Shown here in pieces: positions 1 to 64,000 of a stretch of 64,000 nucleotides of DNA; the stretch's first letter is position 1; each line of letters starts with the position of its first letter. The notes beneath the pieces are model-generated. The model searched no databases. It was not told where the DNA came from and was given only the letters and a program-made list of their open reading frames with translations. The position numbers were made by a program, and so were the translations under genes. The DNA is from Sphaerodactylus townsendi (taxonomy: Eukaryota): NCBI RefSeq assembly GCF_021028975.2, contig NC_059428.1, positions 45,322,001-45,386,000 on the forward strand, written 5' to 3'.

Positions 1-899
1 CTTGTTGATGTTACAGGCATTGTACCATTTGTGCTGACATATTCCATCCTGGATATTCAGAGATATGGATGTCAACTCTGTGTTGGAAAATTCCTGCAGA
101 TTTGGGGCTTGAATCCTGGGAAGAGAAAGGTTTGGGGAGCGGAAAGACCTCAGTATGGTATAATGTGATAGAGCCCATTTTCAAGAACAACCATTTTCTC
201 CAGGGGCAACTGATATTCATAGTCTGGAGATCTCCAGGCCTCACCTGGAGAATGAAAATTCCCTGAAGAAATATTCCCATCCCTTTCCATTTTTTAAAAC
301 TACTTGTATTTGTTCTTTATTAAATACTGTCACTCAGCTCTGCTTTCTTATCTTTATCTTCAAAAGCAATTTGAGGGGTGAGCCATGGCTCTGCTTGGCA
401 ACCAGAAGGTCCCATTTCAATTGGCATCTCCAGTTTAAAACAATTGGTAATGTTAAAAATCTTTACCTAAGATTCTGGAAGTCCGTTGCCAGTTTGAGTA
501 GACAATGTTGACTTTGACGGACCGGGGGTCTCATTCTGTAATCTGTTTATGGATTTTCAACCAAAATCGTTTAGACTTTTTACAGGTCCATCACATATGG
601 TAAAATGAACCTATAATTGTTCCACACTTCCAACAGAGCGGCGTTTAGAAAGGATTAATTTTGGACATTATTATTGGTGTTATGTACCACCTACCAATAT
701 TTTCCCATATATCAGAAATATAGGCATTCTAAGAGCTCAGCTACTTTACAGAGCCGTCATGTTATTCTTTGCTTGAAAAAGTGAGACCTCTGAGTGGTTG
801 GGGTCATTTAGAATTGTTATTTACTTTTCTTTAATGATACTGCTAAAGACCTTTAGCAGTGTCACACTACATAGAATAAAAATAAGAATAAAAATAATT

Positions 900-1290
900 T
901 AAATTACCAATGAGTTACCATGCTTGAGGTCCTTTGAATTTGATTATGTGAGCAAAAAAATTGGCTACAGTCAACATAACTCCTAAATCCATGTCTGCCA
1001 AGAGTTTCTTAACTTTATCTAATGTTGATAGCCCTAAAAGAGGAGTAATCTCTTCTTCTGGAAATCTCTTCTTATGGAAAAGGTACCTCAGTCCAGTAAG
1101 CAATGCTCCAAAGTTTTAATTTGTCCAGAAGCACAGTCACAAAGTCTATCAGAATATGCAGTCCTTTGCATCTGACCTTGCATTACTTGAAAGGGGACAG
1201 AGTTTAATCTTGCAAGCATAAATGTTCTCCTATATTGAAGAACAATTTAAAAATCTAAATATAGTAAAGGCACCTTTGGGTAAGAAAATC
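900..1290 (-). mobile_element. Decayed non-LTR retrotransposon ORF2 C-terminus (CCHC-type finger); clade not determined
   Basis: QYRRTFMLARLN...DRLCDCASGQIKTLEHCLLD* on the minus strand. Confidence 0.6.
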
Positions 1291-4200
1291 CAAGTATAAA
1301 GGGGAGCTTACTGTACAAGCTCTCTTTGTGGTGCTGATAAAGTCCAAGTTATACAGACCTTCATTCACCACAGAGCATGCAGCTGAACTTCCTGATAGAG
1401 CCAGATCTCACTTTCAAGATCATGGTGAGAGGGCATCCATTTTAGGGTCTACCTCCATGCTGTTTTCTGGATCTGAAATAATCTTATGTGCTATTATTAG
1501 TGTCATTGAATAAATATACATGTCCCATTAGACTACTGCAGGTAAGAAAAATGATAAGGGATAAAGGCTAAAACCCCTTCTATTTGAACCATGGTCCTGT
1601 TCTGAATTGGTCCGATGTGCACCTAATTTTTGAAGACAAATGCTGGGAACTCTGATCAAGAAACTCATGGAACTGAACTTTTTTCTGCTGTTCTAGCCAA
1701 GTCCCAGCACTCCTAATTAAATTCATCAGCATGGCATTGAATGTACTGCCATTCTTGTTTCAAACTGTGTTGTTGTGAGTGTACAGTACGTCGCTGCTGT
1801 GAAACTCTTGCTATTTTTACATTGAAAGGAGCACCAGGTCAGGGCTGAATGAAAAAATTCAGGCACATAATAGAAATGAGATATTGATTGCATCTTGCAA
1901 AGTCCTTTCTAGTATTTCCACATAAAGGACATCCTATACGTGAAAGTCCTTTGTCGCCAACCTTGAATATCAATGCAGCTTGTCAACACAGCTTGATTTT
2001 TTCGTTACCCTAGAGTCAGAAAGAAAGTGAAAACATCATAGTCAAGGATGTTGCATAACAATATATATTGTTAGCAAGTACGATAACATGGGAGTCAAAT
2101 ACAGCCAATCTATATATAAAATATAATTGGTATTTTATGTTCCTTTTCATTCCTTTTTTCCTTTCTTTTTTTCCCATTGAGCTCCTGTGAGCTCCTTATA
2201 GCTTTTAATAGCTATAGAATAAACATACATTCAGAAAATAACTAACTGGTCAGAAATTTGAGTTGATTCAGGACAACAGGTGAGCAACCTGTTGGCACCT
2301 TTTTTCTGTTCAGTTATTGCTTCCCCCCTTTTCTATATAGCTCATAGCTGTTGGTGTCAACAATCATCTGCCAAGGGCAGCAGGGCAAGTTCTCTGCATG
2401 GGTATTTCAAGCAACTGCCAGGGGCACTGTAATTTGAGGATGCTGCCATGAGAATGGGTGTGTCTTGTGTCCCTTGTTATCTCCCAGATTTGCCCTGTTT
2501 CCACCCAGTTCCAACTTAAGCTCTAGCCGTGGTTCCTCCCAAACTCTGGCTAGGGCAACACAAAGTGATAAGACAGGTGCACCTTGTCCATCACCATTCC
2601 CTCCAACCTCTGCCACCTGGGACCTGCTTGGGGCAACAAAATACATAGAGTCAGAGTCCACATCTGCAGGTTTTATAGTAAAAGAACACAGCTTGTTCTA
2701 TATGCTCCATTGATATTTCAGGCCTATAGAAGGTGTGATTTCATATCTCAAGAACAGTGTTTGCTCCTGCTCTCACCCTACTAAGTAGAGGGATTATCAC
2801 AGTTTGCCTGTGGTCAAAGGCTCAGGATAAATAACATTATTATTTGGAGAAGGCATCTGAAGATTAGTCTTTATATTTCAGCTAGCATTTTATTTACCAA
2901 AAAATAACATCAAGTATTACTTCCAAATAGTAGTGTATCTGTCACGTCAGTTGCTTTTTGAACCTCAAAACATCAGCTACTGTTCATAAACGATATCTTG
3001 TTTATTCAAAGACCACAGCAGTAATTGTCTTTGCATCCATGTACTACAGCATCACTACAGGTTGCACTGTTATTACTTGCTTAAGGCACTTGACTCTGTA
3101 AGTAGATTTGTTATTTTTGAAACCCAACCTTTTGTATTTCAATGTTTTATGAAAATGTTTTATCTCCAAGAGTTTTACTGGAAGAAGTTTTACTGTGGTT
3201 GATGTCTGCAAAAAAGTTTAGCTTTTTTTGGATCAACAATGAAGCTTGTTCAACACTGATTTTTTTCTGGATACCTGGATAGATGCACTTCATGAATAAT
3301 AGTAGTATAGTTCTTTGAGCATAACATATGAGGTGACAAAGTCTTTTTTTCTGTGGGTGTGGCAGTTGTTCCAAGAGCCTTCCTTTATATTTGATATTTG
3401 AAGGACATGGTTGAAACCTATCTGGTCATGCATTTCTGATTTGTTTTGGTGTTTTATGTATACAGAGATATTTTGTTGGTCATGCATTGATTTGTCTTGG
3501 TAAACAGAGATATTTTGTATTTACTTTTGATATATATAGTTCAATTTCTTATTCTTTGAAATATCAACTCTACCTTTCTGTTCATAATATTAGCATTGGT
3601 TTGCTATATTGCTATACTGTTTGCTATACTGCTATACTGTTAAATATATTCCAAGGTGCCAACCAGAATGAATGAGAAGAAACTGAGACCCAAAAATAAG
3701 GGGGGGGGGGTGTTTTGGAATTTGAAGTGGGAATAAACAAATAGCAGATCATGAAATGAAGAGTGCAAAACAAAGGAGGAGAAAAGCCTGGAAAGAGTTA
3801 GAAAAATGTAGGAAAAGGCAACAACTTCTTAAACAAAATTGCTACCACACACTAACATTGCTGCCCTTTTGCAAAATCAGGCTGCATGGGAGCTAGCCAG
3901 AACTAATGGAAAAAGGAGGGCATAGACTGATGAAGGTAATGATCTTGTTAAGAGACTGTATCTTAGCAATGACTTTAGCTTGTCCTGGCTGGTCTTGCCT
4001 TACTCCAACACTGGCTTGGCTGATGAGGTTAAGAGGATCTGAGAAGGAAGGGTTTCTCTCAGCCTCCTAGTAAACTTTGAAGAAAGGCCAAACCAGCACT
4101 TTAGTAGTATATTCTGCCTTCCCTAATCCCCAAGTGGCTGCAGTCAGAACTGCATTAGAAAAAAAATTAATTGCATTTTATGAATACAGCATAATGCTGG

Positions 4201-4435
4201 CTTAAGTAGCCCTCCACCTGACTTCAGGCCCAGAATTTTGCCTTCTCAGTTCACTCCTTTTGACAGTCCTGTTCCTGGGATTGTCCCTGGCATGCTGCAG
4301 AAAATACCTGTTGAAATTCTTGCTTCTTGTAGGTGAGGAGAAAGAGAGCACAAAGGACCCAGGAAGAGGAGGAGTCAGAGAGAAGCATCCAGCTTAGACA
4401 AAGCAAGGCATCCTATTCAGTTAGAGGATAACCCA

Positions 4436-4630
4436 CTATATGGTACTAGTGAAAACAGAAATATAGCAAACGCCCCCCCCCAGTGTATAGGTGTTCTGAG
4501 TGACCTGTACTCCAACAAAGCCCCGGTTGAGAGGATTCTGTAAGCCCCTATATGGTACTAGTGAAAACAGAAATATAGCAAACGCCCCCCCCCAGTGTAT
4601 AGGTGTTCTGAGTGACCTGTACTCCAACAA
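4436..4630 (+). repeat. Direct duplication of an approximately 84-bp segment
   Basis: ctatatggtactagtgaaaacag...ctccaacaaa occurs at 4436 and 4547. Confidence 0.9.
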
Positions 4631-5345
4631 ACTACAGCTGACTTGAACCAAAGTGTAAGCCCCGGTTGAGGATTCTGGAGAGAAATATTGCCGTGAGTAT
4701 ACCCTCTTCCTGCCACCTGGGGATGCAGGCAGAGGCGTACAGCTCTAGGGACATGTGGTACCCCATTTCCCCAGTGCATGCCTTTTGGTTACATGGGAGG
4801 CACTGAATGGCCTTCCCCATGTGACCAAATGGTTTGCACTTTGGCTGGAGGTGAGAAGCTGAGCCGGTGCGTGGCCGTGGCACCCAGTGCCCTGCTCAGT
4901 TCCTCACCTCCAGCTTGATGCACAAAGCTCAGCCGACCGCTAGAGCTCCCAGTCCTGCCTTCCCCAGCTGTGGAGGGAAAGACTGGGAGCCCCTGCAGCC
5001 CTGGCACTGGCTCAGCTTCTCGCCTCCTGCCCGAGGTGAGAAGCTGACCTGACCACCGGAGCGCCCAGGCCTGTCTGTCCCAGCTGGGGGGGAGGACTGG
5101 CAGCCCCAGCTGCAGGGCTGGAAAGAGGGGTTGCCCTTAGCTCCCCTTCTCGCCCAGCAGCCGGGATGCCAGAGAAACTGGCACCCCAGCTGCTAGGCTG
5201 GGAAGAGATACTGCAAGTAAGCGGGGCTTACTTGTGAGTAAGCAGTGCTCTAGAGGGATTTTTGCCTCCGGGCACCATTTGGCCCCCATATGCCTCTGGA
5301 TGCAGGTAGTGCGTCCTTCACAAACTAACAAGACTAATACTCTTC

Positions 5346-6129
5346 GGCCGTTTTCGCACACACTTTTTATTCTAGAATAAAAGCAAACCGCATTGATTCC
5401 TGACCTTTTTGATGCAGTTTCGTCGCTCGATGGCATTCACACATGGCCAGGTAGTCACACATCTTCTGCCTGCTTCGCAGCTGTCCGGGTTTCTACGCCA
5501 CAGCCCAGGAATGCAGTGCATAAGCTTGACGCCAGCTCTGATTGGCTATTCACCATCATGGGGCAGTCAGGCGGCTTCAAATTGCTTCCATCCCTGTTTC
5601 CGTGGGATTTGGGCACAATCATTTGAGCTACCGTGTTAACGCAGGCATGAAACTTGACCGAATGAAGTCCACCCGATGCTGCAAATGTATCAAAGCAAAG
5701 ATGCCCCGGCGACTTGGTAGCCTCGAGCTATCAGGCTGCACACAGCTGAACGCGAGGAGGAGTGGAGTCGAGTGAGACTCAAAGCGGAACAATGCCGGAT
5801 GTGCTTGTGATGCAACAGAGCAGAAGCCCAATCGCGTTCCCATTGGCTGGATCAAATCGCGCCACACTGTGCACAATCACCCTGACTATCAGCTTACTCC
5901 AGATTTGTTTACGCACCTAGCCCACCAGATTGGGGGGGGGGGGGGGGAAACCGGTTTTCAAAGAGAGTTGCAGAAGTGCTCGGCATTGGAAAAATGCGGA
6001 ACAACGGCTGGAATGTGGCACAGAAGGGGGTCGGGACACATTTCAGCTTAAGTGTGTGCAAACAAATGTGGGAAACAGCAACGAACTCACATGCTGGATC
6101 TGCAACAAACAGTGTGTGCGAAAACGCCC
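5346..6129. mobile_element. Harbinger/PIF-like non-autonomous DNA transposon
   Basis: TIRs GGCCGTTTTCGCACACACT / AGTGTGTGCGAAAACGCCC, 3-bp TSD ttc, CpG-rich. Confidence 0.8.
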
Positions 6130-7089
6130 TTCATCTTGCACCTTGTACATTCCCTCTGCATTCACCCCCAGCTCTGGAATGCAAAATTAGATTAAGCCGG
6201 AATAGAGGATGAAATAAATTATTAAGCCTTATTATTAAGTCTTAGGACCCTTAGTTGGTCACCCATCTTCTGTATGTTAGATTTTTTTGGGGATTAACTT
6301 GTGTTTGATCTAATTTTAACACTCTTAACCTTTATGTGAGCCCCCCTGAGCCCAGTCTTGGCTGGGAAGGGCTGGGTATAACTATAATAAAATAAAAATA
6401 AAATAGCAACCCTTGCCTTTGGACCTCCTGTATGAGTCCATTTGGGTTCTGTTTTTTAACAGCCATTCCCTGCAGCTGCGGTTATTTTATTTATTTATTT
6501 ATTATTGCATTTATAAACCGCCCCATCCCCTAAGGGCTCTGGGCGGTGGACAACAAGTATTACAAGTTTGTGGCAAATCCAAGTTGGGTCTGGGAAATCT
6601 GAATTTGTAGTTTGGCCCTAAGATTCGCAGCATATGTGGGGCTGTTTCCAGTGCTAAGAATAGAGATTTGTGCTGCTGGGGAAAGCAGGGAGGCACCACT
6701 TAAGACATGGATCAGTAGATATCCTCCTTCATCACACTGCAGACACCCCTGCTTCAAAAGCACACATCACATTTTCTAGGTTGTCTGTTATCTACTGTGA
6801 AATCTGTCTGACTAGTTGCCTGTATCATTTAACCAAAGTCTTATGTGACAAAAAAGAAATCTCAATGGAAAATGTGTGTGTGTGCAAAATAACTTAGAAG
6901 CCTGAAAGTGCTGTTCAGAGCTCTGGAAAAAAACCAGTGGTTTCTCCACAGGAAGTCTGTGATGTGTGTTTATAATAAGAACAAATCTTTCAGGGCAGGT
7001 GACAATAAGTGTAATGTTTTGACTTGAGACATATTGTTTTGCCTTCACGTATTGCTATGTGTTACGAGTGTTGTTAATTATTCCATTAG

Positions 7090-7665
7090 ACCTTTAAGGC
7101 CTTGCGCGGCCTGGGACCTCCGTACCTACAGGACCATCTTGCCCCATATGTCCCAAATCGACCTCTGCGTTCAGCAGAGGCCAATTTGCTGGTGATCCCT
7201 GGCCCCTCAATGATGCGGCTAGCTCCACGAGACCCAGAGCTTTTGAAAGCTCTGGCCTGCCTGATGGAACACTCTACCTCCCAGCTTCACCTTGGCGAGA
7301 CCCTCTGCCCGGGATCCTGAGATGATTTCCACGCCCAGGGCCTGCCAAAGCTGGAGGTTGTTCCACCGGGCCTTTGGGGAGTCTGGCCGCTGATGGGCCC
7401 CCATCCCCCCCCTTTTAACATCTGTGGACCCTGCTGTTTCTCCTCTCTTTTCCTCTTCCCCTCTCTTTTTAGGGGATTTATTAGTTGGACACCATCAATA
7501 CCTGATGCTAGAACGCTGCATTTTAATGGGGTTGGTTTTAAATATATATATAGAGCCGTTTTGTAATGTTTACTGATTTTATTGTGCTCTATCTTTCTGT
7601 TCGCCGCCCTGAGCCCTTCGGGGGAGGGCGGTTTATAAATATAATAAATAATAATATTAATAAAT
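7090..7665 (+). mobile_element. L2 LINE 3' end
   Basis: FKALRGLGPPYLQDHLAPYVPNRPLRSA followed by the tail cgccctgagcccttcggggagggcgg-(taaa)n. Confidence 0.85.
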
Positions 7666-7833
7666 TACTATAAATTACATTGTAATTAGATAATGCATGT
7701 ATATATCATAGCAATTATCTTAGATGAAGCATTCCCTGCTATGAAAGAAGAATACCTCTTCTAACAGAGCACTTGCTATTTTTATAACTTAATAACCCAC
7801 GAAAGCCTTCCTGTGCTGCACACACAGGTGTAG

Positions 7834-8375
7834 TCGTGCCCAGTCTCAAAGGACAGAACAGGTGGCAGCCAAGAGTGTAGTCAAGACAGTCCAATGGGTC
7901 AAAGCAGGCAGCAGGCAAAGGCGTAGTCATGGGTCAGTTCAACAGATCATGGCACAGGAGATCAGGTAAACAGGCTGGGAATCAGCAGTAGACCAGGCAC
8001 ATGGAGACAACAGGAAACACCTTGTTGCACCCAAGCAAGCTCACAGCAATGCTTATATAGAGAGCCTTGTCCAAGGGACAAGGAGTTAATCCTCCTTTGC
8101 TTAATCCTGCAAGGAGTTAATTCTCCTTTGCTTCTGCAGCAGCTGCCTCTGCTTCTGACTCCTATGCACAACTGACTCATTGCTGGGTTCCCTAGAAGGA
8201 TCTTCAGGCTCCTCCACCTGCTTGTCATCAGGCAGGGAAGGGCTGGGAGTTGGCTTTGCTGCCTGGTCTTCCTCAAGACCAGCCAATTCTGGCTGCACCG
8301 TGTTGTCAGGTTCTGCTTCAGAGTCCCCTGTATCCAGAGTCCTCTGTATTAAGTAGCCAGGGGCTGGCTCATGAC
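7834..8375 (-). mobile_element. Probable solo LTR
   Basis: Minus strand starts (c)GTCATGAGCCAG and ends GGCACGAC (terminal inverted motif), with an internal TATA near 8054 and a short tandem repeat at 8080-8132. Confidence 0.5.
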
Positions 8376-9364
8376 GCTTACTGGATCACTCCAATAGCCC
8401 ATCTAATCAGTATCCTGTTTTCCCTTGAAAGCTCCGAAGCAAGGACAGAGACAAAGACTTCCCAGCAACTGATTCTCTGAACCCTCTTAGCCCCAACTGC
8501 CTCTATTATGGGAAAATGAGTTTGTGAGCCGCCTTGAGTTTCCTTGTAGGAGAGAAAGGCAGCAGGGGGTGGGAAGGTATAAATCCAAACTCTTCTTCTT
8601 CTCTTCTGATTCTCATGGACTGCTCTCCCATTATCATGGACTTCTGAAGGGATAAAATTTGGGGGGGGTGTATGTTAATGTTTCCAGGAGGTAGAACATC
8701 TTTAAGTTGTTGTTGGTGGGTCTAATATGGAGGCAGTGTGTGTGTGTTGGAGGGGGTTTGAGTGGCTCTTCCCTGAGGGCTGGCTGAGGGACCCCCTCCT
8801 CTCCCACCTGCCACCTGGCTGCAGCTCACCTGGGCTAGGGCAGGATAGTCTTCTTGCTGGCACGGCTGGCAGGTGAGCTCTTTCTCTTCTTCATGGCTAT
8901 CAGGTCACTCATGTCAGGTAGGGTTGCCCCCAGGTTGGCCATCTTGAACCCGCCAGCTACGGGGGCCCCAACAGCACCCCGCCTCGCCAGGATGACCCAG
9001 ACACCCCCCAGCCTCAGTCCATCTTAGCCCCCCCACCTGATGGAGAGGCTGGCCTTGTAGGGCCCTGCCCTGCCTGTCCTAGGCTGCTGGTGGAGCCCAG
9101 TGGTGGGTTGTTGGGGGTCTGCTTCTAGTCCTGGGGAGCTAGGACTACTTCACAGCACCCTCTGGAGGTGTCCCATCACCTGCCACTGCAGTCCCCACCT
9201 CCCCGTCAGCCTCAGCACACCTATGCCAGGCAGGGCCGGGTGACCATGGGGGGGGCATGACGTCAATGGACCCTTGCCGAGCTGCACTGCCCCAGGGAGT
9301 GAGCGGGGGGAGGGGGTGGCTGGGGACAGCTGGACAAAGGTCTGTAGCTGTCATGGCTCCCCTG

Positions 9365-9677
9365 AAGAGGTAAAGCTACAAGGGGGCCAGGGGTGTGTGC
9401 GTTGCACTGGATGCGCGCCTGGGGGTGCAAAAATTTGTGGTTTTTTGTGGTTTTTGGTTTTTTGTATTTTTGTGGGTTTTGTATTTTTAGTGTTTTTCCC
9501 CAGTTTTTGGCCTGCAGGGCCAAAGAGGTAAAGCTACAAGGGGGCCAGGGGTGTGTGCGTTGCACTGGATGCACGCCTGGGGGTGCAAAGATTTGTGGGT
9601 TTTTGTGGTTTTTGGTTTTTTGTATTTTTGTGGGTTTTGTATTTTTAGTGTTTTTCCCCAGTTTTTGGCCTGCAGGG
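9365..9677 (+). repeat. Tandem duplication of an approximately 158-bp unit
   Basis: Two near-identical units starting aagaggtaaagctacaagggggccagggg, inside a repeat-like region. Confidence 0.9.
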
Positions 9678-10194
9678 GGCGCAGTTTTTAGGGTAGCAGT
9701 ACCAAAATTTCAGGGTATCTTTAAGATACTCTCCTGATGATACCACCCAGTTTTGGTGATGTTTAGTTCAGGGGGTCCAACGTTATGGACTTCCAAAGGG
9801 GGTACCCCATCCCCCATTGTTTCCAATGGAAACTAATATAAGAGGGTCAGATTAAATAGTGCTTTGGTGCACAATAGTGCACAAACTATGTCCCTGTTGA
9901 AAACAGTGACATTAAATAAATACTGTTTCTTAGTTCCAGGTCATTTTTCTCATCCTATTGTACTTGCCAGGCCTCATATGTTGGTTTGTTTGTCCAATGA
10001 AATGATACTCCATAACTTTTCTTGTTGCAACGAAACGTTCATCCATATGTGCCATAACCTTTGTCAGTTATTCAATGCAAAAGCTCTGATTTCATGGGAG
10101 GTGGCAATCTTAGCTCCTTTGTTTTTGTTTTTGTTTGCTTGCTCTCAGGCAAACTTTTTCTTTTGATCAGTGTAGCTGAGTTTGGACCCATATC

Positions 10195-10365
10195 CAGAGG
10201 TGGGATTCAGCAGGTTCGCACCACTACGGCAGAACCAGTTGTTAAAATGGTGCTTGTAAACAACCAGTTTTTAAATTATTTGAATCCCATCACTAGAACC
10301 AGTTGTTAAATGATTTGAATCCCACCACCAGAACTGGTTGTTAAATTATTTTAATCCTACCACTG
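10195..10365. mobile_element. hAT MITE with tandemly reiterated right end
   Basis: 8-bp TSD cccatatc, TIR CAG.GGTGGGATTCA, and about 35-bp units each ending in a right-TIR-like sequence. Confidence 0.85.
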
Positions 10366-12004
10366 CCCATATCCAATGCTGGCAGAGAGCTAATGACTTA
10401 ATGAATGCACTGATTAAAAGTGAAGTTAAATGTTTATTAGGAACTAAATTTCAGATAAGAAAGCTGGGAGACAGGGACATCCTGCATCTACCCTAATAAC
10501 TAGAGGAGGAGGGACAGGAGACGTCTGAGAAGTAGGAGGAAATTACACATGAGAGTATCGATCTAAGTACAGATGAAGTGACTCTAAAGAATGGAAGGGT
10601 CTCTAAACTTACAACTGTATCTCACTGACCACTTACCTGTTCTCTGCTGGGTCTTCTCATTTCCTTTGCACGAGAGATATTGTTATTTCCAACAATTGGG
10701 GAGAGGCTGTGTTCTGAAGAGGGACCTACTTTGCATGCATCTGCTTGGAATACAGAAGATCCCAGGTGCAATAGTAGCATCTAAAGTTAAAAGGATCAAA
10801 TAGTATAGGTGATGTGAAAGATCTCTGTTTGAGACCCTGGACAGTTTCTGCCAGTCTGAGTAGAAACAACTGGGTAGGCAATACCATATTTCAGTGGTCC
10901 AGGTTCAGAACATGGTGCAGTGCAAAGCACAATCAATCTGATACCAGGGGTGAGACATAGGAAACTTTTAGTTTGAACTGCAGCCAAAATAGGCAACTGA
11001 CCAAAAGCAGAAGCAAAGTTACCGCTACAGTTCAGAGGTCATATAGGCAAAAACATCATTGAATATATCATCCTTAGCCAACCTTTTACATAGGAGAACA
11101 GGTGAAGCCCCTTTTTAGGAGATTTCATGTGTCCCATGACCAAGAGGGTCTTAGGGATAGAGATTTTGCCATGCCAATGAAACCCAGGGCAATATTCTAA
11201 CAAAGTTTCACATGAATCTCTTCCACTGCAAGTTTGCATAACAATGAACTGGTGTTTTGGCTAATGTCTTTATCTCTTATCCTGGAGGAGGAAGGATTTA
11301 ATTAATGGCCTTTCTGAAAAGTTTATGTTCTTCAAGTACCTTTGATGTGCAGGAGACTTGTAACACCCTACTGATTTATTGCTTCAGCTAGGAAGAGCCA
11401 TTGACACTTCAGTATCTTTTAATATGGGCGTAGTTAAAGACAAGCACTCATAGGCTGGATGCCCTGAAGTTATGCATGGAGCAAAATGCCAGTAAACAAG
11501 AATGAACTAGTTTTTCTCTTTGGTTTAGCCAAGCCACAAAGAACCAATTTCTTTATTAATATCTATTATCTAATAAAAAATATACCCCTGGTTATGTTGC
11601 TGCATAGGTAAGTAGATATTTACTGACTTTGAGGACTGATGGTCTGATTCAGCATAAGGTGACTTCATATGTTCATTAGTAAATAAATTAAATGGCTGGC
11701 TGTCTTTCACCTTTTTCTGTGGAGGTACACTATGGGTTCCTGGTGTGGGATCTCCTACAATGTTGTCATGCTTTGACCATTCATGCTTTGTTACGATAGG
11801 GAGGTTGTGAGAAAATAATAACAGTAAAATGCTAAACCCACACGTGTTCCATTTCTGCCTAAACAAAGGCTTGCAATTCTCAAAAAACATACATTCCGTA
11901 GCTCATGCTGAGAATCTGATTACAAAAGTCATCATGTGTCCTAATTTCTAACATGAGAAGAATGTAAGGCTTCATCATGAAATACATCTATTCTTGAGGA
12001 CTTC

Positions 12005-12270
12005 ATAACCACGAATCTTTAAATTGGCAGTGAAAAGCTCTGTACAAGAGCGAGCTTTTCACTGTCATATGTCAAAAGAACAACTCTTCTATCTCACCTT
12101 TTCTTCCTTACAGAGAAGAAGGAAGTCTCAGCTCTGATCCCATGGTGGTTACTGAAGCTTCGTCTGCCACGTTTCCTGTTTGTAACTGCAAACATTTAAA
12201 CTGCAATTTAAGTTTCCAGATCAAGTCAAAGTTGGGTCAAGAAACAAAAGCCCTCAAAGTCTTTGACGCT
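12005..12270 (+). promoter_or_regulatory. Putative T-cell promoter of TRAT1 (RUNX, ETS and TCF/LEF motifs)
   Basis: AACCAC 12007-12012, AGGAAGT 12120-12126, GTGGTT 12145-12150, TTCCTGT 12173-12179, and inverted TCF-type pair TCAAAG-t-CTTTGA 12254-12266, all just upstream of exon 1. Confidence 0.5.
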
Positions 12271-12311
12271 GTCAGCCCCGAACTCCATTTTCTCCCATTT
12301 GTTCTGTCAAC

Positions 12312-12327
12312 ATGAAGCAGGAAAAAG
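12312..12327 (+). CDS. TRAT1: TRAT1 coding exon 1 (MKQEK+G, phase 1)
   Basis: ATG at 12312 and donor AG|GTATGG at 12328. Phase 1 joins exon 2 in frame. It lies just downstream of an ETS/RUNX/TCF motif cluster. Confidence 0.7.
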
Positions 12328-12650
12328 GTATGGATATTTTCATGTTCCTGAATGCTCAAATTTTATATTAAAAATATGCCTGATAATTTGACATTATCAT
12401 TTTCAGAAACCTTAGATAATCTCTACTGAAGGAAGACTTCCACTAATACTTAATATCACTATCATATTTAAAGAATTTTCATTTTTATCTTGTGCCTTTC
12501 CCCCATTGGAGCATATACTTTGAATATGTAAAACCCAATTCATGGTTCTAATTAATTGCCTTTTAAAAACCTCTTTTCTGATATTCAGATCAGCCTTGAG
12601 ACAGCATAAAAATTACTATTTAGTTTATGTTGATTCAACATTTATTCAGT

Positions 12651-12815
12651 TATTGTCGAAGGCTTTCACGGGCTGGATTCAACTGGTTGTGGTGGGTTTT
12701 CCGGGCTTCTCTCTGTGATACACCTCTGAAGATGCCAGCCACAGATGCAGGCGAAACATTAGGAACAAGATCTACCAGACCACGGCCACACAGCCCAAAA
12801 AACCCACCACAAACA
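12651..12815. mobile_element. Penelope pLTR remnant in inverted arrangement, hammerhead motif at 12723-12763 (+)
   Basis: cct-CTGAAGA-t-gcc...ggc-GAAA-catt-agg, with mutually complementary outer arms. Confidence 0.85.
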
Positions 12816-14899
12816 ATTATTAAGTTATTTAATAAACTTTAGTAACATTCTGTGGCACTGAATTTTATTTATGTCATTTGCTAATTGGATCAGTTAGTGG
12901 GGGGCTCCTCAATAAAGTTAGAATTGAAAGTCTGCAACTTCTTTCCTAAATGGCTTGACTAAGGAAAATATATACCTCCTAGTGTTAAATTTATAATTCA
13001 AAGTTCTCTGGTACCTGAAATGGTTGAAATGACTGACCCTTCTACCTTAACTTGCTTCACTAGCCTATGAAAATTTGAATTTAATCATTGGTCTCTGATT
13101 ATTTAGATTATGCACTAAAACAAATTAAAGAAGCATAGGACTCAGTGTTTCTGAAACTTAAGCAGAGTGTGATAAACAAGAAGCTCAATCAAGGAAATAC
13201 TTTAAAATATGGAAACAAACATCCAAAATTATGAACCATGGTTAACTTCTAACTCATTTGCAGAGACCCTAATACTGCATTCATTTTAGATACCTTCCTC
13301 TGAAACTCTCCCCACTAATTTGAGCAAGATAAATCATTATTCAGAATCAATTAACACATGGAAATCTCTTGGAGATTGTAAATGCCTGTTATGATCGCAG
13401 AATCCTTGAATGAAATCTGTCATGTGAGCATGTGAAATACTATGTTCTTGGATAAGATGTATATAGCTTTTACAAATGGTGACAAACTGATGGTAAATCT
13501 ATTCATGTTTAGATAATAGTTATGCCATTTAGATGGCGCTTTAAAAAACATGTTTCATATACATGAGCTCAATAATCTTTATAACTGCCTTAGAATGCTA
13601 GTAGCATTGTTTCAACAGATATATCAGGGGAGAGACAGGCAAGGGAGTAAACAGGGGAGCAGTGTTCCTAAAGGAAGCAAATTCATGACTGAGCTGATTT
13701 TTGAAAAGGGGAGCTTCTAGCTCTCAGAGCAAGCTCTTCACTATTGTGCTACTACACGTTCTATTCAATGCTATAGCAAGTGTATTGTTAATTAATAGAC
13801 TGCCAGCAATCTGTACATTTGTGGTGGCTTTATTTTTTGAAGGAAATATTTTGAATGCCTTTTTAATAGTTTTAGTTGTAAGTGGCCTCAGGCATATCTC
13901 TAGAGATATTCATATCCTAATTTAATAAAGTAGCCACAAACACCTGAAAACTGTATCTGCAAATGTGAGAAGTAAGGTATAGTCCACACACAGAATGTCA
14001 CATTGTTGAATGCTTGGATTCTGTGGCTCTTTTCTGCTAACAATAGACCATGCCTCTGACTCAAATAATTTTTCCTGGATATAAGAGCCTTTTCTGCTGG
14101 AGGAATGTTTCTTGCACCAGGAAAGGCTCCACCATTAGTAGTATGGATCCATGAGATCCAACCTTATTTTGCATGTGTGCTTTATAAATTATTAGTTTTT
14201 AGAGAGCAGACTATCTTGCCATCAACCTAATCTGCCATCAACCTATCACTAGCAACCAGCACTACTAATCAACATACTGGCTTCCAGTATTAGCCTGATC
14301 ATGTCAGGACTTTACTGGCCCATGGAAGTATGTTGAATCTTCTGAAGCAAACCTGTAATCTCTAACGAACATTTAGTTTTTCAGATTACAAACTGCTGGC
14401 CTCTTTCCTCAGGTCAATGTCCTTGAAACAGCATCCCTCTAAGAGCCCTAAGAGACTCACAGGGCTAATGATTACTGATAGTGAAATGGTAAAAAAAGAT
14501 TGCTATGTGTTGAAGTTGATTTTTGAATGTTAATTGATGTATTGATATTGAAACTGTGAAGAATATTGGCATTTTGTGCTAAAGTTGATTCTTGAACGTT
14601 AACTGATACTTTGGGGTGATATTTAATACATACATAAATGGTTTATGAGGATTGTTGGGAAACAATAATAATTCAAATTTATTGAAATATAGCATTTTTG
14701 CTTTGCTAGCCAAAGAATGCAAGGTGGTTTGTTGTGTGTACTCGTGTTGCACCAGCCGCATACAACTGTAAGGATGCCATGATGGGTAAAAAGGGTAAAA
14801 GAAGGAAGCTATTGTTTAAGGGTTCATTATAAAGAGGTAAAAAACTCAAATTGATAATACCTCTTCATCTTCATGGTTTGTCTGTGCACCCATACATTG

Positions 14900-15680
14900 G
14901 GACTGCGCTTGTACAGGGGAAGACTAACAAGTTTGTATTGGAGCTCCTGAAGATCAGGGCGCCCATCCCCCTCCTCCCCAGAGCCAAAGGTGGGAATTTT
15001 CCAACTTCATGGTCATATGAGAGAAGTGAGGGAGGTGCTCATCCCTCAGTTCTTCTTTTGCTGCCGCAATTGAAAGATGTTCTTTCAATTCTGTGACTCT
15101 TGTGCTCTTCCTGAGGTGATTTCTTCTTTGAGGAAATGGATTCATGGAAGAGACCAGCTCTATACAAGAAATGTTTCACTTGTGGAATGAAAATGGCAAA
15201 ATTTGACTGGTATAAATTGCCTTTTGTGCCTTTCTGTAAGCATTGCTCCCAACTTATTCCCAAGGTTAGATAGGTTAGGGCTTCCTGTCTGAAGTCCACT
15301 GTTTATGACCGCTCCCTGGCTCCTGCTACACCAGGGAAAGAAAGTGTGTCAGTGTGAATGCAGAATTTGCCACCAGCAGCCAGTCATCCTAATACAGAAA
15401 GACTGTACAGTCCTTAAGTGTCAAATAAGATGTCAGCGTAGACATACATTTTGTGAAAGTTCTAGGGGCTGTGGCCAAACCAAATGGGAGAGCCATGTAG
15501 TCGTAGCTAATGTCTCCGGAATGAAAGCATAAGTAGTGTCTACACTCCTCCTTTATTGCAATATGAAAGTAGCATCTTTTAAGTCCAGAACCACAAACCA
15601 GTCATCAGGCTGAAGCAAAGGAAGCATGTTTGCCAAAGACAGCATTCAAACCTTCCTCACTCTTAAGTGTTTTTAAGGGT
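14900..15680 (-). mobile_element. Degenerate DIRS-type retrotransposon RT fragment
   Basis: Minus strand gives DDWFVVLDLKDA(Y)FHIAI near 15560-15612 and a decayed Y.DDWLLVA near 15369-15395. Confidence 0.7.
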
Positions 15681-15846
15681 ATGTCGATCCAGGGTCTCCC
15701 TCTTTCTCCCATCTTTCTCATGGATAATACAATACCTTGAATACCAGCCTGTTTAATCTGACAGCAGGGCATGTTGGTAGGAATTGGAAAGGATATTTAC
15801 ATCTGATACTATTAGTTGGTCGCAAAATATATGGGTGGCCATGGGT

Positions 15847-16014
15847 TAGTGGTTCTCAACCTTCCTAATGCTGCGACCCTTTAATACAGTTCCTCATGTT
15901 GTGGTGACCCCCAACCCTAACAATAATATATCTTACAGATGAAGAACACTGATGCAGAGAGTCTTAGGCAACCCCTGTGAAAGGGATATTCGACCCCCAG
16001 GTTGAGAACCACTG
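15847..16014. mobile_element. SPIN-type hAT MITE, second copy with internal deletion
   Basis: Near-identical 5' part to the 29644 copy, with both TIRs present. Confidence 0.85.
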
Positions 16015-16232
16015 GGGTCTAAAAATGCCATCCAGCACACTGCTAGGCTTAGCTAAACGCTGATGTAATTTATAGGATTGCCATAAGATTGGAAGCAACC
16101 TGATGGCACTTAACACACACAGAGCCTGATGATTTCAGTCACACACACACATGCTTAAAAACGCACTAAACTGAAATCTTTGGAATGAAAATGCTAATTC
16201 ATTAAAAATATTCATGAACATTTCTGTTACAG

Positions 16233-16346
16233 ACATGAAATATTCAGAGTGTACCTATGTCTGGGTAGGTTTTGGCTTCATAACGGCAGTTATGGTAATT
16301 TCCTTGATGAAAAATATCTCATACTACATGCAAGAAAAGAAACGAG
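16233..16346 (+). CDS. TRAT1: TRAT1 exon 2: short ectodomain with Cys plus transmembrane helix
   Basis: Acceptor ttacAG and donor GAG|GTAAGA. Translates DMKYSECTYVWVGFGFITAVMVISLMKNISYYMQEKKR, resembling the human TRIM segment C..W....VISLIFNISHY. Confidence 0.9.
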
Positions 16347-17150
16347 GTAAGAGAGACGGCATGTTTGATCTTTGAGTATGATTGTTTAAAAATGACGTAA
16401 AGTAAAATGAGTACTCAAAGCAACTCAAACAGTATAATTTTAAAAACACATCAGTTAAAATGTACATGGTGTACCAATATGTGGCCAATATGTTAATAAT
16501 ATTGGCATGTAGCCAATATGTTAATAATATATGGCAAGGGACATATCACACCTTTTGCATACACAATGCTCAAACTCGGGCAATTACAGGATCTCAGGAT
16601 CAGAGAGACACTATCAATCTCAGTGAACAGTACTGCAGTAGATAAACCAGTGATCTGACTTGGTATACATGGGAAGCAGTGGGCTACATTAGAATTAAGC
16701 TTTGAACGATTTAATTAATAAACGGGAGAAAGTTGTGCAAATCTTTAAGCCTTTCTTTGGTATAGTATAGAGGCCAAAATATTGTGGTACAAGTCAGGAA
16801 GTGCCTGGTTTCTACTATGAATGCACCAGGCAACTTCATGTGAGAGAATTTCACTCCCTGTTTGCAACATGGGAGTAATAGTACACACATGATTGCTCAC
16901 TTAATGATTGCTCAGCAGTAATGGATGCTACTATCTGTTTTACACTAGCACCACAATATTTCAATGTGATGAGGGAGCATCAATTCCCTGTTCCCACTAT
17001 TGACTCCATACCATACCAGAGCGATCATTTTCTTTAGGGGCAATTCAGAATATCTTATAATACTGTAAAAAAAAAGTTAACAATAAAACACATAATACTA
17101 TAAATTACCTTCTCATTTGCAGTGATTCTGAACTGTTCATATTTTTCCAG

Positions 17151-17187
17151 GTAAAACATGCAAAGACATTCCAGAAAATAGTCCAAG
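17151..17187 (+). CDS. TRAT1: TRAT1 exon 3 (GKTCKDIPENSP)
   Basis: Acceptor tttttccAG and donor AAG|GTAGGG. Phases 1 to 2 fit both neighbouring exons. Confidence 0.85.
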
Positions 17188-17254
17188 GTAGGGCAATCAT
17201 TTTATTTCAGGTCAATAGTTTTGAAGGACAATCTTGTTTTACGTTTGGCTATAT

Positions 17255-17402
17255 CAGGGGTAGGGAACCTGCGGCTCTCCAGATGTTCAGGAACTACAAT
17301 TCCCATCAGCCTCTGTCAGCATGGCCAATTGGCCATGCTGGTAGGGGCTGATGGGAATTGTAGTTCCTGAACATCTGGAGAGCCGCAGGTTCCCTACCCC
17401 TG
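17255..17402. mobile_element. Palindromic hAT MITE
   Basis: Near-perfect 148-bp hairpin with exact 8-bp TSD ggctatat. Confidence 0.95.
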
Positions 17403-17726
17403 GGCTATATAAACTGCTACTGGGTGCTATTTACTCTGTTAGATAAATCTTAGTTTTTAAACAAGGTGAAAAAAATAAGTCACCTATTATACAAGAACTA
17501 ATAATGTTCTAAAAATATCGGCAACATTTTCCCGGACAGTATATCAATTAAGGAAATTTTGTTTTTCTTAATGGGCCATGAGTTTCTCTCAATTCTCCTT
17601 CCCACGCCAGACTCCCACTTTGTTACTTGCACTATGCTTTATGGTTAACAGACTGTCAGGAACAAAACTGTGGGCAAAAAAATATATACAGGCTATTGTA
17701 GTTTATTAAATGAGCATAATTTAATG

Positions 17727-17965
17727 TATTGTCAAATGTTCTTACAGCTGGAATCAACTGGTTGTTGTGAGTTTTCTGGGCTGGGTGGCCGTGCTCTGGT
17801 AGATTTTGGTCCTCATGTTTGGCTGCATATATGGCTGGCATCTTCAGAGGTGTGTCATGGAGAGAACACATCTCGTTGTGTCATACCTCTGAAAATGGGG
17901 GTGAAACATTAGGAGCAAAAACAACCAGACCATGCCCACTCAACTCATAAAACCCACAACAGTCA
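17727..17965. mobile_element. Older Penelope inverted-pLTR remnant with two degenerate hammerhead motifs
   Basis: Same family as 12651 and 38493. Decayed motifs at 17811-17850 (-) and 17886-17913 (+). Confidence 0.8.
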
Positions 17966-18366
17966 GCACGGTTTGCTGTGAACAAAACAAATTGTAAAAG
18001 ATGAAGATTTCCCCCTCTTCAGATGATTTCTAGAGGTGGCACAGCAAACACCATCTTTGGAGAAACTACTTTGGTGTGCAATCAGAAACAGAATTACACC
18101 CTCCCGTTGATGTCAATAGTCTTAACATGGTGCAGCTCCACTTAGGATTCTAAGTGGCACACCAATATTTAAGTCATTTGGAATTGCTGCTTCATTCAGT
18201 CAAAAGATTTTTTTACTGATGAATAGACAAACAGTACAATCCTAAACAGAGTTATACTCCTCTAAGTCCATTGAAGTGAACAGGTACAGAAGAGTGTAAC
18301 TTGGTTCAGCATTGCACAGTACACATGATAAGCCTCTATAACAGTTTTTAAAACTTTATGTCACAG

Positions 18367-18437
18367 CCATGGAGAGTTTTATACTGAAGAATGCCCTGTT
18401 TATGACAACCTCCATCACCATCAACAAGATATTCTAA
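18367..18437 (+). CDS. TRAT1: TRAT1 exon 4 (SHGEFYTEECPVYDNLHHHQQDIL)
   Basis: Acceptor cacAG and donor |GTAAGT. EFYTEECPVYDNL parallels human EYYIEDTPIYGNL. Confidence 0.9.
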
Positions 18438-18738
18438 GTAAGTTGTGGTTAAGAATTTGAATTTGGAATGTTGGGTTTCATGTATTTTCTGTACTCTATA
18501 TTCTCTATTTTAATTATATTGTAAGCCACGTTGAGCATGTGTGTGTGTGTATAAATTTTGACTACAACATATGGAGCATTGTCTATCATAATATTTTTGA
18601 AACTCCAGGTCCTTTGCCTATATGTCTATTGTGTTACATATTTTGAACTGCCATGCCAAATAACTTTGAATTAGCTGTTTAGTTCAGGACTTTTAATCAC
18701 ATTCAGCAACACTCACTTTTTAAAACATTTATCTCTAG

Positions 18739-18797
18739 ATGAAAGTTACTATGAACAAATGAATGCTCATTCCCAGATGCCCAACAATGAAGTACAG
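18739..18797 (+). CDS. TRAT1: TRAT1 exon 5 (NESYYEQMNAHSQMPNNEVQ) with YEQM PI3K-p85 motif
   Basis: Acceptor ctctAG and donor CAG|GTATTA. Contains the conserved TRIM YEQM motif. Confidence 0.92.
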
Positions 18798-19932
18798 GTA
18801 TTATTACTGATACTACAGAGCTTTGTTTTTCATACTTGCGTATTTTGAATTAGTTGCTTGTGTATATTTATGTACCAGAAATGTAAAAGCTTTGGATCTA
18901 GATTAGTCAGCTATACAATTAGAGAGAATCTAAAATTGAGTACAAGGGAAACAAGAGAGGGATGGGAAAAAGAAACCCTTGCACAGAGAAGGATACATTA
19001 GACTAAATTTGCCTATGCCTTTATTCTAAACAAGAATTCTATTTTCAAGAGAAAATGTATGCGCAGCCAAAGGATTTCCATTCTTGTCTATGTATCAAGA
19101 GCAGATACTTTTCAGAGTTAGAAATATGGGGCAAAGTGCAGATTTCTATGGAATTGTTTGCCATTATCATGAAAGCAGGCATACATTCCTTGGACACAAA
19201 ATAACCCACATTTACGGTTACAACTTACACAAGCATCTGGAAAATCCATGATCGTATTTCACAGCATTTTAGAAGAGTTAATTCAGTTTGTGACTACATG
19301 GGAAGTGGGTTTAATCTTCACCTGTCAAAACTGATCCCTCCCTATTATGAGACCTGAAAGGGGAAAAATGTGAGCTGTCTTACCTTCTTTTTTTTCCTTC
19401 CAAGGCCAATAGCCAGGTGGGATGTGGATGTTTTGCTTTCCCTAGAATGAAACCATCCAAGGCTCAAAGGATTAAATCACCTCTTGCCTCTCACTCTGAA
19501 TCAGTGTCATGCATAGTCTCAAGAAGGTAGAGCAGCGGCTTTGCATGCAGTTCCCAGGTTCAGACCCCAGCATTTCCAGTTAAAAAGGATCACTTAACAG
19601 GCGATTTACAAAATCCTGGAGAGCTACTGTCATTCAGTTTACAGTACTGATCTTGATAGGCCAGTGGCCTGGCTCATGACTATAATTTGTTTTGTTAACA
19701 GTTCTGGGAAGATCCACATATAGCTCTCCTAGCATTTCATCTTGTTTAATACAAAGCTCTGTAAAACTTAGTGCGTGGGCATAGTGCAGCTAAGTCACAC
19801 GTAAACAGAACAAGTGAGCAGTGACTAAGTATAGTATTTTATCCAACGGCGTGATTTGTACTGCTTCAAGGTTTTTTTCTACCCTTGATGATCAAAAAAG
19901 CTCCAGATTAATACAAATAAATTTCTTTGCAG

Positions 19933-20145
19933 CCAAAAGCTGAGCGTCAGATGTGCTATGCTTCCCTCGACCACAGTGTCAAAAGAAAACCCAAAAACCT
20001 TCAAAAAAAGAAATATCCTCCATTAGAATCAGATGAAGACCAACTTACCAGAAGCTGCTCCATGCCCACAGACACCTGCATTTATCTCAATAGCGAACAG
20101 CTGATCATCGAAAACAAAGTTTCTGAAGATTCTTTTTGCCAGTGA
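19933..20145 (+). CDS. TRAT1: TRAT1 last coding exon (PKAERQMCYASLDHSVK...); stop at 20145 as written, or 20176 if one T in the T5 run is spurious
   Basis: Acceptor tttgcAG. QMCYASLDHSVK is identical to human TRIM as I recall it. The spliced protein is 169 aa, or 179 aa with the frameshift corrected. Confidence 0.92.
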   Translation, partial: PKAERQMCYASLDHSVKRKPKNLQKKKYPPLESDEDQLTRSCSMPTDTCIYLNSEQLIIENKVSEDSFCQ

Positions 20146-20187
20146 TGATCCTTTAAATTTGGTTGGCTCTGTTTAACAGATTCTTTT

Positions 20188-21352
20188 AAACTGCCATTTC
20201 TAGATGTCTTAGTCATCCGCAAACCAAACCAACAATTGGGCCACACAGTATACAGAAAACCGACGCACACAGATAGATATCTACACAAAACTCCAATCAT
20301 CATCCAGGACAAAAAAGGAGCACCATAAAAACTTTGGTTGATCGCACAAACAGAATCTGTGAACCCCACCCCTACATGAAACCACTGGATTCAAGATGAA
20401 TTGAATCACCTAAACTGGGCTCTACAGGCTAATGGCTACTCTACTACAGACATCAGAAGAGCTGCAAGACCAAGAACAAGCCACATGAACAAGGATAAAG
20501 AGCCATCTAGAGGGAAAGTGTTCTTGCCATACATCAAGGGAACCACTGACCGTATAGGAAAACTGATGAAGAAACATAACCTACAAACAATCTACAGACC
20601 CTCTAATAAAATTCAACAAATGCTACGTTCAGCAAAGGATAAGAGGGGTCCTCTAGCTACTGCAGGAGTCTACTGCATACCATGTAGCTATGGACAAGTC
20701 TACATAGGAACCACCAAACGCAGCGCTCAGACATGAATTAAAGAACATGAAAGGCACTGCAGACTATTTCAGCCAGAAAATTCAACAATAGCAGAACACT
20801 TGATAAACCAACCTGGACACAGATTATTATTTGAAAACACAGAAATTCTGGACCACTCTGACAACCACTACGTCAGACTACACAGCCATTGAAATTCACA
20901 AGCAACATGGACAACTTCAACAGGAAGGAAGAAACCATGAAAATGAACAGAATTTGGCTGCCAGTGTTGAAAAACTCTAGAATCAAGACAGTGACTAATC
21001 AGCTCCATACAACACAGGACAACTATAGACAATAGCAATCAAAGGAATCAAAGACCAGGATACTTCTATTCAGATCCATTCACCTATTGACCTTGCTATC
21101 TTCATTGTTACTCCCAGGGTACAGACTTCTTTGTGACTCACATACCAGGCTACTCTATTCAGAGGGCCTCACCTTTTGACCTCACAGTATATATACTCCA
21201 CTTGCTTTCCATTCCTACTATCAGATCCTCAGAAGATGCCAGCCACAGATGCAGGTGAAACGTCAGGAGAGAATGCTGCTAGAACACAGCCATACAGCCC
21301 GGAAACCACACAGCACCCCAGTGATTCCAGCCATGAAAGCCTTCAACAATAC
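20188..21352 (+). mobile_element. 5'-truncated Penelope-like element: RT C-terminus, GIY-YIG endonuclease and pLTR with hammerhead motif
   Basis: Translates [46 protein letters not shown] and GVYCIPCSYGQVYIG, with stops and frameshifts. The terminal pLTR resembles the other copies in this window. Confidence 0.93.
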
Positions 21353-21359
21353 ATTCTAA

Positions 21360-22100
21360 TCTGATTTTCCTGGACTTCTCAGTGGTTTTTTACTCCAGCA
21401 ATCATTTTGGAACACCTATCTGAGCTGGCATGGGGAGGCACTGTTTTGCAGTGGTTCTGGTACTACCTAGAAGGTGGTGTTGGGGGCTGCTCAGCCCCTT
21501 AGATATTGAGGTTCTGCAAGGTTCTATTTTGTCCCCTAAATTATTTAATATCTACATGAAACCACTGGATAAGGTCTTCCAGAGATCTGGGCTGGATTGT
21601 CACTAATATCTCAACAAGATGGAAATGTTACTAGTGGGTGGAAGGCATGAACAAGGATTTAAGGTATTACTTGTTCTATATGGAGTTTCATTCTCCTTGT
21701 AGGAAGGAAGAGGTCCATAATTTGGGGACCCTTGGACCCAGACATACTGCTAGATAAGTGGGTAGCAGCTGTGGCCAGGTATTTCACTGGATAGCCAGAT
21801 ATGACCTTTCCTGGACAGAAAACATCTGGCCATGGTGGTACATATCCTGGTAACATCAAGATTACATTGCTGCAATGTGTTGTGTATGGGGACGCCCTCC
21901 CTTACACTTTTATTTGTACTGAATACTGCAGCCAGGATGTTGACTGGAGTGGGTTGAAGAGACCATATAACCCCTGTCTTGGCCCATCTACATTGGCTCC
22001 CAATTTGTTCCAGGGTGCAAGTCAAGGTGCTAGTGCTGACCTTCAAAGCCCTATATGGTTTGGGATCAACATAGCTGAAGGACTGCTGCAACTTATACAG
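21360..22100 (+). mobile_element. Old L2 RT fragment
   Basis: LFNIYMKPL, DYC...Y.G.P and HWLP...RVQVKVLVLTFKALYGLG motifs. Confidence 0.75.
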
Positions 22101-25100
22101 GCACTTAGGATTATACCGTAAATGGAATGTTCAGAGTCCAAAGGGTTTAGAACTCCACAGGACTGGCTGTGAGAGTTGCATAGTATTATTAAGCCTGAGG
22201 ACAGGGAGCTCTGAAAAGAGAAAGTTTTCTGTCGGGAACAAGAGTGAATGGTAACTCTGAGGTAGTGCTGTTCTGTGGAAGTGGAGGGCCAGTTTAGATG
22301 GGGGTTGTGCTTCTCTGAATTAAGTGCCAGGAAAGGCATAGTTCAGTAAAGAAATCTGTACCAGAGTTCCTGAAGCTAAGCATATTTAATCACACTGTGG
22401 CTTGGTTACTTTTTTCTCTGAGGAGAATCCCACTCAGTTATGAAGCTTATGAGAAAAGGAGAGTTAGGGAGGACTGGAGCTTCCTCAGGGAGAGTGGCCA
22501 TTCTTCAATGACCAGCACCATGTGAGACAGACAGTCTAAAGGAGAGTTTGGCTTAGTGTTAATGTCCAAAGAATTGTGTGTGTGTACTACTTACCTGAGG
22601 TAAACAACACGATTTTTAGAAAAAGGGCTAGTCAAACAGAACCCCAAACAACTATATTGAAATAATAGATTTATTTTGTCTAATGTCAAAGTGACAGTAT
22701 CATCAGGAAGTCACAAAGAGAGTGTCCTGTCTGTAATTTGTATCAACTGAAAAAGTCTCTAAACAAAATCGTGTACATAGTAGCCTCTCCAAAATCAGCT
22801 TCCTTTATATCTATATATATTTTCCTCCTTAATCCTTTGCTAGATTAGCTTTTTAAATATGTTCCTGAAAATAAAATCTTTCAATCTCTGGTCACTTTAT
22901 AAGCCTCTGATGCCATTACTTTATTTAGATCATAACAGAAAGACAACAGGTTATGTTAGTTTTCTTTCAGAGATACTGCCCTGCCTAACAGACGCCTTGG
23001 AAGAGCAGCTAAAAACTATTTAGACAACTTCTTTGAAAAAAAAAATGTGGCAAAGCTGAAGGTGAAATGTGAACTCTTGAACAACTGCTCCATGTTACCA
23101 ACATTTATCAGTCAGAACTGTTCTGTCGGTGATTTTGGAGGAAAATTTTCCATCAGGGCACAGGCAGTTGGTAGACACTTGTGTGTGAGAGTCACACCCT
23201 CTCTCTGACTGATTTGTTGCGGTTTCTCCTTCCGCATGGTTCCCAGGTGCTTCCAAGGAGTCGAGGCAGGTCCAGTAAGTAATGCCCCAGCTGGTTCTGC
23301 ACTAGCCCACATCTTTTTCCATTTGCATCGTGATCTCTTCTGTGCATGCGCGGACAACCTCCGTTTACCGCGTTCTGATTGACTGATTCCCCTCCATTCC
23401 CCCACTCACTTTAACTACTATAGTTTGAAAACGACTTTGAGCCAAAAACTCATTTTGCTTTGATAAGAGACATGGCTTTGATTGCAATGGGGAAAAAAAC
23501 ACAGTGGGAAAAACCGTGGATTAAGACAGGAAAAAAAGGGGGTCGGAGAGGAGAGCAACGATCCTCTCAAGCAGCCATGGATTTAAACACAGATTGGGTG
23601 GGGCAAACAAGAGAGGAAGGCAACAATCCTCTCAAGCAGCCACTGATTTAAACACAAAAGGGGGGGGGGAATTAAAATTAAGCACTTCCTAAACCAACAC
23701 AAACATTTGTTGCTCCCACGCCTGTTGATTGGTGGGGCGGGCCAGAGCAGTGAGGTGAGAAAAATAGACTAGTTTTGTCCCGGTTCTGCTCCCATGGTAT
23801 TTGCACAGCAGTGGCATCACACGGGCATTTTTAAAAGTACCTCCTCTTCGGCAGTTTTTGAAAGTTGCGGGGCAAAGGAAAAATAGCGGTGCAGACCCCG
23901 GGGCTGACCCTGTGCAGCTTCAGGAACCATGCAGAATTCCCGACTGTACAGGGATATTTTCCGGGCTCACCCTGGGATATTTTGACCGTGCAAAAACACC
24001 CTCTCTCTTGCTGAAGAAAACAGGAGGTGCCATGTTACAAATGCTTATGAACTTTCTTGACAGCTAGTCATCTTCTGCAGGTTGGTTTTGGGTGCCCCTG
24101 CCTTCTGAGATTAAATGTGTGAGAACCTGGGAGAGGGCCTTCTCAGTCATGGGACTAAAGCTCTGGAACTTTCTCCCCAGGAAGATTATTCTGTTCCCTT
24201 CTGCTACCATCTTCTGCCAGCTGTTTTGTTTCATTTGGCATGTCCTCATTGGTTGTTCCTTCGTAACCAGTGTTTTAATTGCTGTTTTTGTTTGGTATGT
24301 ATTTTGACTCTGTAATGGTTTCAATATGCTTTTGGGGGGTGGATGTAAATAGTTTTAAATTTTGGTTTTATTATATGTATGTTTTATTATATAAAGGCAG
24401 GAAAGCCAGCATACAATTCAAGGCTTTGCTCTGTTACAAACTAATACATTGTAAGTTTAACACTACAGCAATAGTTAAATTATGTAAATATTTAAATTAT
24501 GACTTAATTTGCATATCTCCAGAAAAGGCTCAGAATGGGTCACACCATTAAAGAGAAATAACTCTTAATGGTACCAGAATCTAATATAAAAACCAAAACA
24601 GCAGTCAACCCAGGATCACATAAAGTCTGTCAGAATAATTCAGTACTGCTGAGAATAACCCAGTACTACTTTAGCAACGCTGCTCGAACACACAGGATCT
24701 ACTGCCAAAAAAGCTTTGGAACAGCAGAAGTTATTCTAACATGTCTGCAAGATAAAACCTGTAGCAAACGCTGACCTGCAGAGATGACTGCCAAAACAGA
24801 AGTTACCAGCAGAATCAGTTCTGTAGCTGTTGGCTTCCGGACCACAAAGAGCTTCGTCAGTAGCAATCAGTCCTGTGAACTGAACTTGGATACAAACTGG
24901 CAGCCAATAAAACATAAACCAAAACAATGAGTACATTGCACTTTACTCTAGTATGGGTAGTAGTAGCAGCTGCATTTTGTACCAGGTGAAATTTTCAACT
25001 TGTTCCAAGCAAATACTGTGCAGAACATAAGCAAATAGGCTGACCTCAGGGGTTATTCTGGTATGGACTAGCATGGCTAAATTCGGTGTCAATGGAGAGG

Positions 25101-28100
25101 GCAACATTTAGGCCAGATAAAGGCTTAGCTATCTCCAGTAATAGGCTATTGGTCTGAAAATGTTCTGAACCTCACAGTTGCAGAGTGGGCTTACTCCTGG
25201 AGAAATATTTTTATAGGAGACATAGTACTATATTGTGGCAGTCTTCATGGGAAAAAATCACACATGCTTTACTATTAAGCTATGGCCCTCCTCATTTTTT
25301 TTTAACAGGAACTACAAGGGACAAACTGACGTCATGTTATGTCCCCTGCAAGCATGACAAGAAATGCATGGCAAGTAACTGTACCATCTCCCTGCCAAAG
25401 ATAGTTTTTCTGTTTCAAATTCTTTTGGCAGGCAGAGAACCCAACGAGAACTGTACTGCAGTACAGGCAACAAGGTTGCACATGTGATTAATCGGTCTTT
25501 CAAGTTACCAGCACAACCCATACAAGAGCTGGTGTGATGTGGTTTTTTTTAAAAGATTGTGGGCCAGAGAGAAAGGATAAGTTATAGAAAGAGTGGGCAG
25601 ACTACTGAAGCATCTTTTGTGCGGGGGGTGGGGTGGGGGATATGGGAAAGGAGGCAGAAGTACGCTTTTAAAACAGCTAATTTAATGTAACTCAATTTTG
25701 AAGATTCAGGGAATCAGAAAATCAGCCAAGGGGAAAACTGAAACATCTTTCCCAAAGAAATTTGCATTTTAGTGCATTCATAACATTTCTCTAGCTCACT
25801 ATTTAGCCCAGTTGAAATCAATATGTTTGGATTAGCCAGTTCGACATAACTCATCATTTCACTCTGGGCTGTTAAAAATGGTTAATTGTCTTAGAGCTGT
25901 GAGAACTGCAGCTGTTTGGTTTCAGGGATTTAATTATGATAGATGTGGGCATAGCTCCAGAGAACTTGCATTAGCTTTTACATACCAGGCCTTTATATTC
26001 ACCTTGTGGAATCCATTTATAGATAGCACTTGAACTGAGAGCAAAATAGACATATGGGGCAAAACTTTTGTTGAAAGTACCCCTTACCTAATAATAAAGG
26101 TAATTAACGTCCTACATTGTTAATTCACACTTGATCTGTAGCAGTACACATATGCTAGGCTTGTATCTATTTATCAGGCCATCTGGTGGGTTTCACTGTG
26201 CCAAATGTGAATACTACTGACTGGTCTTTCTTAAAAAGGTTCGGGATAAGACAACCACTAACTGCTTTAAGACTCAGACCATTACTTAATTTGGAACTCA
26301 AGTACATGTCTGAGACAGCAAGGGAAGCTCACTATTTATATGCAGTACAATTTTTATGTTTACAAATGCAATGTAGTCCTATAGTTATCCCCACGATCAG
26401 CGCCCAAACTAAATAGTTCCTTAGCATTTATCTAAATGAATGCCAAGGCACAACAGATAGGCTGAAATTCAGTTTTTTTTCACAAACCCTCACCCCGGCT
26501 TTTCCAAGATATCAATGTACTTAAAATATACTCCTGCCTTACAGCCATAATTCATACATTGCTCACATATTATAGAAGTCCCCCCCCCCTTTCTGGCCCA
26601 ATACTTTTACTCTGGACAGCGTATACTGCAAGGGGAATGCAGGCTGTGTGACACCACCCATGCTGACAGATGCTAGTTCTAGATTTCGCATCAAGTTACC
26701 CAGGTTATAGAATATATTAACAAGTGTTTGCTGTTTTCTCTTTTAAAAAAGTATGAAACAGAGTTACAAAACTGAGGCAGACAAGGAACAGAGTCTACAA
26801 AGTTTAAAGCACTTTTTAAAGAACAAGACCAGTGGTGTTTACAAATAAGACTTTCAGACAGACTTTCCATATGTCCCAGCTGTATTTCCTGAAGCCAGTT
26901 TCAGAAAATCCCTATTGCTGTCTCTCCCAGTTCATATCCAAAATACGTTCACCTATTAACAAACAGGGAAGCTTGAAACATATTTAACAAACCTTTCAAC
27001 GGGCAAATCCAAACTCACTTTCTCACAATAAATACCTGAGGCAAGCAAAAGCTGACAATGTTCAACTGAAAACCAATGCCAGTCTTCATCTTGTGTCATA
27101 TTGATGAACAATGGATTACAGAAACCCCAGAATCAACATGGCATTAAAAATGAGAAACACATGCATTTTATAAAATTGTTAGTTCTCATACTTATTAGCA
27201 TTGATAACATGAAGATTAATTTGCTTGGTTAAAAGTCAATAGGAAATAGAATATTGTTAGTCCAGTCCAGTAGGGGGCAGGGCTCCATGAAAAGACGGTG
27301 TGGCAAAGACAGTGCTGCACCGCCTCCAAACTGAAGGAAGTAAATTGAAAAACCCTCCTGCCACCCGAATAGCCCCATGGGTTAAACAGGCTTACACTCT
27401 TTCTGGTGGTGTAAGTCTGCAGCCACAGAGGAGGCCCAGTATAAGCCGACTAAAGTTGGCTCTGCCCCAAGGAATGGACACCACTGCACCGGCATGTTCT
27501 GCCACATTGGCATAACTTCCAAATGGCAGAGTATTCCAGATTTGGGCAGTGAGGAACTGTGCAGTGCCCGCCCACCAGCATCCATGCTCTGCCAGCGTAC
27601 TTGCTACCTAAACCAGCAGGGTGGGCAAATATGCCTGCGCAGACCCATACTGCTTCCCCAAGCTGTTTCGCCCCCTACCATCTGGATTGGGCCCTTAGTC
27701 CCTTAACCAGAGTGGTCTCAACATTTTTGGCACTATTTGAACTGCTTCTAGAAGCTTTCTAAGTAAATACCATTTCATAATTTGAAGTCTGACATTAGAT
27801 ATTACCCAATATTAAAAACCGTGTGTGTGTGTGTGTGTGTGGTTTTTTTAAAATACAGTTCTTTAAAGCCAAAGTAAAGGCCTGTGCAGAGTTTTGCCAT
27901 GTCTCCTGGAAAATGCTGACACCTTGCAAATTCTATTTAGTAAGCTCTAGTAACAGTTTTCCCCTTTATTTCTGAACCGGGTAATATAATATCTCATCCA
28001 CTGACGCTGGAGACTGTTCCACTTTTGGCTGTGACTTTTAGGTTTTTCTTGATATATTAATCTTGCTAGAAATTTGGAAAAGTTTAGAATTCACAGTTAT

Positions 28101-28844
28101 ATCAAGGGATGCCATTTCCATTATAAGGAACATAGCTAGATTTTTTAATTGTATTGCTTTGCCTTTCCAACTGAATTGTATCTATTGTTTTCCCATCGCC
28201 CTGTTTGAGATTCTTCCATCCCTAAACAGTTGGACTTAAACCTCTAGAATAATTTTGCATTATCTTCTGATTTTACCTGACTTTTTCCCCTCGTGGACAG
28301 ATGTGTTGAGTTTGTTAGTCTGGTTAATGAGTATACACAACCAAATAGGCAAACTTCCGATTTTTACTTATTGACAAACATTACTCATCATCTGGTCAAT
28401 TTTTTCTAATAATTGAGTAGCTTCCAGAACACAGCCATATATGAAGGTTTATTACACAACAAGATATAAAAGTGTCAAGCACTAGACATGTGCATTTATG
28501 ACATTAAGACTAATTTTCCTAAGTGATTTAGGTTTATTTATATCATTTATTTGCAACAACTGATAATGCTTCTTCCCAAAGCAGAAGCTCACAGGGTAGT
28601 ATATACAATAAACAACATGTTAAATGTGCTTTAAGAATAAATTTTGATCGGACAATCAGGCAGTCAGAAACAAATTCCTCAAAAATGACAATTGTTTCCT
28701 ATAGGCAACACTCCTCAGACATGATCTATCTTCAAGAAAACAGTCTCTTTGGTTTGTAGAAACAAACTGAGTTCCAGAATTGTGTTCCCAAATGGGAGGG
28801 AATAACTCCAGTATCTCTCTCCAGTACCGCACTCTGGTGGAACA

Positions 28845-28962
28845 TCATGACATTTCATCTCCACTTCCTTCTGAAAATGATTCTAGGTAATCTTTGCATG
28901 CATGTTCTTCCACATAAGTTTCTCTCGCTGTCTCTTCAATATAGTTGAGCTTTTTGGAAACC
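28845..28962 (-). CDS. HJURP: HJURP last coding exon (GVSKKLNYIEE...GDEMS*)
   Basis: Acceptor tttctAG and an open frame to TGA at 28847-28845. A second frame is also open, so the frame choice is inferred. Confidence 0.65.
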
Positions 28963-29179
28963 CTAGAAATGAAAAGAAAATATTCTAGAAACACATGCTG
29001 GAAGAGCTGCAGTAATAATTTTTTAATACATCATTTGTTCATATCTTCTTTAAAGGCAACAATTCCACTCGGCAGACCAAGATCTCTTTTTTTCCTCTTC
29101 AGAACAAAACATTTCCCCTCAGTGTCTCTCTCATACATGCATTGGTGAAAAACTATAGCGTTTCATATCCATTTTTTTT

Positions 29180-29338
29180 TGCTATAAAGTTGCAGCTGAC
29201 TTGTAGTGACCTCATAGGATTTTTCAAAGAAAGAGATATCCAGAAGTAGTTGACTAGTGTCTGCCTCTGTGTAGTAACTCTGATGTTCCTTGGTGGTCTC
29301 CCATCCAAATACTAACTAGGGCTGACCCTGCTTAGCTT
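29180..29338 (-). mobile_element. 5S rRNA-derived SINE fragment
   Basis: Minus strand aagctaagcagggtcagccctagttagtatttggatgggagaccacc matches the 5S internal control region and is followed by a non-5S tail. Confidence 0.7.
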
Positions 29339-29643
29339 TTCTTACAAGAGAGAAATCCATTGTGTATCATATACAAAAAACAGCATAATCAAACACATAA
29401 GCAGAACATCAAAGCTAATAGTTTTAGAGCTATTACTGCTAGAACAAAGTATAAAATCAACTCCAGAGCCTCACCTAATTTAGCTCAAATTCTAGCTGCA
29501 ACCAGAACTACAGTAAATATTATATGCCTTTTGAATCCAGGATCCTTGTTGTTCAGTAATTGCAACTTCAGCTGCAGTAGATTGGCTTGATTGTATACAG
29601 AACAGCAATGATGCCAAAGTAACACTAATTCTTCCATCTAAGT

Positions 29644-29829
29644 CAGTGGTTCTCAACCTTCCTAATGCTGCGACCCTTTAATACAGTTCCTCATGTTGTG
29701 GTGACCCCCAACCCTAACATTTATCCATTTTACAGATGGAGAACACTAATGCAGAGAGTCTTAGGCGACCCCTGTGAAAGGGTCGTTCGACCCCCACAGG
29801 GGTCGTGACCCACAGGTTGAGAACCGCTG
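29644..29829. mobile_element. SPIN-type (URR1-like) hAT MITE
   Basis: TIRs CAGTGGTTCTCAACCT / AGGTTGAGAACCGCTG, 8-bp TSD atctaagt/atctgagt, and SPIN-like subterminal sequence. Confidence 0.9.
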
Positions 29830-30759
29830 ATCTGAGTAAATCAGGTCTTCAATAGTCCCAAGCCATGTGTTTTGGAAAAAAATGTTAATAATTGAGCAAT
29901 CACTAATACTAGTTGCTAGAATGCAATAGCAGGGAAAGGCTGACTTCGTGGAAGTATTTAGATTGCCACTTTGGGAAACAAGATGCTGGATTGTGTGATA
30001 CAGGAAGGCTGATGACTATTTGGCATCAGTTTGATGGTCTCCCCTATTTCCTGCTTTGAAACCAACCTCAAGCTGCCGTGAAGAAAGTCTCAAATAAGGA
30101 GAAGCAACATATAGTCATAAAGGGAAGATATCAGTCCATCTTGGACAAATGTTAACACGCACAACATTCAGATATCAAGAAAAATTGCTGTTGGAATACC
30201 AAGGTATTTATTCAAAATTTGCATGTTAAGATCACCACACTCCCCAAAACAAGCACCTCCTATCCTCACACTGATTTCTACTTCTTTGTTAATGACTCAT
30301 GGCAAACAAACGAACATTATTGAAGTTGAGAGCCAAATTCAGCGATAACACCTCCTTCTGTATGACACTATTACCATAAGAACATAAGAACAAGCCTGCT
30401 GGATCAGACCATCTAGTCCAGCTCTCTGCTACTCGCAGTGGCCCACCAGATGCTTTTGGGAGCTCACATGCAGGATGTGAAAGCAATGGCTCATCCAGCT
30501 TCTTACAGAATGCTGAGTACTTTAACATGTTCACATATCATTTTCATCATGAAACAAGTTTCTTCATTATACTTCCACACGCTCACCCTACTTACCTTCC
30601 CTACCATCTTTTCTACTTTCCACTACTGTGAGACGCTTGGAGAATTTGCCTTGAACTTTCTCCAACATAATGCTTCTACCCAACAACATAAATTTATTCC
30701 TCCTCCTCTACAACAGAAAGCATCAAATGGATTCTAAAATATATTTAGATGTCACTTAC

Positions 30760-30847
30760 CCTCTTGAACAGTTCTGCATTCTTTTGAGAGAATCACAATT
30801 ATGCAACAACTTGGGAATGTATTCATAGTTATCTCCACTTCCAGATT
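30760..30847 (-). CDS. HJURP: HJURP penultimate exon (SGSGDNYEYIPKLLHNCDSLKRMQNCSR)
   Basis: Acceptor cacacAG and donor AGG|GTAAGT, phase 1 to 2. The reading frame is inferred. Confidence 0.7.
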
Positions 30848-32312
30848 CTGTGTGAATAAAAAACTAAGGATTTCAAATGCAATTCCGGTTTGTTCAAAAT
30901 GTTGCAGCCAAGCTACTGTCAACTACTGGATACAAAGACTGTATGTACCCCATACTGCACAATCTGCACAGGCTTCCTACCTATTTCTGGACATAATTCA
31001 TAGTGCTGGTTCTTATCTTCAAGGCCCTAAACAGTTTATGGCTAGATTACGTTATAGATCACCTTCTTCCATACCATCCACACACCAATTAAGATCTTCC
31101 TCACAAGTTCAGCTGAGCATCTGCTTCCAGAGGTGAAGGTACGTGAATCCACTTCCTTCAGAGAGGGCAGCCAGGGTTTTTCAGTGGTAACATTTCACCT
31201 GTGGAACTTCCCCTCTGAAGCTTTCCTGGCCCTTGCAATACTCTCTTTTGGGCATCAGACCAAAACATTGCTTTTTAAGGAGGGGATTCAACCTTTCAAA
31301 CAGTTTTTACACTCTGCTTCTAGCCTGAGGGCCATTTTGCATGGATATATTTAGGCTGCTAAATGTTCTGTGCTGTGTTCATGCTTCAATTGGATTCACT
31401 GACAGGGCTTCTAATGGTTTGTTAATTTTAATTATTGTTATGATTTTTTTTCATATTTGCAAACAGCCTGAAGCAGATCTTAAGAGAGATACCATATACA
31501 TTTTCAAAATTATGGATATGAGAGACAACAAAAAATGCACAGAGAACTAATGTTGGCCAGCTTAAGGTCTCTATAAACAGGATGGCTTAATACCAGTTTA
31601 ACATGAAATCTTACAAATCCATCTTCAAATTTAAACTTAATTTAAACTGGATCCATGACCCTCTGAACAAATATTACACAATTATTTTGCATAAAGTAAT
31701 TACAGAATTGCTTTACATAAAAACAAACTATGAGTAAAAAGACTGATTTTTAAAAATGAAGAATTACAAGCATGGCACGATAAATCATGCATTGTTAGGT
31801 AAAATTCTGAATATTACTGACTGTTGTATCTTAAGGGCTAGTAACGCAAAAGTCTAGCATCCAAAATAAATGTAGTCAAGTCTAATCAGTCAAGCACAGT
31901 CCCTAAGTGATCTCAATGCTAAATGATCTTTGGGGAGTTCGTTCTCCACAGGATCATTTAGCACCAAGATCCCTTAGGTACTACCTATGGCTTAGACAGA
32001 CTACAGTTATTTTTCTGTTAACCAAAACGCATGGCTATACAAGTAACATGCAAATAATTGTTTTGTAAACAACTATTTTGTACTGGCAGGGAAACAAAGA
32101 AACAAGCTCAACCCTAACTCAGTGTATAGTATTCACAACATTTAAGTTACACAAATAAAACCAGCCACGTATTCATTATACACCTTATGGTAATTTGGTT
32201 GGTTTTGTGAATAACAAATGTTTTGTAAACAGCTTCAATACACAATAACTTCATATAGCTAGGACTGTGCTTTTTAACAGGACTTGTATATTGCAGCAAT
32301 CTGTTTAGTTCA

Positions 32313-33547
32313 AACTTTTTGAAAGAACAAGTTGTTGAGAAATGAAAGTGACCTAAACAAACACTGGTGAATATGTATTTTCAGAAACTGTAAGTTTTGT
32401 TTGAGCCAAACAATTAACCAGCTCCCTGTCTTTTTTGTTGGGCTGACTAATTCAACATAGTGAATTAAATCAAAACATTTTTATTTTCAGCATGAACACA
32501 GTAGGTTTTCAAAGATGACAACAGTAATCCAATTTATGGCCATTTTGCTCAAAAGATAAAACTTCAGTACTGATTCATAAACAATACTTACTGTTTGGGC
32601 ATTGGTCCAAAAGCACTGGGTCAAATACCATACTAGAATGGCAAGAAGGATATAACTTCCTATGAAATTGCTGCGATATATTTAAAAGAAGAGATTACTT
32701 GCACGTGTGTTCGTTCCCATATCAAATAGAAATTGTTTCTAGTTTTTTTTAACCTGGTTTTGTGCCAAGGGATAACTATGAACAAGAGTGAAAGAGGGAG
32801 TAAAAAGGAAATATTTTGCCAAGAAAGGTATAAAGTTTGTGTTCTTGTGTGGCTTTAGTGGAAGCCCTTTTGAGTATATATTCATAGGATGACATTGTAT
32901 TCATGGTCTCTGGGTTTGGGGGTATTTGAATTTGCCTTATCCTAAGTGTTGGAAGGAAAAGGCAGGAGGGGAGGCGGACCAGTACCAGTACCATACAGGT
33001 AAAAATTCTGTAGTGAGACAGTGTGGCAGCTAGGTTAAATAAAATATTTTTAGTAGTCATCGTTGTTGATTTCCTTTCAAACTTCAGATGATCAAATGAA
33101 CATCTTAATTATATCCTATTTCAGGGCTACTTTTAAGATGTATCTGTAACCATGAAAGTAACATTGAACTCTATAAATGGAGGCTATGAGACATATCTCC
33201 AAGAAAAATCTGTATTTTTGACTTCTGCTACTAATTAATTACTTAAATATATTAACTTATGCAAAAGTGAAAAGGTTTTCTCTAATAATGCCTGAGGCAT
33301 TAAACAAGATTTTATTTATTTATGTATTTATATTTATTAATTTTGTATACCGCCCACCCACGAAGGGCTCTGGGCAGTTAACATCATATAGATAGAGAAC
33401 TATGTTGAATTAGTCAGCCCGACTAAAAAGACAGGGAGCTGGTTAAATGTTTGGCTCAAACAAAACTTACAGTTTCTGAAAATACAAATTCAACAGTGTT
33501 TGTTTAGGTCACTTTCATTTCTCAACAACTTGTTCTTTCAAAAAGTT
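32313..33547. repeat. 149-bp inverted repeat pair (32313-32461 and 33399-33547)
   Basis: The arms are reverse complements with about 5 mismatches counted by eye. Confidence 0.95.
32592..32775 (-). other. HJURP: Candidate HJURP cassette exon (184 nt) that is frame-disrupting as written
   Basis: Long polypyrimidine acceptor and GTAAGT donor. Entered in phase 1 it reaches TAG at 32662-32660. The flanking exons are phase-compatible without it. Confidence 0.5.
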
Positions 33548-34182
33548 CAAATTCTGTTGAAAAATTCAAACTGAATATTCAGGCTCAGGTTAAAGCACTT
33601 TTTATTTATTTACTATATTTACAATCTGCCTTTCTTAGAGACTTAAAGCAAATTATATCAATTTACCCTGTGCAATCAATGGGAGACGACATCTAATAAG
33701 TAGTCTACAAGGATTTTAGAATCTTTTCAAATATAAAATATATGGACCATGCTACTTCAAAACTACTAAAGATGGAAAATATTAATAAAAACTATTTAAT
33801 TTAGTTTTTCCAGGTTCACTAAATCAATAAAAGGAAAATATTCTGAAATCTTACTGGCCCTCTGTTCAAATCTAGTTTTTCCAAAAGTATGCATCATGTA
33901 CCAGATGATCTAAACCAACAAACAAAAATCTGAATTAGTGACTCTGGAAAAAAGCAGAATACACATTCATAGCTTTTGCCCTAGGAAATAATTTGATGTT
34001 ATCATGTTAACCTTCCTCTGAAATGTATCCAAAATACTTTAAAACTAAAGCCATTCAGATATGACTGGGTTAAGATGACAGAAAAATAATATATATTCTG
34101 TCAAAAACACAGAGGACCATACTTGTTTCATAGAGGATACTCATTGAGCATCAAAAAATAAATATAATCTTGGAAAACCTAC

Positions 34183-34246
34183 CACGTATGTAAGTGCTTG
34201 GCCCGACCAGAAAGGTGCGATTTAAAGAAACACAGAATCCAGAATC
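34183..34246 (-). CDS. HJURP: HJURP exon (DSGFCVSLNRTFLVGPSTYIR)
   Basis: Acceptor ttttcAG and donor GTG|GTAGGT, phase 0 to 1. Confidence 0.7.
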
Positions 34247-34684
34247 CTGAAAATTAAGTGTCAAGCATTAAAAGGATGCATTACTAAAAAGTCAGAAATT
34301 ATTTACATCAGTGTCAGCAAGCTTTTATTCTCTTGTCAGTATTTTTTTTTGCATTTCATATGCAATATCTATGGGAATACATTGTGTATGGGAATATTTT
34401 GCCAGAAGATATAGGAAAAAATAAAATATTACCACCTTCTCCTGAAGCAATTCTATTTAACCACAAGTCAACATATGAATTAAAAAGGAATATTCACTAA
34501 ACTACTAGCAGCCAAGATTCAGTTACTGTGTTTAGAGGGACTAACAGAGGTAAACATGCAAAGGAGTTAAGCCATTGTAGTAGATTAAAACTAAAATAGT
34601 AACTTTGCCAGACACTGAAGGTACACAAGTCTTTAAGGAAGTGTTCAGATTAGAGTAATTATCGTATGATTGTAGTTTACATAC

Positions 34685-36210
34685 CAGTTTTTTTGAAGAC
34701 CAATTGCTTGAGTTAGGAGAGTGCAGTGTGTGAGTCATACCAGATTTATCAAGGTTAATATTCCCCCAGTCTGGTGGTTTCTGGTGTACTCTAGAAGCAA
34801 AGCTTTCGGATATATTTTTTAGTCTTTTTACAGGTGATGACAGAAAATCTTCACTAGAGAAATTTGCTGTTCTTTTAGTTCTGGCAACTGAAGGTAGAGT
34901 TCTAACAGGAGAATTGACTAGGGCATTTACAGTGTGAGACACTTGCACACCTTCATATTTCTTTAATCTTGCAGCTCTTAGAAATGTAGGGATATTTGGA
35001 AATCCTTCTGAATGTGACTTCACATGCATATTTCCAGACTGGCTTTCTTTCTGATGAAACCGCATCCAGTCCGGTTTCAAAAGCTTGTTACCAGACTGTG
35101 TTGGGCTCGGGCACACGTTTGACAACTTAAATGATTTCTGAAACTGTGGGCAACACAGTTCTTTGTACATCTTTTCAAAGGCATCTTCAGATTTCTGCTG
35201 AACTTTGATACGATTATGGTTAACGAGAAACTGTGAAAAAGACCGACTTCGCCGCAGTGAACTAGCTGTAGGGAAAAATTTAATCTCATGATTTTTGAAT
35301 AGCCTACATGGGGATTTCACTGGAGAAGATTTGTCTGCTTGCAAATATGGATTCATGTTACTATTCACATAGAAGTTTAAATATGATGGAGCTTTGACTT
35401 GCATGATCCTTCCTACCCCGCTCTCATCTCTTTCTGTCAGATCAAATGTTGCTCCAGAATCATTCGGGCAACCGGTAGAAAGCTCTTCAAAAGGCTGACT
35501 CTTTCTTGCATAGTCTGAAGATGAAGGTATCCAAGATGAACTTTCAAGATTAAATATTTTTGTTTTAGAAAAATTGTTAGGAAAAATGATAGCCCCAATA
35601 CCATTCTGTCCAACTCTCTCAACAGAGGAATAATCTTCAATATCAGAAGAGTCCATCTCTATTTTATCTGCTTTATGGTATGCAGGAGATGTCACTCTAG
35701 ATTCAGTGAGAAATGTATGCTGCTTTTGACTGTTGCCATATCCCAAAAGTCTACTACTTCCACTATTCTCCATAGGCAATTTACACTTTTCATTTTCTTT
35801 TCTAATTGCTAGGACAGAATTGTGTTTTAATGGCCCAGATTTCCTCACTCTTTCAGTAGCTGCGTTAAACTTGGTTTTCTTCGGTTGCCAATATCCATAT
35901 TCATACCGTTTGCTCTGTGAACGGAAAGAAGTTTTATGGGGAATTTTATTCATAAGTCTGCTAAATGTCTTAACCATTTCTGGATACAAGTCGGCTATTG
36001 TAATATTATTCCAAGAACAATGCTGATCTGCTGACTCATAAGTTTCCAAAAAGCTACTATAGTCCGTTTTTCCATTCTCCCCAAGGGACAGATGTCCAAA
36101 TGCAGTCATTTCATCTGGTGACCCGTTAGTAATACAGCTGCCTAACTGGAGAGACGTAGATTCGGAATGTCCATTTTGTCCTTGCTTTCTTGGGACCACA
36201 GCATGCTGAC
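34685..36210 (-). CDS. HJURP: HJURP large central exon (about 508 codons) with the mid-domain and a C-terminal repeat-like helix
   Basis: Core of the 608-aa ORF. NITIADLYPEMVKTFSRLM resembles human VTISDLYAGMLHSMSRLL, and EDAFEKMYKELC resembles the HJURP C-terminal repeat. Acceptor tggtAG|GTCAG and donor CTG|GTATGT. Confidence 0.93.
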
Positions 36211-37424
36211 CTACCAAATCAAATGAAATATTAGCAACAGTACTTAAAACCACACAGTATTGCCTTATTATTGATCTACCCCAATCAGAATAAAATAAGC
36301 TGTAGCCACTATAGCACAGTAGCAACAATCTTTTGTTCTCCCTTGTTTTATAGGCCTTTTGCATCAAAATTCTTCTGGTGAGAGTCCCCCCCCCCGCCCC
36401 CGCTCAAGGGAGAGGTCTGCGGAAATCACATCCCTCCTCACAGCATTAACAATAGACCCTTCTGCTCACACAATGATTCCTCTTTCAGTGGCAGAGCTGC
36501 AACAGGGCGGGGAGGGCACTGTGCCCCGGCGCGCACCATTGGCATCTCATGGGGTGGAAAATCGCCCCCCGGAATCTCCTCCCCAGGGGAAGGGCGCGGG
36601 CAGGTTGGGGGCAGGGTACGCGGGCAGGTCGTGCCCCGGGCGCAGTTTCCTCTCCCTCCGTCCATTCCTCTGTTCCAATCCAAGAACTAGGCATCGTCAT
36701 TAAACATTTTAACAGATCGTTCTTCTAACTCCAAATCTCTGTGTGTACTCTGATGCCATCAAACACTTTATAAAAATCTGCTATTCACTTCAAGGTCACC
36801 GCTACAAGTGCAGATGTGAGCCCAGAACTTCCCCCATAGTTCTTATAAGGTTGTCACAGATAAAAACATATGTGGATCACGTTAGATTGATCCAGATCTG
36901 TAGATTGAAAGTTTATCCCCCTGCTCTCTTTCTGCATTGACTGATTGCACATTTTGTTAATCATCTAGTAAGAAAAGCCTAACTAAAAACAGATTAAAGG
37001 ACTTCAAGATAAAACTTGAGAAAAATTAGGATATGGTACTTCATTAAAAAGAGCATTTCCGCTCTGAGAAACAAGTCACATTGAAAACCTATTGCTTCTT
37101 TGTCCATGGCCATCTAGTGACCAACAGCTGTAGAGGGGATGCCTGGACGAAGAGGAAGGTCTTTGTCATGTGCCTAAACCCATAAAGGGTAGATGCGCGG
37201 CAAATCTCCGAGGGAAGACTATTCCAGAGCCTGATGGCAATCATGCAAAAAGCCCTTCTGCATGCCGTGGGGCAGTATCACCAGCAATGCCTACCCCTGT
37301 GATCTCAGTGCCCAGGCAGGTACATAAAGGCACAGGCACTCCTTTAGGTAGTTAGAGCTCAAGCTGTTCAGGACTTTGTAAGTCCATGAAAACATCCTGA
37401 ATTGGGCCCAGGGGCAAATTGGGA

Positions 37425-37665
37425 GCTAGTGCAGTTCCTTAAGGAATGGTGTGATTTGTGTCTGGTCAGATGTACTGGCTAACAGCCTAGCTGCTGCATG
37501 CTGCACCCACTCCAACTTCTGATCCATCTTCAAGGGCCACCCCACATAGAGTGCATTGCAATAATCCAATTGGGAGGTTACCCGAGTGTGTAACACTGCG
37601 GCCAGGTTCCCTTTGTCCAAAAACAGGTGGAGCTGATGAACCAGATGGAGCTGCATTGTCAGGCA
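37425..37665 (-). mobile_element. L2 fragment
   Basis: VTSQLDYCNALYVGWPLK...VQHAAARLL...ITPFLKELH. Confidence 0.85.
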
Positions 37666-38492
37666 CAGATTCTTATATAACTCAGTAAGCATAATCATTT
37701 TAAACTATCTGGAATATTATTACTTTAAAACCCACTTGGAGACAGCTTTACTAAACAGTAAAGGGCAATGGGTAACATAAGCATAATCACTGATAAGAGT
37801 CTTAATTTAATCCTTTGGGATTCAGTACAGAGAGAAGAGTAGGCAGGCTGGCTTGCTTGCTTATCCACCTACTCTGAAGCCAGGTATCTAGAGTAGCTTG
37901 CACTTACATGAGAAGTGGGCAACCTTATGCGCAATATGAAACATTGTACCAGGGTATTGCCAAGTAATGAAAGGCTTTTTGTTCAGGCCCTGGCTGAGAA
38001 TACATGGTGTACCCGCTTAGACAACACAGAAAATCCAGTTTAAGTATGGCAACAAGGTAGTACTATTAAACATAGGGCCCTGTGCTCACAATCTCTTTCT
38101 TAAGCAATAGAGGGAAAGGGGACAATTAGACAGCTATGTTCTTGCAAGCATTGACTAGTAACTGGACCAAGGACCAACAGCACATGCTAGTTCAACTAGC
38201 CCTTTCCTATTCTCCCAAGACGTAGGATTAGCCCTATAAGTAAATGAAGCCTCAGATCTAGGTAAATTTAACATCTCTCCAATACACTGTTAGACTCCGT
38301 TTGCTGGGAACCTCTTGTACTAATAGATTTCATCTAATTAGACAGTATATGCTTGACAAGGATTATTGGATCTTCTTGCCAGCAGACATCTGATAGCACA
38401 CACACTAGACAGTGCAAAACTACCTGAAGAAATCAGTCAGTCTATAATAATGGTGGTATAGAATATGAATGATAAATGATGTCACTACCATT

Positions 38493-38839
38493 TGGTTCTG
38501 GTGGGTTTTCTGGGCTGTGTGGCTGTGGTCTGGTGGATTTTGTTCCTAACATTTCGCCTGCATCTGTGGCTGGCATCTTCAGAGGGAAAGTTTAGTGTGG
38601 TATATTGTCCAGGTCCCAGGGTGGGGAACCAATTATGGGACATGGACAATATACCACTCTAAACTTTCCCTTCTCACTTAGACACAGTGTGAAACAGACT
38701 TTTCTCTGTGATACACCTCTGAATATGCCAGCCACAGACGCAGGCGAAACGTTAGGAACAAAATCCACCAGACCACGGCCACACAGCCTGGAAAACCCAC
38801 CAGAACCAGTTGAATCCGGCCATGAAAGCCTTCGACAAT
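38493..38839. mobile_element. Penelope fold-back cassette with hammerhead motifs on both strands
   Basis: 38493-38585 is complementary to about 38716-38808, and 38584-38618 to 38636-38670. Motifs at 38545-38585 (-) and 38716-38756 (+). Confidence 0.9.
38545..38585 (-). ncRNA. Minimal type I hammerhead ribozyme motif with intact catalytic core
   Basis: Minus strand reads CCU-CUGAAGA-U-GCCAGCCACAGAUGCAGGC-GAAA-UGUU-AGG. Stem I is CCU/AGG, stem II is GCC/GGC, and stem III is loopless and quasi-palindromic (dimer type). Activity is untested. Confidence 0.65.
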
Positions 38840-39100
38840 TCACTAACATTTGTCCGACTTTGGGATTGAAGAGTTCTAATTATTTTTTTTTCATCATTGC
38901 AAAAATGTATGTGAAGGCATAAGGAATATGAGAAGCTCGGGAATAATGAACATATGAGCTTCCACAAAGCAAAGGAACTAAGCCTTGCCATATTAAGAAT
39001 ATGTTCTGAAGGAAAAATGAGGGCAAAAAACACCCCCTACCCACAGTGTACTGACAAGCAAAAAGCAACAGTCGCTGTTAACTATTCTTTACACTTTAAT

Positions 39101-39262
39101 GTATTGTCGAAGGCTTTCACGGCCGGATTCAACTGGTTGTGGTGGGTTTTCCGTGCTATGTGGCCGTGGTCTGGTGGATCTTGTTCCTAACACTTCGCCT
39201 GCATCTGTGGCTGGCATCTTCAGAGGTGTATCACAGAGAAAAGTCTGTTTCACAATCTGTCT
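39101..39262 (-). mobile_element. Penelope solo pLTR with hammerhead motif at 39186-39226 (-)
   Basis: Reverse complement of the pLTR seen at 38690-38839. The core GAAA is changed to GAAG. Confidence 0.85.
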
Positions 39263-39591
39263 AGTGATTCTTTACACTTGTTTGAATTCTGTGACTAATT
39301 AAATTGGGTTGCACATTGAACTCTTGTATTCTGGATTTCTGTCCTACTTAGTTTGGAGGATTCTAAACAGATACTTTCCTGCTTTTATACAAACCATTTA
39401 TTAATCAGCGACAAACAGGAACTTACCTAGAATACTCATCAGTCTGGTAATATTTAAGCCCAGCCTACAAGAAATACAGCCAGCTACCCAATTTGAAAGT
39501 ATCTGAGTTCACCAGATTTTGTAATAAGATGAGCCATTAACTTCTCTTGTAAGGACTTCAGCAGTAAAATGTGAATTGCCATGATGCTCAC

Positions 39592-39664
39592 CATATAAGG
39601 GTTCATTCGTCAGCTCATGAAAAGAAGATTCTTCATGAATATTCTTTGATTCTGTTCTTCCAAT
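39592..39664 (-). CDS. HJURP: HJURP internal exon (IGRTESKNIHEESSFHELTNEPLY)
   Basis: Acceptor cttAG and donor ATG|GTGAGC. Ends in phase 1, which joins the large exon in frame. Confidence 0.65.
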
Positions 39665-40383
39665 CTAAGACAGAAATCACCAAAGGAAACAGTGGATTAT
39701 TTGCAGAAAAAACATGATACATCTGCCCAAGAAATTAGAATGCTTTAATCTGAAATACATTTAACGTATTTTACTGTGGGATATTTGCCAAACCAGTACA
39801 TTTGTCAAACATCACACTTCTAGAACTCATTTAAAAATGGGGCTGGAGGATGCATAAATGAATGCAGCCTTAGCCAGTCCAGAAGTGAAATAATTTCTTA
39901 TGAGCACAGCAGCAAAATGCAGTGATCAATCTGAACTATCTGATCAACTGGTACTGACTACTGTGATCACTGGCTTCTACTTTGTTTGAAAGAATGTATA
40001 TATATACACATCTTTAAAGGAAATACCTAAGGGGTGCCTTCTTCACTGTTATTATCACTTGTATTTTTAGGCTTTTAATTACCACTGCTATTTGTGTATG
40101 TTTGTTTGTTTTATACAGTCATTGACAGGCTTACTAATAAAATAATAGCTCTCCAAAGCTCTAAATAAAAATCTGTTCTGTATAAAAATAATCCATTAAA
40201 AAAACTGACATAAGAAAAAAAAAAGTCTAAAGCAAAGTCTAAAAAACTATTACTCCATTTGGCATTTTAGTTTGGCTACTGGATGACGCTCTTTACACAT
40301 ATATGCACGAAATTTCGCAATTTGCAGACACCTGGAACTCTAGACCAGTGCAGAGAAGAGATTTACTATAACATTTGTATTAC

Positions 40384-40470
40384 CATAGGTGATTCTGACA
40401 CAGTATAGGCGTCATCATTCACTAGCAAGTCCATTTCTGCTCCAGAACAGCATTCAGGATGAATATTCTT
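40384..40470 (-). CDS. HJURP: HJURP internal exon (KNIHPECCSGAEMDLLVNDDAYTVSESPM)
   Basis: Polypyrimidine tract plus AG, donor ATG|GTAATA, phase 0 to 0. Confidence 0.65.
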
Positions 40471-41011
40471 CTTTTGCAAAAGGAAAAAAAAAAGATCAAA
40501 AGTCAATAAAATTTGGCTGCTTAGGATAGAGAAATATATTTGAAGAGGTAATAAAGAATAGGTATTATGAAAAAGAAATTTAAAGTTACGTTCAAGATAA
40601 TTGTATATATTCCTGTATCTGCCAATAATCAACCTTACATTCCAGAAAAATACATTGCTACCACAGCAAACAGGACACATTTACACTTTTAACCACTAGT
40701 GAATGCGTTCAGAACATTTCCAGGGCAATCCTAAACAACGTTACATCCTTCAAAGTTTGTTAAAATCAACGTGGTTACAAGGATGCAGATCTGTTTATGA
40801 TCGTACTGTTCAACTATTAGTTTCATTGTTTACTTCATTTATACCCTGCCTTTATCACCAGTGGGGACCTAATTCTCAGGATAACGATGAAAGGTAATTT
40901 AGGCTGAGAGTGCATCACTGGTCCACTAAGGAAGCTTCCAAGGCATAATGGAGATTCTAAACTGGTTTTTGCAGATGCTAGACCAACACTAGAACCTCTA
41001 TGCAACACCAA

Positions 41012-41141
41012 GGCCCCTTCCACACATGCAGAATATTGCACTTTCAATCCACTTTCACAACTGTTTGCAAGTGGATTTTGCTATTCTGCACAGCTGCAAA
41101 GTGCATTTAAAATGCATTATTCTGCATGTGCGGAAGGGGCC
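41012..41141. mobile_element. Short Harbinger-like MITE (sister copy at 55948-56085)
   Basis: TIRs GGCCCCTTCC.CACATGCAGAATA; flanks caa/taa. Confidence 0.8.
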
Positions 41142-41343
41142 TAACTCTCACACGAGGCAAGACAACATCTTTGGTGAAGTATTGGTGAAACCAACAGAAT
41201 TGAATTTTATCTTATTAATAAATTACATTTCATGTAACGCTTCGGTTAATTCCATGGGCTCGGTGCTTAGTTTTTTCTTTATACAAAAATATTCAGAATT
41301 CAGTATATTCTAGGTTAAATATCTATTCATGTTGAAATGTTAC

Positions 41344-41405
41344 CTTGAGGTGCATATTTTCCAAATATCTTTTAATGGATAACATCTCAGAATTGTTCTT
41401 GTAAT
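41344..41405 (-). CDS. HJURP: HJURP internal exon (DYKNNSEMLSIKRYLENMHLK)
   Basis: AG acceptor and donor AAG|GTAACA. Phase 1 to 0 is consistent with its neighbours. Confidence 0.7.
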
Positions 41406-42532
41406 CTACAGTTCAAAATTAAAGAAAAAATTTTTACTCTTCATAATTAATACTGATAGGCTTGAATCCTTTACACAAAACATGCTTTACACAAAACATG
41501 GGAATATATTTTGGGAATATAGCCCCCGGCAAAGATTTCAGGAAGTGCAGCATTTATGTAGCATTATATTTTTCCAAAGACAAATGACATTTCTGTCTGA
41601 GTGGGTTTATTTTACTAATCCAGGAATTCCTAATTAGCTAAGACTTCAGGTAGTTTTGGATTGTTTGAAGAGATAGCCAGTCTAATAACTGTCAACAGAT
41701 GGTGAGTTCAATCATAAAATGCACCAAGACACATATCCTCCTATAAAAGAAGCATCTGCTTCAAATGAGCACTCCCTGATGACCAAGTTAATGCTTCATA
41801 GGCATTTCTAAGGAATCTCTTGCACCAAAGAGGTGGAAGAAAGTCTTGTTTATGGTTGTCAGCAGCTCCCAGCTGTGACATCCCTGCCCAGGATGAGCTC
41901 AGAAACTGGCAGAATGGCAAGTGCTATGGAGTGATCAATAAACTGATTTTTTCTGTTCCAAAGTAAACCTTTGCATTTTTTACTAAGACTGAAGTAACAA
42001 GAGGACCCCAAGAACACATCTGCAGATACCATGCCCCCTCCCCCCAAAGATACACTGGGGATCACTGTACTAATCTCTGCACTTTAATAACTAGACAGTG
42101 TTTTTAATGACTCCAACAGATAACTGTATCCAAAATGTGAAGTGCCGGAATCAAAGTTGTTTTTTCTATCCTCCCTTCAGTGTAGGGCAAAGGGTACTCA
42201 AAATAAGGGGAGATGGGATGGTATAAACGCACCATATGCTGAAAGATAACTGCACAAAAGTTTCCAAAAAAAGATAGATGCAACAAGGCAGTCATGTATA
42301 TTCTTCATGGGAGGGGGCTGTCACTTGGAAGTGACCAGGCACTCTCCCATAAATTAATAAATCACTTTCTATCACTTCTCTAGTTCTACTATAATAATTT
42401 CTGTTTGATTTAAAACTATTCAGCAGCTGTTCATTTTCAAGAAAAGGAGGAGCTGGCAGGCACAGACATCGTTCAGGCATCATCCTTAACCAAGGCAGAT
42501 CAGATTCTTCTCATCTTCTAAACATTCCTTAC

Positions 42533-42633
42533 CTGTACCAGATGGACTCTCTTCATATGAATTCATTGACTCTTTTCTCTCAGGTGACTTAAATGTCCAG
42601 AGAGGGGAGAAATTAGAACAAGAACCATTACTG
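42533..42633 (-). CDS. HJURP: HJURP internal exon, tentative (SNGSCSNFSPLWTFKSPERKESMNSYEESPSGT)
   Basis: NAGNAG acceptor, donor CAG|GTAAGG, open frame ending in phase 1. It needs an unresolved phase-2 upstream exon (candidate 42786-42704 has a weak donor and a 70-nt intron). Confidence 0.55.
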
Positions 42634-43080
42634 CTGGAATAAAATTTAAGAACATCACATAACTTGATAATTTTTCACATCATGTGGGTAGACATCTGAA
42701 GACCTCCTGGATAATGTATGCATCTCCAAAATACTGGTTATCACCATATCCACTGGTATTTTGATCTTATTGCACAAATTCCTAGCCTGCCACAAATATG
42801 TATGTTCTTTATGAGAAAAATGTTTAATAGTTCAGGAAAAATTACTATTGAATCAACGTAGTTTATTTTGCTAACTGTGGCTATTTACACAGAAACCTGA
42901 ACTTAACAAACAACAAAAGAAACGAAAATTGGTTCTTCAACTATGACAGTATTTTAGACCTACTGCATTCAACCAACATTTCTAGGTTTACTGAAATCAG
43001 TTCAATTATGAGAAAACACTCCTGTCTGATAACTGTAAACATATAAATGCAATAATTAGAAAACAAACATTTGTGGACAC

Positions 43081-43136
43081 CTCATGCGTGCTATTCATGC
43101 TTTCTTCTTCAGACTCTTCACCCCAAGTTTTTGGAC
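43081..43136 (-). CDS. HJURP: HJURP exon 3 (GPKTWGEESEEESMNSTHE)
   Basis: 56 nt, in phase. GxxxWG completes the Scm3 domain (human GLRIWG). Confidence 0.9.
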
Positions 43137-43616
43137 CTAGAATAAAAGAAGAATCATTATGAAAAATGCATAGAAGTCTCCCAGAAGAAATATTTTAATT
43201 AAACATACTGATTTTAGCCTATCCATATGCAATCCCAACTGGAATTTATGGGAGAAAAATAAAATGTAAGCAGGATTGTAGTCTCAAATTATAGAAACAT
43301 TCATTTATTGGGGGGGGGGGATGTAAAATGTGAAGGGATACACTTGGAAATATTACTACAGTGAGAGCTAAACTAAAGCCTTTCCCCAGTTGTTAAGAAT
43401 AAACTTCGGTCCTATCTACATAGCCTCATTCAGAGTTCTACATCTTGGCCAAACTAGTGCATGACAGAACCTAGAGAATTGGCTTTTAGATAGACAGAGA
43501 ATCCCAGAATAGTGTGCACTTTTCTTTCTGATTGGAAATACTAGTAACATGGTCCTCTTCACAACTACACAAAAAAGTATAGATGACAACTGTCCTTCTA
43601 CATAGACAATAACATA

Positions 43617-44153
43617 GGCCGTATCTGCATCGGCTTCCTTTACTTCTATCGGCCTCAAGCGCCAAAAAGTGCTTCCAGGTCATTGCTCGAGACCAGGCGC
43701 TGCTGCAACACAGCAGCGGGCGCATCTGATCGCTTCCTTCCCCAGGGCGGCGCCGCGCCGCTTCTAAACAAATAAACCCTTTAAAGGGTTGTTGTTGAGG
43801 ATCAGCTCTTCCCGCGGCGCTGCGCGGAACCGCTACAGCCATTGAAGATGCTTTTCCTCATCTTCTACTGGCGTCCTCCTCAAACGTCGCTATAGTGTCA
43901 GAGTTCTCGACACTGTCCTCCCACCTCCAGGGTCGGAGGGCAGCTGGCATGCCGAATAAGCGACGCCCACAGGCGACGCAGGGGACGCTGCAGAAATGGG
44001 CGGAGGGGAGCGAGAGAGGCGGCTCCGCGGCGGAGTCAGCCTCTGCCGGGTTTCCCGTCAGTTCTCCGTTCGCTTCCTCGACGCTATGCGGTAGTGAGCT
44101 TCTTCACGCTCTTAAGAACTCCTGCCGGCGCATGAGGGGCCGCAGAAACCGCC
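43617..44153. mobile_element. Harbinger/PIF-like MITE of the same family as 53207, opposite orientation
   Basis: TIR GGCCGTATCTGCA, shared ccctttaaaggg palindrome and shared internal blocks. Confidence 0.8.
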
Positions 44154-44606
44154 GTTATAGAGAATGGACACATAAGCTCTTTCACTTTGTGCTGATGAAG
44201 AGTTTTCCCTCTCAGCTTCAGAACAAGAACTGTGTCCCCAGAACTTAGTTTTCTGTTCTTGGAGGAACTGGGTTGGATTCTAGGGTCTTAATGCTTTGCT
44301 AAATCTTAAGGCTAGTAATTTTCACTCCAGCTTTATATCATTTACAAGCAAGGCACATTCACAGCTTCAAAACCATGGGCAGTTTGGTGCTTTGTCAGAT
44401 ATAGATTATTACATTTGTCCATGTAGGGAGAGAAGGGCAATAGTTTTTCTATTAGTGGAAAGACTGCACCTTGTAAACCAAGTTGTGAAAAAGGCTATTA
44501 GCCTAAAGTTTAGCACTGACAGAAAATCATAAAGCTAAGGCTAACCTTCCATACATACATAATTAGTGAAACTTGACCAAAATTATAACAGATTGTGAAA
44601 GTTCCA

Positions 44607-45085
44607 TTTATTTATTTATACATTTATTTATTTATTGTATTTGTATACCACCCTCCCCGAAGGCTCAGGGCGGTTTCCAACAAAATAAAAAGTTAAAACA
44701 TCATATATATAAGTTAATTAAAATACATAAAATATTAGACTAGAGATGGCTTCAGCTATTCTATTCCCCCTTTCATGAACCCACGGGAGGCCAGATGTTT
44801 GCTTTTTGTTGCAGTTGATATCATCCCTCGGGTTATTAAAACGCCTGGCTGAACAGGTCCAGCTTTTACAGGCCCTCCATGGAAACTTTGTAACTCTGTA
44901 GGGCCCCTGATCCCCACCTGAAGCCTGTTCATTGGCTCAGGTAGGCCAGAGTCAGTAAAGCTCCTGGCCCCCTTGTAGAGGCCAGCCGGATCGCCTTGGG
45001 GCTAGGGATCACCAGTAGGTCCGCCTCTGATGAACGGAATGGCCTAAAAGGGCGATATAGGGAGAGACGGTCCCTTAGATATGTA
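44607..45085 (-). mobile_element. L2 LINE 3' end
   Basis: Reverse complement of the same L2 tail and ORF2 end as at 7090. Confidence 0.8.
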
Positions 45086-45210
45086 TAGGCCAAGGTCAGC
45101 TAACAATGTATTTTAGAAAGGTCACAGAAAGTATTCACATACATTTCTATAGTTTATAGAGTATATTAAAAAACCAAATTAATTGAAAATGCTACTAATA
45201 AAAATCTTAC

Positions 45211-45277
45211 CATCAGGTGTATCATACATCAGTGACTTGATAGAGATAAGTTTATCGTCTTCAAAAGGAAAGTTATA
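45211..45277 (-). CDS. HJURP: HJURP exon 2 (YNFPFEDDKLISIKSLMYDTPDG), Scm3 domain
   Basis: 67 nt with canonical AG/GT sites. Parallels human YNQPFEDTPVVQMATLTYETPQG. Confidence 0.95.
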
Positions 45278-45469
45278 CTAGATTAAAAGATAGGGATTCT
45301 GTTTTAAAATTAGATCACTATAAAACATCTAAGAAGAGAAAGCTTTATATAACATGCACACTAGACAGAAACCACAACTTCAGTGAAGATTATAGTCCTG
45401 ATGGTTTTTTCAAACCAAAGGCATCTTTCAAAATCTACCTAGAATGGTGTTAGTTTGTACCGCAGACAG

Positions 45470-45952
45470 GCAACAATTGGAATGTTCAATCTGGAGAAGA
45501 GATTTGGGTGGGTGGAGGGGATGATTGCTCTCTTTAAGTACTTGAAAGAGGAGGGCAGGGAGCTGCTGCAGCAGAACATGGATATAAAATGGGTGTAATT
45601 AGAGGCTGAAAGGTTCCAGTTAAACATTAGGGTTTTTTATAGTAAGAATAGCTCAGCAGTGGAATCAGTTACCTAGGGAAGTGGTGAGCTCCTCCTCATT
45701 GGCAGTCTTCAAGCAGTGGCTGGATGAACACTTATCAGGATTGCTTTAGTCGCTGAGGAGGTTGGACTAGATGCCCTTTATGGACCCTTCCAACTCTATG
45801 GCTGATTCCACATGGGCCAAAAATAGCAGCGTGAAAACAGTGTGAACATGGTGTAAAAGGGTTTAAGACGGTGTACAAGGGTTTATACTGTTTTCACACC
45901 GTTTTCACGCCGCTGTTTTCGGTCCATGTGGAATCAACCTATGATTCTATAA
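45470..45952 (+). mobile_element. CR1 3' end fragment with a MITE inserted in its tail
   Basis: Typical CR1 3' UTR ending ggacccttccaactctatg...attcta. Confidence 0.75.
45800..45939. mobile_element. Short palindromic MITE (sister copies at 53763-53860 and, partially, near 56515-56569)
   Basis: TIRs GGCTGATTCCACATGG / CCATGTGGAATCAACC with TSD tat. The 53763 copy has TSD tta. Confidence 0.8.
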
Positions 45953-46513
45953 TACTAGACAAAACTACAAGTCAAGTCAGAGGTCCACGATCGGCCCTCC
46001 AGATGATTCCTCCCCTATGACACCCCTACACCCAAAATAGCTGTTCGACAAGACAAAACAAAACGCATTAGGTCCAGCTCCTTCGACCCCTAGTGTTTGC
46101 GAAGAGGGGGGAAAAAACCCTACTGCGAGACAGTAAAACACAATTAGCAAACTGAAGAAAGGATGATCGTCATAGAATAAGTTGTTTGGAAAGCTTGATT
46201 TGCAGTGTTACCATTTTTAGTGTGTGTCTTTAGTAAGAGTACCCCAGACGTCCAAAGACATCAGAGCCGGAGGGGCCTTGGACATGTAATAGAGCCCTTT
46301 CCTGTTCGCACCTCCCCAAAATATGCAAAAACCCAGCCCATCCCTCGACCCCCCCCCCCCCCCGCACGCCCCACAGGAGTCCTAGGAGGACGGCCGCTCT
46401 CCCCTGTTGCATCAAGGCCTTTCTCCAGTGCGCCTGCCGTTCGTCCCTTCGCCCGTCGTACTCGCCCATTCAGCCTGGGAGGGCATTCTCGCTCCGACCG
46501 CCCCGATCCTCAC

Positions 46514-46714
46514 CTTCTCCACGATGCTGGACATGGACAAGGCGAAGCGACGGCGGCTTCTATCCAGGAGCCTGTCCAAGTAACTCGAGCCGCCTCCAGA
46601 GTCGCGGCGTTTGCAGCGGCGTCGCTCGTCTCGCTCCTCTTTCCGGCGCGAGGGTCGATGGCGCCTGTCCCGTTCCTCCTTGCCCCATATTCCACCGCCG
46701 TCTCGCATCGCCAT
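46514..46714 (-). CDS. HJURP: HJURP coding exon 1: start of the Scm3/CENP-A-binding domain
   Basis: LDRLLDRSRRRFALSMSSIVEK parallels human LLQKLRASRRRFQRRMQRLIEK. Donor AAG|GTGAGG. ATG 46714 chosen; an in-frame ATG at 46774 is an alternative. Confidence 0.88.
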
Positions 46715-46778
46715 CGAGGAAGGGCCTCGGTTCCCTCCATCCACGGAGGACCGGACAGGAAGAAACGCTGACATTCGA

Positions 46779-47052
46779 TTCAAATTTAGCGCCGACCCAA
46801 TCGAACAAGGCGGTATCCCGTTTCTATATTCCGATAGGTGGCTGCCTACGTCGCTTTATGCAAAGCATCCAATTAGAGCATTAATTGTGAAAATTCTCTT
46901 TGGGCGTGATTTCAGATTAACGTTCTGGGTCCCAGCCTCTCTAGTTCCTCCTAAACGGAGAGTCTCCGGGAGAGGGTCATTCCAATAAAAAGAGACAAGT
47001 GACGAAGTGGAATCGGACTCCAGCGACTCCGCTCTGATCATTCTTGGATTGG
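46779..47052 (-). promoter_or_regulatory. HJURP G2/M-type promoter: CDE/CHR plus several CCAAT boxes in a CpG island
   Basis: Minus strand reads GGCGC-TAAA-TTTGAA (46793-46779). CCAAT at 46797, 46869 and 46982, CCGAT at 46831, ATTGG at 47048. CpG-rich from about 46300 to 47150. Confidence 0.85.
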
Positions 47053-49414
47053 ATATCGCTATAGAAGAATTCTCGTGAGCTTACTGCAATGACTCCTGCG
47101 AGAGGAGCGAACGTATTGAGTGAACAGGGCTCACGTTCATTTTCAGCGGTCTGCTGATGGAGATTAGTTTTGGTGGAATAAGGAGGAAAGGGAACTTTCT
47201 TCGAACAGAGGGGTTTTAGTTAGAAAAATAAGAAGATAGGAGAGTTTATTTCGGAAGGTTCCTTAATATTGCCAGCGTTGGGGTAGTAATACTTTTCCAT
47301 TATACATAATACAGTAAATTGTACCCTGATTGCAGGTTGGACTTTTTGCTTTCCTTTTTGTTCCCCTGACAAAATTGTTTATCTTAAACGGAGGGTTCTA
47401 CATTGCTAGGTGTACTTAGTTGCCTGCAGCACTATTTTCGTATTTGGATAGAATTGATCTCTTGCCACTGAAAAAATTCTCTAGGATCTCTACAACATAA
47501 TGAAATAATACAAAGTGTACCAAAACCCTACCAAAACTCTGAAATCGACACACTATGTGCGTAACGATTTTAATAACCTAACCTAATTAAAGAATCTTTC
47601 TATGAGCATCTTTGGGTGAATACCTACTCTCTGATTAACCTTAATAATATAAATACATGGGGCAGGAGATTTTGTCCCAGAAAAAGAAATTCTTGTGTAG
47701 GTGGTATTGTAGAATTCCCCCCTGTTGTGGTTTTGATTGATGGCATATGCGGCCAAAAGAAAAAAATACACAAGATTTTTTTTAAAAGTGAATGCAGAAT
47801 ATGCCAATTAACACATGCTATTCAGCCTCTAAAAGTAATGCTGCTGCTGAAATATACTTCCAAAGTTTTTCCTAACCAGGAAGCCAGAGGGGCCCCGAAA
47901 GCTGGATTTCAAAGACTCATGGGAGGAATATGGATTTAGGAACACATTTTCAATCTTCTTGGGCTTCACAATGTACCGTGATGTGTGATTGATTTTGCTG
48001 TTAAGGCTCTGGCTGATTACCTAGGGTTTGCTAAGCAAGTGTTCTTTGCATTTTTTATCATTTTATCTGCGCAGAGGCTGTAAAATGTGAATACTTTTCT
48101 GTAGCCTTTCTCCCATGAAAACAAACTTTAAGCTTAAAAGTCACATAATACATATTCAAAATAAATAAAATTAAAATGAACAATAAGTTGTAAGCACATA
48201 AAAACAGCATAATTTCCCATCAACACAATAACAGTACTTCTCAGGTTAAAAAAACACACAGTCCACCAAAAGAGATTACTCTCCTGTCAAACAAAACCCC
48301 TTTTACGCCTTTGTATGACTGAAAACATCTAAGGCACTTTCTGTACCGCCTCTGGCAAGCCATTGCAAAGGACTGGACCTTCCACTGAAAATCCTGTGAC
48401 TTGCTATTCTGGAACAAGTAGGTATTGACGAAATTTCTGTGGATCACACTGTTGTTTTTATTCTCTCAGTTCCTAAAGATTATAACTTGTTCATAATGTC
48501 TTTTCCCTGAGAGAGAATAAGATATTGGTGTGGTGCTGGCATAAGCCACAGACCTAATATGGCTAGATTTAGCACTGAACTATTGATGATTTGTGTTCTT
48601 TTGCATTTTATGTGATGTTGTGATGTTAACTTTGGCCACATACTGATATCCTGAATGTGACTTTTCTGATTGAAGTGGTCAATTATAATTTGATTCTGTT
48701 TATGCCTTTCTGAAGCAATAGATGCTATTAAACAAATACGAAGAATATTGGATTAGATTTGTGCAGAAGGGACACAGTTTTGAAAAGGGAAAATGTCCAT
48801 TCATTGGAGACGTTGGCTGACATAAGGCTAGTCTTTTAAGTCAACATATTTTTCTGTCCAATTTGAACTCCATCCCCTTTTCTCAAATTTGTTTGATTAT
48901 AAAAATTAACATACAATTTTTAACTAATGTCCTCAGTGATCAACGAATCACATAAAGATGAATACGTTTATTTTCAATTAACTGTGCATATAACAAATTA
49001 TTGTTCAGTGGAATAAACATTTGGTATGTGGCAATGACTTCATTCTCATCTATGTGCTTTTCAGGTACACTGAGTGACCTATAGAAGTATAAAAATATAA
49101 AAGGTCACACATTGACAGCTACAAAGGAAGATACAGTATACACTGAGTTAAGGATACTCAGAGAAAATATGTATGGCTTTCCGTCCTTATAATAAACTCT
49201 TCCTTATACATCTGGAATTTGCAATCTGTAAGACAAGCACGTGGATAAGGGTGATCCAGTAAACCATTTTTATTCTGCCCTTCCATCCTGCAAAGTGCTC
49301 TGAATAGTGCATTTTATTATCACTGCAGACCTGTGGTTAGGCTTAAATAGAATAACTGGTCCAAGGTCTCCCAGCAAGCTCAATGGCAGGTTGAAGATTT
49401 GAACTTGGGTTCTC

Positions 49415-49850
49415 ATGGATTAAAAACTGGTTAAACATCAGAAAGCAGAGGAGAAAGTGGACAGTTATTTAAATGGAGTGGCAAAAAAGTATAATATAGC
49501 TAAGTGCAAGGTAATGAATACTGGAGCAAAATATAATTTTAAATATGTGCTGGTGGAGTCTAAATTGGCAGTTACTGAGAGGGAGACAGACTTTGGGTGT
49601 TTAATGGAGAGCTTGGTAAAAGAAAAGATTCTTACTTGGTGTGCAGCATTGGTGAATAGGACAAACCCTATAGCAGGGATTATTAGAAAATGCATTGAAA
49701 ATAAACAGCCAGTATTGTGATGCTTGTTTTTTTATAGATCTGCAGTGAGACCTCATTTGAAAAAGTTTCTTTAGATCTGGGAAAAATATGGAAGAAGTCA
49801 GCCAAGATGATTAAGGGGTTAGAGCTCCTTTCATTCAAGAAAGCCTGAAG
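49415..49850 (+). mobile_element. Old CR1 fragment
   Basis: Peptides NIAKCKVM, ERETDFG and WCAALVNRTN.IAGIIRK resemble CR1 ORF2. Confidence 0.65.
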
Positions 49851-51179
49851 GAGCTTTAATAATAATAATACACACCTTCATTGTCCAAGAAAGAGCTTTT
49901 CAATGGGAATATAATATAGAGGTTCAATGGGCAACTCCACCCCTACAATGTAGAAATAGTGCTGATGAGGTTCTCCTAGTAATGCTAACATCTGTAGCCA
50001 TTTCCCTTAGGTCTCTGTGTTGTCTTCTTTGGACTGTAAGCATGGTCCCTTGCATTTCTGTGACTGTGTAGAGGTAAGACATATATAGCAGAGTTAGTTT
50101 GTCTTGGCTGTAAATTCCTCATTAAGAATTGATTGACACTTTTTTGATTGACACTTTTCCACAGCCATTTTCTTTGTACCTGTATTTATTTGAGCATTCT
50201 TTCTACTCTGATAACAACTGACAAGTCTGTTTCCATGCTGCAAGGAGAAAATATAAATGCTTAACATTATGCTGTAATCTGATAATTCTGTGAACTGCAT
50301 TGCAAATGTGACTCTGGCTATGTCCTTGCAACCTTTGTATTAATTAACTATCTTTTTTCCTATAGCTTGCTTTCAGTGCCCGTTTTGTAAAGTAGTTTTT
50401 TAAAAGGCCATAAATATTTCAATCAAGTGATGAGTGATTCAACTAGTGCTCTGTCTATCTGTTAGCACTGGAAATAAAAAAACACATCCCAAAGCTTTTC
50501 TCATGCATTTACAATCTCTTTATTTCTATGGAATAAACACTATGGCTATGCAAGCTCCATTTATTTAATTGTTTGGTGCCTCCTTCCTTTCTACAATGAC
50601 TTTATTCTTCAGTTGTAAAAATACTGATACAGACTGTGGTATATTAGTGTCCCCTTGCACAATAAGTAGAAATGTCTAAGTTCTAATTCATTATTATGTT
50701 GTAGTGAACAGATGTAAAAGATCTAAATGCCAAAGCTAGAATGTCAAGAGTGTTTTTAATATCAAGCCGTACTTGTTACATTCACTGGCTGTCTGCTGTA
50801 TTGATCATAACTAGCATACTGGTAAAATAATTACAGGTGATGTGGCACATTCCATGTATAAGCAGACAGAGTTCAAATGAATCTGAAAGGGAGGAAATTG
50901 CTAGGTTGTTAGTCTCTTGTGTTTCACTTATCAAGATTAAAACTTTATGATGAAAAAACTGGTGTTAGAAATGCTACTTCAGATAAAAGAAACTGGCTAT
51001 AAGGCCTGGCCTTGCCAAAAATCAAAGTCACACCACACATTCTTTGCATTCATTCCTATGTTCCCTGTTCATTCATTGTCCTGGCAATGCATAAAAGAGT
51101 GTGATAAAAATCATGTTGATGTACTAAACTTTTTTATTCAGAGTAGTTTTCTGTCTCTGCTTGGTTTCAGAGGCTAGCC

Positions 51180-51345
51180 TTGTCTAACTGCAGTAGAAAG
51201 ATAAAGTCCAGTAGTTCCTGAGAGACCACCAAAAAGTTTAGGGTTATGAGCTATCTATCTGATGAACGGATCTTTGACTCTTGAAAGCTCATACTCCCAA
51301 AATCTTGTTGGTCTCTGAGGTGCTACTGGACTCAAATCTAGCTGA
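51180..51345. mobile_element. Second Penelope-type inverted-pLTR family with a degenerate hammerhead at 51256-51293 (+)
   Basis: tat-CTGATGA-a...-GAAA-GCTC-ata, flanked by inverted arms (agtccagtag...tatgagct / agctcata...ctactggact). Confidence 0.7.
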
Positions 51346-52898
51346 CTCTGCTTAGTTTTATTTATATTACCTGCAAGTATGTAGATAAAAGTAAGGCTGA
51401 TCAGTGGCAAACTGATCCTCTCACTTTGCTCAGAGTTCCAGAAGAAGAGCTATAACCATCTCTTGCCTTGTGCAAAATATAATTTTCTGTGGCTGTGGAG
51501 TGCTTAGGTGGAGGAGGCAGGGGTAGCAGAGAGGTGGAAAGGCTAGGGTGTGCTATTTGCCTGAAGCGTGGAACTGGTGCTGTGCAGTGATTTTCAGAGG
51601 AGTATTTAACTCTTCAACCTGCTTTTACCACTTCCAGGAAGGGAAAAGGGTTTCTGAAAATTTCCACCAGCAGGAGTAATATAGCTTGAAAATGATAACC
51701 AACAGTGTATGAGTTTGTTTCTGTAATACTCTGCACCCTGATTTCCTCCTGGAAATCACAATTGCTGCAAAAATAAAAATAATTTAACATTATCAGAATC
51801 CATTATGTCATATGTAGTTCCTAAGCAGAGTTACACCCTTCTAAAGCCATTGACTTGATTGAATTTAAAAACATTAGCATGTATATGATTGCACTGAGAA
51901 GCATTTAGCAGGCCTTCTTTCAGTATGAGAATGTGGTTCGTTGTCAAGGTAAATTCTCACTGTGCTCAATGTGTACTTTAAGAATGCAGTGACTCAGTAG
52001 GTGATGTTCAAGCAGAAAAATTTAACCTACTTTTTCCCAGGCTTCTCATATAGAAATATGATTCTGCTGTCTAGACAAGACCTTTTGAATGCTTGCTCTC
52101 TCCCATTCCACCATGATTAGGATTTGTTATTTTGTGTAACCTGCAATGAGAGTCAGGTAGGTTTCTTTTGAATTAGAGGACCATTTTCCCATCAAAATCA
52201 GGGGACTTATCTCAGATGATTAAAGCAAGTACTTTTGAACCTCCTCCAGAGTTTCAATTATTTTTCTCATGTAGGGTTAGTTATTTACATGTAAATGTTA
52301 TTTTAAAAGGTGAATCAGTTCTTCATTAGGTCTCATCTAGACCCAAAAAACCTCTCTAAAGCAAAACAATTTAAATGTTACAACACTGTCACGTTAACTT
52401 AATTAATAATACTGAAGTGGTAAACAGCTTTTCCAAGTGGATATTTTTTGAAGCCACCACTATATTGAAGTGTTTCTCGTGTAGCCCACTTGCAGTTTAA
52501 GCACTGATTAATACAAATATTAAGTTGATGCAAACCACGCATTGCCCCTAATTGATCTAATTGGAAGCAAATCGTATTTAGTTGTTTGTCACCTCTCTGT
52601 AAATTGAAGTTTAAGCAACAAGTACTTAAAGAAGCAATTCAACAACTTAATCCATTTTTGTTAGTATTTTGTATGTGGGGTCTCCACATTACAAGTGCTG
52701 GTAGTGTTGTTTTCTGCAGCATTAAAACTGTTTTTTATAATGCATGTGGACAAACATTTGGAGAATCCATATCCAGAGGTGAGAAAAATAGATGTTTGAA
52801 ATGACTGTTCCTCCTTTGCTTCTCCTTAGTTTGAACAGTGGATATGAAATGAAATTCTGTGTAGATATTTAATAGGGTCGCTGCAATGATTGTTCCTT

Positions 52899-53044
52899 TT
52901 AAGATTCACAACTCTCAGATGCTTTTTTCCTCCCGCTTTGTATAATCCTCAATACATTGGAAAGGTCAAAGATCTTTGAAATCATTCTGAAGAGTTCCTC
53001 ATCACTCTCTACTCCATTGACGAATTCTTCTAAAGAGAGTTCCC
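52899..53044 (-). CDS. GUCA1C: GUCA1C (GCAP3) last coding exon: EF-hand 4 and C-terminus; upstream exons not found in this window
   Basis: Acceptor ttttAG. GELSLEEFVNGVESDEELFRMISKIFDLSNVLRIIQSGRKKASESCES* parallels human GELTLEEFINGMAKDQDLLEIVYKSFDFSNVLRVI. GUCA1C neighbours TRAT1 in human. Confidence 0.88.
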
Positions 53045-53206
53045 CTAAAATGAAGACATGGGAGGGTTAGGAATCACAGCAATAATTAGACAAAATTGTC
53101 ACAAGATATCATATATTTCACTCTTGGAAAGTGAAGTAACTCAGAAGATGTCCCCTAGGACAACTGGAAGATCAGAAAAATACCTACAGGACTTAGCAAA
53201 AACAGT

Positions 53207-53713
53207 GGCCGTTTCTGCATGGCCTCAAGCGCTCTACTGCAGGAGTTCTGTCGGCGTATGGAGCCTGTTTCGCGACGCTGCCGCGAAAGCAGGCAACGGG
53301 AGCCGGTGGAGGCATGGCTCCGCATCGAGTCGCCTCTGTTTCCAGCCTTCATTTACGGGCGTCTCAAAGCCTGCGCTTGCGCAGCCAGAGTCTTCGCTGC
53401 CCTCCGACCCTGGAGGTCGGAGGACAGTGGGCGGGGCTGGCCCGTAGGGCGGCGAGAGGAGTGACGCCAGAAGTGGGCTGGAGGGAGCGTCTTCCGGCGC
53501 CGTTCCTCGCGACTGCCGTTAGAAGACGACATCTCCCCAACAACAACCCTTTAAAGGGTTTGTTGTTTAGGGCGGCTTTGACGCCCTGGGGAGGGAAGAG
53601 GCGTTAAGCCGCTGCTGCGTTGCAGCAGCGGCGCCAGGTCTTTGGAAGCGGCGGCCTGGGGGGCGCCTTTTGGCATGAGCTTGCCGTCGTAAAAGGGCCG
53701 TGCAGATACGGCC
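53207..53713. mobile_element. Harbinger/PIF-like MITE
   Basis: TIRs GGCCGTTTCTGCA / TGCAGATACGGCC, TSD agt, internal palindrome aacaacaaccctttaaagggtttgttgtt. Confidence 0.85.
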
Positions 53714-54524
53714 AGTGTGTGAGCTTTTTGTAGCAATTACACAACAAAATAAAACTATCTTAGGCAGATTCTGCATGGTCCAAAAACAGCCGTATGAAAA
53801 CGGTGTATACCCTTTTACACCGTTTTCACACCACTGTTTTTGGCCCATACGGAATCCGCCTTAGACCAGAAAAACAGAAGAATTTCAAGCAGATGCTTTG
53901 ATGAATAAGTCTACCACAAATTATGTTTCTTGCTATTCTTTCTGTGTCTGTGTCAGCCATCCTCATGAACAGAGCTGGAGCACTTGCACAATACTGTTAC
54001 AACAGACTCTTATATTCTAAGCCACTAAAAGATCTGCTGTAAGAAGAAACTAGAAGGGAGATTCTTACCCCTTTCGAAATCATTCCCAGGGAACCATTTA
54101 ATTCATGGAAATGTCGAATCCCTACATGACTGAAGTATAGGGATAGCATTACATAACAGCATTACACACATTTCAGATTGTCCCCTTGGTACAACATTTA
54201 CGAATATATGTAGCGAAAACTCAGATGCTTCCCAGGAAGAGTAAGATTCTGCAGAGGCAAGGGAAGCTGCTCTTGAATGTTCTTCAAACACTGAAGAGAA
54301 TTAACAGTGCTTAAGCGTACATTCTTATCTTCATGTCAGTCCTCAGAGTTCTTTCCTCAATTTCTGTGATTTCAAGTAAGTACAACTGTTAACAGAAATT
54401 ACAGGAATCTGAGTTCCATCTTCTACTTTTTTATTCCCTGTAAGTTACAAACATAACACTCCCCATTGAGTCAGTATTGGTTTATTTCACATTCCACCTT
54501 GGTATTTTTCAGAACTGTCTATGT

Positions 54525-54661
54525 CCGTGGTGGCGAACCTTTGGCACTCCAGATGTTATGGACTACAATTCCCATCAGCCCCTGCCAGCATGGCCAATTG
54601 GCAGGGGCTGATGGGAATTGCAGTCCATAACATCTGGAGTGCCAAAGGTTTGCCACCACTG
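54525..54661. mobile_element. Palindromic hAT MITE, related subfamily
   Basis: Hairpin sharing the core actacaattcccatcagcc, with exact 8-bp TSD gtctatgt. Confidence 0.93.
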
Positions 54662-55706
54662 GTCTATGTCCATGCCCTTTTCCAATGAAATTTCATATCT
54701 ACAGATACTGATGTTCTGTGAGGATGCCAGCATCTCTGAGAATTTTCAGTAGCCTTAAAATTACAATTCTCAGCATTCCAATGGGAAATCCATCATATTA
54801 AATCAATCCTACTTTAACACCGCAAACATACTACCATTATTTCAATATTTACTTTTATGCCAATATGACAATATAGTGAAGATGAGTCCTAAGAGAGCTT
54901 TAAAGCAATCAATGCGTTCTCATTTTATGTGAGGTACTTTCCAGTTATCTTGTAGTATGCAGAATGGACTAGTGTTCTGTCTTTTAATTTTAAAAGAGTA
55001 ATGACTTATTTTGATCAACCTTGAAGAGCAGACTTTAGATAAACTCTCTAGAATGCTGTAGAAGGGAAACAGTCACAGATCCGATAATCAGACTTAGCTG
55101 AATGTGACTAATGTGTAGTTTACTTGGCAGTTTGAGCCAGTTACAAAGTGTAATCTGTTTAACAGAGCAACTTCCAAAGTGAGAATTCTGTGATGGTAAT
55201 TAGTTTGTATGTATATGAAAGACTTTGCTATGATGGAGCAATCATAGACTTAGAATGGATTGGGGTATAACAAAGGGCTAAAGATTTTCATATTGCCAGT
55301 TTATATAGGACACTAAGCAGTGCATAAGAATAGGGAATATTTATTTATTTAATTTATATTAGCTTTTTTAAAAAAATGGACATCAAGGCAGCTTACAGAC
55401 GATTCCAGGGTCAGTGATCTCCTATCCAGGCACTGACCAAACCCAGGCCTGTTTAGTTTCAGCAAAGTATTTGTCAGTGTGATCTAAGACCATTGACTTT
55501 AATGGATTTACATGAATCATATGTTCTCTGATCCCATTCTTGGACTCTGCATTTCTTTATTAAAAGAAGAGATACCGGGGATCAAGGCTTTCTAGAAGCC
55601 ACATTATCTAAGTCTTCCCTGTGGTTCTTGGTATGCAAAGGCCAGCTACTTTTGTTCTATATTGGGAAAATGTTTTGCATCTGTTTGGGGCATACTTGTT
55701 GCTGTA

Positions 55707-55918
55707 CTCTGTCTCACCAAAAGAAATAAACAAAATTATGACTTCATTTGCCACATGCTGGACTGTCTTTGGTTTTAGAATGCTCTGTTTGGGTCCTAGT
55801 GCCTACCCTGTTCTGTTAAGTAGGCACTAGGACCCAAATGGAGCCTTCTAAAACAAAGACAGTCCAGTGTGTGGTGAATGAAGTCACAGTTTCATTTTTA
55901 CCTTTTGGTGAGACAGAG
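55707..55918. repeat. Imperfect 212-bp hairpin (arms of about 100 nt, 13-nt loop)
   Basis: ctctgtctcaccaaaag...gggtcctagtgcctac pairs with gtaggcactaggaccc...cttttggtgagacagag. Confidence 0.9.
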
Positions 55919-56304
55919 GATAGTGAGTCTAACATTGCATTAGGCAAGGTGCCTTCCGCACATGCAAAATAATGCACTTTCAATCCACTTTCAAGCTGGA
56001 TTTTAGTGTGGAATAGCAAAATCCACTTTCAAACAATTGTGACAGTGGATTGAATGTGCATTATTCTGCATGTGTAGAAGGAGCCAAAGTTACCACTGAA
56101 TACACTGAAAGTTGCTAGTTGAAGTCCCAGTTCTGCTCAACCAAGGACTCAACCAACCAACTTGAATATCTATGTAGTCTTACCATCATGGTTGATGTCT
56201 ATCTTCTTGAATACAATTTCTGTGAACTCTTCAGGAGTTGTTTCTTGGTACCCTGTAATAGCCTGAACAGCCTGAAGAAGCAAAAATGGAAACTGTCAAA
56301 GTCT

Positions 56305-57050
56305 TAGAAAAATATAACTGGAAGGGATCTCAAGGGTCATCTGGTCCAACCTCCAACACAATGCAGAAAATTCACAACTACATTCTCCCCATTCCCCCAG
56401 TGACCACTATTCCAGGTGTAGATAAATGGGTTGGGGGAAGCCTTTAGGATTTCTAGGCAATCTATCCTGCAGGAAGATTCTTTCCTGACCCGAAAATGGT
56501 GATTTCCTTTGCTTTAAACCATTTTACACTGTTTTCACACCGCTGTTTTTGGCCCATGTGGAATCCACCTTATTGTTAGGAAGTTCTTCCTACTGTTTAG
56601 CTGAAAACTCTTTTGATTTAATTTCAGTTCATTGGTTGTAGTCCAACCTTTTAGGCAACAGAAAACAACTCTGCACAATCCTCTCTATATGACAACCCTT
56701 CAAATACTTGAAGATGGCTATAATTTCACCTCTCAGTTGTCTCTTCTCAAGGCGAAACACACCCAGCTCCTTCAGCCTTTCCTCATAGGACTTGTTCTCC
56801 AGACCCCTCACCATCTCTGTTGCCATCTTCTGTTCCAGTTGGTCAACATTTTTCTAAAACTATAGTGCCCAAAACTGAACACAGTACTCAAAGTGAGGTC
56901 TAACCAGAGCAGATTAAAACAATACCAGCATTTCACGTGATCTGTTGATGCAGCCCAAAACTGCATTTGCCTTTTTAGCCACCACATCACATTGCTGACT
57001 TGTGTACAGTGTATGGTCTACTAAGACTCCTAGATCCTTTTCTGCTGCCA
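56305..57050 (-). mobile_element. CR1 LINE 3' part, interrupted by the Gypsy element
   Basis: Minus-strand peptides [29 protein letters not shown] and [18 protein letters not shown] are typical of the CR1 ORF2 end. Confidence 0.9.
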
Positions 57051-57054
57051 AGCT

Positions 57055-57361
57055 TGTAAAGGATTCAATGGTGTTGATGTTCAGTACAGCCGCCTGGCCT
57101 TGACTGAATTCCATAACCCGGGCGATGGGCCAGCATCTGCGGCGGAGACTCTGATGGAGGCCTTATCTCTTCGAGAGAGATGAGAACTCCGTTCCCATGA
57201 GAAACCGGGAGGGGGGATGGGATGGACAGAGTTATAACCTGTGCTTCTGGCGGGAGACTTTATTCCTGCCACGTCGTGTACGTGAGCTTTCTAGGATGTC
57301 TGAATAAACGGTCTTTTACATCAAAAAGCCTTTTATTTCTGCTTCTATGGAATTCCTTACA
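57055..57361 (+). repeat. 5' LTR (TATAA at 57233, AATAAA at 57303)
   Basis: Direct repeat of 60985-61291, with 3 differences seen by eye. Confidence 0.95.
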
Positions 57362-60300
57362 TTGTGGCAGGAATCCTAGTTCATTTATCTTCCCAGTGTA
57401 GCGGACCTCTGGTGTCTCGGCATGGAGAGGTTGAATATTCCTGAACCTGTGGAAGGTGCGGTAGCCCCCAAAGAGGGCTCCGAGCTTTCCCTTATGGATT
57501 TGGAGGAACCGGCGGCGGAATCGGGTCTCATTGGTAACTCTTTCCCGGCCCTCGTATCAACACGAAGTCTTCCCTTACTCCGTTGGGACGAGGGATGAGG
57601 AAAGCGATCATGTGGACTTGCATGAGTCGTTTGGGCTTGTCTATGGATCGGCCTGTGGATCGGATACCTACCACGTTTCCGTGTGGTTACAAACCTCAGA
57701 TGCAACCTGTCGCGGAGGAGATGGGGCCTGACCACTTTTCATCGCGCGTAAACTCCAGGAGTCCACGTTGAACGATTCCTGGACTCAGATTTTGATGATG
57801 CTCCCAAGAATCCACCGTGGCATAGCACTGGGGCCCGCCCTAAGACCACCGTTAAAAGCCTGGACTATATCGGATTGGGAGGGTATCCGCATTACCAGCT
57901 TCCGATCGACCCCCCCAGATCCCGGATCAGCAAGCTGCATGAGGCGCCGATGGAGCCGCCCGGTGGACTGTAGTGCTGCATTCCGATGAAGAGGAATCCC
58001 GAAAGCCTGCTGCCTTCCCATCCGACCTATTTCCCTCCCGCCAAAGAGCCAATATGGGATGGTAATGACTGCAAGATGCCCAGGAAGCATGGGCCCGTGA
58101 ACGCCAGCCATGGAAGAGGAATGGAGCAGCTGCAGCAAGAGCTGAAAACTCTCGCAAAAGGACCCGGGAATAAAGCAGCGAAAGAAATCCAACCTGCACT
58201 GGACCGCGGCAAGATTTTGCAACGGCAATATATATGCAGAATCTATCGGTCCATGATAAGGTCCTGGAACACTCCAAACTGGACTTTAGAGTTGCCAACG
58301 CCAGCTGCGCATAGCTGGCGCGAAAGTGAACTAACTGCAGCTATTCAACGAGATGAACTGGCCAAACTGGAACGAGAGAAAGCAGCTCTTGCATCGCATC
58401 TAAGATGTCCTTGACTCGCAAGGAAGAGACTTAGCAGCCTTTGAAAAGGAGCTGAAGAAGCAGGGACAAGATGCCCCAAGCTGGAGTCCTCGCCGTTACT
58501 GGTACAATAGCCAACGCCAGAGAACGGCGCTTCTGGGTCCCCATACTCGCTGTGATTCGCCACCTTCCAAAGACGCGTGCTCCACTCAGAGCACCAGCGG
58601 CGCCGGGCGTCTGTGCTCTAGCACCTCCACTGATTCCGGCTCTGCGCCACCAATCCTGCGCAACCGGCCCCAGCTGGCGCCAGGGCCGGAGAGAGGAGAA
58701 GCATATTACAGACCTCCAATACCTGCCTCGCTTCGATGTGGGGACCGCTTCCAAACTCCCCTACTTCATCCTGCAACTCGATGCCCACATGGAGGACCTA
58801 TGACGATCTGTACCGGGTCTGAACGCCAAAATACGGGACATCGGGTTCCGTCTTGGATGGAGCGGCAGCCGACTGGTTTGTGACTCTTTTGACTGCAAGG
58901 GGAGGATACTCGCACGGTGCCTGCCTTCCAAGTTCTTAAGGGCTCGCTTCAAGATCCGGGTGCTGGAAAATGAAGCCATCCGCACCATCAAATCTATTCA
59001 GCAAGGCAACGCGCTCCTTTGCGAGTTTTGCCCGTGAATTTCGTAAAGCGTGACTGCCTCGAACTCTCCTGAGTGGCCTGAGCGCATGAAATGTGAATAC
59101 TTCGCAGGATGCCGTCGACGGCAAACTGCGAGGAACGGTGTTCCTTATTCCGGATCCTAATGCACTATTGCTGAATGGATCGAATTAGGATCTCAAGTGG
59201 CGTCGCCTCGTTTGGATTACACTCGCGGGGGGCCCATACCCAAAACCGCCGCTACTGACTCACCGCTCGACTGCATAAGCCAAGCTCCAGCAGCTCTGAC
59301 GGAAACCACCTCCGAGCGCCCGTCGCCGCTTGGGATTGTGTCTTTACCAAGGAGGACCGGGTCATCTAGCTGCCAACTGCCCGAAACAGAAGCACCGCCC
59401 GCTGCGCCAGCACTTAATCTGCTACAAGCCACCACGTGAACTGGCCGCCAACGGGGGCCTTCGCTCTAAAGGCGTTAGCCACTGGCTACACTCCAGAAGA
59501 AGCAGCGTTTGCCTCTTCAGCCCCATGGATATGGGTTCGATTTCAGATCGGTGGAGTGAAGGCAGCGCTCCCATTACGATTCAAGCGCATTCTGGCCAAC
59601 CCTTCGCTTAAGCACTCGTGATTATAGCCTCAGCCCTTGTAGATTCTGGGTGCTCCCATTTGCTTAAATCGCGGTCCCAAGTGGCGGAGGAACTTTGGAC
59701 TAGACCGAGTCCCCTAGCTAAGCCCATACCGTTCACTCCAAAATGGGCGCAGCCCTCTCAATGGCGAAGGACCGGCCAGTTCAAAACGTGCATAAACCGT
59801 TCTCCGCTTCGCGCTTCGACCATTGGGAGAAAATTAGTTTTATTCTGGCTCCAGTGGCCAAACACTCCATAGTCCTGGGCATGCCATGGTTGTTGCTGTA
59901 CCTAATCCAAAATTCATTTGGAAAGAAACGGATCTTAGAATTTACTGACCCTCCCGTGGAGAACACATGAATTGGGGAAACTCCCACTTAATGACATACA
60001 CCCCTGGCCCGTCCAGCGGGTTACGCAGCTCCAGTTGCTCGAATCTACCGGCATTCCACCGGCTTACCAAGATTTAGCCAGAGTATTTCCAGGAGCAAGA
60101 ATGCGATCAATTGCCACTCCCATAGAGACACTGACTGCAAATGTGATTACAGCCAGGGCCTCAACTGCCTAAGGGTAGAATTTACGCATGAGTCCCAATG
60201 AGGAGAAGGAACTTCGTGCCTTCTTAGACAAGAACCTTGCTTTCAGCTGGGTTCATCTGACGAAGCTACTAAAACATAATGCATGCTGCTCCTGTATTAT

Positions 60301-60984
60301 TTTGTTAAAAAAAGGACGGATCTTTAAAGGCTCTGTAACACGGATTACCGAGGACTCAATGCGGTTCTTGTCCAATAAATACCCTTTGCCTTTAAGCAAG
60401 GACCTTTTAGTATGCATTGGGCAAAAGGACTTATTTTACTAAGTTGGACTTAAAGAAGCTTACTACAGAGTCAGGATCAAGGAAGGCTATGAACATTTGA
60501 CTGCATTTAACACAAAATTTGGACAGTAATGAATACTTAATAATGCCATTATTCATTAAGTAGCCCCCCGGAGCTTTATGGCCCCTATCAACGAAGTTCT
60601 ACAGGATTTATTATACAAGGGAGTAGTGGTGTGCTTAGATGATGTTTTAATTTATTCACAAACCATGGAGGAGCCTGAAGCCTTGCTTCGGGAAGTATTA
60701 CACCGCTTTCTCAACAACTCCCTCTTTGCAAACCTTTCTAAATGTTGTTTTCACCAATCCTCCATCGACTATTTGGGCTACCGGATCTCTTCCGAGGGGC
60801 TAAAAATGGATCCTGCTAAGATTGAAGCAGTCCTCCAATGGCCTGCCCCTACCAATCGGAAGGAACTCCAGTCTTTCCTAGGGTTTGCTAATTTCTATCG
60901 TGACTTTATACCCCAATTCGCTGAACTGACTCTCCCACTCACAGACCTCTACAGGGGGAGAAGTTTGTCTTAAGGGAGGCAGAG

Positions 60985-61291
60985 TGTAAAGGATTCAGTG
61001 GTGTTGATGTTCAGAACAGCCGCCTGGCCTTGACTGAATTCCATAACCCGGGCGATGGGCCAGCATCTGCGGCGGAGACTCTGATGGAGGCCTTATCTCT
61101 TCGAGAGAGATGAGAACTCCGTTCCCATGAGAAACCGGGAGGGGGGATGGGATGGACAGAGTTATAACCTGTGCTTCTGGCGGGAGACTTTATTCCTGCC
61201 ACGTCGTGTACGTGAGCTTTCTAGGATGTCTGAATAAACGGTCTTTTACACCAAAAAGCCTTTTATTTCTGCTTCTATGGAATTCCTTACA
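60985..61291 (+). repeat. 3' LTR
   Basis: Direct repeat of 57055-57361, preceded by the PPT. Confidence 0.95.
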
Positions 61292-62310
61292 GCAAGTCTC
61301 AGACTCCTACTGCCAAGGCAAGTCTCCCCAATTCTATAGTTTTTCATTTGATTTTTCTTACCTAAATTCAGAATTTGGCATTATTGAAATTCATTTTGTT
61401 AGTTTTAGCCTAGAAGAAGAGTTTGGATTTATATCCCCCTTTTCTCTCCTGCAGGAGACTCAAAGGGGCTTACAATCTCCTTGCCCTTCCCCCCTCACAA
61501 CAAACACCCTGTGATGTGGGGCTGAGAGAGCTCCGAAGAGCTGTGACTAGCCCAAGGTCACCCAGCTGGCGTGTGTGGGAATGTACAGGCTAATCTGAAT
61601 TCTCCAGATGAGCCTCCACAGCTCAGGCGGCAGAGCTGGGAATCAAACCCGGTTCCTCCAGATTAGATACACGAGCTCTTAACCTCCTACGCCACTAGTG
61701 TTCCAGCCTGTCAAGATCATACTGTATCTTGACCCCCTCTTCTACTGTATTTGCTACCCCTCATCTGCAAATTTGATGAACATCTGTATTCCTTCATCCA
61801 AGTCAGATATTGAACAACACAAGGGCCAGGACAGATTCCTGAGGCACTCCACTTTTCACTCTTCTCCAAGAGGCTGAAGAACCATTAATAAGCACTGTTT
61901 GGATGCAATCTATCAATCAGTTATAAATCCAACTGACACTAATAAGATCCAAATCACATTTTAACCAACTTGTCAACAAGAATATCACAGGAACATTATC
62001 AAAAGCCTTATTTCAATTAAGATAAACTATGTCCACAGCAATCCCCTGATGCAACAAGATAGTAACTCTCTCATAAAAGGAGACATTGTTAATGTAACAT
62101 AACTTGTTTATGAGAAACCCATGCTGGCTATTAATAATCACAGTCATCCTTCCTAAAGGCCTGACTGTTGATTTGTTCTAAAATCTTTCCAGGTATACAT
62201 GTCAAACTGATTAGTTGGTAGTTACCTGGTAGTTACTTTTGCCCCTTCCTGAAGATGGGGATAACACTTGCCTACCATCAATGGCACCTCACTTGTTCTC
62301 CAAGAATTCT
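61292..62310 (-). mobile_element. Continuation of the CR1 LINE (RT region) with a nested SINE
   Basis: Decayed CR1 RT-like segments (SGVPQ.SV.GP.LFNI, KFADE) on the minus strand. Confidence 0.8.
61411..61696 (-). mobile_element. Squamate SINE nested in CR1
   Basis: tRNA-like head on the minus strand (GTGGCGTAG...GGTTTGATTCC) and (CTT)n tail. The same tail type occurs at about 8520-8605. Confidence 0.75.
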
Positions 62311-63090
62311 CTATATTGTTCTCTATAGTGTATATATTGTTCTCTATAGTGTATATAGTGTTCTCTATAGAATGTATATGGTAGCTGTTGTGTTTAAGTC
62401 ACTCAGGGAAAAATTGAGATACAATTTCTAGAAATGCTTCAGTAGTGAGGATTAAAAATTTAATTAATATAACAGTGTCTAAAGAATTATAGTTTGAATT
62501 TGCATATCATTGAAGACCAGATCACTCCATTTGATTTTTTTCCTGAAATTCAACTATGTTTTTATCCTGCCCTAGAGAATTTGATCTTTCAGGATGTTCA
62601 ATATGTTATGTGTCTTTTAAAGATAGGATTATTTTATACAGATATACCGTCACATGGCAACAAAGCTAAGAAGAGGTTTCTTATCACAAATAAAATTATG
62701 TTTAACTAAATATTCCTAATGAAGTGAGTATTAGAATGACTTGACAATCTTTTTCACCCAGTACAATAAAAAATGCTTTATAATCGACATTTGTGTGAAT
62801 GTTTGACCAGAGGCCCTCTTCTATAATGCAGGAACAAAGAAACATATCTTTAAATCGATCTCAGTTTTACATTTGCATTGCAGAAGATGGAATGCAGGCA
62901 CTCATATTTGAGCTCCTTCTAGATCAGGGTATATAATTCTGAGCAATGGACCCTAAGAGGAGAACCAAAAATGAGTGCAACGGGGCTATGTACACATAGG
63001 GGGATTTTTCTGCACCCCCTAGGCATGCAGAAAAATATCCTATTTTTGTTACTGGGGAAGGAAAGGTTACATAGTGACAGGGATATGAGA

Positions 63091-63603
63091 GGCCGTTTCC
63101 GCACGGGCAAATCATGGCGGCCTGGAGATGGTAAAACACCGCTCTGTGGCCGCTATTTTCGAGAGCGCCGGCACAACGCGGCAGCGAAGCCTTCAGCTGC
63201 CCGACTTGCTGCCGGCCTGAAGCCTGCGTTTCCCCAGAGCGCTTCCCAGCACTCTTTTTGGGGAAACGCCGGCATCAAGCCGCTGCCGAGCTTAACGGGC
63301 AGCGGCTTCATGCGCCTCGCCCACCTGGCACTCACCTTGTCCTCGGGCCTCCGGTAGCGTCGCGAGGCCTGGGACATGCCCCTGCCCTCGCCCGCTGGAG
63401 CAGGTTTACAGAGCTATGCGTCCCCAGGCACCTCGACGCCGATATCACTGGAGGTCTGCTGGATAGGCTGGTCCAGAGCTGAAGCCAGCTCAGCGGGCGG
63501 CTGCTCAGCTACTTCAAGGGCGTCCATGCAGACGGTCCCAGCGTCTTCAGGTCGGCGCGCAATGCGCCGACCTCGCCGTTTCCGCCGCCATGCGGAAACG
63601 GCC
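63091..63603. mobile_element. Harbinger/PIF-like MITE
   Basis: TIRs GGCCGTTTCCGCA / TGCGGAAACGGCC, TSD aga, CpG-rich. Confidence 0.85.
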
Positions 63604-64000
63604 AGAGAAAGTGGCGACTAGGCTAGGAAGGGATAAAGGGGCAGGAGAAATGGAATGAGGGAGAGAAGTGGAAATTAGCATTGGGAATGGGATTTCATCA
63701 TACAGGTCCCCAGCTTGCAGAAAACTAATGTATAAGGACATAGACTACACTTGCAGAGGTATAGTCTTTGGAATCTGTACACCTTTTCTGAATGTTTGAA
63801 TAAGATAATTTATATGGCCAAGCTGTAGAATTTTCATCACTCCGTGTGTATCTCTTCCTTGTAACGTATAATACACAAACAGAATATGGTGTACAACTGT
63901 ACTGTATGTTGCCCACCAGTGAAGTGAATTTGGGAAGATCAGATGATCAGTATGACTGTATTATTTCATCTGTTACATCAAGCATTGTTTATGATAGGAG

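What the first reader, a model, noticed from the sequence alone, without database searches (positions are those of the whole stretch)
32313..33547. 149-bp inverted duplication brackets a skippable, stop-containing HJURP exon (candidate RNA-structure-controlled poison exon or circRNA)
Seen: two arms about 97% complementary flank a 184-nt segment (32775-32592) with a strong acceptor and a GTAAGT donor. Including it gives a TAG at 32662-32660, two junctions before the last exon. Skipping it keeps the frame (34183 phase 1 to 30847). Established: complementary intronic arms promote exon skipping and back-splicing, and such premature stops trigger NMD. Inference: the duplex may loop the exon out, either tuning HJURP dosage or having allowed an ancestral exon to decay. 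Caveat: deleting one base in the A4 run at 32684-32687 would give an open 183-nt exon (...QQFHRKLYPSCHSSMVFDPVLLDQCPN).
Basis: partly seen in the sequence, partly recalled or inferred. Interest (0 to 1): 0.75.

Follow-up and report, generated by a model that had tools for sequence, protein, structure and literature searches.

The report
Edited inverted duplication in gecko intron
A gecko HJURP intron carries a single-copy 149-base inverted duplication, likely left by a retrotransposon-triggered inversion, whose arms likely pair and get A-to-I edited in the RNA, but the supposed exon between them is skipped in the one RNA sample seen, so this is probably a by-product and not a regulatory switch.

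Summary
The inverted repeat is real: 144/149 complementary, single-copy in the genome, in an intron of HJURP of the gecko Sphaerodactylus townsendi. The poison-exon reading is not supported. An RNA run joins 34183 directly to 30847 (depth 188), and the 184-nt segment lies inside one unspliced contig at intron depth (8). No homologue of 82 encodes it, and a close relative carries neutral-rate changes plus a 2-nt insertion there. The A4 run is not an assembly error. New findings: both arms show clustered A-to-G changes on the transcript strand (10 and 7 sites), absent from DNA runs, so the duplex likely forms in vivo and is ADAR-edited. A 5'-truncated LINE tail starts exactly at the right arm's inner edge, the interior has reversed strand skew, and an 11-nt target-site-like repeat remains. 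These point to one LINE-triggered inversion with an inverted duplication. An outgroup keeps the right arm in place. Rare inclusion, or masking of an accidental cryptic exon by the duplex, is not excluded: contigs drop rare forms and NMD hides them. A new member of a known kind; interest modest.

The parts
33399..33547 (-). Right (upstream in transcript) arm, 149 nt; likely the ancestral copy
   Evidence: organism D joins its outer 63 nt to the upstream flank
32313..32461 (-). Left (downstream in transcript) arm, reverse complement of the right arm; likely the new copy
   Evidence: same contig break points in organism B; no such contig laid for organism D (weak)
33310..33398 (-). 5'-truncated 3' end of a non-LTR LINE with (TAAA)n-like tail; its 5' end abuts the right arm with a short imperfect overlap
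   Evidence: longer family copies carry reverse-transcriptase motifs upstream
32462..33309 (.). Single-copy interior of the loop; likely inverted relative to the ancestral intron
   Evidence: 32462-33290 is unique in the genome; reversed GC and keto skew; inversion inferred, not seen in an outgroup
32592..32775 (-). 184-nt pseudo-exon candidate, not seen spliced
32776..32815 (-). Pyrimidine tract and TAG acceptor of the candidate
32586..32591 (-). GTAAGT donor of the candidate
32660..32662 (-). In-frame TAG if the candidate were included
33468..33522 (-). Cluster of 10 listed A-to-G changes (T>C on +) in RNA run X4, all at A-U pairs of the duplex
32376..32402 (-). Cluster of 7 A-to-G changes among 15 A in 30 nt of the left arm in RNA run X4
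   Evidence: loose end, mapped
33301..33311 (+). Target-site-duplication-like 11-mer beside the LINE tail
   Evidence: 10 matches, 1 gap with its partner; 1.1% of random pairs score as high
32298..32307 (-). Partner of the target-site-like repeat, 5 nt beyond the left arm
34183..34246 (-). HJURP coding exon upstream (64 nt, ends phase 1)
30760..30847 (-). HJURP coding exon downstream (88 nt), joined directly to 34183
   Evidence: joint depth 187.8 in X4
34685..36210 (-). Large HJURP coding exon
   Evidence: joint depth 231.9
28845..28962 (-). Coding part of the last HJURP coding exon, with stop codon

Best explanation
This is a single-copy intronic inverted duplication, likely created when a LINE insertion inverted about 0.85 kb of the HJURP intron, whose arms likely pair in the pre-mRNA and are likely hyper-edited by ADAR, while the 184-nt segment between them is likely an unused pseudo-exon. 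Shown: the repeat, its uniqueness, the LINE 3' end at the arm edge, the direct 34183-30847 splice, and the clustered A-to-G changes in both arms in RNA contigs. Inferred, origin: reverse transcription began at the far end of the interior; the new cDNA end annealed about 0.9 kb away at the inner edge of the right arm; the interior plus LINE tail was flipped; 149 nt were copied; and the other end rejoined with a short target-site-like repeat. Inferred, effect: the hairpin (duplex about -237 kcal/mol) is an ordinary editing substrate that leaves with the intron, with little effect on HJURP output. On this reading the splice signals lay on the antisense strand until the inversion and were never an HJURP exon.
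For: Splicing: X4 joints 34183-30847 at depth 187.8 and 34684-34245 at 231.9; one contig 32425-33195 at depth 7.93 crosses both candidate sites; the neighbouring intron contig has depth 9.05. Homologues: 59 of 59 with both exons join directly; no tblastn hit on the segment from 82 proteins; phmmer best E 0.061 over 45 six-frame peptides; Pfam 0 families for 2 peptides. Neutral drift: organism B has 3 substitutions in 184 nt versus about 2% in the intron (Fisher p=1.0) plus a 2-nt insertion. Editing: 10 of 11 listed X4 changes at 33383-33612 are T>C, all inside the arm (10 of 32 A inside, 0 of 11 outside, p=0.043); 7 of 15 A read G in 30 nt of the left arm; DNA run X3 shows only the 3 arm-to-arm mismatches. 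Origin: LINE homology starts at the arm edge; GC skew -0.16 inside versus +0.12 and +0.08 in the flanks, p=0.0004, and p=0.33 once flipped; target-site-like 11-mer, p about 0.011; organism D keeps flank plus right arm contiguous; tail and arms look similar in age. [quoted passage not shown]
Against: The RNA evidence is one run, inferred to be RNA from its spliced joints, of unknown tissue, held as contigs that drop rare forms; NMD would deplete an inclusion isoform. The candidate is the strongest exon-like signal pair on either strand of the window by my crude rule (1 hit at 0.85), and organism B has no substitution in its tract, AG, donor or stop (all 10 substitutions of that contig are listed elsewhere; 7 gap letters are not shown). 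The edited right-arm contig has depth 3.35, no DNA of the same individual was available, and the expected depletion of G upstream of edited A was not seen (3 of 17 versus 7 of 30, p=0.73). The inversion was not seen directly in an outgroup. Skew tests treat bases as independent, coding-exon windows are also negative, and a 200-nt flank window at 31500 is as negative. The target-site-like repeat was spotted by eye before it was scored.
Confidence: 0.55

Rival explanations
1. Same inert, edited duplex and unused pseudo-exon, but a different origin: a replication or repair template switch copied the right arm into the left position without inverting the interior, and the LINE tail sits at the arm edge by coincidence or inserted separately.
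For: Needs no flip. Organism D shows only that the right arm is ancestral. An 8-nt direct repeat and a tiny hairpin at the outer arm ends (33551-33544 and 32314-32307) could mark a switch point.
Against: Does not explain the LINE 5' end falling exactly on the arm edge, the reversed skew, or the target-site-like repeat.
Confidence: 0.22
2. Self-masking rearrangement: the inversion moved strong splice signals onto the sense strand, creating a harmful cryptic poison exon, and the duplex made by the same event loops it out, so the duplex is now needed to keep HJURP splicing clean.
For: The duplex likely forms in vivo. The signals are strong and unsubstituted in organism B. Inclusion would give an NMD-type stop. 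Inverted intronic pairs are reported to promote loop-out skipping (PMC13019027, abstract).
Against: No sign of selection on the arms: 5 mismatches in 149 nt, compatible with drift (95% interval 1.1-7.7%). Heavy editing would weaken the duplex. Most pseudo-exons are ignored without any structure (own knowledge). The same abstract says exons with weak acceptors are the most prone, while this acceptor looks strong.
Confidence: 0.12
3. One reading: a regulated poison exon, or a decayed ancestral exon, controlled by the RNA duplex to tune HJURP dose, as in BRD2 and BRD3.
For: Geometry fits: complementary arms 623 and 130 nt from the splice sites, frameshifting length, stop 156 nt before the last junction. 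BRD3 exon 5b was itself cryptic and low-expressed (PMC10789245, passages).
Against: No inclusion in RNA contigs; no homologue has such an exon; neutral-rate change and an indel in organism B; the arms look younger than the split from organism D, whereas the BRD2 and BRD3 elements are described as conserved.
Confidence: 0.07
4. The arms drive back-splicing of the 184-nt segment into a circular RNA.
For: Short flanking inverted repeats suffice for circularization in minigenes (PMC4201285, start of abstract in listing); both splice signals lie inside the loop.
Against: No go-back joint at 32592-32775 among 15 of 16 joints shown, and a single contig crosses both sites; editing of flanking duplexes tends to oppose back-splicing (own knowledge). 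The library type of X4 is unknown, so circles could have been lost.
Confidence: 0.04

Closest known systems
Hyper-edited intronic inverted repeats, ADAR substrates (Porath et al. 2017, PMC5625713; passages read)
   Same: Long near-perfect reverse-oriented match within 2 kb; dense A-to-G clusters above 5% of the sequence; non-coding; lizard is among the species with abundant clusters.
   Different: Arms are a unique local duplication, not two copies of a dispersed repeat. The upstream-G depletion was not seen in 17 sites.
LINE-1 insertions with local inversion or inverted duplication (10.1101/2024.12.14.628481; section 9 read in full plus passages)
   Same: Truncated LINE 3' end at a junction, inversion of about 0.9 kb, TSD-like overlap kept; one described case inverts the primary RT end together with the insert.
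   Different: Those are somatic or experimental human L1 events. This one is germline, shared by at least two related organisms, from a squamate LINE with a (TAAA)n tail, and combines an inversion with a 149-nt duplication. The inversion is inferred.
Staggered-break inversions with inverted duplications (Ranz et al. 2007, PMC1885836; passages read)
   Same: Inverted copies of unique sequence at the two breakpoints, with only one breakpoint region duplicated, as in 12 of their cases.
   Different: Sub-kilobase and inside one intron, so both copies lie in one transcript and can pair; a LINE end sits at the junction.
RNA-structure-controlled poison exons of BRD2 (3b) and BRD3 (5b) (PMC10789245; passages read)
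   Same: Complementary intronic regions flanking a stop-introducing segment with GT/AG signals.
   Different: No conservation, no observed inclusion, no functional test; arms are long, young and edited.
Inverted Alu loop-out skipping (PMC13019027, abstract read; PMC13019944, listing only)
   Same: Young inverted pair able to loop out an enclosed segment.
   Different: There a real, pre-existing exon is skipped; here no real exon lies in the loop.

Membership tests
RNA-structure-controlled poison exon (BRD2/BRD3 type) | Complementary regions in both flanking introns able to form a stable duplex | tested here: met
   editing marks
RNA-structure-controlled poison exon (BRD2/BRD3 type) | Inclusion would introduce a premature stop well upstream of the last junction | tested here: met
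   TAG 156 nt before the last junction
RNA-structure-controlled poison exon (BRD2/BRD3 type) | The exon is actually spliced in at some level | tested here: inconclusive
   none seen in one RNA run held as contigs, which drop rare forms
RNA-structure-controlled poison exon (BRD2/BRD3 type) | Exon and complementary regions conserved above intron background | tested here: not met
   organism B: 3 of 184 substitutions plus a 2-nt insertion, same rate as intron; low power at 2% divergence; arm interrupted by a repeat in organism D
RNA-structure-controlled poison exon (BRD2/BRD3 type) | Breaking the pairing raises inclusion and compensatory changes restore it | not testable with these tools
   needs a minigene or antisense oligonucleotides
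Decayed ancestral HJURP coding exon | Homologues carry the extra coding segment at this junction | tested here: not met
   59 of 59 proteins with both flanking exons join directly; lizards, snakes, turtles, birds; no mammals in the set
ADAR hyper-edited inverted repeat | Dense A-to-G cluster on the transcribed strand, above 5% of the sequence | tested here: met
   10 listed in a 173-nt contig; 7 in 30 nt of the other arm
ADAR hyper-edited inverted repeat | Cluster lies in a long reverse-oriented match within 2 kb | tested here: met
   10 of 32 A inside versus 0 of 11 outside the arm
ADAR hyper-edited inverted repeat | Changes absent from DNA of the same individual | tested here: inconclusive
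   absent from DNA runs X1 and X3, which are other samples
ADAR hyper-edited inverted repeat | G depleted just upstream of edited A | tested here: inconclusive
   3 of 17 versus 7 of 30, p=0.73; small numbers
LINE-associated inversion with inverted duplication | 3' end of a non-LTR element at the rearrangement junction | tested here: met
LINE-associated inversion with inverted duplication | TSD-like overlap between tail-side and reciprocal ends | tested here: inconclusive
   10 matches and 1 gap; 1.1% of random pairs; noticed before scoring
LINE-associated inversion with inverted duplication | Outgroup shows the interior in the opposite orientation | not testable with these tools
   no outgroup assembly on hand; only reversed skew
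DNA transposon with long terminal inverted repeats (MITE, MULE, Foldback) | Dispersed family sharing the termini | tested here: not met
   arm found only twice, interior once; flank plus arm already contiguous in organism D
Circular RNA flanked by reverse-complementary matches | Back-splice junction | tested here: inconclusive
   none among 15 of 16 joints shown; library type unknown

The most novel reading that the evidence does not exclude
One LINE-triggered event flipped antisense splice signals into the HJURP sense strand, creating a poison exon, and at the same stroke built the RNA duplex that hides it: a self-masking rearrangement, now tunable by ADAR editing, and a ready route by which structure-controlled poison exons are born.
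Probability: 0.12. Interest if true: 0.7.

Novelty: new member of a known kind. Interest (0 to 1): 0.3.

Why it matters
As it stands it is a tidy natural case of two known processes meeting: a LINE-associated local rearrangement, described in human tumours and cell lines, apparently fixed in a lizard germline, and the resulting unique-sequence hairpin being edited in RNA. It shows that editing substrates can come from single-copy duplications, not only from paired transposon copies. It would matter more if the duplex proves necessary to hide the cryptic exon, because that would give a dated, testable origin for RNA-structure-controlled poison exons in a gene of centromere maintenance.

Tried and rejected
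Assembly frameshift at the A4 run: rejected. Ancestral coding exon: no support from tblastn, phmmer, alignment or Pfam. DNA transposon with long terminal repeats: rejected, no family. My own first model, that the right arm is the new copy carried in at the LINE 5' join: dropped after organism D showed flank and right arm contiguous. The run search listed no holder on record as RNA; X4 was recognised as RNA only from its spliced joints. Organism D gave no contig for the left arm or for the inner right arm; a hole proves nothing, so this is only weak. Run X8 looked mixed and patchy and was not used. Rfam at gathering thresholds: 0 matches in the window. A rough fold with edited A read as G changed the duplex by under 3 kcal/mol and is not informative about inosine. 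Earlier scan notes: nothing by place, words or sequence. Literature: 'HJURP' plus 'gecko' 0 papers; 'HJURP', 'nonsense-mediated', 'exon skipping' 3 papers, each with one mention, listing only; none of the 15 of 723 and 10 of 1,163 papers listed mention HJURP. PMC6050309 (passages) did not identify the tail's LINE clade; the label L2 is recalled from the SRLDYCN motif.

Full report
Locus. The large ORF at 36403-34541 (minus strand) matches at 100% a protein named Holliday junction recognition protein of Sphaerodactylus townsendi (63 hits among 5,619 candidates). The protein maps to 11 segments between 46774 and 28848.

The repeat is real. Arms 32313-32461 and 33399-33547 match at 144 of 149 positions, 937 nt apart. 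The genome search finds only these two copies, a 25-nt pattern with two mismatches also finds two, and 32462-33290 is found once; these searches can miss common or diverged words. The transcript strand folds the arms together in both the minimum-energy and centroid structures; the duplex alone is -236.8 kcal/mol. Organism B, about 2% diverged, breaks its contigs at the same three places as the window's own species (32342, 32383, 33518), which indicates it has both arms.

The candidate exon has the features claimed. It is 184 nt, has an 85% pyrimidine tract and a GTAAGT donor, and would stop at 32662-32660, 156 nt before the last junction. By a crude rule it is the only such pair at 0.85 on either strand of the window and one of 3 at 0.80; Markov resamples of the intron give one in 2.4% and 6.9% of 2,000 trials.

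It is not seen as an exon. Run X4 is not on record as RNA but shows spliced joints with canonical ends: 34183-30847 at depth 187.8 and 34684-34245 at 231.9. One contig, 32425-33195 at depth 7.93, crosses both candidate sites, and the next intron contig has depth 9.05, so low-depth branches do survive in this run. None of the 15 joints shown (of 16) touches the candidate. Contigs drop rare forms and NMD would deplete an inclusion isoform, so this sets no firm upper bound. Of 82 HJURP proteins, 80 were aligned (2 lacked the anchor); 59 carry both flanking exons and join them with 0 (58) or 1 (1) extra residue; 21 are truncated or use other ends; the longest span over the two exons is 54 residues against 50 here. 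Many rows are isoforms of one species and none is a mammal. tblastn of all 82 gave no hit on the segment, phmmer of 45 six-frame peptides gave best E 0.061, and Pfam gave nothing for the two open halves. Organism B has 3 substitutions and a 2-nt insertion in the segment, the intron rate; its tract, AG, donor and stop are unsubstituted, which at 2% divergence says little. The A4 run is the same in DNA run X1 and RNA run X4.

The duplex likely forms in vivo. In X4, 10 of 11 listed changes at 33383-33612 are T>C on the plus strand, that is A-to-G on the transcript; they lie at 33468-33522 in one contig of depth 3.35 that has 13 differences in all. A second contig, depth 9.05, from the left arm reads G at 7 of 15 A in 30 nt. 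DNA run X3 shows only the three arm-to-arm mismatches. All 10 right-arm sites are A-U pairs in the duplex; 10 of 32 A inside the arm are changed against 0 of 11 just outside, p=0.043. This passes the 5% rule and the reverse-match criterion of Porath et al. (PMC5625713, passages). Against: no DNA of the same individual, low depth, and no upstream-G depletion (3 of 17 versus 7 of 30).

Origin. The first 88 nt of the interior match a dispersed repeat (39 other places among 40 scored of 1,003 candidates). The match begins at the arm's inner edge with a short imperfect overlap, ends in a (TAAA)n-like tail, and longer copies carry reverse-transcriptase motifs 0.65-1.1 kb upstream, so it is a 5'-truncated LINE; the clade label L2 is recalled. 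I first took the right arm as the new copy. Organism D, about 10% diverged, refuted that: one contig joins the upstream flank to the outer 63 nt of the right arm, carries the left-arm allele at 33493, and is then cut by another repeat; no left-arm contig was laid (weak at depth 9). With the right arm ancestral, the simplest account of a LINE end at its inner edge is an inversion of interior plus tail with a staggered second break. Two checks agree. The interior's GC skew is -0.16 against +0.12 and +0.08 in the flanks (p=0.0004; p=0.33 when flipped), and the two 848-nt windows over it have the lowest keto skew of 39 along the gene. An 11-nt target-site-like repeat links the tail side (33301-33311, plus) to the start of the downstream flank (32307-32298, minus), matched by 1.1% of random pairs. 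Both checks are soft: bases are not independent, exon windows and one flank window are also negative, and the 11-mer was seen by eye first. The tail differs from the commonest letter of 19 copies at 5 of 73 columns, two of them shared by several copies, in line with the arms' 5 of 149 (interval 1.1-7.7%).

Comparison with what is known. It works like the L1 insertions with local inversion or inverted duplication in 10.1101/2024.12.14.628481 (section 9 read), which include a 917-bp inversion and a case inverted on the primary RT end with a 15-bp overlap, and like staggered-break inversions (PMC1885836, passages). As RNA it works like any hyper-edited intronic inverted repeat. It resembles the BRD2 and BRD3 poison exons in layout (PMC10789245, passages) but fails their conservation test and shows no inclusion, so it should not be filed there. 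I found nothing in print on this locus (the library lacks most subscription papers, and no supplements were read).

Verdict. Observation largely right, interpretation partly right. Most likely (0.55) a LINE-associated inversion-duplication giving an edited but inert intronic hairpin around an unused pseudo-exon; 0.22 the same with a template-switch origin; 0.12 a self-masking rearrangement in which the duplex hides a cryptic poison exon; 0.07 a regulated poison exon; 0.04 a circular RNA source. New member of a known kind; interest 0.3.

Noticed in passing
window 38674-38846 and 39096-39267: Second inverted pair in an HJURP intron, 173 nt at 91%, from a dispersed repeat that looks Penelope-like (label recalled); another likely dsRNA and editing substrate in the same pre-mRNA.
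   Followed up: no
window 38582-38552 (minus) and 12726-12756 (plus): Hammerhead-like core motif (recalled pattern) inside those repeat copies; Rfam finds nothing at gathering score.
   Followed up: partly
window 33610-33828: Organism D lacks this stretch of about 220 nt: its contig jumps from 33609 to sequence matching 33829. The part 33703-33600 is another dispersed repeat end (11 other places among 12 scored).
   Followed up: partly
window 33485: In organism D the right arm is interrupted by the end of a repeat also present in the window at about 39120 and 12669.
   Followed up: partly
window 33551-33544 and 32314-32307 (minus): An 8-nt direct repeat overlaps the outer ends of both arms, and the left end forms a tiny hairpin; possibly templated filler from the rejoining step.
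   Followed up: no
window 33474-33464 (minus): The right arm itself holds a second GTAAGT donor-like site just after an AG, next to or overlapping edited positions 33468 and 33474.
   Followed up: no
window 30375-30490: Very high-copy short interspersed repeat in the last coding intron of HJURP, seen as extreme contig depth in all four runs.
   Followed up: no
window 57785-60973: Several ORF fragments, including a reverse-transcriptase-like one at 60560-60973, suggest a decayed LTR retrotransposon (label from recall).
   Followed up: no
P0013, P0035-P0040: Some lizard and turtle HJURP models end in a different reading (G-x-PENS...) after the 64-nt exon, which looks like an alternative 3' end unrelated to the candidate segment.
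   Followed up: no
P0008: A Podarcis muralis HJURP-like protein is labelled guanylyl cyclase-activating protein 3 by its source, yet shows only a weak Scm3 match and no EF-hand family; likely a naming artefact.
   Followed up: partly
window 9365-9677: Two tandem copies of a 158-nt unit at 98%.
   Followed up: no

Follow-up and report, generated by a model that had tools for sequence, protein, structure and literature searches.

In the fission yeast retrotransposon Tf1, the RNA's first 11 bases pair with a primer-binding site (PBS); the cut by RNase H falls between bases 11 and 12 (PMC7175516). A three-duplex 'pretzel' is also required in Tf1: sequence of the long terminal repeat (LTR) located behind the primer pairs with the PBS flanks on either side (PMC10085805). 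Published accounts present self-priming as a trait that Tf1/sushi elements commonly show, vertebrate members included (PMC7175516, PMC10085805, PMC6317226). It has been demonstrated for yeast Tf1, whereas in vertebrates it is only 'implicated' or predicted (PMC4600332, PMC6317226); in particular, for the vertebrate chromodomain-type Gypsy elements it was inferred from sequence in a 2001 study, which is cited here via PMC6317226 and PMC10085805. The sections of PMC4340606 and PMC2864245 consulted add nothing on vertebrates.

Here we describe a Gypsy element, likely of the Tf1/sushi group, that very probably primes reverse transcription with the end of its own RNA. It is located in a 64-kb stretch of the Sphaerodactylus townsendi genome; this whole stretch of 64,000 nucleotides is referred to below as the window. 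Like Tf1 and Tf2 of Schizosaccharomyces pombe, Tj1 of S. japonicus, Tosmo1-3, and Tcry1, the window element has an 11-nt complement between the RNA 5' end, here a predicted one, and a PBS behind the 5' LTR, apparently lacks a tRNA-type site, and encodes a chromovirus-type reverse transcriptase (RT) (PMC7175516, PMC4600332, PMC10085805). It differs from these elements in its sequence, its vertebrate host, and its short R-U5 region (100 nt from position +1 to the LTR end). Cleavage and priming have been experimentally tested only in Tf1. In a search of the open literature, with subscription journals, Repbase, and Dfam outside its range, the papers listed (in one case 20 of 2,318) include none on self-priming in a squamate element.

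Organization of the Gypsy element

The element occupies 4.2 kb and is bounded by two 307-nt LTRs, both of which begin with TGT and finish with ACA (Table 1). The LTRs are identical at 304 of 307 positions and align without indels; the three differences correspond to a divergence of 0.98% (Poisson 95% interval 0.2-2.9%). The hallmarks of Ty3/Gypsy elements are present, namely the TG...CA LTR ends, a polypurine tract (PPT), the gag-protease-RT order, and a Ty3-like RT.

Table 1. Positions of the features of the Gypsy element in the window
Feature	Positions	Strand	Evidence or remark
5' LTR (TGT...ACA, 307 nt)	57055..57361	+	pairwise match with 3' LTR
TATA motif, sole TATA[AT] in LTR	57233..57238	+	motif scan of LTR
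Initiator-like word, A at 57262 (predicted R start)	57260..57266	+	YYANWYY match
Predicted self-primer, first 11 nt of RNA	57262..57272	+	complement of PBS
'Pretzel' candidate segment, pairable with both PBS flanks	57282..57299	+	junction test
AATAAA poly(A) signal in R	57303..57308	+	motif scan
Primer-binding site, 2 nt behind LTR	57364..57374	+	complement of 57262-57272
Broken coding stretch upstream of gag	57428..57844	+	31% to gecko gene model P0002 residues 981-1135, E 3e-4 (weak)
gag (capsid, zinc knuckle) + protease, broken	58799..59788	+	32-35% to P0002 residues 4-329; Pfam on P0002
Reverse transcriptase	60013..60964	+	about 10 frame changes in 60146-60562; match stops ahead of RNase H
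Polypurine tract, adjoins truncated RT	60970..60984	+	purine run ahead of 3' LTR
3' LTR	60985..61291	+	second primer-word copy at 61192-61202

The broken gag, protease, and RT regions between the LTRs match residues 4-635 of P0002, a Sphaerodactylus gene model, and this match ends directly before the PPT. RNase H, integrase, and chromodomain are absent from the copy as assembled; in the nearest relatives RNase H and integrase are present downstream of RT. Without these two domains the copy as assembled is not itself autonomous, which qualifies the recently active family proposed in the preliminary description; 'recent' fits the LTR divergence of about 1%. In the interval 60955-60985, RT joins the PPT directly despite the 99% identity of the LTRs, as in a non-autonomous subfamily or after a post-insertion deletion.

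The frame changes of the RT region and one stop codon fall into a single patch with 73% identity to P0002, and the next 390 nt contain none. The patch looks more like uncorrected long-read error than decay. The age of the copy therefore cannot be read from the frameshifts, which on the same figures were not accepted as proof that it is long dead. Upstream of the capsid match, coding-like but broken sequence extends over about 1.4 kb (57422-58800); its start is like part of P0002, and it is possibly a long N-terminal Gag extension or an extra ORF.

No target-site duplication of 4-6 bp was found around the element, which is preceded by AAGCT and trailed by GCAAG; this bears on the insertion or assembly of this copy and not on the family. 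When 57030-57054 and 61292-61345 are compared, a short 5'-flank sequence (CTGCCAAG) is seen to recur in the 3' flank after some 20 nt, which suggests that the insertion site underwent a small rearrangement or contains a seam of the assembly. Integrase-independent insertion was considered as an explanation of the absent duplication and rejected, the flanks being unlike the PBS or PPT by eye. A BLAST comparison of the element flanks against the window found no empty-site copy, and there is no further copy of the element within the 64 kb.

Three palindromic, MITE-like inserts (53758-53865, 54527-54659, and 55702-55923) have arms of 50-74 nt that are 81-97% complementary, and a 58-nt piece recurs at 56515-56572. 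Behind the element, at about 61410-61700, lies what we take to be a Sauria-type SINE, and an RT-like fragment is found on the minus strand at 15362-15583.

Complementarity of the PBS to the predicted start of the RNA

The PBS (GTGGCAGGAAT), located 2 nt behind the LTR terminus ..CTTACA, is the exact reverse complement of ATTCCTGCCAC at 57262-57272. The duplex comprises 11 Watson-Crick pairs and one G.U pair (57273/57363), and the bases just outside 57262 and 57374 are unpaired. Both the exact complement and its beginning 29 nt after the first base of the TATAA box at 57233 had been reported in the preliminary description, and both are confirmed here. The initiator consensus is YYANWYY, and the usual distance from TATA to the start is about 30 nt. 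The LTR contains three YYANWYY words, and the sole one located 26-36 nt behind the TATA motif has its A at 57262, where the RNA start is predicted.

Variation within the lizard family

Of eight public runs listed, six contain the stretch; they come from three organisms and three studies, and none of them is recorded as RNA, which has no bearing on whether the family is expressed. We used a wide comparison, with four runs aligned to 57030-57520 and 40 of 66 variant rows listed, and a narrow comparison of three runs on 57222-57412, with 3679, 366, and 22 contigs. Since all aligned sequences are contigs, depth is not a copy number. The narrow comparison missed variants near the ends that were seen in the wide one, at 57244, 57379, 57385, 57399, and 57402.

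Fourteen places of the narrow interval vary (15 variant rows), and there are seven indel rows. Positions 57258, 57259, 57261, and 57274, which adjoin the primer arm, vary, and the variants at the first three of them remain pyrimidines. No variant was observed at the 22 arm positions, neither in the three runs on 57222-57412 nor among the 40 of 66 rows listed for 57030-57520. Taken alone, the invariance of the arms, 22 of 113 positions, is a weak signal (P = 0.081 for substitutions, 0.05 with indels), and the blocks 57275-57291 and 57344-57378 are equally free of variant rows.

Contigs of diverged subfamilies start aligning at exactly 57262 in all three runs (10, 5, and 2 contigs). Their unaligned ends contain a TATA motif at the same distance, and 8-9 of the 19 intervening letters differ, as counted by eye. 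The longest of these contigs differ from 57262-57361 by eight letters and four gaps. In two of the three runs the alignment of single diverged contigs breaks off just behind the PBS, at 57375 and 57376. No compensatory change between the arms was seen among the aligned contigs of the lizard family, where arms without a listed variant cannot reveal covariation.

Phylogenetic placement of the reverse transcriptase

Among solved structures, a 131-aa piece of the window RT is closest to Ty3. The best 60 of 208 PDB matches to P0002 include RTs of Ty3 and of retroviruses, and none of the 60 is a Tf1/sushi marker. The RT piece has no match in viral_contigs. The nearest database RT is that of gecko P0002 (79% identical), in agreement with the earlier attribution of the element to a lizard; it is followed by gecko and snake proteins with 60-64% identity. 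These neighbours, together with the Sauria-type SINE behind the element, point to a gecko as host.

Two trees were built from hand-picked subsets of 135 fetched proteins (129 columns). They contain no named Tf1, sushi-ichi, or V-clade reference, and their deeper nodes lack resolution. In the first tree (49 rows) the window RT belongs to a six-row clade (99/97) with four named rows, all squamate, and is surrounded by fungal, algal, fish, and frog elements, many of them with chromodomains. In the second tree (34 rows) an 18-row clade (99/98) is composed of the window RT, 15 squamate-named rows, and two unnamed rows, and six of the 17 other rows have a chromodomain (PF00385). The fish and frog rows lie outside the squamate clade to which the window RT belongs. 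The squamate Gypsy polyproteins compared (Sphaerodactylus P0002; Paroedura P0003; Crotalus P0113, P0115, P0117, and P0120; Anolis P0112, P0124, and P0126) belong to the same clade, several of them with a chromodomain, and have RTs 55-79% identical to that of the window; this comparison concerns the RT protein only.

The position of the window RT in a squamate clade with chromodomain-bearing members points to a Tf1/sushi chromovirus, which is the most likely assignment of the element. Non-plant chromoviruses constitute the Tf1/sushi group by definition (PMC6317226, PMC10085805), which makes membership of the window element likely. The LTR motifs given for Sushi elements are CNTNACA at the 3' end and TGTYANR at the 5' end (PMC3601003). 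The window LTR end CTTACA fits the former, and its beginning TGTAAAG deviates from the latter at one place.

The same geometry in distant relatives

A 17-sequence alignment used as a query yielded 79 metagenome and six viral loci, the metagenome scan covering two of 64 parts. A direct-repeat pair was found in 37 of the 85 loci, and the rule that both copies end with ACA kept 14 and dropped 23 of them. Five of the 14 have repeats shorter than 120 nt and were not judged, which left nine loci with LTRs of 473-1202 nt.

A perfect complement of 10-12 nt is found in four of the nine full-LTR relatives, beginning 1-2 nt past the LTR end: 12 nt in L005 and L010, 10 nt in L023, and, in L066, 10 nt in the 3' copy and 7 nt in the 5' copy. 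The complements of the other five are shorter: 9 nt in L039, 8 nt in L067 and L076, 7 nt in L077, and 6 nt in L062, the LTR end of which is doubtful. Of 300 control windows, none reached 10 nt and seven reached 9 nt. A TATA motif precedes the complement within the LTR by 33-34 nt in L005, L010, and L023; this distance is 42 nt in L066 and 50 nt in L039. In these relatives the complement begins at or beside an A that follows a pyrimidine run.

The PBS letters of all four matching relatives differ from those of the window. Moreover, L010 and L023 differ by one extra PBS base that is matched by one extra primer base, a compensated indel. The same geometry with different letters identifies the pattern as a trait of a wider group, kept through sequence change. 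The covariation between the R start and the PBS that the preliminary description had proposed as a check across family members is observed in four of nine distant metagenome relatives, and not as compensatory change inside the lizard family. The hosts of the metagenome relatives are probably fungal. A two-arm pattern search of metagenome_contigs gave no match.

A different arrangement is observed in L065, L067, and L076, which form one metagenome family: the partner of the PBS is located only 88 nt from the end of the LTR, there is no TATA in the 50 nt before it, and the pairing has an apparent one-base bulge. This priming geometry is atypical.

RNA folding and alternative explanations of the complement

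The predicted RNA fold of 57262-57400 has an energy of -40.2 kcal/mol (z = -5.0), and none of 200 shuffled sequences was as good. The inner nine pairs of the primer-PBS duplex have a probability of at least 0.93 with RNA starts at 57233, 57250, and 57262; the outer A-U pair is weaker (0.30-0.79), and a start at 57270 mostly abolishes the duplex. Since the duplex forms with the two upstream starts as well, folding does not fix the start site.

The latter result would also be expected if the pairing were structural, closing a hairpin of R, U5, and leader that masks the 5' poly(A) signal or has a role in packaging, while the RNA started elsewhere or the primer arose in another way. The minimum-energy fold is indeed one long hairpin in which AATAAA is paired. 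Five of the six paired variant sites in the upper stem, however, break their pair, so that the long hairpin is not what is conserved, and as a conserved structure it was rejected. Furthermore, the edge of the duplex coincides with the predicted +1 position and with the step in conservation, and likewise in unrelated sequences. We consider a structural role of this kind improbable. In the predicted fold, the segment 57302-57308, which contains AATAAA, is paired with the U-rich segment 57331-57337, and a variant at 57302 breaks one of these pairs; such pairing could mute polyadenylation in the 5' LTR.

We also searched for the flanking helices of the Tf1 'pretzel'. Two possible pairings adjoin each other, one of 57291-57295 with 57375-57379 and one of 57296-57299 with 57359-57362; together they form a 9-nt junction matched by 12 of 2000 shuffles. 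The energy of the leader-body duplex is unremarkable (46 of 1000 shuffles and 66 of 219 other windows as good), and variants at 57294 (64% of the summed depth in run X1) and 57379 (67%) break two of the five leader pairs. The strict junction test gave at most 6 nt in all nine relatives (L065 was used in place of L062, with LTR ends set by hand) and hence has no positive control. An alternative helix of 57282-57286 with 57380-57384 has no listed variant. A 7-nt pairing of 57291-57297 with 57373-57379 was rejected, since part of it lies within the PBS and two common variants fall in it. No Rfam match was found at 57000-57600.

A tRNA primer binding site generally starts with TGG and has a G at position 16, which pairs with C61 of the tRNA. 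An ordinary site of this type could begin at the TGG at 57365, 3 nt behind the LTR, or at 57362, from where the first nine letters presumably differ at a single position from a tRNA-Leu site of vertebrates; the complement within the LTR would then be secondary. However, none of the six 18-mers starting at 57362-57367 combines TGG with a G at position 16. The family conservation also ends after about 11 nt, since 57379 and 57385 vary widely and copies leave the alignment at 57375-57376, and the available accounts describe the Tf1/sushi clade as self-priming. A tRNA primer is thus very improbable. No tRNA genes were found within the 64-kb window.

Finally, a chance complement or assembly artefact is hardly credible and appears already largely refuted by the family contigs: for a fixed site, the formula gives 3.5e-4 as the probability of an 11-nt complement in the 307 nt upstream, and although such a complement occurs empirically at 354 of 63,580 window positions (0.56%) and the RT stretch has a dense frame-change patch resembling uncorrected long-read error, the primer word is present in both LTRs, and both arms are covered, with no listed variants, by contigs of three organisms from three studies.

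Proposed mechanism and implications

Tf1-style self-priming, as proposed in the preliminary description, remains the best reading of the locus in view of the chromovirus placement, the matching geometry, and the covarying relatives. By analogy with Tf1, Pol II would start at A57262, nucleotides 1-11 would fold back onto 57364-57374 and close a loop of about 90 nt, and RNase H would cut between nucleotides 11 and 12. A 3' end would thereby be set free 2 nt from the end of the LTR, and it would prime minus-strand DNA and be extended into U5. As the copy described here cannot supply RNase H, and integrase is absent as well, it would either have been mobilised in trans by an intact family member or have inserted first and lost the 3' half of pol later.

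The self-priming mechanism itself is not new, and the window element is a further Tf1/sushi case that will not surprise a specialist. With self-priming already described for the whole group, it is an ordinary new member. In mammals, 3' tRNA fragments target endogenous retroviruses (PMC7472051), and a tRNA-free PBS would place elements of this type beyond the reach of such fragments. Tf2 is controlled by the choice of the start site (PMC5341516), and tRNA-free self-priming would expose such elements to control of this kind. A far-reaching and rather unlikely possibility is that this young, very abundant gecko family represents a tRNA-free amniote element escaping tRNA-fragment silencing, the copy in the window belonging to a non-autonomous subfamily, the primer of which would be cut and extended in trans. 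As a young and abundant squamate family with a sharp predicted +1 position, it would make a convenient vertebrate test case for self-priming.
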